A DNA stretch of 39,759 nucleotides from Minisyncoccia bacterium (GTDB lineage: Bacteria; Patescibacteriota; Minisyncoccia; Phycocordibacterales; UBA9973). The DNA is taken from the NCBI GenBank assembly GCA_038322745.1, contig JBBQGF010000003.1:1-39759 (forward strand), written 5' to 3'. Below the pieces are notes generated by a model. That model did not search any database and had not been told where the DNA came from. It was given only the letters and a program-made list of their open reading frames with translations. The position numbers and the translations under genes are program-made. Every line of letters begins with the position of its first letter. Position 1 is the first letter of the stretch. Shown here piece after piece: positions 1 to 39,759 of this stretch.

Positions 1-1174
1 GAGCAACCGTAAATGTCCCCGTAGCAGTTGCAACATTGTAATTTATATCAGCAGCTTTTGTTGCAGTAATTACACATGAACCTGTAGTTGTGTAAGTTAA
101 TGCTCCAGTACTTGAATTAACAGAACATCCTGCTCCTGCTGTTGTAACAGCATATGTTATTGCTCCAGTACCTGAACCTCCAGTAGCTGAAAGATTAGTA
201 AATGAACCTCCGTTCGTGATACTTTGGCCTGCAAGAGATAAAATAGGTGATTGGTTTTTCTTACTTATAACAAAATTACCACAAGATCCACCAGTAAGAT
301 TATTGTAATTAGTTGTATTAGTAGGAGTAAAGTTTGTTGTGATAGCATAAGTACCAGCATTTATTGGAACTGTACTTGAACCATTGTATTTAACATTAGT
401 TATTGTTCCAGGAGTTGAGGTACTTAGAATTACAACAATAGGAGAACCTGTATAAGTAGTAGGGGTATTATTAACTGAACAAGTTGGGGTTGTTTTTGTT
501 AAATTAAAACATGACTTAACAACACCTCCTAAAGGGTCTCCGCCAAAAGATGTACTATTACATGTAGTATTACTAGATGAACTTATATAATTAAAAGAAG
601 AAGTACAACCATAAGCAAGAGATGAACCAACTGAAATAGAACATGTTCCATTTTCATCTGCACATTTTGTATAACCAGATGGTCCAGTATTACATGCAAC
701 ACCAACTGTTTTACTACTAGTACCAGAAACAGTAGCTTGAGTAGGAACTGACCAATTACATCCTGACATTATACAATCTTCATCTGTTTGATAACCATAA
801 CAAGCATAATTACTTGAACCACCAAAACATTGTGGGTTTGGAGAATAACAAGTTGCAGTATATGTTGTTGGTGCAGTTGGAGAAACACTAAAAGACCCAC
901 TTGTAGCCATACTTCCTGGAGTATAATCATTACCAGGAGATGTGATTAAACAATAGTTTGAATTAGTACTTGTCCAATTAACAGTAACAGATTGACCGAC
1001 ATTAATTGAAGAAGATGATAAAGTAAGATTAACTGTAGGTGTTGGTAAAGCAACAGGAACTGTAACGATGACTGTACCTGTCATATTTGTTGCACTTACT
1101 TGTGAAATATTTCCAGTAAAAAAAGCTAGAATGAAAACAAAGGAGATAAAGAATAATAATTTTTTAATTTTCAT
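1..1174 (-). CDS. Secreted/surface Thr-Ser-Cys-rich protein, partial (runs off window start); paralogue of 1289..3970
   Basis: Not in the ORF track. ATG at 1174 gives MKIKKLLFFISFVFILAFFTGNISQVSA..., open to the window edge. Has a signal peptide; the first ~150 aa are near-identical to 1289..3970 and are followed by Ig/MBG-like segments (TYTGSP...NAGTYAIT). Confidence 0.85.
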   Translation of the reverse strand, partial: MKIKKLLFFISFVFILAFFTGNISQVSATNMTGTVIVTVPVALPTPTVNLTLSSSSINVGQSVTVNWTSTNSNYCLITSPGNDYTPGSMATSGSFSVSPTAPTTYTATCYSPNPQCFGGSSNYACYGYQTDEDCIMSGCNWSVPTQATVSGTSSKTVGVACNTGPSGYTKCADENGTCSISVGSSLAYGCTSSFNYISSSSNTTCNSTSFGGDPLGGVVKSCFNLTKTTPTCSVNNTPTTYTGSPIVVILSTSTPGTITNVKYNGSSTVPINAGTYAITTNFTPTNTTNYNNLTGGSCGNFVISKKNQSPILSLAGQSITNGGSFTNLSATGGSGTGAITYAVTTAGAGCSVNSSTGALTYTTTGSCVITATKAADINYNVATATGTFTVA

Positions 1175-1216
1175 GTAAATAAAATTAATTAATAAAGATA
1201 ATGTTTATTATACCAT
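733..1216. repeat. Duplicated promoter plus N-terminal coding block, copy 1 (copy 2 at ~3523..4012)
   Basis: Identical stretches include 1175-1216 = 3971-4012 (contains minus-strand TGGTATAAT), ~1023-1083 = ~3819-3879 and ~733-785 = ~3523-3575. Confidence 0.9.
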
Positions 1217-1232
1217 TAAAAATTAAATACAT

Positions 1233-1284
1233 AAAATACCACCAAGCCAAAATTTGAATATTCTGGGGGGTTTGGTGGTATTTT
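1233..1284 (-). terminator. Intrinsic terminator after the 893-aa gene
   Basis: Inverted repeat AAAATACCACCAA ... TTGGTGGTATTTT. Confidence 0.6.
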
Positions 1285-1288
1285 AAAA

Positions 1289-3970
1289 TTATCTTTCTAT
1301 AATACTAGTAGTCATATCGTCTATTGAAACTATACCCATAGCTGTATCAGTTACTCCATCACTACTAAAACATGTTACTTCATAAGTAGTATCTCTTTTC
1401 AAAACAGGTGATGCATAAGTATGAGGTTCATTATTTACAGAAGAACCACAAACTCCATTTCCTTTAGTATCGCTCCATTTACATTCACAAGATGTAGCAT
1501 TGGTTGAAGTCCAGTTTACTTTTACTTTTGAATTATATGGTCTAGGACCTATAGGATTAATTGTTAAAGTCACATTTGGACAAACATTATTTGAATAAGA
1601 ATATATTTCTTCGAGAGCAAAAGTTCCTGACATAGTAGTACACCAAACTCCTGTAGGTGAAGGTGAAGGATTAGTACATGTACGTTTTATTTTACCTGTA
1701 GCCCCACATACTATTGAACGAGCAGGAACCCATGAATTCCAACCACCATTTGTTATCCCAGTTGGTGTACATGTTGGATAGTTTGTATTTCCATTTGTAC
1801 AAATTCCTGAACAAGGAGCAATATTGTAATTTGTATCTGTTGATACAGTACATGTTGGACCTACTGATGTACATGCTGGATAGTTTGTATTTCCGTTTAA
1901 ACAAGTCAAAGCACAATTCCAATCATTATTTGGACCAGTAGCATTATAATTTGTGTCAGTATTTGTAGTACATCCATATTTAGGAGCAGAACAATTTGTC
2001 ACTGTTCCGCAAGACCAATTCCAGTTTGTTGTAGTATTTACTGGTGAATTAGAGTTTAGTACTCCTACTGCACAAGCAGGGACACCTACTGGTTCTATTA
2101 ATTGAGGAGTCGAGCTACTACCGAGACCACAAGTATCAACTGGGGGTGATGATACAGTGATAGTTGTCCACAGTCCACAATTATTTCCTTCATTTGATTC
2201 TGCAATCAAACCAGTGCCTGCTGCTGAATCTTTATCTGCACAAACACGTCCATAATATGTACCAGGGTTTGTAAACTTGTAATCGATTGACTGAACGAAA
2301 CTACCACCTGCAGGAATAGTATTCATTAATACTCTAGGTATATCATTGACCGGAACTCCATTAGAATTTAGTGACCATTGCATTAAATTAAAGAAGTTTG
2401 CTCCAGTTGCTGCTGTTCCTTGGTTTGTTATCGTTGAATTGAAAGTTGTATTTACTCCCATTGTTGCAGTAGTAGGTGAAACACTAGAAGCAGTAAGGTC
2501 AGGTTGACCATTAATAGAAACTAAAGTCCAAGAACTACAATTATTCCCTTCATTTATTCCTTCGTCGACAAGTCCAGTATTATCAAGAATAGAACTTTTA
2601 TCTGCACATGCTCTTAGATAAAATTTATTTCCTGCATAACTACTTGAATTAATCATAATGGATTTAGAAGCAGTAGCTGAAGCTCCAGATGCAAGTGCTG
2701 TCATTTTTGTTACTGAAGTATAGTCATTTACATTTGTACTATTTAATATTGAGGCAAGTGGAGAAGCTGTTCCTTGGAATAGATTATAGAAATTTACTCC
2801 AGTTGCTGCTGTTCCTTGGTTTGTGATTGTTGATGAAAATGTTGTAGGGACTCCAATCTCAATACTTGTTGGGGCTGTTATTGAAGCGATGAGATCAGGA
2901 GTAAGAGATGCACATACAGATGGAGCATTTCCAGAAACTACTGAAGAAGATGATGATGAACCTGCTGAGTTAGAAGAAATGATAGTATAACTATGGCTTG
3001 ATCCAGCAGTTAATCCTGTATGAGAATATGAAGTTCCTGCACCTGAATAGATAGTATTTGCTCCATCTTTTAATGTATAACTTGTCGCTCCTGTTGAAGC
3101 TGTCCATGAGATATTAATTGTTCCTGTTCCACAAGAACTTGGGGTAGCAGTGAGGTTTGTTGGGGTAAGAGGAACAGTAACATTTACTGCACATTTACTT
3201 CCATCCCAAGTTGTATTTGCAATACAAGATGCAGTTGATGTTGCATTAGCAAGTTCTACTCCATTGTGGTAAAGGTAGAAGATTCGATTTGGATAAGCAA
3301 CGGTATAAGTTGTAGTACTTGTGTTAGCAGTTTTAACTGTAATATTTGTTGGAGTAGTAACTGCTGATGTGACTCCTGTTATTGGATTAGTTGTTGTCCA
3401 ACTTAAGTTTGAAGTACAACTACTTGCACCTAATGCAATTGTACAGTTTGAAGCAGTGAGTGTGCCGGAAGGAGCAGGAGGAACAGTAACTGTCACTGTC
3501 TTACTAATAGTAGCAGAAACTGTAGCTTGAGTAGGAACTGACCAATTACATCCTGACATTATACAATCTTCATCTCCACCAGAATAACCATAACAAGTAT
3601 AATTATTTGAACCACCACCATAACATTGTGAATTAGGAGCATAACAAGTTGCAGTATATGTTGTAGTTTGAGTAGGAGAAGTAGTAAATGAGCCACTAGT
3701 AGCCATACTTTCTGGAGTAAAGTCAGCAGTAGGAGATGTAATTATACAGTAGTTAGAATTAGTACTTCCCCAAGTCATCGTTACAGATTGACCTAAGTTA
3801 ATAGAACTTGATGATGGAGTAAGATTAACTGTAGGTGTTGGTAAAGCAACAGGAACTGTAACGATGACTGTACCTGTCACATTTGCTGCACTTACTTGTG
3901 AAATATTTCCAGCAAAAAAAGCTAGAATAAAAACAAAGGAGATAAAGAATAGTAATTTTTTAATTTTCAT
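1289..3970 (-). CDS. Large secreted/surface protein with FN3-like, two CARDB-like, Cys-rich and TSP1-like modules
   Basis: Signal peptide; PTNLTATP...ISWTASTGATSY (FN3-like); two PDL.AS...TITNQGTAATG...E.NEGNNC repeats (CARDB-like); NGGWNSW...RTCTNP (TSP1-like). Confidence 0.85.
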   Translation of the reverse strand: MKIKKLLFFISFVFILAFFAGNISQVSAANVTGTVIVTVPVALPTPTVNLTPSSSSINLGQSVTMTWGSTNSNYCIITSPTADFTPESMATSGSFTTSPTQTTTYTATCYAPNSQCYGGGSNNYTCYGYSGGDEDCIMSGCNWSVPTQATVSATISKTVTVTVPPAPSGTLTASNCTIALGASSCTSNLSWTTTNPITGVTSAVTTPTNITVKTANTSTTTYTVAYPNRIFYLYHNGVELANATSTASCIANTTWDGSKCAVNVTVPLTPTNLTATPSSCGTGTINISWTASTGATSYTLKDGANTIYSGAGTSYSHTGLTAGSSHSYTIISSNSAGSSSSSSVVSGNAPSVCASLTPDLIASITAPTSIEIGVPTTFSSTITNQGTAATGVNFYNLFQGTASPLASILNSTNVNDYTSVTKMTALASGASATASKSIMINSSSYAGNKFYLRACADKSSILDNTGLVDEGINEGNNCSSWTLVSINGQPDLTASSVSPTTATMGVNTTFNSTITNQGTAATGANFFNLMQWSLNSNGVPVNDIPRVLMNTIPAGGSFVQSIDYKFTNPGTYYGRVCADKDSAAGTGLIAESNEGNNCGLWTTITVSSPPVDTCGLGSSSTPQLIEPVGVPACAVGVLNSNSPVNTTTNWNWSCGTVTNCSAPKYGCTTNTDTNYNATGPNNDWNCALTCLNGNTNYPACTSVGPTCTVSTDTNYNIAPCSGICTNGNTNYPTCTPTGITNGGWNSWVPARSIVCGATGKIKRTCTNPSPSPTGVWCTTMSGTFALEEIYSYSNNVCPNVTLTINPIGPRPYNSKVKVNWTSTNATSCECKWSDTKGNGVCGSSVNNEPHTYASPVLKRDTTYEVTCFSSDGVTDTAMGIVSIDDMTTSIIER

Positions 3971-4012
3971 GTAAATAAAATTAATTAATAAAGATAATGT
4001 TTATTATACCAT
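3523..4012. repeat. Duplicated promoter plus N-terminal coding block, copy 2
   Basis: Aligns to 733..1216. Confidence 0.9.
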
Positions 4013-4055
4013 AAATATTATAAACATATTGTAAAATTTATGTTTTATTATATGT

Positions 4056-4084
4056 TTGACTTTATAACAATGCTGTTATACCAT
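4056..4084 (+). promoter_or_regulatory. sigma70-type promoter for nusA
   Basis: TTGACT-17 nt-TACCAT, followed by a GC-containing leader hairpin at ~4110-4140. Confidence 0.5.
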
Positions 4085-4189
4085 AGAATATAGTATAAGC
4101 CTGTCCTCGAACCGGGTTTTTATTTTACCAAAATTCGGGTAAATCTCGTTTTTTAGTAATAAAATTTAATAGTTAATAAAACTAAATAT

Positions 4190-5365
4190 ATGTTAGACCT
4201 CAAAACAATGAAGTCTGCTTTAGAACAGCTTGAACAAGAGCGTAAAATTCCTCGAGAGAAGATTATTGACGCTATAGAACAAGCACTAGCCGCAGCATAC
4301 AAGAAGGATTACGGGAAAAAGGGCCAAATTATTAGAAACAAAATTGATATCGAAACTGGAGTGATGGAATTCTATCAAATCAAAATTGTAGTTGATGATT
4401 CATTGGTTCGTATGACAAAAGAAGACGAAGAAGAAGAAATAGCTGAAGATGATGAACGTGTTCGTTTTAATGAAGAACATCATATTCTACTAGAAGATGC
4501 TAAAAAAATTAAAAATGGGGTAAAGATTGAAGACGAAATATCATTCCCTCTTGAAAATAAAGATGACTATGGGCGTATTGCTGCTCAAACTGCAAAGCAA
4601 GTAATTATTCAAAAAATTCGTGAAGCAGAACGTGGAGCTATAGTAGATGAGTACGGTAGTAAAGAAGGTGAAATCATAAATGGTACAGTTCAAAAAGTTG
4701 AACGTGGAATAGTTTATATAGATTTCAATCGTGCTACTGGAATAATCTTACCAGAAGAACAAATTCCTGGAGAATTCTACCGCCGTGGAGAGAGAATCAA
4801 AGCTTATTTATATTCTGTTGAGGAAACACCTCGTGGAGTAAATCTAAAACTTTCCCGTACTCATCCACAACTAATAGAAGGATTGTTTGGAATGGAAGCT
4901 CCTGAAATTGCAAGTGGTGTTGTTGAAATAAAAGCAATCGCACGTGAAGCAGGAAGTCGTTCAAAAATTGCTGTTTATTCTAATGATGAACATGTTGACC
5001 CAGTTGGTTCATGTGTCGGACAAAAAGGAGTCCGTGTTACAACAGTTATGAGTGAACTTAATGGTGAAAAAATAGATATTATTCCTTGGTCTGGAGACCC
5101 AGCAACTTATATCGCAAGTGCAATCTCCCCTGCAAATGTTCTAGATATCCAAGTACAAGACCAAGAGCATAAAGCAGTTGTTGAAGTTGCCGCAGACCAA
5201 TTATCTTTAGCTATTGGTAAGGGTGGACAAAATGTCCGTCTCGCAGCCAAACTTACAGGATGGAGAATTGATATTAAAGGTATGGAAGCAAATGTTTCAA
5301 GTACAAGTGAACAAAATGAAGATGATATTTTAGATGGTGGAATTGTAGATGATGGAACAAATTAG
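4190..5365 (+). CDS. nusA: Transcription termination/antitermination factor NusA
   Basis: GRIAAQTAKQVIIQKIREAER, S1 domain, KH domains (AREAGSRSKIAV, LSLAIGKGGQNVRLAAKLTGW). Confidence 0.98.
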   Translation: MLDLKTMKSALEQLEQERKIPREKIIDAIEQALAAAYKKDYGKKGQIIRNKIDIETGVMEFYQIKIVVDDSLVRMTKEDEEEEIAEDDERVRFNEEHHILLEDAKKIKNGVKIEDEISFPLENKDDYGRIAAQTAKQVIIQKIREAERGAIVDEYGSKEGEIINGTVQKVERGIVYIDFNRATGIILPEEQIPGEFYRRGERIKAYLYSVEETPRGVNLKLSRTHPQLIEGLFGMEAPEIASGVVEIKAIAREAGSRSKIAVYSNDEHVDPVGSCVGQKGVRVTTVMSELNGEKIDIIPWSGDPATYIASAISPANVLDIQVQDQEHKAVVEVAADQLSLAIGKGGQNVRLAAKLTGWRIDIKGMEANVSSTSEQNEDDILDGGIVDDGTN

Positions 5366-5465
5366 TATTGTGTAGTTTCAAAATAAATCTTTTTTAATAA
5401 ATATTTTTATTAAAAAAATTAAAGTGTATTAAAAATTATTATTAATTAATATAAAAAATAAATAT

Positions 5466-7532
5466 ATGAATCCATTTATTATTTTTGCTCTTGTTTCCTC
5501 TGTTGTTGCAATAGTTTACGGTTTATTTTTAATTAAAATTGTAATGAGCAAAGGTGCAGGAGATGAAAAAATGAAAGCAATAGCTGCTGCAATTCAGCAG
5601 GGTGCTAGTGCATATTTGAATCGTCAATATAAAACAATTGGTATTATTGCTGTTGTATTATTCTTTCTTATTGGTCTGATTCCAGCTCTGGGTTGGATGA
5701 TGGCATTTGGTTTCCTTGTCGGTGCAGTATTATCAGCACTCGCAGGATACATAGGAATGAATGTTTCTGTTCGTGCTAATGTCCGTACAACAGAAGAAGC
5801 AAAGAAAGGATTAAAAGAAGCTTTGAGTCTCGCATTCAAAGGTGGAACTGTAACAGGATTACTCGTTGTAGGTCTCGCACTTCTTGGAGTAACTGTATTT
5901 TATCTTATTGCACAAGCAGTAGATCCATTAAATGCTGTTCGTCCACTTATAGGTTTATCATTTGGAGCAAGTTTGATTTCCATATTCGCTCGTCTTGGTG
6001 GTGGAATATTTACAAAAGCTGCAGATGTTGGGGCTGACCTTGTAGGGAAAGTTGAAGCTGGTATTCCAGAAGATGATCCTCGAAATCCAGCAGTTATAGC
6101 TGATAATGTTGGAGATAATGTTGGAGACTGTGCAGGTATGGCAGCTGACTTATTTGAGACATATGCTGTGACTTCCGTTGCAACTATGCTTCTCGGTTCA
6201 CTTGTATTCTCTGGATTTAATAATGCGATTATTTATCCACTTGCTCTAGGCTCTGTTGCAATATTCTCTTCTATTATTGGTACATGGTTTGTAAAACTTG
6301 GAAAAAATAATAACATAATGGGAGCGCTCTATAAAGGTTTAATTGCTTCTGGAGTTCTTTCTGCTATAGCATTTTATCCAATCACAAAATGGTTAATGGA
6401 AGGACAAACTGTTTATACAGTAAACGCACTATATATGAGTGCATTAGTTGGAATCATTGTAACAGCTTTAATTGTTGTTATAACTGAATATTATACTTCT
6501 ACAAAATATAGTCCTGTAAAATCTATTGCTGAAGCTTCAGTTTCTGGACATGGAACAAACGTCATCCAAGGATTAGCTGTTTCAATGAAATCAACAGCTC
6601 TTCCTTTGCTTACAATTGTTGCTGGAATACTAGCTTCATACCACTTTGGACAACTTTATGGAGTAGCAGTTGCTGCTATGTCTATGCTTTCTTTCACAGG
6701 TATTATCGTTGCTATTGATTCCTTTGGTCCTATTACTGACAACGCTGGTGGTATTGCTGAAATGGCAGGTCTTCCAGAATCTGTTCGCGATGTGACTGAT
6801 CCACTTGATGCAGTTGGTAATACAACAAAAGCAGTAACAAAGGGTTACGCTATTGGTTCTGCAGGTCTCGCAGCAATTGTACTTTTTGCTTCATTTACTC
6901 AAGATTACAATGTCGCTGTAGCAGAATATGCAAATAAAATAGGAGCAGCAATTCCAGAAGCTCTTAAATTTGATTTAAGTAATCCTAAAGTTATTGCTGG
7001 TCTTCTTATTGGAGGGCTTTTACCTTACTTCTTTAGTGCATTATGCATGGAAGCAGTTGGTAAAGCTGCAGGAAAAGTTGTTGAAGAAGTTCGCAGACAA
7101 TTCCGTGAAATCAAAGGAATCATGGATGGTACAGGTAAACCTGACTATGCAACTTGTGTAGATATAGTTACAACAGGTGCTATTAAGCAAATGATTGCTC
7201 CAGCACTTATCGCAGTTCTATCTCCAATCCTAGTTGGATTTATCCTTGGACCAGAAGCTCTAGGTGGACTTCTTGTTGGTTCTATAATTACAGGAATATT
7301 CCTAGCAATATCAATGACCTCCGGTGGTGGTGCATGGGACAATGCAAAAAAATATATTGAACTTGGAAACTTTGGTGGTAAAGGTAGTGATGCTCACAAA
7401 GCAGCAGTTACTGGTGATACAGTTGGTGACCCTTACAAAGACACAGCTGGTCCTGCTATTAACCCAATGATAAAGATATTAAATATCATTGCTCTCATCA
7501 TCGTGCCATTACTTGTTTCATTTTGGTTTTAA
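5466..7532 (+). CDS. hppA: Membrane-integral H+-translocating pyrophosphatase, K+-independent type
   Basis: [49 protein letters not shown] motifs. Confidence 0.96.
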
Positions 7533-7549
7533 TAAAATAAAATTAATAT

Positions 7550-7600
7550 GTAAAACTAAAATTACCCTAGACCTTCGGTCTAGGGTAATTTTAGTTTTAC
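7550..7600. terminator. Bidirectional terminator / 24-bp perfect inverted repeat
   Basis: GTAAAACTAAAATTACCCTAGACC-TTC-GGTCTAGGGTAATTTTAGTTTTAC between convergent genes. Confidence 0.8.
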
Positions 7601-7607
7601 TAAATAT

Positions 7608-8666
7608 TTAAACAAACTCAACTTTTGGAATTCTTCTTCTCATTAAAACAATTGCGATTATTATAAGAATAATTATTATCAGTGTTGGATGAATTGGTGC
7701 AAATATTACAGCCATTTCCCAAAGACTAATCCATCTAACATCAACTGAACCATTTACGGTTTCAATATTATCCATGAATTTGGTGTCAGTTTTATTTGCA
7801 TTTGTTACATTGTTGCTAGCATTACTTATCATAGCATCAAAATTTTGGTGCTGAGATTGATAGTTTATATTTTCATCACTTAATTTTTTCTTCTGATACG
7901 TTTGTTGTTGAACAATAGAAGTTTCTTGATTACGAAGTGCAGTTAATATTGAGACTTCTTTTTCTAGAGAAATACTTGATCTAACAGATACTAGTTGTGA
8001 ATTAATGCTTGTTAACTCTTTATTTATAGAGGTAACAATTTTGTTGTGATTATTTTCAAGTTCAGTTCTCTTTGCTATTAGACTATCTAGTGATTGATTT
8101 GCATCTATTATTTGTCCTTCTATTCCCTGTTTTTGCCCAAGTAAATTTTCTGATGAAATATCTTCCGTATAAAGTTTTTTATGAGTGATACTTTCTATCT
8201 CATCTCTAAATGCATCGAACTTACTCTTCGCAACCACAAAACGTACATGGCCATATTTATCTCCACTACTGAAACTATCAACTCTACCATCTGCTCCTTT
8301 AACGATATTTTTAATTTGTTTTGTTACATCAGAAACATCTCTTGTCTTGATGTCTGCGTTATAATAAGTTTTTAAGAATTCTCTAGTATCAGTTATTGAA
8401 GGGTTTTGTTCTTGATATCTGTAATTATCATTTGGATAAGGCATAGCAACATCATTATATGAACCAATTTCATTTAACCCCATAGATGGAACTATTGATT
8501 GAATACTACTTTTACCGCGATAACCGTTCAATGAAAAAGACATCATCAATACAACAATAAAAGCAACTAGAATAACAGCTAAAAATGCTAGTGACCATCT
8601 AAATTTACTACGAGATATTTTTATAACTTTTCTTCCAACTACTTCTGTTTGTTTATTTTCTTCCAT
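7608..8666 (-). CDS. DUF4349-like membrane protein with coiled coil
   Basis: N- and C-terminal TM helices, GRVDSFSS...RFVVAKSKFDAF...EDISSENL pattern, long coiled coil. Confidence 0.65.
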   Translation of the reverse strand: MEENKQTEVVGRKVIKISRSKFRWSLAFLAVILVAFIVVLMMSFSLNGYRGKSSIQSIVPSMGLNEIGSYNDVAMPYPNDNYRYQEQNPSITDTREFLKTYYNADIKTRDVSDVTKQIKNIVKGADGRVDSFSSGDKYGHVRFVVAKSKFDAFRDEIESITHKKLYTEDISSENLLGQKQGIEGQIIDANQSLDSLIAKRTELENNHNKIVTSINKELTSINSQLVSVRSSISLEKEVSILTALRNQETSIVQQQTYQKKKLSDENINYQSQHQNFDAMISNASNNVTNANKTDTKFMDNIETVNGSVDVRWISLWEMAVIFAPIHPTLIIIILIIIAIVLMRRRIPKVEFV

Positions 8667-8806
8667 AAATTAATTATATTTATTAGTAATAAATTAAAAC
8701 CAAAACTAAACATTATAAACTTTGGATATTATACAACTTAATATCTTTTAAGCATATTCAATACAATTTTGACAAAAATCAGTTTGCCATATAAACTAGG
8801 CATAAT

Positions 8807-9880
8807 ATGAAAACAACAATAAAAAAATTAGAAAAAAGTGAGGTTGAAATAACAGGTATATTAGAAGTTATAGAATTTGAAAAATATGAAGAAAAAGCAT
8901 TACTTCGAATTGGAGAAAGGATGGAATTGCCAGGATTCAGAAAAGGGAAAGCGCCAGCTGCTATCATAAAAGAAAATACACAAGAGATGATTCTATTGGA
9001 AGAGATGGCAGAACTTGCCCTATATGATGCATACCAAAACATATTAGACGAAAATAAAATAGATGCTATTGGTCGCCCACAGATTGCTATTACAAAAATA
9101 GCAAAAGGTTCTGATTTAGAATTTAAAATAGTTACAGCAGTATTACCTGAAATCAAATTGGGTGATTATAAAAATATTGCAGCTAAATATAATAAAGATT
9201 CCGAATATAAAAAAGAAATAGTTGTTGAAGAAAAAGATGTTGAAAAAGTTATTTTAGACTTACGTAAAATGAGAGCTGAGCAAGCAAGACCTGCTCATGA
9301 ACATGTAGAAGGAGAAAATGAGGCAGAACATGCAGCATCTCATGCAGAAATACCAGAAAGTGAATATCCAGAATTCAACGATGAATTTGCAAAAACATTT
9401 GGAGAATTTGCAAATATTGAAGCCTTCAAAGAAAAAATTAAAAGTAATTTAAAAATTGAAAAAGAAACTGAACAAAAAGATAAATTGCGTTTAGCGATCA
9501 TAGAAGACCTTGTGAAACAATCAGAGGCAGAAATCCCTGAAATATTAATTGAAAGTGAAACAGATAAAATACTTTATCGTTTACAAGCAGATATCACAAA
9601 CATGGGATTTGAATTCAAAGATTATCTAACTCAAATAGGAAAAACAGAAGAAGGATTGAGAAGTGAGTGGCGTACTGATGCAGAGAAACGTGCGAAACTA
9701 CAAATGATTATCCATACTATATCTGAAAAGGAAAACCTAAAAGCAACCGAAGAGGAAATAGCAAAAGATGTTTTAAACATTACTACTATGTATAAAGATG
9801 CTGATGTTGCACGTGCAAGAGCTTATGTGGAACAAATGCTAGAGAATGAAAAAGTTTTCACATTTCTTGAAAAACAATAG
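8807..9880 (+). CDS. tig: Trigger factor, short form apparently lacking the FKBP/PPIase domain
   Basis: Ribosome-binding LPGFRKGKAP motif, PEFNDEFAK, C-terminal domain; lies upstream of clpP. Confidence 0.92.
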   Translation: MKTTIKKLEKSEVEITGILEVIEFEKYEEKALLRIGERMELPGFRKGKAPAAIIKENTQEMILLEEMAELALYDAYQNILDENKIDAIGRPQIAITKIAKGSDLEFKIVTAVLPEIKLGDYKNIAAKYNKDSEYKKEIVVEEKDVEKVILDLRKMRAEQARPAHEHVEGENEAEHAASHAEIPESEYPEFNDEFAKTFGEFANIEAFKEKIKSNLKIEKETEQKDKLRLAIIEDLVKQSEAEIPEILIESETDKILYRLQADITNMGFEFKDYLTQIGKTEEGLRSEWRTDAEKRAKLQMIIHTISEKENLKATEEEIAKDVLNITTMYKDADVARARAYVEQMLENEKVFTFLEKQ

Positions 9881-9889
9881 GATGCTTAT

Positions 9890-9917
9890 AAAAACACCTC
9901 TTTACTGAGGTGTTTTT
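9890..9917 (+). terminator. Intrinsic terminator after tig
   Basis: AAAAACACCTC...GAGGTGTTTTT hairpin with U tract. Confidence 0.7.
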
Positions 9918-10048
9918 TCTTTATTTAAATATTAAGCACAAAATGCTATAATCAAATTGTTAATTTAAGTTTTGTAGGTCTATAAGTAAAAAGTATTCCC
10001 TGTAAGACAAAAAATCACAATTTATTATTATTAAATATATAAAATATT

Positions 10049-10636
10049 ATGTTAATACCAACAGTTATAGAAAAGTCACAATTTGGAGAAAGAGCTTATG
10101 ATATATACTCTCGCCTTCTAAATGAGAGAATAATTTTCCTAGGTGGAGGGATAGATGACCATGTAGCTAATTTAGTTATCGCTCAACTTCTTTATTTAGA
10201 CCATACAGATTCCAAAAAAGATATTCATCTTTATATCAATTCACCTGGTGGTTCAGTTAGCGCAGGACTTGCTATAATTGATACAATGAATTTTATTAAA
10301 AGTGATGTCTCTACTATCTGTGTAGGAATCGCAGCATCTATGGGTGCACTTATTCTCTCCTCAGGCAAAAAAGGGAAACGTTTCACACTTGCGAACTCAG
10401 AAGTTATGATTCACCAAGTTATGGGTGGAACTGAGGGACAAGCCAGTGACATCGCTATCAATGCAAAACATATTCTTCGTACAAAAGACACTCTAAACAA
10501 AATTCTTGCAGGAAATACTGGCAAGAAAATGGAACAAGTTGAAAAAGACTCCGACCGCGACTATTGGATGACAAGTGATGAAGCCAAAAAGTATGGAATC
10601 ATTGATGAGATAATTTCAAAACCAAAAATAAAATAG
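10049..10636 (+). CDS. clpP: ATP-dependent Clp protease proteolytic subunit
   Basis: [22 protein letters not shown] (catalytic Ser), MIHQ, DRDYWM. Confidence 0.98.
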
Positions 10637-10671
10637 AATTTACCCCAAGGACAAGGTCCTTGGGGTAAATT
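10637..10671 (+). terminator. 16-bp perfect inverted repeat (terminator or REP-like)
   Basis: AATTTACCCCAAGGAC-AAG-GTCCTTGGGGTAAATT. Confidence 0.7.
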
Positions 10672-10711
10672 TTTAATCCTAGACAAAACTCATATTTTAG
10701 AGTATTATACA

Positions 10712-10891
10712 AGTATCGAATTTTAAAAGTTTTTATTTACATGTTTGCCATTTAATGCAGTCACGACAACTATTTTATTTATGAACCTTACTAATCCCCT
10801 CCAATTCAGTTCTAAAACAATCATACTTGCTCGATATTAAACCCACAAAAAGTGGAGTTTCTACTGTGTTTTAAGGCGACATTAGTCGCTT
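10712..10891 (+). ncRNA. Structured RNA upstream of rny (6S RNA-like or cis-regulatory leader)
   Basis: Promoter TAGACA-17-TATTAT at ~10680-10708; closing stem TTGCC..GCAGT / ACTGT..GGCGA; internal TGAACC..GTTC and ACCCAC motifs; about 180 nt. Confidence 0.4.
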
Positions 10892-12421
10892 ATGAGTATA
10901 ATAACAATAATAATCATATCTGTGTTGGCCCTAGTTGTAGGTGCTGGTATTGGATATTATTTGCGTCTCATTGTTTCTCTTGGTCAGAAAGGTTCTATGG
11001 AACTTGAAATCAAGAAAGTAATGTTAGCTGCAAAAGAAGACGCCCAAAAGGTCGTTGAAGAAGCAAAGAAAAAAGGTGAAGCTCATCTTATTGAGGTCAA
11101 TAAAGAAACAAAAGTCAAAGAAGAAGAGTGGAAACATACTGAAAATCGTCTAATCAAAAAAGATGAACTTCTTGATGCTCGCCAAACTGAAATTGACCGT
11201 GAAGTAGAAAAGATAAAGCTTAAAATTGAAGAGGTAAAGAAAATAAAAGAAAGAGTTGATGGAATGGAATCTGAAAAAGAAAAAGAACTCGAAAAAGTTG
11301 CTCAACTTTCTACTAATGATGCAAAAGAAATATTATTTAAAGATATTGAAGAAAAATATGAAGAAGATTTACTTGTTCGTATGCAAAAAATGGAAACTTC
11401 AAATTCTGAAAAGTTAGACCGTCGTGCAAAAGATATTTTAGCTGCCAGTATTAACCGTCTAGCATCATCAACAGCATCAGAAATGATGACAACATCAGTA
11501 AATATACCTAATGATGAAATTAAAGGTAAAATAATCGGTAAAGAAGGTAGGAACATACGTGCATTTGAAAAAGCTTCTGGAGTAGAACTAATAATAGATG
11601 AAACACCAGGTGCTATTGTTATATCCTCATTTGATCCTGTCCGCAGACAAGTTGCTCGTTTAGCACTTGAAAATCTTATCTTGGATGGCAGAATTCAACC
11701 AGCTAAAATAGAAGAAGTTGTAGCAAAAGCTCAAGAAGATATAAATAAAATAATAAAAGATAAGGGAGACCAGGCTGTATATGAATGTGGAATATTCAAT
11801 CTTGACCCACGTATTACTGCTATTGTGGGACGTTTATATTTCCGTACTTCTTATGGTCAGAATGTTCTCCAGCACTCAATAGAAATGGCTCATATATCTG
11901 GTATGTTAGCTGAAGAGCTTGGTGCTGACGTTCAGGTAGCTAAAGCTGGTGCACTTGTACATGATATAGGTAAAGCACTCGACCATGAAGTTCAAGGTAC
12001 ACACATAGATATAGGTATCAGAATACTTCAGAAATTCAAAGCAGATCCTAGAATTATAACAGCAATGAAGAGTCACCATGATGATACACCACATGAATCA
12101 ATAGAATCAGTCATTGTTCAAACAGCTGACCATATCTCAGGAGGTCGCCCAGGAGCAAGAAGAGACAGTGTGGAGAATTATATTAAGAGACTTCAAGAGT
12201 TAGAAGCACTAGCAACAAGCTTTGAGGGAGTAGAAAAGTCTTATGCCCTATCAGCAGGACGTGAAATACGTATATTCGTTACTCCTGAGAAAGTTGGAGA
12301 TGTAGCAGCAAAAGAAATGGCTCGTGATATCGCAAAGAAGATTGAACAAGAGCTCACTTATCCAGGTGAAATCAGAGTTACAGTAATAAGAGAAAATAGA
12401 ATTATAGAATACGCAAGATAA
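10892..12421 (+). CDS. rny: Ribonuclease Y
   Basis: N-terminal TM, coiled coil, KH (KGKIIGKEGRNIR), HD domain (RTSYGQNVLQHS, HDIGK). Confidence 0.97.
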   Translation: MSIITIIIISVLALVVGAGIGYYLRLIVSLGQKGSMELEIKKVMLAAKEDAQKVVEEAKKKGEAHLIEVNKETKVKEEEWKHTENRLIKKDELLDARQTEIDREVEKIKLKIEEVKKIKERVDGMESEKEKELEKVAQLSTNDAKEILFKDIEEKYEEDLLVRMQKMETSNSEKLDRRAKDILAASINRLASSTASEMMTTSVNIPNDEIKGKIIGKEGRNIRAFEKASGVELIIDETPGAIVISSFDPVRRQVARLALENLILDGRIQPAKIEEVVAKAQEDINKIIKDKGDQAVYECGIFNLDPRITAIVGRLYFRTSYGQNVLQHSIEMAHISGMLAEELGADVQVAKAGALVHDIGKALDHEVQGTHIDIGIRILQKFKADPRIITAMKSHHDDTPHESIESVIVQTADHISGGRPGARRDSVENYIKRLQELEALATSFEGVEKSYALSAGREIRIFVTPEKVGDVAAKEMARDIAKKIEQELTYPGEIRVTVIRENRIIEYAR

Positions 12422-12438
12422 TTTTATAACAACTTAGA

Positions 12439-12486
12439 AAAAAATACTGGAATTTTTAGCGAAAGCATAAAATTCCAGTATTTTTT
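12439..12486 (+). terminator. Intrinsic terminator after rny
   Basis: AAAAAATACTGGAATTTT...AAAATTCCAGTATTTTTT. Confidence 0.75.
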
Positions 12487-12653
12487 ATAATACAAACAGT
12501 ATTTATGTCAATAGTTTAAAACACTTGCACTTAAAATCGCTTGGTATATAATGTTATTACTCCTATTTATTAGGGATCGTTTGCAAACGGTCGAATATTA
12601 TTCAACTAGCACTCTCATTTTTTTTGAAAGAAAACTTTGAGACACTAAATTAA

Positions 12654-12926
12654 ATGAATAAACAAGCATTAGTAGAATTAGTTCACGAGAAAATTGGTGG
12701 TACAAAAGTACAAGCCGAAGAAGTAGTGAACGCAATGTTTGATGCTATCGTTGCTACTTTGAAAAAAGGCGGTGAAGTATCAATTGCAGGAATCGGAATC
12801 TTTTCAACAAAGGCTCGCGCAGCTCGTATGGCTCGCAACCCAAAAACTGGAGAGCAAGTAAAAGTTGCTGCAACAACTGTTCCAAAGTTTAGAGCAGCAA
12901 AAGCTCTTAAAGACGCTGTTAAATAA
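12654..12926 (+). CDS. hup: DNA-binding protein HU
   Basis: MNKQALV..., GIGIF, RAARMARNPKTGE, VPKFRAAKALKDAV. Confidence 0.96.
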   Translation: MNKQALVELVHEKIGGTKVQAEEVVNAMFDAIVATLKKGGEVSIAGIGIFSTKARAARMARNPKTGEQVKVAATTVPKFRAAKALKDAVK

Positions 12927-12963
12927 TATTTAAATTGTTTTCACAATTTCAATAATATAAAGA

Positions 12964-12996
12964 AAAAACCACTCTATTCTATCTATGAGTGGTTTT
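12964..12996. terminator. Bidirectional terminator between hup and the ZIP gene
   Basis: AAAAACCACTC...GAGTGGTTTTT. Confidence 0.65.
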
Positions 12997-13030
12997 TCTA
13001 TTTCTAAAATATTTAATACAAATTATTTAA

Positions 13031-13780
13031 TCATTCCAACAAAAGCAAGGCGAGCATAGAAATAACTCCAATCATTATTATTCCCAATTGAATAGATGAG
13101 TGTTTAATTTCTTTTGTTTTATGTAACTCCGGAATTAAATCAGCGACTGCTATATATATAAATCCCCCTGCTGCAATTGGAACAAATATAATAATAGAAT
13201 TATCGAGAATATTTCCAAAAGCATAAACAAAAAATAAGCCTAGAACAGAAGCTAAGCCAGAATAAAAGTTAAACCAAAGAGCTTTTTTATTTGTATAACC
13301 AGAATGTATTAAAACTGCAAAATCCCCTATTTCTTGAGGAATTTCATGTAAAATAACTGCAACTGTTGTAGCTATCCCAATAGGAATACTTACCAAAAAA
13401 CTGGCTCCAATTATAATTCCGTCTATAAAATTATGAAAACCATCAGTAAATAAGACTAATTTACCTACTGGGTGTATATGATTACTTTCCTTATCCTCTC
13501 CATGATGGTGCCAATGAATAAATTTTTCTAATATGAAAAAAATAATAATACCAATGATTATTAATACACCAATAATATTAGTGTTTAATCCGCTTCTGAA
13601 AGCCTCTGGAATCATATGAATGAATGCATCTCCAAGAAGCGCTCCTATCGCTAAACTAATAAAAAAATTTATATATTTCTTTAATGAATCTTCTTTAAAT
13701 AATAATGAGAAGACTCCAACAAAAGATACTAAACTTACTATAATAACTGCCCCGAACCCATATAAATAATTTATTAACAT
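13031..13780 (-). CDS. ZIP-family zinc/metal transporter
   Basis: GALLGDAFIHMIPE, His-rich loop, DGFHNFIDG, HEIPQEIGDF. Confidence 0.93.
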   Translation of the reverse strand: MLINYLYGFGAVIIVSLVSFVGVFSLLFKEDSLKKYINFFISLAIGALLGDAFIHMIPEAFRSGLNTNIIGVLIIIGIIIFFILEKFIHWHHHGEDKESNHIHPVGKLVLFTDGFHNFIDGIIIGASFLVSIPIGIATTVAVILHEIPQEIGDFAVLIHSGYTNKKALWFNFYSGLASVLGLFFVYAFGNILDNSIIIFVPIAAGGFIYIAVADLIPELHKTKEIKHSSIQLGIIMIGVISMLALLLLE

Positions 13781-13782
13781 AA

Positions 13783-14226
13783 TTAATTACAAACTCTACA
13801 AACTCCGAATAGTTCAAGTGAATGTTCTTTTATTTTTCTAAATTTCGACGATTTATTAACAATTTTTTTTAATAAAGATTCTATTTCAAAACTTTCTTTG
13901 AAATCCTCAATCATTCCGCATTTAGTACATATAATATGGTGATGATGATCATTGTTTAATTCAAAATAAGCAGAATCTTTTCTTAAATCAATTTTTTTTA
14001 AAATTTCAGCTTTTTCAAAAGATGATAATGTTCTATAAACTGTTGCTTCGTTTATATCTTTTATTTTTTTTTCTTTCAATAATTTTGTATATATTTCATT
14101 AGCAGTGAGTGGCAATTTATTCTTATAGAATATCTCCAATATAGCCATTCTTGCTGGAGTATTTTTGTACCCCTTTTCTTTCAATACATTACTCATATCA
14201 AATAAATAATTTTTAATATTCTCCAT
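13783..14226 (-). CDS. Fur-family regulator, likely Zur
   Basis: TPAR, ATVYRTL, HHHHIICTKCG, C-terminal CxxC; directly upstream of the ZIP transporter. Confidence 0.9.
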   Translation of the reverse strand: MENIKNYLFDMSNVLKEKGYKNTPARMAILEIFYKNKLPLTANEIYTKLLKEKKIKDINEATVYRTLSSFEKAEILKKIDLRKDSAYFELNNDHHHHIICTKCGMIEDFKESFEIESLLKKIVNKSSKFRKIKEHSLELFGVCRVCN

Positions 14227-14245
14227 GAAGTAAGACTATCATAAA

Positions 14246-14260
14246 TGCAAGTGACTTGCA
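14246..14260. promoter_or_regulatory. Putative Fur/Zur operator, 7-1-7 palindrome
   Basis: TGCAAGT-G-ACTTGCA, 20 bp upstream of the regulator ATG and next to a minus-strand -10 (TATGAT). Confidence 0.6.
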
Positions 14261-14341
14261 AATAGATTTGAAATTAAATACGATTGTATTAAATAGAAAA
14301 TATGTTAAGATAGATAGATTGTAATTTAATTAATTCAATAT

Positions 14342-14412
14342 CGGGGTGTAGTATATCGGTAGTATCCGTGTTTTGGGAACACGAGGGCCGGGTTCGATTC
14401 CCGGCACCCCGA
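14342..14412 (+). tRNA. tRNA-Pro(TGG), CCA not encoded
   Basis: Acceptor CGGGGTG/CACCCCG, anticodon arm CGTGT-TTTGGGA-ACACG, T arm CCGGG-TTCGATT-CCCGG. Confidence 0.95.
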
Positions 14413-14416
14413 CTAC

Positions 14417-14456
14417 AAAGAAAAATACCACTAATTAATTAGTGGTATTTTTCTTT
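14417..14456. terminator. 40-bp perfect palindrome after tRNA-Pro
   Basis: AAAGAAAAATACCACTAATT|AATTAGTGGTATTTTTCTTT. Confidence 0.75.
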
Positions 14457-14459
14457 ATT

Positions 14460-14708
14460 GTCGGGGTGAACAAGTGAACTACTTCACTTGTATCCGGGAA
14501 TCGAAAGACTTTTCAATGTTTTGGTTACAAAACCTGAAAAGTACCTGACGATGTAATCGTCGATAAGCGTACTCGCGGTTCCGGCATGGGAATCGAAAGT
14601 CTTTTGCTTATGTTTTAAAATAAATATTTTAAAACATAAGCAAAAGGGATACTGTCCTCGTAGAGGAAGATATCCCGGGGCCATCTGTATGAATTGTATC
14701 CGGGAATC
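14460..14708 (-). repeat. Structured tRNA-associated element: inverted tRNA 3'-end copy plus two hairpin/T-loop units, with 15-bp direct repeats
   Basis: GTCGGGGTG and CCGGGAATCGAA complement the tRNA-Pro 3' end; TTGTATCCGGGAATC occurs at 14488 and 14694; GGGAATCGAAAG occurs twice; 22-bp perfect stem at 14601-14646. Confidence 0.7.
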
Positions 14709-14717
14709 TAAAACTTA

Positions 14718-15935
14718 TTAATTAACAACTCTAATACTAAAAGAAGAGTTACAACTAGAAGATGAACCATTTTTTATTATAGGGTTACTACTTATATTTA
14801 ATTGTGTTGATCCTTGCTTAATTGCTTTCATTATCGTACTTTTTCCACTTACAGAAGACAAAGACACAATAGTTTGATCATCAATACTCCAAGTTACTGG
14901 ATTAAAATTACCATCAAAAAAATCAGATGATGCCAATTGAATAGTCTGACCAATTTTCAAATCTTTTATAGATGAAAAATTTTTGGGTTGATCTAGTGTA
15001 TAACATAGACCTTCTGCTATTGCATTTTTTGATCTTGAGGAATATGAATTATCTTTTCCTCCAGTAATAATATCATTAAGAGGCCCAATACATTTACTAT
15101 TGTAAACAGTATTATCACTAAAACTCTTAGAATTATTATAATTACATGTCATACTTTTATTATTCCATTCTGGTATTTGGCTTGTTAAATATGTAAATTT
15201 TACTAAACAAAAATTATCTTTATAACCTAAAATTTCACGATAAGCCTTATAATATGTTTTAGATCCTTCTATAAAAGGATTTTCATTTGGATCAAGAATA
15301 TTTATATTTTCTATTGCTAAAGAACAACTTTTAAATTGCTCTTCAATACAATCAATAGATTTTTGGTCTGACTCACTTGATCCAGGAATGGTTGTTGTTC
15401 CGCAATCAATCGGTCCATTTTTTGCTGCTACTTTATTTGTCACAATTGGAACTGTATTCGATGGTGTAGGTGTAGATATTATAGGATTTAGTGTTGTATT
15501 TACAACTGTATTTTGATTTTGTATTGGTTGATTTACTGTTTCTATTTTTGGTTCAATCGGGGCTTGTGTTGTATTTTGAGTTTCTGTTATTTCATCTATC
15601 TTTGTTTCATTTCCTCCAATATAATTTTTAATTATTGGTAATGTAGCTAAATCATTTCTAAAATAATAACCAGAAGTTCCACCTGCTAGGATAAATAAAA
15701 TTACAACAATTGGTATTATTTTTTTCCCTGAATTAATTTGTTTTATTTCTTTAGGTAAAGTTGAGTATGATGGAGAAGGATTAGCTAAAGAAATATCAGT
15801 ATTCATACTATTAAAACACTCTTCTATATCCCCTAATGTCCAACCACTAGAAAGTAAATCACTAATTATCTTTTCTTTAGTTGCACCTTTTTGTAACGAT
15901 TCCCTAGTAAAGTCTATTAATTGTTGATTTATCAT
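14718..15935 (-). CDS. Hypothetical single-pass membrane protein with C-terminal Ig-like domain
   Basis: Short helical N-terminal domain (..LLSSGW..DIEE), TM helix, Pro/Thr linker, Cys-containing domain, VTWSIDDQTIVSL...AIKQGST (Big_2-like). Confidence 0.75.
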   Translation of the reverse strand: MINQQLIDFTRESLQKGATKEKIISDLLSSGWTLGDIEECFNSMNTDISLANPSPSYSTLPKEIKQINSGKKIIPIVVILFILAGGTSGYYFRNDLATLPIIKNYIGGNETKIDEITETQNTTQAPIEPKIETVNQPIQNQNTVVNTTLNPIISTPTPSNTVPIVTNKVAAKNGPIDCGTTTIPGSSESDQKSIDCIEEQFKSCSLAIENINILDPNENPFIEGSKTYYKAYREILGYKDNFCLVKFTYLTSQIPEWNNKSMTCNYNNSKSFSDNTVYNSKCIGPLNDIITGGKDNSYSSRSKNAIAEGLCYTLDQPKNFSSIKDLKIGQTIQLASSDFFDGNFNPVTWSIDDQTIVSLSSVSGKSTIMKAIKQGSTQLNISSNPIIKNGSSSSCNSSFSIRVVN

Positions 15936-16008
15936 ATTATTTTTATTATATCATATTATATGATTACCATTTGAAATATAATCTTAAATCTGCTAGTATA
16001 TATCTACT

Positions 16009-16079
16009 GCGGGATTAGTTTATCGGTAAAATAACAGTTTTCCAAACTGTGGTGAAGGGTTCGACTCCCTTATCCCGCA
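16009..16079 (+). tRNA. tRNA-Gly(TCC)
   Basis: Acceptor GCGGGAT/ATCCCGC, anticodon arm ACAGT-TTTCCAA-ACTGT, GGTTCGACTCC T arm. Confidence 0.95.
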
Positions 16080-16091
16080 CAAATTAAGCTA

Positions 16092-16517
16092 TCATAATAT
16101 AATATTTTCTAATACCTTTACCCTGGCTTTTCTACTTTCTATATCCATATACACAACTAGCAAATCAAACTGCCAAGGTGTATTCCCTATTCTTTTATGA
16201 ATAAGATAAGTTTGAACAGTTTTAGCAAGTCGTTTTAATTTCCAAGGATGCATATTTTCTTCGGGCCTTCCAGTACTATTATCAGTTAAATTCTTATCAC
16301 TTGTTTCATATGAAACAAAATTTAGTGAAGTAATGCTTTTTGATTTAACTTCAACAAAATATAATTTTTCGTTTTTTTTAGCTATTATATCTATTTCTCC
16401 CCATTTTTTAGTATAATTTCTTTCTAAAATAGAATAACCGTGCTTAATAAGGTAATTACAAGCTATATCTTCACCTAATTCACCTATTTTTTGAGAATTT
16501 GAAGTAAATATTTTCAT
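16092..16517 (-). CDS. yraN: YraN family (UPF0102) nuclease
   Basis: GELGEDIACNYL, ILERNY, GEIDIIA, FVEVK, QFD. Confidence 0.92.
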   Translation of the reverse strand: MKIFTSNSQKIGELGEDIACNYLIKHGYSILERNYTKKWGEIDIIAKKNEKLYFVEVKSKSITSLNFVSYETSDKNLTDNSTGRPEENMHPWKLKRLAKTVQTYLIHKRIGNTPWQFDLLVVYMDIESRKARVKVLENIIL

Positions 16518-16579
16518 AATACATACATGTTACATGTGTAACAATTCTAAAAGTGTTTCACGTGAAACACTTTTAGAAT

Positions 16580-16925
16580 ATAATAGACAATTAAACTCAC
16601 TATAATACCACATAATTAAAAATAGCTATAAATACAAGGCTTTATTTGCATTAACATACACTGTGTCTCTCATTTTCATATCAATATTAATTGTCTTTTA
16701 TGAACAATACACACAGAGTTATCCACATATATCTTAATTTTCAAAGGTTTTTGTTGTGGATAAAGGACCAATAAGAGTCATATATGTTGATATTTATAAA
16801 AGACAATTGGTTAATTATTTTCAAGTTGTAATTCGTGTCAAGATATTAGAATATATTATAAATAGAATAATTATTAATATTTATATAATTAATATATAAA
16901 TATTAATCTAATTGTTTTTATACTT
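16580..16925. other. Candidate chromosomal replication origin (oriC)
   Basis: Perfect DnaA boxes TTATCCACA (16719) and TGTGGATAA (16755), an extremely AT-rich tract at ~16845-16920, and adjacent parS sites. Confidence 0.6.
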
Positions 16926-16930
16926 TTTTG

Positions 16931-17001
16931 TGCGGGGTAGGAGAATCGGACTCCTGTCTCATCCTTGGCAAGGACGTGTTCTACCACTAAACCAACCCCG
17001 C
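16931..17001 (-). tRNA. tRNA-Gly(GCC)
   Basis: Reverse complement gives GCGGGGT...CGTCC-TTGCCAA-GGATG...AGGAG-TCCGATT-CTCCT-ACCCCGC-A. Confidence 0.93.
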
Positions 17002-17134
17002 ATATTTAATTACTCTTGCAATTATAGATGTTTTTAGTAAAAATTGCAATATATATTATATCCTTTATGTACATATATTATTTACTAAAATCTAAATATA
17101 ATATACAATGATAATGTCGCAAATACATTTATTT

Positions 17135-17206
17135 GCACTCATAGTGAAATGGATATCACGACAGTCTTCGGAACTGTTATTGGGGGTTCGAATCCCTCTG
17201 GGTGCA
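17135..17206 (+). tRNA. tRNA-Arg(TCG)
   Basis: Acceptor GCACTCA/TGGGTGC, anticodon arm ACAGT-CTTCGGA-ACTGT, GGTTCGAATCC T arm. Confidence 0.93.
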
Positions 17207-17353
17207 CAAACGACAATAGAAGGAGAGCAAGCAAAGTAATTATATGTCTTATTTATGAACTTGAAAGGATTTTCTTTATCAAAAATAGAAAATCATCCGC
17301 TTAAGTAATTGAGAAAGTTATATTTACTGCTATTAATGTTTCTCGCGAAACAA

Positions 17354-18844
17354 ATGATAAATAACTCAAAAATACCAGAATACGTTACACGTGTAACAGA
17401 AACACTCGAAAAAGCAGGTTTTGAGGCTTTTCTTGTTGGTGGAGGTGTTCGTGATCTTCTTATGAGTAAAGAGCCAAAAGATTGGGATATCACAACTAAT
17501 GCTAAACCGGAACAAATAATATCTTTGTTTGAAAAAACAGTTTATGAAAATAACTTTGGAACGGTAGCTGTTTGTATTCCTAAATCTTCCATATCAAGCA
17601 CTGAAGATGTTACACATGAAACAGAATATTTCATTTTAGAGGTTACTCCATATAGAACCGAGGCTAAATATAGTGATTACAGGCATCCAGATGAAGTAAA
17701 ATTTAGTGATAACATTCAAGATGATTTAAAAAGACGAGATTTTACAATTAATGCTTTGGCATATAATCAAAATAAAGGACAAATAATAGACCTTTATAAA
17801 GGACAAGAAGATATAAAGGACAAAGTTATCCGTGCTGTTGGTAACCCTAATGACAGATTCCAAGAAGATGCGTTACGTATGCTTCGTGCTATTCGTTTCT
17901 CTACGCAGCTCGATTTTGCTGTTTCATATGAAACACTACAATCAATATCTGACAATAATGCCTTAATTAAAAACATATCATTTGAAAGAATTCGTGATGA
18001 ATTCACAAAAATCATTATGTCAGACAATCCAGTTGCTGGAATAGGACTATTACAAAAACTTGGTTTGCTTAAATCTATAATTCCTGAACTAGAAGAGGGA
18101 ATTGGTTGTATTCAAGGTGGGGCTCATATATATGATGTTTGGGAACATTTACTTCATGCTCTTGACCACTCAGCTAAAAAAGGTTGGTCTTTGGAAATCC
18201 GTCTTTCAGCTCTATTTCACGATATAGGAAAACCCCGCTCTCGTAGAAAAGGAATTAAAAAAGAATATACTTTTTATGGCCATGAGGTCATTGGAGCTAG
18301 AATGACCAAGATAATCATGGAGAGATTGAAATATCCAAAGAAAACCCAAGAACTAGTCTTGAGTTTCACGAGAAACCATATGTTCTTCTCAGATACAGAG
18401 AAAATAACACTTTCGGCTGTCAGACGTATAGTCGCTAGTGTTGGTAAGGAAAATATCTGGGAACTTATGAAAGTCCGTGAGTGCGACAGGGTAGGCATGA
18501 AAAAGGTTGAAGCTCCTATTCGTTTGCGTAAATACCACGCTATGATAGAAGAGGTGTTACACGACCCAATATCTGTAGGCCAACTTGCAATAGATGGGGA
18601 ATATATGATTAACGCATTAGAAATGAAACCTGGACCAAGAATGGGATGGATACTACATGCACTCCTTGAAGAAATATTGGATGACCCAAGTAAAAACACT
18701 AGAGAACACTTAAAAGGATTAATACAATCTTTAGAGATGCTTGGTGACATAGAACTAAAAACGTTAGGGGAAAGAGGGAAAGAAAAAAAAGAGGAAAAGG
18801 AGGAAGAAGAAGTTGCTAAATTACATAAAAAACACGGAGTTTAA
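17354..18844 (+). CDS. cca: CCA-adding tRNA nucleotidyltransferase with HD domain (start more likely ATG 17354 than TTG 17309)
   Basis: VGGGVRD, DWDITT, RRDFTINA, EDALRMLRAIRF, HDIGK; the neighbouring tRNAs lack CCA. Confidence 0.9.
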   Translation: MINNSKIPEYVTRVTETLEKAGFEAFLVGGGVRDLLMSKEPKDWDITTNAKPEQIISLFEKTVYENNFGTVAVCIPKSSISSTEDVTHETEYFILEVTPYRTEAKYSDYRHPDEVKFSDNIQDDLKRRDFTINALAYNQNKGQIIDLYKGQEDIKDKVIRAVGNPNDRFQEDALRMLRAIRFSTQLDFAVSYETLQSISDNNALIKNISFERIRDEFTKIIMSDNPVAGIGLLQKLGLLKSIIPELEEGIGCIQGGAHIYDVWEHLLHALDHSAKKGWSLEIRLSALFHDIGKPRSRRKGIKKEYTFYGHEVIGARMTKIIMERLKYPKKTQELVLSFTRNHMFFSDTEKITLSAVRRIVASVGKENIWELMKVRECDRVGMKKVEAPIRLRKYHAMIEEVLHDPISVGQLAIDGEYMINALEMKPGPRMGWILHALLEEILDDPSKNTREHLKGLIQSLEMLGDIELKTLGERGKEKKEEKEEEEVAKLHKKHGV

Positions 18845-18877
18845 ATACCATAGAAGATACTGCTTCTATGGTATTTA
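18842..18877 (+). terminator. Intrinsic terminator after cca
   Basis: TAAATACCATAGAAG-6 nt-CTTCTATGGTATTTA. Confidence 0.75.
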
Positions 18878-19076
18878 TTTTAATAAACGAATTTAATATA
18901 AAAAAATACCAACAAGTACAAGTATCTGAGGGGATTTCACTAACCAAAAAATGGGTAAAAAAGCGCAGTAATTAGAAAACTAAGCAAAAAAATGAATTAC
19001 TAGTATCAATTAAGTTCATATATACGATACTACTTATATTATAAATACGTCAATTGATTTAAATATTATCTTAAAT

Positions 19077-19844
19077 TTAAATATCTATCATAATTGGGCA
19101 ATGGTCTGAGCCGATATAATCCGAGAGGGTTGTAAACTTTTTAATTTTTTTAATAAAAGATTTATTTATGAAAAAGTAATCTATTCGCCATCCAACATTA
19201 CGCTCTCTTGCACGAGTTTTCTGGTCCCAGTAAGTGTAAACATCTTTCTTGCCTGGATAAAAATATCGAAATATATCTACCCAATCGTTTAATATCAATT
19301 TATCAATCCATGCTCTTTCGATTGGAAGAAAACCTGTATTTTCGGCATTTGCTTTTGGTCTAGCCAAATCAATTTCAGTATGAGCAGTATTTACATCTCC
19401 ACAGAAAATTACATTGTGTCCTTCTTTTTTTAATTTATTTATAAATTTTAAAAAAACATCATAAAATTCTAATTTATATTCAAGTCTATCTGGGCCACTG
19501 CCACCATTAGGGAAGTATCCATTAATAAGAACAAAATCTTTATAATAAGCTAATACAAGCCTACCTTCATCATCAAAATCTTTAATACCAATTCCATATT
19601 CAACTTTTTCTGGTTCTTTTTTGGAATAAATAGCAACACCACTATAACCTTTTCTTTTTTTAGAATATGAAAAATAAGAATAATAACCTTTTAAATTTCG
19701 AGTTGCTTCATCCAACTGGTCTGGTTCACATTTGGTTTCTTGAAAACAAACAATATCAGGGTTATTAAAAGCAAACAGGGGAGTAAAATACCCTTGCTTG
19801 GCTGTCGCCCTTAAACCATTAGTATTCCAGCTTATTATTTTCAT
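19077..19844 (-). CDS. xth: Exodeoxyribonuclease III / AP endonuclease
   Basis: SWNTNG, QETK, GYSGV, GDVNTAH, GWRIDY, SDHCP. Confidence 0.96.
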   Translation of the reverse strand: MKIISWNTNGLRATAKQGYFTPLFAFNNPDIVCFQETKCEPDQLDEATRNLKGYYSYFSYSKKRKGYSGVAIYSKKEPEKVEYGIGIKDFDDEGRLVLAYYKDFVLINGYFPNGGSGPDRLEYKLEFYDVFLKFINKLKKEGHNVIFCGDVNTAHTEIDLARPKANAENTGFLPIERAWIDKLILNDWVDIFRYFYPGKKDVYTYWDQKTRARERNVGWRIDYFFINKSFIKKIKKFTTLSDYIGSDHCPIMIDI

Positions 19845-19847
19845 TTT

Positions 19848-20498
19848 TTATTTTACTTTTTTAAAAAGAGTTTCAACTAAAGCTAATTCACTAGGTCTTT
19901 CAACGAATTCAATATTTTGCTTAACTGAAATTAATTTATCACTAAAAATATTTTTTATTTCATTTTTATCAAAAAAATGATAATGTACTCCATGCTTTTC
20001 AAATTCTCCATCTTCTGATGATTTAGGATGAAATTCTAAAAAATTTTGTGTTTCTTTAGAAAAAGAGATATTTAAATAAAATCCACCCACTTTTAATACT
20101 CGATTAATTTGGTATATATATTTTTCCCAATCTTCTTTATAAAGATGATCAAGTAAACCCATATCACAAACACCATCAAAACTATTGTCTTCAAATGAAA
20201 TATCAAGAGCATCTCCCTCAATAAATCTTAATCTACCCTCTAATCCCCAATCTTTAATATCAAGATTAACTTTATCTACAATATTTTTTTCAAAATCAAT
20301 TCCAATAACTTTATAACCTGACTCAGCTAACATTTTTGCAAAAAGTCCACGCCCTGAACCAATATCTAAAATAATTGAATCTTTAGCTAAGTTCTCCATA
20401 AAGTTCTTCCCTCTATTCTTAAAGGGGAGGTGAGTCCAAATATCACTCCCTGTCTTGTATGCTGTCTTGAAAAAGAATTTGTGTTCTGTATAATCCAT
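19848..20498 (-). CDS. Class I SAM-dependent methyltransferase
   Basis: ILDIGSGRG, GIDF, GDAL, FDGV, RVLKVGG. Confidence 0.9.
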   Translation of the reverse strand: MDYTEHKFFFKTAYKTGSDIWTHLPFKNRGKNFMENLAKDSIILDIGSGRGLFAKMLAESGYKVIGIDFEKNIVDKVNLDIKDWGLEGRLRFIEGDALDISFEDNSFDGVCDMGLLDHLYKEDWEKYIYQINRVLKVGGFYLNISFSKETQNFLEFHPKSSEDGEFEKHGVHYHFFDKNEIKNIFSDKLISVKQNIEFVERPSELALVETLFKKVK

Positions 20499-20515
20499 AT
20501 TATTATTATAACTTT

Positions 20516-21460
20516 TTATTTATCAGAATGGAACTTCTTATGTACGTCACGAAGTTGCTTGTCTGTAACATGAGTATATATTTGTGTAGTAGCAATATTG
20601 GCATGACCAAGCATCATTTGTACAGAGCGGATATCAGCACCATTTGAAAGTAAATCCGTTGCAAAAGAGTGACGAATGACGTGAGGTGTTACTTTTTTAG
20701 AAATTCCAGCTTTTATTGCATAGTATTTTACTATTCTCTCAATGGAACGGGGTGTTAATCTATTACTTTTACTACTATTTCTTGAATATTGAACAAACAT
20801 TGGTTCATCTAAGTCCTTTCTATTTTTTAAATATCCTCTTATAGCGTTTTTAGCGGAGTCTGATAAAAATACTACTCGTACTTTTTCTCCTTTACCACGA
20901 ATTGAAAATTCATCTTTTGATAAATCTAAATCTCTATTAAGAGAGCAAAGTTCAGAAAGACGAAGTCCTGTGGAGAAAAATAGTTCAAGAATAGCTTTAT
21001 CTCTTAAAATCTTTGACTGTGCAAATAAAGATACATCTTTTTCGTTAATATTAGTAATTGGGGCATTCAAAAGTCTTCCTAGTTCATCTCCAGAAATTAA
21101 ATCAAGTGAGCGTTCTTTTATTTTAGCTAGTTCTATTCGATCAGGTGGTAGGGAAGTGATAGAGCGTTTCATGAGATATTTTAAAAATGAACGTAGAGCA
21201 ATGAGATGATAGTTTTGAGTATTCTTTTTTAAAGTTCCAGATTGTTGCCCTTTAGCCTTTACTCCGGGTTGACGATTTAAATAAAGTCGGAATTCACGAA
21301 TTTTATCATCTGATATTTCTTTTGGTTCACTTATTTTAGAAAATTCAAAAAAACGACTTAAATAATGGTCATAATTATTTACAGTTTTAAGACTATTTCC
21401 TTTCTCTATTTCAACATGCTCAAGAAATTCTCTTTTAAGTTGATCTAGTTGTGTTGCCAT
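20516..21460 (-). CDS. XerC/XerD-family tyrosine recombinase (start likely ATG 21460)
   Basis: Catalytic set intact: TGLRLSEL, GKGEK, HVIRHSFAT, LGH, TQIY; N-terminal SAM-like domain. Confidence 0.92.
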   Translation of the reverse strand: MATQLDQLKREFLEHVEIEKGNSLKTVNNYDHYLSRFFEFSKISEPKEISDDKIREFRLYLNRQPGVKAKGQQSGTLKKNTQNYHLIALRSFLKYLMKRSITSLPPDRIELAKIKERSLDLISGDELGRLLNAPITNINEKDVSLFAQSKILRDKAILELFFSTGLRLSELCSLNRDLDLSKDEFSIRGKGEKVRVVFLSDSAKNAIRGYLKNRKDLDEPMFVQYSRNSSKSNRLTPRSIERIVKYYAIKAGISKKVTPHVIRHSFATDLLSNGADIRSVQMMLGHANIATTQIYTHVTDKQLRDVHKKFHSDK

Positions 21461-21597
21461 ACATATATTATACACTTTGTGTGTAAGTGTCGCAAAATAA
21501 TTGTCTAAATCAATAAAATTATTAAGCTTATATATAAATCCCTTAGTTTAATGTCTCCCTTGCATTTATCTATAATATATGCTAATATATGCGAATC

Positions 21598-21858
21598 ATG
21601 TTAACAACAAAGAAAAAGCAAAATATTATAAAGAAGAACCAGCTTCATGATAAAGACACTGGAAGTCCTGAAGTACAGATAGCTATTATCAGTAAAAGGA
21701 TAGAAGAATTAGCTGGTCACCTAAAAGAACACAAAAAGGACAACCATTCACGCCGAGGATTAATAAAAATGGTAGCAGATCGCAGAACACACCTTAAATA
21801 TCTAGAAAAAACAGACAAAGCTCGTCACGAAATAGAAGTTAAAAAAATTAAAGCTTAA
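21598..21858 (+). CDS. rpsO: 30S ribosomal protein S15
   Basis: [25 protein letters not shown]. Confidence 0.97.
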
Positions 21859-21901
21859 CAAAAAACTCTCTCGACTTTAGTCGAGAGAGTTTTTTGTTAA
21901 G
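21854..21901 (+). terminator. Long perfect hairpin terminator after rpsO
   Basis: CTTAACAAAAAACTCTCTCGACT-TT-AGTCGAGAGAGTTTTTTGTTAAG. Confidence 0.8.
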
Positions 21902-22047
21902 TAGCAATAAATAATAAAAGTTAGTATTATTAAAAGATACACTATATATAGTGTACGAAGTTGGTCGATAAAATTTTATACAAATAAGTTAATACAATAT
22001 ATGTCGAGTTTTTAAATATAATTAAACGACATAATTTTAATAAAAAA

Positions 22048-22548
22048 ATGAATATAATAAAACACAAAGAACAGAGAGTTGGAGTATTTATAGACACATC
22101 AAATCTATATCACTCAGCTAAAAATTTATACAAAAGAAAAGTAAATTTCGGAGCAGTTTTAAAAGATGCAGTTGCGGGACGTAAACTCGTTCGAGCAATA
22201 GCATATTTAATAACTGCAGAAGGAGGAGAGGAGCAAGGATTTTTTGATGCATTACACAAACAAGGGATTGAAACTAAAATAAAAGATTTACAAGTTTTTG
22301 CTGGTGGTGCAAAGAAAGGTGACTGGGATATTGGAATGGCTGTTGATGCGATGAAGATGGCATCGCGTCTTGATGCTGTTGTTCTTGTAACAGGGGATGG
22401 GGACTTTGTTCCATTAGTAGAATACATGCAAACAATGACACAAGTTGAAGTCATATCATTCGGTAAATCTGCTAGTATGAGACTAAAAGAACAGGCAGAT
22501 GATTTTCTTGATTTATCTGAAAATCCAAGAAAGTATTTACTGAATTAA
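22048..22548 (+). CDS. NYN domain (LabA/DUF88, PIN-like) protein
   Basis: VFIDTSN, KGDWDIGMAVD, LVTGDGDF, LKEQADDF. Confidence 0.92.
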   Translation: MNIIKHKEQRVGVFIDTSNLYHSAKNLYKRKVNFGAVLKDAVAGRKLVRAIAYLITAEGGEEQGFFDALHKQGIETKIKDLQVFAGGAKKGDWDIGMAVDAMKMASRLDAVVLVTGDGDFVPLVEYMQTMTQVEVISFGKSASMRLKEQADDFLDLSENPRKYLLN

Positions 22549-22556
22549 AATATTAT

Positions 22557-22607
22557 TTAAAATAAAGTCCTCACTACTTTTCAAAGTCAGTGAGAATTTT
22601 ATTTTAA
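22557..22607 (+). terminator. Probable terminator after the NYN gene
   Basis: TTAAAATAAA..CTCACT..AGTGAG..TTTATTTTAA imperfect hairpin. Confidence 0.5.
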
Positions 22608-22692
22608 TATATTCAAGTATATAAAGTTTACGAATAGTTGTCATTTTATGAATTAAATATAATTAATATTTATAAATTATATTTAATTTTAT

Positions 22693-22815
22693 TAGTCTTC
22701 CTAAAATGAGAGGTTTCTGTTAGACTAGAAATATTAACAATTATTAATATCTAATCTCTGGACAGATAGAGTTGAAGCCCTAAATATAGGTTTCAAAACT
22801 AGAGTCTGGAGACTA
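22693..22815 (+). promoter_or_regulatory. Structured pnp 5' leader
   Basis: TAGTCTTCC pairs with GGAGACTA and encloses nested hairpins. Confidence 0.45.
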
Positions 22816-22827
22816 GACATATAAATT

Positions 22828-24954
22828 ATGCAAAGTAAAGAATACGAAGTAGAGATAGGTGGTAAAAAAATTATCGCTATGTTTTCTGATTTAGCAGATC
22901 AAGCAAATGGTTCAGTTATTTTAAAAAGCGAAGGAACGGTTGTCATGGCAACTGCAGTTATCTCAAAAGATGGAGCAAAGAATATGGGGTTTTTTAATCT
23001 AACAGTTGAGTATTTGGAAAAGTTTTATGCTGCAGGAAAAATCCTCGGTGGTCAATATAATAAAAGAGAGGGAAGACCAAGTGACCAAGCCATACTGGCG
23101 GCTCGTATGATTGACCGTACCATACGTCCACTTTTTGACCAACACATAAAAAATGCAGTTCAGGTTATAGTGACAGTTATTGCGATAGGTGATACTGATC
23201 CAAAAACTCTTGGAATCAATGCTGTATCAATTGCACTTCATATGTCAGACATTCCTTGGAATGGACCAGTGGGCGCTATTCATATTAGTCGCACAAAAGA
23301 GAATCAGGATATAAAAGTAAATCATTATATAGCAGCAGAAGATGAAGCTGTTTATGAAATTGATTTACTTGTTTGCGGAAAAGACAAAACAATAAACATG
23401 ATAGAGGCAATGTCTTTTGAGTTAGGAGAGGAGGAGATGGGTAAATGTTTTGATATAGCTTCTGTTGAGATTTCAAAATGGGAAGATTTCCAAAAGAAAT
23501 TATATAGTGAGTTCGGAAAAACAAAACTATCATTTCCAAAACAACAAATAGCAAGTGATGATATCGCTCTGTTTGATGAAAAAATAAAACCAATGCTCGA
23601 AGAAAAACTTTTCAGTAATGAGAGTAAAAAAGTTTCACGAGATGCTGAAACATTGTGGAAAGAAATATTAGAAGAGAAATATAAGGATGCAGAGAGTGAT
23701 ATTGAAAAAGATATTGCTGAAGATTATTTACATCACTATCTTGATGGTGCGTTTCACAGTGCAGCTCTCGTTAAAGGTATTCGTGCAGACGGAAGAGATC
23801 TCGATGAAATAAGAAAACTTTATGCAAAAGCTGGTGGAATATCAGAAATACTACATGGTTCCGGAATATTTTACCGTGGTGAAACACATGTGATGTCTTT
23901 TCTAGCACTTGGTGGACCAGAAGATATGCTAACAGTGCAAGCAATGGAATCAGAATCTAAAAAGCGTTTCATGCATCACTACAATTTTCCTCCATATTCT
24001 GGAGGTGAAACAGGGCGTGTTGGTGGAATAAATCGTAGAGAAATGGGACATGGATTTCTAGCAGAAAAAGCTCTAACTCCAGTAATACCTAGTAAAATAG
24101 ATTTTCCATATACTATTCGAGTTGTTTCAGAATCAACAGCTTCAAACGGTTCTACTTCTCAAGCTTCAATATGTGCGATGACAATAGCATTAATGGATGG
24201 TGGTGTGCCAATAAAAACACCAGTTGCAGGTATTTCTATCGGACTAATGTCTGATGAAATGGACAACAGTAAATATGTTTTACTCTCGGATATTCAAGGA
24301 CCCGAGGACCATTACGGTGATATGGATTTCAAAGTTGCAGGAACCAAAGATGGAATTACAGCAATTCAATTAGATGTAAAAGTAGCTGGAGTACCTATCG
24401 TAGTTTTGAAAGAAGCTTTAGCTCGTGCAAAAACAGCCCGTCTAAAAATATTAGAAACAATCATATCTGAAATACCTCAACCACGAACAAGTATTTCTCC
24501 AAGAGCTCCAATGATTTTGACTGTCAAAATAAAGAAGGATCAAATAGGAATGGTTATCGGTCCTAATGGAAAAAATATAAATGCAATCCGTGAAAAAACT
24601 GGAACAGAAATAACAATTGAAGAAGATGGAACAGTATTCGTAACTGGTAAAAATGGAGGAGCAGAAGAAGCAGTAAAAATAATAGAATCAATGACTCATG
24701 AGTATAAAGTAGGTGATACAGCAGAAGGAACAATTGTTAAACTTATGGAATTTGGAGCCTTTGTTAATATAGGTGGAGATACAGAAGGACTTGTTCACAT
24801 ATCTGAGATAGCACCATTCCGAGTAGAAAAAGTATCTGATATTGTTAAAGAGGGAGATAGGGTCCCAGTAAAAATAATAAAAGTTGATGAAAGAGGAAGA
24901 CTTAATTTCTCTATTAAAGAAGCCAATAAAGATTTTTTCAAACCAAAAGTTTAA
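22828..24954 (+). CDS. pnp: Polyribonucleotide nucleotidyltransferase (PNPase)
   Basis: HYNFPPYS, RREMGHG, SNGS, EDHYGDMDFKVAG, KH and S1 domains. Confidence 0.97.
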   Translation: MQSKEYEVEIGGKKIIAMFSDLADQANGSVILKSEGTVVMATAVISKDGAKNMGFFNLTVEYLEKFYAAGKILGGQYNKREGRPSDQAILAARMIDRTIRPLFDQHIKNAVQVIVTVIAIGDTDPKTLGINAVSIALHMSDIPWNGPVGAIHISRTKENQDIKVNHYIAAEDEAVYEIDLLVCGKDKTINMIEAMSFELGEEEMGKCFDIASVEISKWEDFQKKLYSEFGKTKLSFPKQQIASDDIALFDEKIKPMLEEKLFSNESKKVSRDAETLWKEILEEKYKDAESDIEKDIAEDYLHHYLDGAFHSAALVKGIRADGRDLDEIRKLYAKAGGISEILHGSGIFYRGETHVMSFLALGGPEDMLTVQAMESESKKRFMHHYNFPPYSGGETGRVGGINRREMGHGFLAEKALTPVIPSKIDFPYTIRVVSESTASNGSTSQASICAMTIALMDGGVPIKTPVAGISIGLMSDEMDNSKYVLLSDIQGPEDHYGDMDFKVAGTKDGITAIQLDVKVAGVPIVVLKEALARAKTARLKILETIISEIPQPRTSISPRAPMILTVKIKKDQIGMVIGPNGKNINAIREKTGTEITIEEDGTVFVTGKNGGAEEAVKIIESMTHEYKVGDTAEGTIVKLMEFGAFVNIGGDTEGLVHISEIAPFRVEKVSDIVKEGDRVPVKIIKVDERGRLNFSIKEANKDFFKPKV

Positions 24955-25050
24955 TTAAATAAATATTTTTAAAAAATAAAGATTCCTTAATTCATATTAT
25001 TATATTATAATTAATAATAGATAAGATAATTAAATTTATCTCTCAAAAAA

Positions 25051-25968
25051 ATGGATGAAAATGATAAAAAATTAAATAGTAAAACAAATTTGAAAACTCT
25101 CAGAACTTATATGTCTGATATGGCTGACACTGTTCGTTCAAATGATATTTCTGTTATTAAAGTTGCTCTCGCAGAACAGAATAAGCATGAGCGTGAAGAT
25201 TTGTACAGAAAAGTAGAGGGCTCTAGTTCAAAAAAGGCTTTTTGGATTATTGGTGGAATTATTTTGATTGGTGCTGCAATTTATGGTTCATATTTTATTT
25301 TTAAACAAAAAGCAAAAAATGATGCACCTCAACCTATGCAGAAAATTGAATCAATTATTTCCTATGATGAAATTACAAATGTTGATTTAACTGGTGCTGA
25401 AAATCTAAACGATAAATTAATTTCTATTAAAAAAGAAATTATTAAATCAAATAAAAATGGATTAATAAAATATATTCCTATCACAAAAGAAACAATGGGG
25501 GTAAAAGAAAAAGTTTTAGTAAGTAAACTTTTTTCCCTAATGGAAACTACAGCTCCTTCATCGTTAGTTCGTTCATTGTCTGATTCATATATGATGGGTG
25601 TTTATATAAAAAATCCTAGTGCAAGTATTGAAACTGATGATGGAAAACCAAATTTGTTTATGATACTAGAAACAAATGATTACGACTTCTCTTATGCGGG
25701 AATGCTAGAATGGGAAAAAACAATTGCCGGTGATATGTTTAATTTATTTGAATTTAAAACAAATGATAATAAAACTGAATTAGGGAAAAAACAGTTCAAG
25801 GATATTATAATAGATAACAAAGATGCACGTGTTCTTTATTCTGAAGATAACAAACCATTACTTTATTATATATTTACAAATAAAAGTAAAATTATTATCA
25901 CAGATAGCCAAGATGCAATTAGGGAAATATTAGGGAGATTAATTATAAAAAACATAAAACCATTGTAA
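25051..25968 (+). CDS. Hypothetical single-pass membrane protein
   Basis: 305-aa ORF with one TM helix (AFWIIGGIILIGAAIYG); no recognised domain. Confidence 0.8.
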   Translation: MDENDKKLNSKTNLKTLRTYMSDMADTVRSNDISVIKVALAEQNKHEREDLYRKVEGSSSKKAFWIIGGIILIGAAIYGSYFIFKQKAKNDAPQPMQKIESIISYDEITNVDLTGAENLNDKLISIKKEIIKSNKNGLIKYIPITKETMGVKEKVLVSKLFSLMETTAPSSLVRSLSDSYMMGVYIKNPSASIETDDGKPNLFMILETNDYDFSYAGMLEWEKTIAGDMFNLFEFKTNDNKTELGKKQFKDIIIDNKDARVLYSEDNKPLLYYIFTNKSKIIITDSQDAIREILGRLIIKNIKPL

Positions 25969-26124
25969 GATTGCCATTTATCAAATTCATGATAAAATAA
26001 ATATAGTCCCATTAAAGATTATAATTTTACAATAACGGGATTATATAAATAAAATTAGTTGAATATTATTAGATAAATTAATTAAGATAGACCTGTTCAA
26101 AGTAGAAGGGCTATCTCAAGTGAG

Positions 26125-26484
26125 ATGGAAAAATATAAAGCAAAACTAGAAGAAGAAAAGAATTTATTAATTGAAGAATTAAAATCACTTGGTAAAATAG
26201 ATACTGAAACTGGTGATTGGGAAGCTACTCCAGAGGGAGAAGAGTTCGTTCAAGAAGTTCAGGATGAGGCTGATATGTCAGAGAGAGCAGAAGACTATGA
26301 GGAGAAATCTATGAAACTTGCAGCATTGGAATCTAGACTAAATGATGTTAATCATGCGTTAACTCTTATTGGAACAGATGAATTTGGTATTTGTGAAGTA
26401 TGTAAAATTAAGATAGAGGAAGAACGTCTAGAAGCTAACCCAAGTGCTAGAACATGTGAAGTTTGTATGGAAAAAGTTATCTAA
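26125..26484 (+). CDS. DksA/TraR C4-type zinc finger protein
   Basis: Coiled coil with acidic tip DEADMS, FGICEVC...IEEERLEANPSARTCEVC. Confidence 0.9.
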   Translation: MEKYKAKLEEEKNLLIEELKSLGKIDTETGDWEATPEGEEFVQEVQDEADMSERAEDYEEKSMKLAALESRLNDVNHALTLIGTDEFGICEVCKIKIEEERLEANPSARTCEVCMEKVI

Positions 26485-26517
26485 TAAAATGCCCAAAATT
26501 TAATTTTGGGCATTTTA
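26485..26517 (+). terminator. Hairpin between the dksA-like gene and comM
   Basis: TAAAATGCCCAAAATT-T-AATTTTGGGCATTTTA. Confidence 0.7.
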
Positions 26518-26524
26518 AATTCTT

Positions 26525-28093
26525 ATGTCATTTTCAAGAATATATTCAGCTCAAACACATCTTTTAAAAGGAAAGATAGTTACAATAGAAGTAGATATAA
26601 CAAAGAATACTTTGCATTCATTTACTCTTGTTGGATTACCAGATAAAGCAGTTGATGAATCAAAAGATAGAATGAGCTCTGCTTTAAAAAACTCAGGATT
26701 TAATTCCCCTAAAAATCAAAATCAAAAAATAGTTATTTCTTTATCACCAGCTGATATTAAAAAAGAGGGACCTTATTTTGATTTAGCTATTGCTCTTGCC
26801 TATTTACTTTCAGCCGAAGAAATAAATTTTGATCCAACTGGTAAATTATTTCTGGGTGAATTATCACTTAATGGAGAACTCAGACCCATAAAAGGAGTTT
26901 TACCATTAACAGAAGTAGCTCAAAAACTTGGATATAAAGAAATTTTTCTTCCATATGAAAATAGAGAGGAAGCAGCATTAATAGATGGAATAACTATATA
27001 TGGAGCAAAAACTTTGAGAGAAGTAATAGACCATGTTCATCAAATAAGATATGACAAAAATGGAAAACCATTAGAACCAGAAAGGTCTAAAATATTACCG
27101 CAACCAAAAACTGAAATAACAATTTCTAATACAGATGAGGGAATAGATTTTTCAGATGTAAAAGGACAAGAAAGTGCAAAAAGGGGATTAGAAATTGCAG
27201 CTGCTGGTGGACATAACATAGCGATGTCAGGACCACCAGGAACTGGCAAGACAATGTTGGCAAAAGTTTTTTCAAATATATTACCTGAATTAAGTAGGGA
27301 AGATATTTTAGAAATTACTGGTATCCATTCAATAGTCTTGTCACTCGAAGACGGACTTGTAACAAGAGCCCCATTTCGTTCACCACACCATACAGCTAGT
27401 TACGTTTCGATGATAGGTGGTGGAGCTAATCCAAAACCTGGAGAAGTTACACTTGCACATAGAGGAGTTTTGTTTATGGATGAATTTCCTGAGTTTGAAA
27501 AAAGAGTTCTTGAATCACTTCGTCAACCACTCGAAGATAATATTGTTTCTATTTCTCGAGCAAAGGGTTCGGCTATTTTTCCATCAAACTTTTTATTAGT
27601 TGCGGCTATGAATCCATGTCCATGTGGGAATAAAGGGAGTAAACAAAAAGAATGTATCTGCAAACCATTTGATTTGGATAGATACAAGAGAAAGCTTTCA
27701 GGACCAATTATGGACCGTATAGATATTTGGGTAAATGTTATGAATGTAGATTATGATAAATTATCAAATGATATACCAAGTGGAGAAAATACAAAAATAA
27801 TAAGAGCACGAGTTAAAATAGCTAGAGATATACAAAATAAGAGATTTAAAAATGGTACAAGAAAAATAACATTAAATAGTGAGATGAATGTTAAAGATTT
27901 AGGAATATATGCACCACTAACATTGGAAATAAAAAATCTCTTAAACCAAAGTGCTGAACGACTACAACTCTCAGCACGTGCCTATCATCGCACAATCAAA
28001 CTTGCCCGCACTATCGCAGACTTAGAAGGAAAAGATAATATTGAAACACAACACATATTGGAAGCATTACAATATAGACCGAGAGAAAATTAG
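26525..28093 (+). CDS. comM: ComM / YifB family AAA+ ATPase
   Basis: VGLPDKAV, GELSLNG, GPPGTGKT, FRSPHHT, LAHRGVLFMDE, MNPCPCG, ARTIADL. Confidence 0.94.
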   Translation: MSFSRIYSAQTHLLKGKIVTIEVDITKNTLHSFTLVGLPDKAVDESKDRMSSALKNSGFNSPKNQNQKIVISLSPADIKKEGPYFDLAIALAYLLSAEEINFDPTGKLFLGELSLNGELRPIKGVLPLTEVAQKLGYKEIFLPYENREEAALIDGITIYGAKTLREVIDHVHQIRYDKNGKPLEPERSKILPQPKTEITISNTDEGIDFSDVKGQESAKRGLEIAAAGGHNIAMSGPPGTGKTMLAKVFSNILPELSREDILEITGIHSIVLSLEDGLVTRAPFRSPHHTASYVSMIGGGANPKPGEVTLAHRGVLFMDEFPEFEKRVLESLRQPLEDNIVSISRAKGSAIFPSNFLLVAAMNPCPCGNKGSKQKECICKPFDLDRYKRKLSGPIMDRIDIWVNVMNVDYDKLSNDIPSGENTKIIRARVKIARDIQNKRFKNGTRKITLNSEMNVKDLGIYAPLTLEIKNLLNQSAERLQLSARAYHRTIKLARTIADLEGKDNIETQHILEALQYRPREN

Positions 28094-28106
28094 CTATCAA
28101 TTCGAA

Positions 28107-28143
28107 AAGAAAGGCAGTTTGGCAAAGCCAAACCGCCTTTCTT
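28107..28143. terminator. Bidirectional terminator
   Basis: AAGAAAGGCAGTTTGGC-AAA-GCCAAACCGCCTTTCTT between convergent genes. Confidence 0.75.
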
Positions 28144-28166
28144 GATTTTTATTTCATTATTATTAA

Positions 28167-29288
28167 TTATCTAACTCCTGGGTTGATTGTTGAACCATTA
28201 CTCTTTTCAATTTGAAAATGTAGATGTGATCCCGTAGAACGTCCGGTATTACCCATCGCTCCTATTAGTTCCCCTTTAGAAACTTCATCACCAATTGAAA
28301 CTTTTACTTTTGATAAGTGAGCATATCTAGTAAATAGCCCATTCTCATGTTCTATTATTATATAATTCCCATATTTTCCACCACAACTTATACGACCCTC
28401 AACACAAGAACCTATAACTTCAACTATTTTACCCTCAGCAGCAGCAACTATTGCTGTGCCTCGAACATTTCCAATATCTACACCAGCGTGGAATGACCCT
28501 TTTCTTGAACCGTAAGGTGAAGTAACTGGACCTAAAGCAGGCCTAATAAAATAACCAGATTCCATTTTAACCCCTGAATCATGTGTAAGAGTTTTCTTTA
28601 TTCCAGAAGGTTTTGAAGCCACAACAACTACTGTTTTTATAATACCGTTAGGTATTATAAGTATTTCACCTTGTTTTAAAGAAGAAGACCTAGTTACATC
28701 ATTGTAAATCATAACTTCATCCACATCGGCATCATATTTTGCGGCTATTTTATCTAAAGTATCACCTTTTTTTATAATATGTTTAACTCCGGTGACAGGA
28801 AGAATGCTTAATTTTTGTCCTTCTTTCAAAACTTTTGATTTTAGATTATTTTCCCAAATAATTGTATTCATAGATAAACCATATGTGTCTGCAATTTCAG
28901 ACAATGTATCTCCTTTTTGGACTTCATAGGTTATTATTTCTCCAGTTGTCTCAGTTTCGGATCCAGTAGCACCGCTAAGGTTTTCAAAAGGAAGTAGGGC
29001 ATCTCCTTCTGAGGCAAAAGTCATGGAGTTATTTTTAACATTTTTAGCATTTGATTCAATTGTATTGGTCTCCAATAATTGCATACTCTGTAAATTAAAA
29101 TCTGAATTATCATTATCTGGATTTTCAGCTGCTTGAGTATCTTGTCCTAATATATTTACTACTAAATCCCCAAAAACACTAAAAGCGCTTGCATTCGCTA
29201 CTGAAGGTGCTCCAATAATAAGAGAGATTAGTATAAAAAAAGAATAAATCTTAATGATATAAGACTTGGTAAATATAGATATTTTCAT
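28167..29288 (-). CDS. 2x LysM plus M23 metallopeptidase (start likely ATG 29288)
   Basis: YEVQKGDTLSEIA, HIIKKGDTLDKIA, HAGVD, YAHL, GRSTGSHLHF. Confidence 0.93.
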   Translation of the reverse strand: MKISIFTKSYIIKIYSFFILISLIIGAPSVANASAFSVFGDLVVNILGQDTQAAENPDNDNSDFNLQSMQLLETNTIESNAKNVKNNSMTFASEGDALLPFENLSGATGSETETTGEIITYEVQKGDTLSEIADTYGLSMNTIIWENNLKSKVLKEGQKLSILPVTGVKHIIKKGDTLDKIAAKYDADVDEVMIYNDVTRSSSLKQGEILIIPNGIIKTVVVVASKPSGIKKTLTHDSGVKMESGYFIRPALGPVTSPYGSRKGSFHAGVDIGNVRGTAIVAAAEGKIVEVIGSCVEGRISCGGKYGNYIIIEHENGLFTRYAHLSKVKVSIGDEVSKGELIGAMGNTGRSTGSHLHFQIEKSNGSTINPGVR

Positions 29289-29387
29289 CTTGTGGTTTTC
29301 TTGCTTGTACAATTCACCATTAGAATCTTTTGTTTTGAGTTTAATAAGCCTAATTAAATATTACAACACATTACCCCAGAACTGGAA

Positions 29388-29510
29388 CTACAGTACGACC
29401 GCAAAAGCGAGAGCTGTAATCATAAGTAATAGAATTGTAACTGTTACGATTCGTTCAGAAATGCTTAAAAAATAAGCTTTTTTATCTCCCAGTATTAAGG
29501 AATCTTCCAT
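29388..29510 (-). CDS. Putative 40-aa small membrane protein
   Basis: MEDSLILGDKKAYFLSISERIVTVTILLLMITALAFAVVL*, with TTGACT-17-TACCCT upstream. Confidence 0.5.
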   Translation of the reverse strand: MEDSLILGDKKAYFLSISERIVTVTILLLMITALAFAVVL

Positions 29511-29600
29511 AAAAAGACCCTATATATAAGGGTAGCCTATAGGTAAAGTATAGTCAACTGGTTTATACACAGAAGAAAAATTATAACACGTAATCTCAAT

Positions 29601-29630
29601 TTGACAACTTTTATACCCAAGTGGTATAAT
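29601..29630 (+). promoter_or_regulatory. Consensus sigma70 promoter, leaderless
   Basis: TTGACA-18-TATAAT with extended TG; ATG follows 6 nt after the -10. Confidence 0.75.
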
Positions 29631-29636
29631 TATGGT

Positions 29637-32600
29637 ATGAAAACAGAAAAAAAATCTCCAGATAGTCTTTATGGAGAGGACAAAGAACAAATAGAATACG
29701 ATAGATTACAACAGAAGAAAGCAGATGATCTGACAGCTAAAATTGATAATGAGTTTAATAAAAGAAATGGTAATTTGACACAAAAAGAACCATTACATAG
29801 AAAAAAGATTGAAGAAAATAGTACCGTGGATGAAATAGCCGAGATATTAAAAAATAATACAATTGATCAGATTGTAATCGCAGGTGAAAAAATCAATCTC
29901 CCAGAATCTAAAGAAAAATTACAAGGTCTGAAACCTGATTTAGACGCATATACTGCACTTTACTTATTAAATAACTATAATAAAAAATCATTAGAGGATA
30001 CTTACGGAAAATACTCAAAAACATCTATTGTTAAAAAAGATGGTACTAGTGAGGATTTTCATGGAGATAAAAATATATCTGAAAAATTAATAGAGAGAGA
30101 TGAAAGCTTTATTAATAAATATAAAAATGATGACAAAGAAAGTATTAGAGTTTTTGTAGATACAGGGGGAGAATGGCTTAAAGTTGAAAAAGAAGGAGAG
30201 ACAACAACTATTTATATTGACCATCATGGTGAAGGGAAAAGATTACCAACATCAGGAACTAAAATGATGATGGAAATTATGGAAAAAGCAGGTATTTTAA
30301 AAGAGGTTCCCTTATGGCTACACAAATTTACTGAATTTGTTAATGATATAGATAATTTATCTTATCTAGAAAAGGAGAAAAATGGCAAAAAAATATTCAA
30401 TGAAAGTTATTTTAGAAATGAGTGGCCGAACTCTATGAATGCTTTAGCAGAAAAACAAATACCTTTTGAAACTTTTCTAGAATTATGTGAGTCAGGAAAA
30501 ATAAAAGATCCAAGCAAATCATTTACAGAAGATGATTTAAATGGGGAGTTAGGTAATTATAAAATTGGAGAAAATACAATAAAAGATTTATGTAGAATTC
30601 AGAGAGAAGAAGTTAATAATACTCTAATAGGAATAAAGAATTCAATAGACCACAACACAGAAAATGGGCTTCATCTAGAAACAAAAGAATTAGGTAAAAT
30701 AATATATCATGATTATTTTAAAATAAAAGGTAAATCTAATATAATTCTTGATCATTTAGCTATGAAAGCTACTGTAGCTAAGGGTTTCAATACTTATATT
30801 TCATGGAATGAAAATAAAAAATATAAAAGATTTTTTATAAATTCAGTGGAATCAAAAAGCTTAGACGAGATAACAAAAAGATTAAATGCAGTAGATCCGG
30901 GGTGTGCACTAGAGATAAGGGGAAGTTTTATCTTTGGTAAAATAAATAATTTAACAGAGGAACAATTTTTAAACATTATTAGTCCAGACATTTTAAAAAA
31001 TGTAAAACCAAAAATTGATAAAAAAAATAAAACAATAAATACATCTGAAACTAACAAAAAAGATGAAAAAACTCCAGAAGTAATTACAGACGGGGAATTC
31101 AATAATTTTGTTGATAGTAATTTAGTTGATGAAAAAATAATAAAAGATATTGCCGAAAAACATAAAAATCAAAAACCTTTATCTACAAGGGAGGAAGCTA
31201 TTTTTAATAACAACATACAAAAAGTAGAAAAAATATTATTAGAGAAAAAAGATTTGGAAAATAAAGTAGTAAAAGAAGAAAAATCAGATACAATAACTAC
31301 TGACACAGAAACAGAGAGTGTAATAGTAAAAAATGAAACTTTAGAAGAAAAAAAAGTTATTGAAAAAACTCAAGAATCAAAAGTTGAAAAAAATTTAGAA
31401 ATAGCTAGAGAAAGATATTTTTCAGAATATACAAAATGTAAAAAAGAAGCTGATAAGCAAAATCTAATAACAAGAACAAAAAATAAAATATTGAATATTT
31501 TTCGAAGTAAAGAAAACCAAAAAGAAACTAAATTAGAAGATTTTTTTACTGAGGAATTGAATGAGCAAAAAAAAGAATATGATAAAGCTAGAATAGAAAA
31601 GGGTAATGAGATGTATTCTATTAAAAAAGCTGAGCTAGAAAAATCTGGGCTAACGGGAAAAGATTTAGATACAGCTTTAACAAAATACAAAGCAACAGAA
31701 ATTCTTTCAAAAATAATAATAGAGGAAAAACAAAAACTATTAGATATAAGAGCAGAGAGTGCTCCTGTCAAAATAGCTCTATGGAAGAAAATGTTGGATG
31801 GCTATATGAAGATAAAGCCTAGATGGAAAAGGGTTGCATTAAGTACTGCACTTTTTACTGCAGCAGCAGGAGCAGGAATAGTAACAGGTGGAATGTTTGC
31901 TGGTTATGGACTTGCAACAATGGCAGGAATGAAGTTTGGATATAGTATGGCGATAGGTGCTTTTGCTGGACATTCAGCCAAAGGAATCGATTGGGCGAAG
32001 AGCGGTGCAGATGAGAGATTTAAAAAAGAACAGAATGAAAATAAATTAAAGCTACAAGAACAATTTTCTAAAAATGAAATTAGTATTGAAAAGTACGAAG
32101 AAGGAATAGTTTCACTTGAGTTAGCAGAAAAGAAACGTGCTCGAAATCGTACTTTATTAAAAGCAGGTGTTGGTATCGCAATCGCTGGAACTGCAGGATT
32201 TATGGCATATGATGCTATGGGTCATGGTATATCACATGCTGCTGTTGATGCTACTAGCGGACCTGCAGTACCACATTTTATTTCACATGGAACTGTCGAA
32301 GCAACTGCCGATCATGGTCAAGGTGCTATTTCAACAATCAAAGAACTTCAACATAATTTAAAAGTTGAATATGGAAATAATATAGAAAATGCTCCTGCTA
32401 GTGTGAAACATATTTTAAATACTGATGCTCATAAACTAGCACAAGAATACGGCATGTATAAACCGGGTCAAGATGCAGAAAGTGTATTAATAAAATCTGG
32501 TGAGAAATTTACTGTTGATGGAAATGGAAATGTAAAATTTGAAAACACTCTTCTTGAAAAAGGAAGTGATTTAAAAGGAAGTGCAACATACGAAGGTAGA

Positions 32601-33590
32601 ATGGTTGATACAGATCATTCAGGGATGAAAACTGGTGGAAATCTTAATCAAGATACTTTAAATCAAAAAGTACTTCCCAATGAAAGCATGCAGGACTCAC
32701 TAAATAATAATGTTTCACCTTCTGAAATAAATGGTGAAACTATTATTAGTGGAGACAACACAACAGGAGTAAACCAAGACTTAATAAATAATGAGGTATT
32801 ACCTGATGGTGTTAATCAAGATATTATAAATAATAATGTTTCACCTGAAGGAATATCGACTGATCCAGGAAACTTCATTGATAACGTAGACAATTTAAAA
32901 CATTTAGATTTTCAAAATCCAGACCATGTTATATCATTAACAGATAATAATGCTTCTCTTAAGATGCAATTCCACTATGATCCAGATGGTAATGTTGATG
33001 GAGTTGACGTAGGTGGAAACACTTACAACTCAGGAGAAAATCCATATGTACTTGCTTCAGAAATACAGAAGCTAGATAATCACACACAACTAGATGCGGA
33101 TATAGATATATTTAAAATGACCTCAGAAGCTAGATTTCTAGATAAGATACCACAAGATACATATGAGTATAAATACTTATTACATGAGGTAGTAGGAAAA
33201 CAAAAAGATATAATTGAAAATTATGGAAACGTACTTAATCCTGATAAATTAGTTGGTGATGCAGCAGAAACAGTAAGTCATGTTAAAAATGCAGTCGAAA
33301 TTACATCTGAACAATTAAAATTATTGAATGACGAAAACATCCATCATTTATTTCCAGGTGAGAATGGAATGAAAATTTGGGAAAATATAAAAAATAATCC
33401 AGTTCGTACTTCTATAGATATAAAAGTAACTGATGTAGCAAAAAATTATACTGATTTTATTTCTCAGATACATAAAATTCATAATGTAACAGGACTCTCT
33501 CCAGATATAAATGAGTCAAATGGTGAATACATAATACGTGCTACAAAGTATTTAGCAGAGAAGGGAAGATTAAATGAGATTAAATTATAA
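29637..33590 (+). CDS. Large multidomain protein: DHH-like N-terminal domain, coiled coil, Gly/Ala-rich hydrophobic helices, repeat-containing C-terminus
   Basis: KPDLDA, VFVDTG, IYIDHH, SGT, DID motifs in DHH order. The ORF-track TTG start is the -35 hexamer, so ATG 29637 is preferred. Confidence 0.8.
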   Translation: MKTEKKSPDSLYGEDKEQIEYDRLQQKKADDLTAKIDNEFNKRNGNLTQKEPLHRKKIEENSTVDEIAEILKNNTIDQIVIAGEKINLPESKEKLQGLKPDLDAYTALYLLNNYNKKSLEDTYGKYSKTSIVKKDGTSEDFHGDKNISEKLIERDESFINKYKNDDKESIRVFVDTGGEWLKVEKEGETTTIYIDHHGEGKRLPTSGTKMMMEIMEKAGILKEVPLWLHKFTEFVNDIDNLSYLEKEKNGKKIFNESYFRNEWPNSMNALAEKQIPFETFLELCESGKIKDPSKSFTEDDLNGELGNYKIGENTIKDLCRIQREEVNNTLIGIKNSIDHNTENGLHLETKELGKIIYHDYFKIKGKSNIILDHLAMKATVAKGFNTYISWNENKKYKRFFINSVESKSLDEITKRLNAVDPGCALEIRGSFIFGKINNLTEEQFLNIISPDILKNVKPKIDKKNKTINTSETNKKDEKTPEVITDGEFNNFVDSNLVDEKIIKDIAEKHKNQKPLSTREEAIFNNNIQKVEKILLEKKDLENKVVKEEKSDTITTDTETESVIVKNETLEEKKVIEKTQESKVEKNLEIARERYFSEYTKCKKEADKQNLITRTKNKILNIFRSKENQKETKLEDFFTEELNEQKKEYDKARIEKGNEMYSIKKAELEKSGLTGKDLDTALTKYKATEILSKIIIEEKQKLLDIRAESAPVKIALWKKMLDGYMKIKPRWKRVALSTALFTAAAGAGIVTGGMFAGYGLATMAGMKFGYSMAIGAFAGHSAKGIDWAKSGADERFKKEQNENKLKLQEQFSKNEISIEKYEEGIVSLELAEKKRARNRTLLKAGVGIAIAGTAGFMAYDAMGHGISHAAVDATSGPAVPHFISHGTVEATADHGQGAISTIKELQHNLKVEYGNNIENAPASVKHILNTDAHKLAQEYGMYKPGQDAESVLIKSGEKFTVDGNGNVKFENTLLEKGSDLKGSATYEGRMVDTDHSGMKTGGNLNQDTLNQKVLPNESMQDSLNNNVSPSEINGETIISGDNTTGVNQDLINNEVLPDGVNQDIINNNVSPEGISTDPGNFIDNVDNLKHLDFQNPDHVISLTDNNASLKMQFHYDPDGNVDGVDVGGNTYNSGENPYVLASEIQKLDNHTQLDADIDIFKMTSEARFLDKIPQDTYEYKYLLHEVVGKQKDIIENYGNVLNPDKLVGDAAETVSHVKNAVEITSEQLKLLNDENIHHLFPGENGMKIWENIKNNPVRTSIDIKVTDVAKNYTDFISQIHKIHNVTGLSPDINESNGEYIIRATKYLAEKGRLNEIKL

Positions 33591-33606
33591 ATAATTAAAA
33601 AAATAT

Positions 33607-33915
33607 ATGTTCAATGAAATAAATAAAAACATAGTAGTTACATTGGGAATAAATATGTTACCAGTAGAAAATCAAAAAGAAGCAATGGAACGTCTCGGGG
33701 CAATTGTTTATCAAGAAGTAATGCTACGAGCATTAGATATTTTGACCGAGGAAGATAAAGATGCATTTGAAAAAATAATTGAAAAAGATTCAAACCCTGA
33801 AACATTGTTTGGATTTCTATCAGAAAAAATTCCCAATCTAGATGAAATTGTAAGAGAGGAAGCAGAAAATCTCAGAAAAGAAAGTTCAGATATTATGAGT
33901 GAGATTGGTAAATAA
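33607..33915 (+). CDS. Small acidic helical protein (DUF5663-like)
   Basis: LGINMLP.E.Q...LG...LTEEDKDAF...FL.EKIPNLDEIV pattern; family call is from recall. Confidence 0.7.
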   Translation: MFNEINKNIVVTLGINMLPVENQKEAMERLGAIVYQEVMLRALDILTEEDKDAFEKIIEKDSNPETLFGFLSEKIPNLDEIVREEAENLRKESSDIMSEIGK

Positions 33916-33923
33916 TAAATATT

Positions 33924-33951
33924 ATAAAATAGCCTCAAATGGGGCTATTTT
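33924..33951 (+). terminator. Intrinsic terminator
   Basis: AAAATAGCCTC-AAAT-GGGGCTATTTT. Confidence 0.65.
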
Positions 33952-33974
33952 TATATTTATGTTAAAATGAATCG

Positions 33975-35903
33975 ATGCAGTATCTTGAAACATTAAATGA
34001 AAAACAAAAAGAGGCAGTCCTTTATACAGACGGGCCTCTTTTGATTGTAGCTGGAGCTGGTGCTGGTAAAACAAAAACAATAACTCACCGAATAATACAT
34101 TTAATACACAAAGGGATAAATCCATCTTCAATATTAGCTGTGACTTTCACAAATAAAGCTGCTAAAGAAATGAAAGATAGGGTGATGAAATTATTAGAGG
34201 AGAAAGAACATGGTCTTGAGTTTCCACTATCAAACTCAAACATTCCTTTTGTTTCTACTTTTCATTCACTTGGTGTTCATATTATAAAAGAAAATGCTCA
34301 CCTCATAGGTTTAACAAAACACTTCTCTATAATAGATGAGAGTGATGCCATTTCAATAATAAAAGAAGTTATGAGGGAGCATGATATCGATCCTAAACTA
34401 CATGAGCCTCGTAAAATTAAAAGTATTATTTCTAAATCAAAAGGAGATTTTATAAACCTAGATACATTTAGGAGGAATGTTTCTAGCAGTATTCAGAGTA
34501 TTGTTGCTACAGTTTGGGCAGGATATGAATCAAAATTAAAAAAAGAAAAAGCCCTCGATTTTGATGACCTTCTTCTTGAATCAGTTCTAATTTTACGGAA
34601 ATTTCCAGAAGTAAAAAATAAATATTTAAATAAATGGGAATATGTTCACATAGATGAATACCAGGATACAAATGAAGTTCAATATGAAATGACAAAACTT
34701 CTCGTTGGTGAAAAACAAAACATCTGTGTTGTTGGAGATACTGATCAAAATATTTACAGTTGGAGAGGCGCCAACATAAAAAACATGCTTCATTTTGAAA
34801 AAGATTATCCAAATACAAAAATAGTAATGCTTGAGCAAAACTATCGTTCAACTAGGAATATCATAGAAGCTGCAAATACTGTAATTGAAAAAAATCAGTA
34901 CAGAGTACCAAAAACTTTATTCACTAAAAATGTAGAGGGAGAACAAATAGTAGTTTGCGAAGCATATGATGAAGTTTGTGAAGCAGAATTTGTAGCACAA
35001 GAAATAGATAAATTATTAGTGGATAATAAACCAGAAAATGTAGCTGTTCTTTACCGTGCAAATTTCCAGTCGAGAATATTAGAAGAGGCATTACTTGGTA
35101 AAGGAATTCCATATCAAGTTCTTGGAACAAAATTCTTTGACCGTCGTGAAATCAAAGACATCATCTCATATATCAAAGCGAGTTTAAATAAAGAAAGTCT
35201 AACAGATATAAAAAGAATAATAAATACTCCTACTCGTGGTATAGGAAAGGTTACAATAACAAAACTTTTTTCTGGACAATTTACCGACTTACCAGCAACT
35301 ATGCAAACAAAAATTAATAAATTTTATTCCTTACTTGATGATATAAAAAATTATTCAGAAACAAATAAACCATCAGAGGTTGTTAAATATATAATAGAAA
35401 AAAGTGGGTTAGAAGAAGAGTTGTCCCATGGAACAAATGAAGATATGGAGAAGTTAGAAAACATGAAAGAACTTGTGACCCTGTGTATGAAGTATGACGT
35501 AATGGAAACTGATGGTATAGATAAATTACTTGAAGATGCATCACTTGCTTCTGATCAAGATACTTTAATGCATAAAGGTAGCGGAGTTAGACTTATGACA
35601 GTTCATGCTTCAAAAGGATTAGAATTTAAATATGTTTTTATTACAGGCCTTGAGCAAGACCTCTTCCCTCATTCACGCGTAGGAAATACATCAAAAGATG
35701 CAAAAGAAGAAGAGAGAAGACTTTTTTATGTAGCTCTAACTAGAGCTGAGAAAAAATTATTCCTGACATATGCCACATTGCGTACTATTTTTGGAATGAA
35801 ACAAGTAAATAGCCCAAGTGAATTCATTTATGATATACCAGCTCATTTAACAGAATTCACACAAGCAAGCTCTAGAAGTGGAGAAAAAATAGTATATTTA
35901 TAA
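33975..35903 (+). CDS. pcrA: PcrA/UvrD superfamily 1 DNA helicase
   Basis: AGAGAGKT, TFTNKAA, DEYQDTN, VGDTDQNIYSWRGA, QNYRS, TVHASKGLEF, EERRLFYVALTRA. Confidence 0.95.
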   Translation: MQYLETLNEKQKEAVLYTDGPLLIVAGAGAGKTKTITHRIIHLIHKGINPSSILAVTFTNKAAKEMKDRVMKLLEEKEHGLEFPLSNSNIPFVSTFHSLGVHIIKENAHLIGLTKHFSIIDESDAISIIKEVMREHDIDPKLHEPRKIKSIISKSKGDFINLDTFRRNVSSSIQSIVATVWAGYESKLKKEKALDFDDLLLESVLILRKFPEVKNKYLNKWEYVHIDEYQDTNEVQYEMTKLLVGEKQNICVVGDTDQNIYSWRGANIKNMLHFEKDYPNTKIVMLEQNYRSTRNIIEAANTVIEKNQYRVPKTLFTKNVEGEQIVVCEAYDEVCEAEFVAQEIDKLLVDNKPENVAVLYRANFQSRILEEALLGKGIPYQVLGTKFFDRREIKDIISYIKASLNKESLTDIKRIINTPTRGIGKVTITKLFSGQFTDLPATMQTKINKFYSLLDDIKNYSETNKPSEVVKYIIEKSGLEEELSHGTNEDMEKLENMKELVTLCMKYDVMETDGIDKLLEDASLASDQDTLMHKGSGVRLMTVHASKGLEFKYVFITGLEQDLFPHSRVGNTSKDAKEEERRLFYVALTRAEKKLFLTYATLRTIFGMKQVNSPSEFIYDIPAHLTEFTQASSRSGEKIVYL

Positions 35904-35907
35904 AACA

Positions 35908-35936
35908 TTGTCCATATCCGATATGGACTGTATAAT
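35908..35936 (+). promoter_or_regulatory. Promoter of the RAYT-like gene with a REP-like palindrome in its spacer
   Basis: TTGTCC-17-TATAAT; palindrome GTCCATATC-C-GATATGGAC at 35910-35928. Confidence 0.7.
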
Positions 35937-35945
35937 AAATAATAT

Positions 35946-36623
35946 ATGACTAGATTAACAAAATTTACCCCAGGAGAATTTTTCCATATATACAATAGAG
36001 GTACTAATAAAATGGAAATTTTTAGTGATAATTTTGATCGTGAAAGATTTCAAAATTTACTTTATCTTGTGAATAGTAAACAAACAGTAAAATATTCTGA
36101 TTTAGAATCAAAAAAATTTAATTCAGAAATGGTATGGTTATTAGAAAGAGGGGAAACACTTGTTAATATTGGAGCATATTCACTTATGCCTAATCATTTT
36201 CATTTACTAATACAATCTAAAAATGAAAAAGATACAGCCATATTTATAAAAAGGCTTTTAATAAGTCATTCAAAGTATTTCAATAAAAAATATGACCGAT
36301 CTGGATCTTTGTTTCAAGGAAAATCTAAATCACAACACATAACAAATGATAGATATTTGAAATATATATTTTCTTATATACATTTAAATATTATTAAATT
36401 AATACAAAAAGATTGGAAAGAGACTGGAATCAGTGATATAAATATAGCACTTGAGTATTTATCAAAATATAAATACTCAAGTTATTTAGACTTTTCAGAA
36501 ATAGAAAGAATCGAATCAAAAATACTCGAGAAGACAGCATTTCCGAACTATTATTTATCTTCTGATTCTTTTAAAAAAGAAATCTTTGAATGGTTAAACT
36601 ATAATACAAATGAAAAAATATAA
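35946..36623 (+). mobile_element. REP-associated tyrosine transposase (RAYT / Y1 HUH nuclease)
   Basis: FHIYNRG, YSLMPNHFHLL (HUH), YFNKKY..SGSLFQG, YIHLN (catalytic Tyr), YKYSSY; no tnpB. Confidence 0.85.
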
Positions 36624-37569
36624 AAAAAATATAGATACAGGACTTAAACCTATTAAATATAGAAAGGGAAGTGATTTGTCCATATCGGATATGGACAAAA
36701 AGAAAGAATACGGTATAAATATACAGCATAGGGCTAAGAAATCTATGGGGCAAAATTTTCTCAAATCTCAATCTGCATTAAACAAGATGTGTGAGGCAGG
36801 AGAGGTTAAAAATACTGATATAGTGGTTGAAATAGGTCCAGGTAAGGGTGCTTTAACTGAAAAACTACTAGAAAAAGCCTTAAAAGTCATAGCAGTAGAG
36901 AAAGACCGTGATTTGATAGATATTTTGACTGAAAAATTTAAAAAAGAAATAAAGAGTGGAAAACTTCTCGTTTTAAATGAAGATATTATGTTTTTTAACC
37001 CTAATAAACAAGGGCTATATGAGGGTGGCTACAAAATAATAGCCAATATACCCTATAATATTACTGGTTCTATTATTAGAAAGTTCTTATCTGAAGTAGA
37101 AAGACCAAATACTATGACTATTTTGGTCCAATACGAAGTTGCAAAACGTATTTGTGTTAATACAACCTCTTTAAATATAAAAGGGTTAATTCCCACACCG
37201 GGTGTGGAAATTAGTGAAAAGGAAAGTATTTTATCACTTAGTGTGAAGGCTTATGGAACACCTAAATACATAATGAAGGTTAATAAACGTTTTTTTTCAC
37301 CAAGTCCAAAGGTTGATTCAGCTATTATATCTATAAATAACATCTCAAATAAATTTTTTAAAGATAAAAATAATGAAAACTCCTTTTTTACACTTATGAA
37401 AGCTGGTTTTGCGCACAAACGCAAGGTTTTACGCAAGAATCTAGAGGAAATTGAAGGTGGAGTAGAAATAATAGATAAAATATTTAATGAACTGAATATT
37501 AATCCAAAAACTAGGGCTGAAGATATATCTTTTGATAAATGGTTGTCTATTAGTGAAAAACTTGGGTAA
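36610..37569 (+). CDS. rsmA: 16S rRNA m6,2A dimethyltransferase (start uncertain: 36610 or 36691)
   Basis: AKKSMGQNFL, VEIGPGKGALT, ANIPYNIT, FSPSPKVDSA, F.HKRK.L, RAE. Confidence 0.95.
   Translation: MKKYKKNIDTGLKPIKYRKGSDLSISDMDKKKEYGINIQHRAKKSMGQNFLKSQSALNKMCEAGEVKNTDIVVEIGPGKGALTEKLLEKALKVIAVEKDRDLIDILTEKFKKEIKSGKLLVLNEDIMFFNPNKQGLYEGGYKIIANIPYNITGSIIRKFLSEVERPNTMTILVQYEVAKRICVNTTSLNIKGLIPTPGVEISEKESILSLSVKAYGTPKYIMKVNKRFFSPSPKVDSAIISINNISNKFFKDKNNENSFFTLMKAGFAHKRKVLRKNLEEIEGGVEIIDKIFNELNINPKTRAEDISFDKWLSISEKLG
36675..36699. repeat. Second REP-like palindrome, inverted relative to the 35910 copy
   Basis: TTTGTCCATATC-G-GATATGGACAAA. Confidence 0.85.
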
Positions 37570-37737
37570 TCAAATTAAGTATTTTTAAATACAAATAAAT
37601 TTTAAAAATATCGAGTAATCAATTTTTTAATTTATCACTGTGGATTTATAATTAATAATATTTTTTACAAATATAAATTATTATTTACATAATCTTATGG
37701 CATTTTTTATATTTAAGTAGTATAATATTTAAATAAA

Positions 37738-38619
37738 ATGAAGAGAGAATATTTACCTAGTAAATTATTTATGTTTGTTGTTGCTTTTATTATATTAATA
37801 CTAGCGGTAGTTTTTGGTATTACAAAATTAGTTTCCTATTTTAAAAATAAAAGTAGTAATAATGCAAAAGCCCCAAAAGCCGTTATTATACAAGACTTAG
37901 TTCAAAAAGATGCTAACAATAACGGAATAGCAGATTGGGAAGAATACCTATGGGGACTTGACCCAAATAAAAATGGTCCTGAAAATAAAGAATTTATTTT
38001 AGCCAAAAAGAAAACACTATTACAAAACGAAGACGGAACAACAAATGATAGTAATGAAAAGATTACAGAAAATGAGTCGATTTCTAGACAGTTTTTTGCG
38101 ACTATTATATCACTACAACAAACAGGAGAACTAAACCCTGAGTCTATAAAATCTGTTTCTGATTCTTTTGGAAAAAATGTTGAGAGTATTGAGATAACTG
38201 ATATTTATAACAATAGTATGATGACTATTGTAAATGATGGAACTCTAGCTAAAACAAATTACGAAAATGCGTTGACAAAACTTGTAATTAAATATCAAGA
38301 TGCAGACATAGGTAATGAATTGAACTTTATTATCCAAGGATTAAACAATAAAGACTTTGCTGCTTTATATGCAGCTAAAAGTATAGCAGAAGCATATCAA
38401 TCATTCGGGAGGGAATTCATTAAAATACCAACTCCTAGGTCTCTGATTCAAACTCATTTAAGTGCAGCAAATAATTACGAAAAAGTAGGTCAAACAATAA
38501 CAGGTCTAACTCAAGTCTTATCTGACCCTATAGTTGGTATGAGAGCAATCCAAAATTACAAAAAATACAGTGATGTACTAGGAAATGACCTTGATAAAAT
38601 TTCATTATTTTTGCAATAA
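37738..38619 (+). CDS. Membrane-anchored protein with a Ca-binding TSP3-like motif
   Basis: N-terminal TM; DANNNGIADWEEYLWGLDP motif; helical C-terminus. Confidence 0.75.
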   Translation: MKREYLPSKLFMFVVAFIILILAVVFGITKLVSYFKNKSSNNAKAPKAVIIQDLVQKDANNNGIADWEEYLWGLDPNKNGPENKEFILAKKKTLLQNEDGTTNDSNEKITENESISRQFFATIISLQQTGELNPESIKSVSDSFGKNVESIEITDIYNNSMMTIVNDGTLAKTNYENALTKLVIKYQDADIGNELNFIIQGLNNKDFAALYAAKSIAEAYQSFGREFIKIPTPRSLIQTHLSAANNYEKVGQTITGLTQVLSDPIVGMRAIQNYKKYSDVLGNDLDKISLFLQ

Positions 38620-38653
38620 ATAACAATAAGGTGGTATAATAAAAATATTAATT

Positions 38654-39759
38654 ATGAAAAAACAAACTACTAAAAAAATAATTTCTTTTTTTATTATTTT
38701 TATTTTAATAGTGTCTGTATTTCAAAATATCCCAAGTGTAAATGCTGCGAATGAGAGCAGCATTGGGAATCTTTATTCTAATCCAAACCAGAGCAATAAA
38801 TTCTCATATAAATTTAAAATTAAAGATGTTGTTAATTCAACAATGCTTACAAATGTAGTTGGTTGTACGGGGATAGTAAATAGAGTATCAGCTTGGATGT
38901 TAAAATTTGTTCAGTCTCCATTTAAAATGGCAAAAGCTGCTGAAGAAGAATTTCAAAGAACAAAAGCTCAACTAGTAGAAGCTTGTAAAACCGTTAAAGC
39001 TGCTGAAGAAGGAGGTGCTCAAAGTATTCCAGTAATTGGAGGATTAGCACCAGCAGTTGATACAGCATTATCAAAAATCGAAGCTTGTAAATCAGATGGT
39101 ACCGTAAAAGATGATAAGGCTATTAAAGAAGCAATTGATGCTAAAACTGCAACAACTGCCAGAGATTTCAAGGAACAATGTTTTGATGGAATAGCAATAA
39201 CTCTCGCCAAAAATCAATTAACGGCCCTGACTCGTAGTGCTATGAATTGGGTAAATTCTGGATATGGTGGTAATCCATTCTTTGTTCAAAATATGCAAAA
39301 TTTGACCAATAAAATAGAGAGGAATGTAATCGAAACAGGAATAGATGTACTCTTAAATCCTGGCAACGAAAATCCGTATGCTAGAGATTTTGCTAAATCA
39401 ACAATTTATACAAAAGGAATAGTATCTAGCTCTGCTGGATTTCTCGGTGGACTCTCGTCAAGCTTAGAAAATTTCGTTACTGACCCACAATCATATTATA
39501 CAGACGAACAACTCCAGGGTGCCCAAAACACAGAAACAGCATTGCAAAAAGCAAGGAGAATGAATGATGCATTTGCAAGAGATTTCTCTCTTGGGGGGTG
39601 GAATGGGTGGCTCGCTTTAACACAAAAAGAAAACAACAATCCACTAGGTTTCAATATGGTTGCAAATCAATATTTAGCTGAAATGCAAGCAAATAAAGTA
39701 AGTGAACAAAAAAGTGAATTAGCTCAAAATAATGGATTTATGAGTCAGAAAGAATGTAT
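38654..39759 (+). CDS. Secreted hypothetical protein, partial (runs off window end)
   Basis: Not in the ORF track. MKKQTTKKIISFFIIFILIVSVF... signal peptide, open to the end; motifs WVNSGYGGNPFFV, DFSLGGWNGW, NNPLG, GFMSQKEC. TGGTATAAT lies upstream. Confidence 0.85.
   Translation, partial: MKKQTTKKIISFFIIFILIVSVFQNIPSVNAANESSIGNLYSNPNQSNKFSYKFKIKDVVNSTMLTNVVGCTGIVNRVSAWMLKFVQSPFKMAKAAEEEFQRTKAQLVEACKTVKAAEEGGAQSIPVIGGLAPAVDTALSKIEACKSDGTVKDDKAIKEAIDAKTATTARDFKEQCFDGIAITLAKNQLTALTRSAMNWVNSGYGGNPFFVQNMQNLTNKIERNVIETGIDVLLNPGNENPYARDFAKSTIYTKGIVSSSAGFLGGLSSSLENFVTDPQSYYTDEQLQGAQNTETALQKARRMNDAFARDFSLGGWNGWLALTQKENNNPLGFNMVANQYLAEMQANKVSEQKSELAQNNGFMSQKEC

Follow-up and report, generated by a model that had tools for sequence, protein, structure and literature searches.

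Behind the tRNA-Pro(TGG) gene of the window, the 39,759-nucleotide stretch analysed here (contig G000:C3 of G000, a 612-kb draft genome of 30% GC), lies a member of a family of gene-less elements of 110–250 bases that stand behind tRNA and tmRNA genes of Patescibacteria. The family is apparently undescribed; we found it neither in print nor in Rfam, and literature searches aimed at it gave no description, with subscription journals and supplements outside their coverage. We consider it probable, on balance, that these are non-autonomous mobile elements which enter tRNA genes at the T-loop in the form of folded single-stranded DNA and whose arms are templated on the target. This reading draws on features that are observed directly, namely the anatomy of the elements, the match of their arms to the neighbouring gene, conserved hairpins, a patchy, tandem and nested occurrence, the decay of arms and direct copies, and a strand bias of loop motifs.

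The copy behind tRNA-Pro

The components of the tRNA-Pro locus, and of one further family member in the window, are as follows.

14342–14413, + strand: tRNA-Pro(TGG), the target gene (ARAGORN; Rfam RF00005)
14393–14399 and 14400–14404, + strand: T-loop and 3′ strand of the T-stem of tRNA-Pro (coordinates checked)
14405–14411 and 14412–14413, + strand: acceptor 3′ strand, and discriminator plus C
14414–14459, + strand: palindromic spacer with A-tract and T-tract arms, a perfect 40-bp palindrome at 14417–14456
14460–14468, + strand: antisense copy of the acceptor 3′ strand, discriminator and C
14469–14493, + strand: H1, a 25-nt insert at the acceptor/T-stem junction of the arm, made of an A, a 9-bp stem with a CTNC loop (CTAC in this copy) and 2 nt
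14494–14505, + strand: antisense copy of the T-stem 3′ strand and the whole T-loop
14508–14542, + strand: core hairpin H2, with conserved base and variable top
14547–14561, + strand: core hairpin H3, with a GTA loop; its final C is C56 of the direct copy
14561–14586, + strand: truncated copy of the tRNA end in direct orientation, the first of two; 14561–14564 are positions 56–59, 14565–14578 a 14-nt insert (H4), and 14579–14586 positions 60–67 with one change
14588–14678, + strand: second, nested unit (family model match 14588–14675)
14588–14597, 14601–14646, 14655–14667 and 14673–14678, + strand: anti-T arm, long hairpin, GTA-loop hairpin and truncated direct copy of the nested unit
14694–14712, + strand: relic of a third arm (H1 end and anti-T arm), a 95% direct repeat of 14488–14506
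17226–17331, + strand: degenerate family member behind tRNA-Arg(TCG) (model R1, E 9e-8)

A sequence-only reading of the window had described a mirror-image copy of the tRNA-Pro 3′ end centred on a palindrome, and this description holds in all its parts: the 40-bp palindrome is perfect, 14405–14413 and 14460–14468 share its centre, the 25-nt hairpin insert with its CTAC loop is present, and 14494–14505 is the exact complement of the T arm at 14393–14404. The coordinates that it gave are correct, but it missed the direct copy of the tRNA end, and the feature, with two nested units and a relic, runs on to ~14712. The region 14340–14720 folds with a z score of −13. Judged from its shape, the spacer is likely to be a two-way terminator, and it is absent from the list returned by a simple terminator scan. 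Searching Rfam with 12000–18500 and seven further loci, only tRNA and tmRNA reach the gathering score, and below that threshold 12000–18500 gives generic hairpin matches only; no RNA dataset carrying the locus was found among those listed. An ORF of 405 aa without a Pfam match (14718–15935) lies on the opposite strand, its end 6 nt away from the element array, and the window contains three others without a Pfam match at 25051–25968 (305 aa), 29601–33590 (1329 aa) and 37738–38619 (293 aa).

The copy is not unique to this locus, as described below, and read support is present for the element part: contigs from public runs carry 14422–14592 and 14422–14565 without differences, and a contig from another study carries 14431–14834 likewise, so that this part is supported in two studies. 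The contigs break at the palindrome and none among the matches listed bridges 14414–14421, as might be expected if the assembly were at fault there; but the sequence is identical in two studies, the arms 14405–14436 and 14437–14468 are imperfect (94% complementary), with two mismatches that disfavour an assembler fold-back, and the family is present in related genomes, such that the likelihood of an assembly artefact at the palindrome is close to nil.

A family behind many tRNA genes

In G000, 14 of the 36 tRNA and tmRNA genes are followed within 170 nt by an exact antisense copy of their own T-loop and T-stem 12-mer, with 0.015 expected from random windows and none among 1248 swapped gene pairs; across the family, 81 of 149 anti-acceptors lie within one mismatch at the fixed gap, compared to 2.2 expected. 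The co-variation with tRNA identity that the sequence-only reading had predicted is thus observed. When up to two mismatches are allowed, 18 of 35 tRNAs in G000 have the copy behind them. For four congeners, in each of which 30 loci were taken from the genome's 38–42 tRNA matches, the figures are 15 of 29, 5 of 30, 8 of 29 and 9 of 34.

A family model, for which 30 of 48 clean elements were used, matches 27 places in G000 and is found in 35 of 41 related genomes. By this model 23 of 24 genomes of genus g1 are positive, and neither of the two from genus g18, which belongs to the same taxonomic family. Across the class, 30 of 151 genomes are positive, with 24 candidates scored per genome so that blanks are weak. 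One core pattern occurs in at least 121 stretches of the species collection, and among the 80 matches listed every taxon-labelled one is from Patescibacteria, bar a single 3-kb contig that is probably misbinned; 104 of 127 motif matches are no more than 400 nt behind a tRNA or tmRNA gene on the same strand. The count from a phylum-wide pattern search is itself uninformative (12 of 401 genomes, with 13 for the reversed control), but six of the eight loci inspected are true elements, from four genomes outside the class. Kin genomes within these counts are not independent.

Elements without an adjacent full tRNA are also present in G000, at C32 1471–1595, C8 200–650, C26 937–1194 and C18 258–404, with arms that fit tRNA-Asn, mixed targets, tRNA-Trp and tRNA-Ser respectively; contigs C28 and C26 overlap at their ends. 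The same genome encodes a tRNA-Ser with anticodon ACT (C17 11642–11729) and a tRNA-Ile with anticodon TAT (C24 971–1045), both of which are uncommon in bacteria.

Anatomy and conserved hairpins

The elements share a common order: tRNA end, palindromic spacer (median 40 nt), anti-acceptor, H1, anti-T arm, core and direct copy. The anti-T arm stops at the complement of T54, and a direct copy of the tRNA end, starting at C56-G57, follows the core in 119 of 191 elements. The H1 gap is exactly 25 nt in 81 of 98 cases and 22–26 nt in 96. Its position is invariably the acceptor/T-stem junction which, with every T-stem 5 bp long, is indistinguishable from a 12-nt ruler. These modules keep their order and spacing across about 30 different targets.

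H1 is paired at 97.8% with compensatory changes at all nine pairs, and the base of H2 at 100% with compensatory changes at five of eight; overall pairing is 87.9%, against 68.4% in shuffled and 34–47% in slid controls. Rows and structure were hand-chosen for this analysis, and the arm-to-copy pairs covary trivially. There are two core types, and in 10 of 191 elements the arms are contiguous without H1. On inspection the core lacks the motifs that a hammerhead ribozyme requires, and a hammerhead-like core was set aside. A rough pattern for H4, a 14-nt hairpin between positions 59 and 60 of the direct copy, matches 16 of 119 elements, and 20 of 94 elements are tandem. In genome G016 a further insert, a hairpin of ~25 nt ending CCTACTGG, recurs inside the H1, H3 and H4 loops of elements (locus L174, the L173 region and others).

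Arms match the local target and then decay

Where wobble pairs in the tRNA stem make its 5′ strand depart from a strict complement of the 3′ strand, the arm keeps to the reverse complement of the 3′ strand in 50 of 56 sites, which shows the arm to be a base-for-base inverted copy of the tRNA 3′ strand. Among T-loops other than TTCGATT the arm matches the local loop exactly in 34 of 46, a result favoured by selection of elements at two mismatches. The cores follow the target hardly at all, with a mean identity of 0.59 between elements at the same anticodon and 0.55 between those at different anticodons, core identities here and in the pairs that follow being inflated because many cores were gathered by a pattern on H2. 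Among 187 elements there are 27 core pairs at least 90% identical, of which 11 join different amino acids or tmRNA; in these 11 the targets differ at 4–9 of 19 bases, and both 12-nt arms are nonetheless exact in nine.

Carry-over of arms from a donor site is rejected, since errors in the arms do not resemble other tRNAs: 6 of 53 do so, with 7.0 expected under the null, and the direct copies used as a control give 6 of 43 with 5.3 expected. Nor do the data show foreign ends taking the place of the live tRNA end (1 of 78). There are 67 changes confined to the arm. Where the proximal and distal copies of the tRNA end differ the arm follows the distal one in none of 32 cases, a count biased by the choice of both copies for their resemblance to the proximal one, and 77 of 78 differences in the direct copy make pairing worse. 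Arm and direct copy therefore decay separately, suggesting that the arms matched the local target initially and then drifted. The bases that follow the two copies of the 3′ end are shared beyond chance (2.5 versus 1.6 nt in 74 non-tandem cases), which fits either duplication in place or relics of older, tandem units. At locus L321 (~2500–2860) the arms of the elements match another version of tRNA-Asp than the live gene upstream.

These data bear on the possibility that the unit from anti-acceptor to direct copy encodes a small tRNA-like RNA, similar to RtT or mascRNA. Such an RNA would have an acceptor stem of 7 bp, a T-stem of 5 bp and one hairpin at the side and would be excised by RNase P with trimming of its 3′ end, and the unit would spread by duplication and conversion. 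H1 does occupy the place that is the branch point of the D and anticodon arms in a tRNA, the arm can pair with the direct copy (71.5% and 91.0% in the two helices), and the hairpins covary. A maintained RNA is nonetheless hard to reconcile with arms that never follow the distal copy, selection-biased as that comparison is, with distal changes that are nearly all destabilizing, and with the wobble sites, at which the arm copies the 3′ strand and not the 5′ strand of the tRNA; furthermore the direct copy is truncated at the tRNA-Pro locus, and there is no match to RtT or another Rfam family at gathering score. We regard this explanation as unlikely.

Filled and empty sites

The tRNA-Pro(TGG) locus could be compared in 20 congeners (two more at contig ends were dropped), of which 11 are filled and nine are empty; the filled sites carry several core subtypes, and one congener with an identical tRNA-Pro has an empty site. 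Some copies, pushed away by other insertions, are 0.7–2.7 kb from their tRNA, or the locus shows no tRNA upstream of them. In two close genomes (L005 and L008) the tRNA-Pro loci contain the same two tandem cores with their two spacers in swapped order, reflecting either recombination or assembly. We also note a short conserved peptide tail of the LEWNTIE type at G000:C26 ~800–900 and twice at L041, encoded on the reverse strand immediately ahead of a displaced tRNA-Trp remnant; it may be a terminal piece that was separated from an island recombinase.

A by-product of host repair or replication would not require a mobile unit at all: fold-back template switching at tRNA terminators would make the mirror, and H1, H4 and the cores would insert independently into looped single strands. 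Two reports describe how template switching homogenizes the arms of inverted repeats (PMC8604942, PMC5941160), and the arms without H1, the two core types, the further hairpin that enters loops in G016 and the trailer bases shared beyond chance could all be accommodated in this manner. However, it does not readily account for generic modules in fixed order and spacing at so many targets, for the one-step pattern of filled and empty sites, or for the narrow taxonomic range, and the shared trailer is equally explicable as the relic of an older tandem unit; as a full account we judge it quite unlikely.

Candidate enzymes and vehicles

The recombinase-type genes of G000 are one tyrosine recombinase, two Y1 proteins and two serine recombinases, and no reverse transcriptase match was found. 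The only PF00589 gene is in the window at 20516–21475, XerC/D-sized and 6 kb from the element; a tyrosine recombinase also lies within ~10 kb of tRNA-Pro in several congeners. Across the 41 genomes tyrosine recombinases are found in 37, serine recombinases in 25 and reverse transcriptases in 16, and none tracks element presence: the Xer gene is also present in all six genomes without a model match, and reverse transcriptases were not found in G000, G016 or G024, all of which are element-rich. The single Xer-like tyrosine recombinase is no more than a candidate, and the only one present in nearly all hosts.

No autonomous full-length version was found in 462 tRNA loci, and no recombinase-sized common cargo was seen between the tRNA and a far direct copy in them; seven intervals contain ORFs, which by eye are mutually unlike, and the cargo-bearing intervals have the appearance of other islands by which an element was pushed aside. 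We find no element in IMG/VR (four patterns; three matches attributable to chance), INPHARED or PLSDB, and therefore see no vehicle or circle. Two RAYT-like Y1 genes, at 35946–36623 of the window and ~38660–39330 of G000:C2, are each accompanied by their own REP-like palindrome; these flanking palindromes are unrelated to the element, and a RAYT link was set aside.

The elements could alternatively be attachment-site remnants of ordinary islands, integrated by tRNA-specific integrases or serine recombinases and since stripped of their genes. The sequence-only reading had held that the attachment-site model does not fit; it was right as to the inverted, hairpin-interrupted copy, but a direct copy of the tRNA 3′ end does follow the core in most elements, and here as well, truncated, at 14561–14586. 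PMC4383910 describes a direct copy that begins in the T-loop as the signature of islands, and many of the large serine recombinases end in antisense tRNA: in 13 of 25 loci viewed (L300, L301, L304–L306, L309, L310, L313, L315–L318 and L320) the C-terminus is encoded by sequence antisense to a tRNA gene. PMC4383910 names only tyrosine recombinases as known to target tRNA genes. Against such remnants are the cores, which are hardly tRNA-specific, the overlap left of position 60, which is mostly 0, 3 or 4 nt and not the whole loop, and the recombinase loci themselves, since among the 25 viewed those that abut a tRNA begin without palindrome or arm. In one of the 25, L321, elements lie between the serine recombinase gene and the tRNA. 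We place little belief in the remnant explanation and consider it highly unlikely.

Strand bias and folding

GCGNAGC loops occur 34 times on the tRNA-sense strand of the 191 elements and never on the antisense strand, and YGTAR shows a bias of 185 to 59 in the same direction; the tRNA-Pro copy has no GCGNAGC loop and contains GTA loops only. GCGNAGC mini-hairpins are described in PMC13037366 as unusually stable and far more so in DNA than in RNA, a related tetraloop melting at 39 °C as RNA and at 76.5 °C as DNA. Together the bias and the stability of such loops in DNA suggest that the tRNA-sense strand folded as a single DNA strand. Standard DNA energies, which ignore the mini-hairpin stability, are equal for the two strands (−66.7 and −66.2). 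The minus strand has no closed T-stem, and with the GCGNAGC loops all on the other strand the earlier suggestion that the opposite strand makes a tRNA mimic finds little favour.

In a read-through transcript at equilibrium the acceptor-stem pair probability is 0.0, and it is ~1.0 when the RNA ends at the palindrome, so that the likely terminator role of the spacer is important. It is this loss that makes conceivable a cis-acting anti-tRNA attenuator, also suggested in the earlier reading, in which read-through would sequester the acceptor and T arm and lower tRNA output, and about half of the G000 tRNAs carry an arm. But a maintained attenuator should not have arms that decay alone, nor be missing from 9 of 20 congeners at tRNA-Pro; the displaced copies lie kilobases from a tRNA or lack one upstream, the L321 arms match a version of tRNA-Asp other than that of the live gene, and the direct copy, tandem units and nesting are left unexplained. 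We therefore think an attenuator very unlikely.

A proposed mechanism of insertion

Of the suggestions made from the sequence alone, the scar of a fold-back insertion that targets tRNAs gains most, from arms that match their own neighbour and from near-identical cores at different tRNAs. In the insertion that we propose, the tRNA-sense strand would fold as DNA and an enzyme supplied in trans would join the element at C56-G57 of the T-loop, resulting in an intact tRNA and a displaced direct copy. The target would serve as template for the arms during insertion, or fold-back template switching would correct them against it soon afterwards; H1 and the core, looped out in the process, would be kept. 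The palindromic spacer would stop tRNA transcription before the arm, rendering the insertion harmless.

A bolder version, to which we give appreciably less credence and which we offer as a tentative possibility, is that of mobile DNA which retargets itself. A generic hairpin scaffold of single-stranded DNA would recognize the universal T-loop, copy the sequence of any tRNA gene encountered into its guide arm, and thereby colonize most tRNA and tmRNA genes of a genome via a borrowed host enzyme; as DNA, the folded unit would mimic a tRNA's upper half. If true, target specificity would be copied from the target and not fixed in a protein or guide RNA, the insertion chemistry would be new and possibly of use as a programmable integration tool, and much of the non-coding sequence next to tRNA genes in these highly reduced genomes would be explained (18 of 35 tRNAs in G000).

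Comparison with known systems

The RtT repeats of E. coli tyrT (RF00391) are tandem units behind a tRNA at a single locus, with a copy of its 3′ end as their last part, and we know of no inverted copy in them. The elements resemble them in tandem units, size and 3′-end copy, but have no Rfam match, occupy many loci and carry the inverted copy. Integron attC sites are strand-specific folded DNA with extrahelical features and a variable central part, and they occur in arrays; the elements resemble them in these respects, the strand-specific DNA fold being a proposed one, but their junctions carry T-loop sequence and not GTTRRRY, and their arms match a host gene. We found no IntI, and the sole PF00589 gene of G000 is classed by its size alone, as XerC/D-like. 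REP/RAYT and IS200/IS605 systems employ small hairpin modules, and REPs are not known to copy a target; similarities include small hairpins with GTA- or GTAG-like words, nesting and a plausible single-strand chemistry, but both Y1 genes of G000 are flanked by unrelated palindromes and not by the element. Unlike what a tRNA-primed retroelement would leave, the arm mirrors the genomic trailer and not the mature CCA end, and only 16 of 41 genomes have a reverse transcriptase.

The casposon of Aciduliprofundum boonei is like the elements in targeting the T-loop region of a tRNA-Pro gene, with target duplication (PMC5137440). It is however large and autonomous with terminal inverted repeats of its own, its 15-bp duplication is mostly downstream of the gene, and it is not known to have an inverted target copy (PMC5137440). 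Casposons carry casposase and polymerase genes; the elements are gene-less and their ends are target copies. A closer parallel is CTX phage, whose folded attP(+) is recombined by host XerCD and whose single-strand integration leaves a direct and an inverted site (PMC3089051). In both systems two inverted target-like sites fold into a forked hairpin, and a restored target is accompanied by direct and inverted relics; CTX borrows a host enzyme (PMC3089051), as we propose for the elements. They differ in that the elements target the T-loop of a tRNA, which does not resemble dif as given in PMC3089051, in their ~30 targets, and in having no phage genes.

Islands in tRNA and tmRNA genes, as compiled by Islander, use subsites at the T-loop and at the T/acceptor junction (PMC4383910), and the displaced tRNA fragment is an island feature also in 10.1101/2020.11.02.365908. 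Like islands, the elements restore the target, leave a displaced 3′ fragment as a direct repeat, form tandem arrays and use the T-loop subsite (PMC4383910); unlike them, they are only 110–250 bp, have no integrase gene, contain an inverted target copy with a fixed hairpin, and place one core lineage at many tRNAs, as the 11 near-identical pairs at different targets attest. By the description in PMC4383910 Islander rejects tRNA fragments in the wrong orientation, and island finders that discard inverted fragments have a blind spot for elements of this kind. While the mechanism itself is one that we infer, the architecture fails a defining feature of each of the systems compared.
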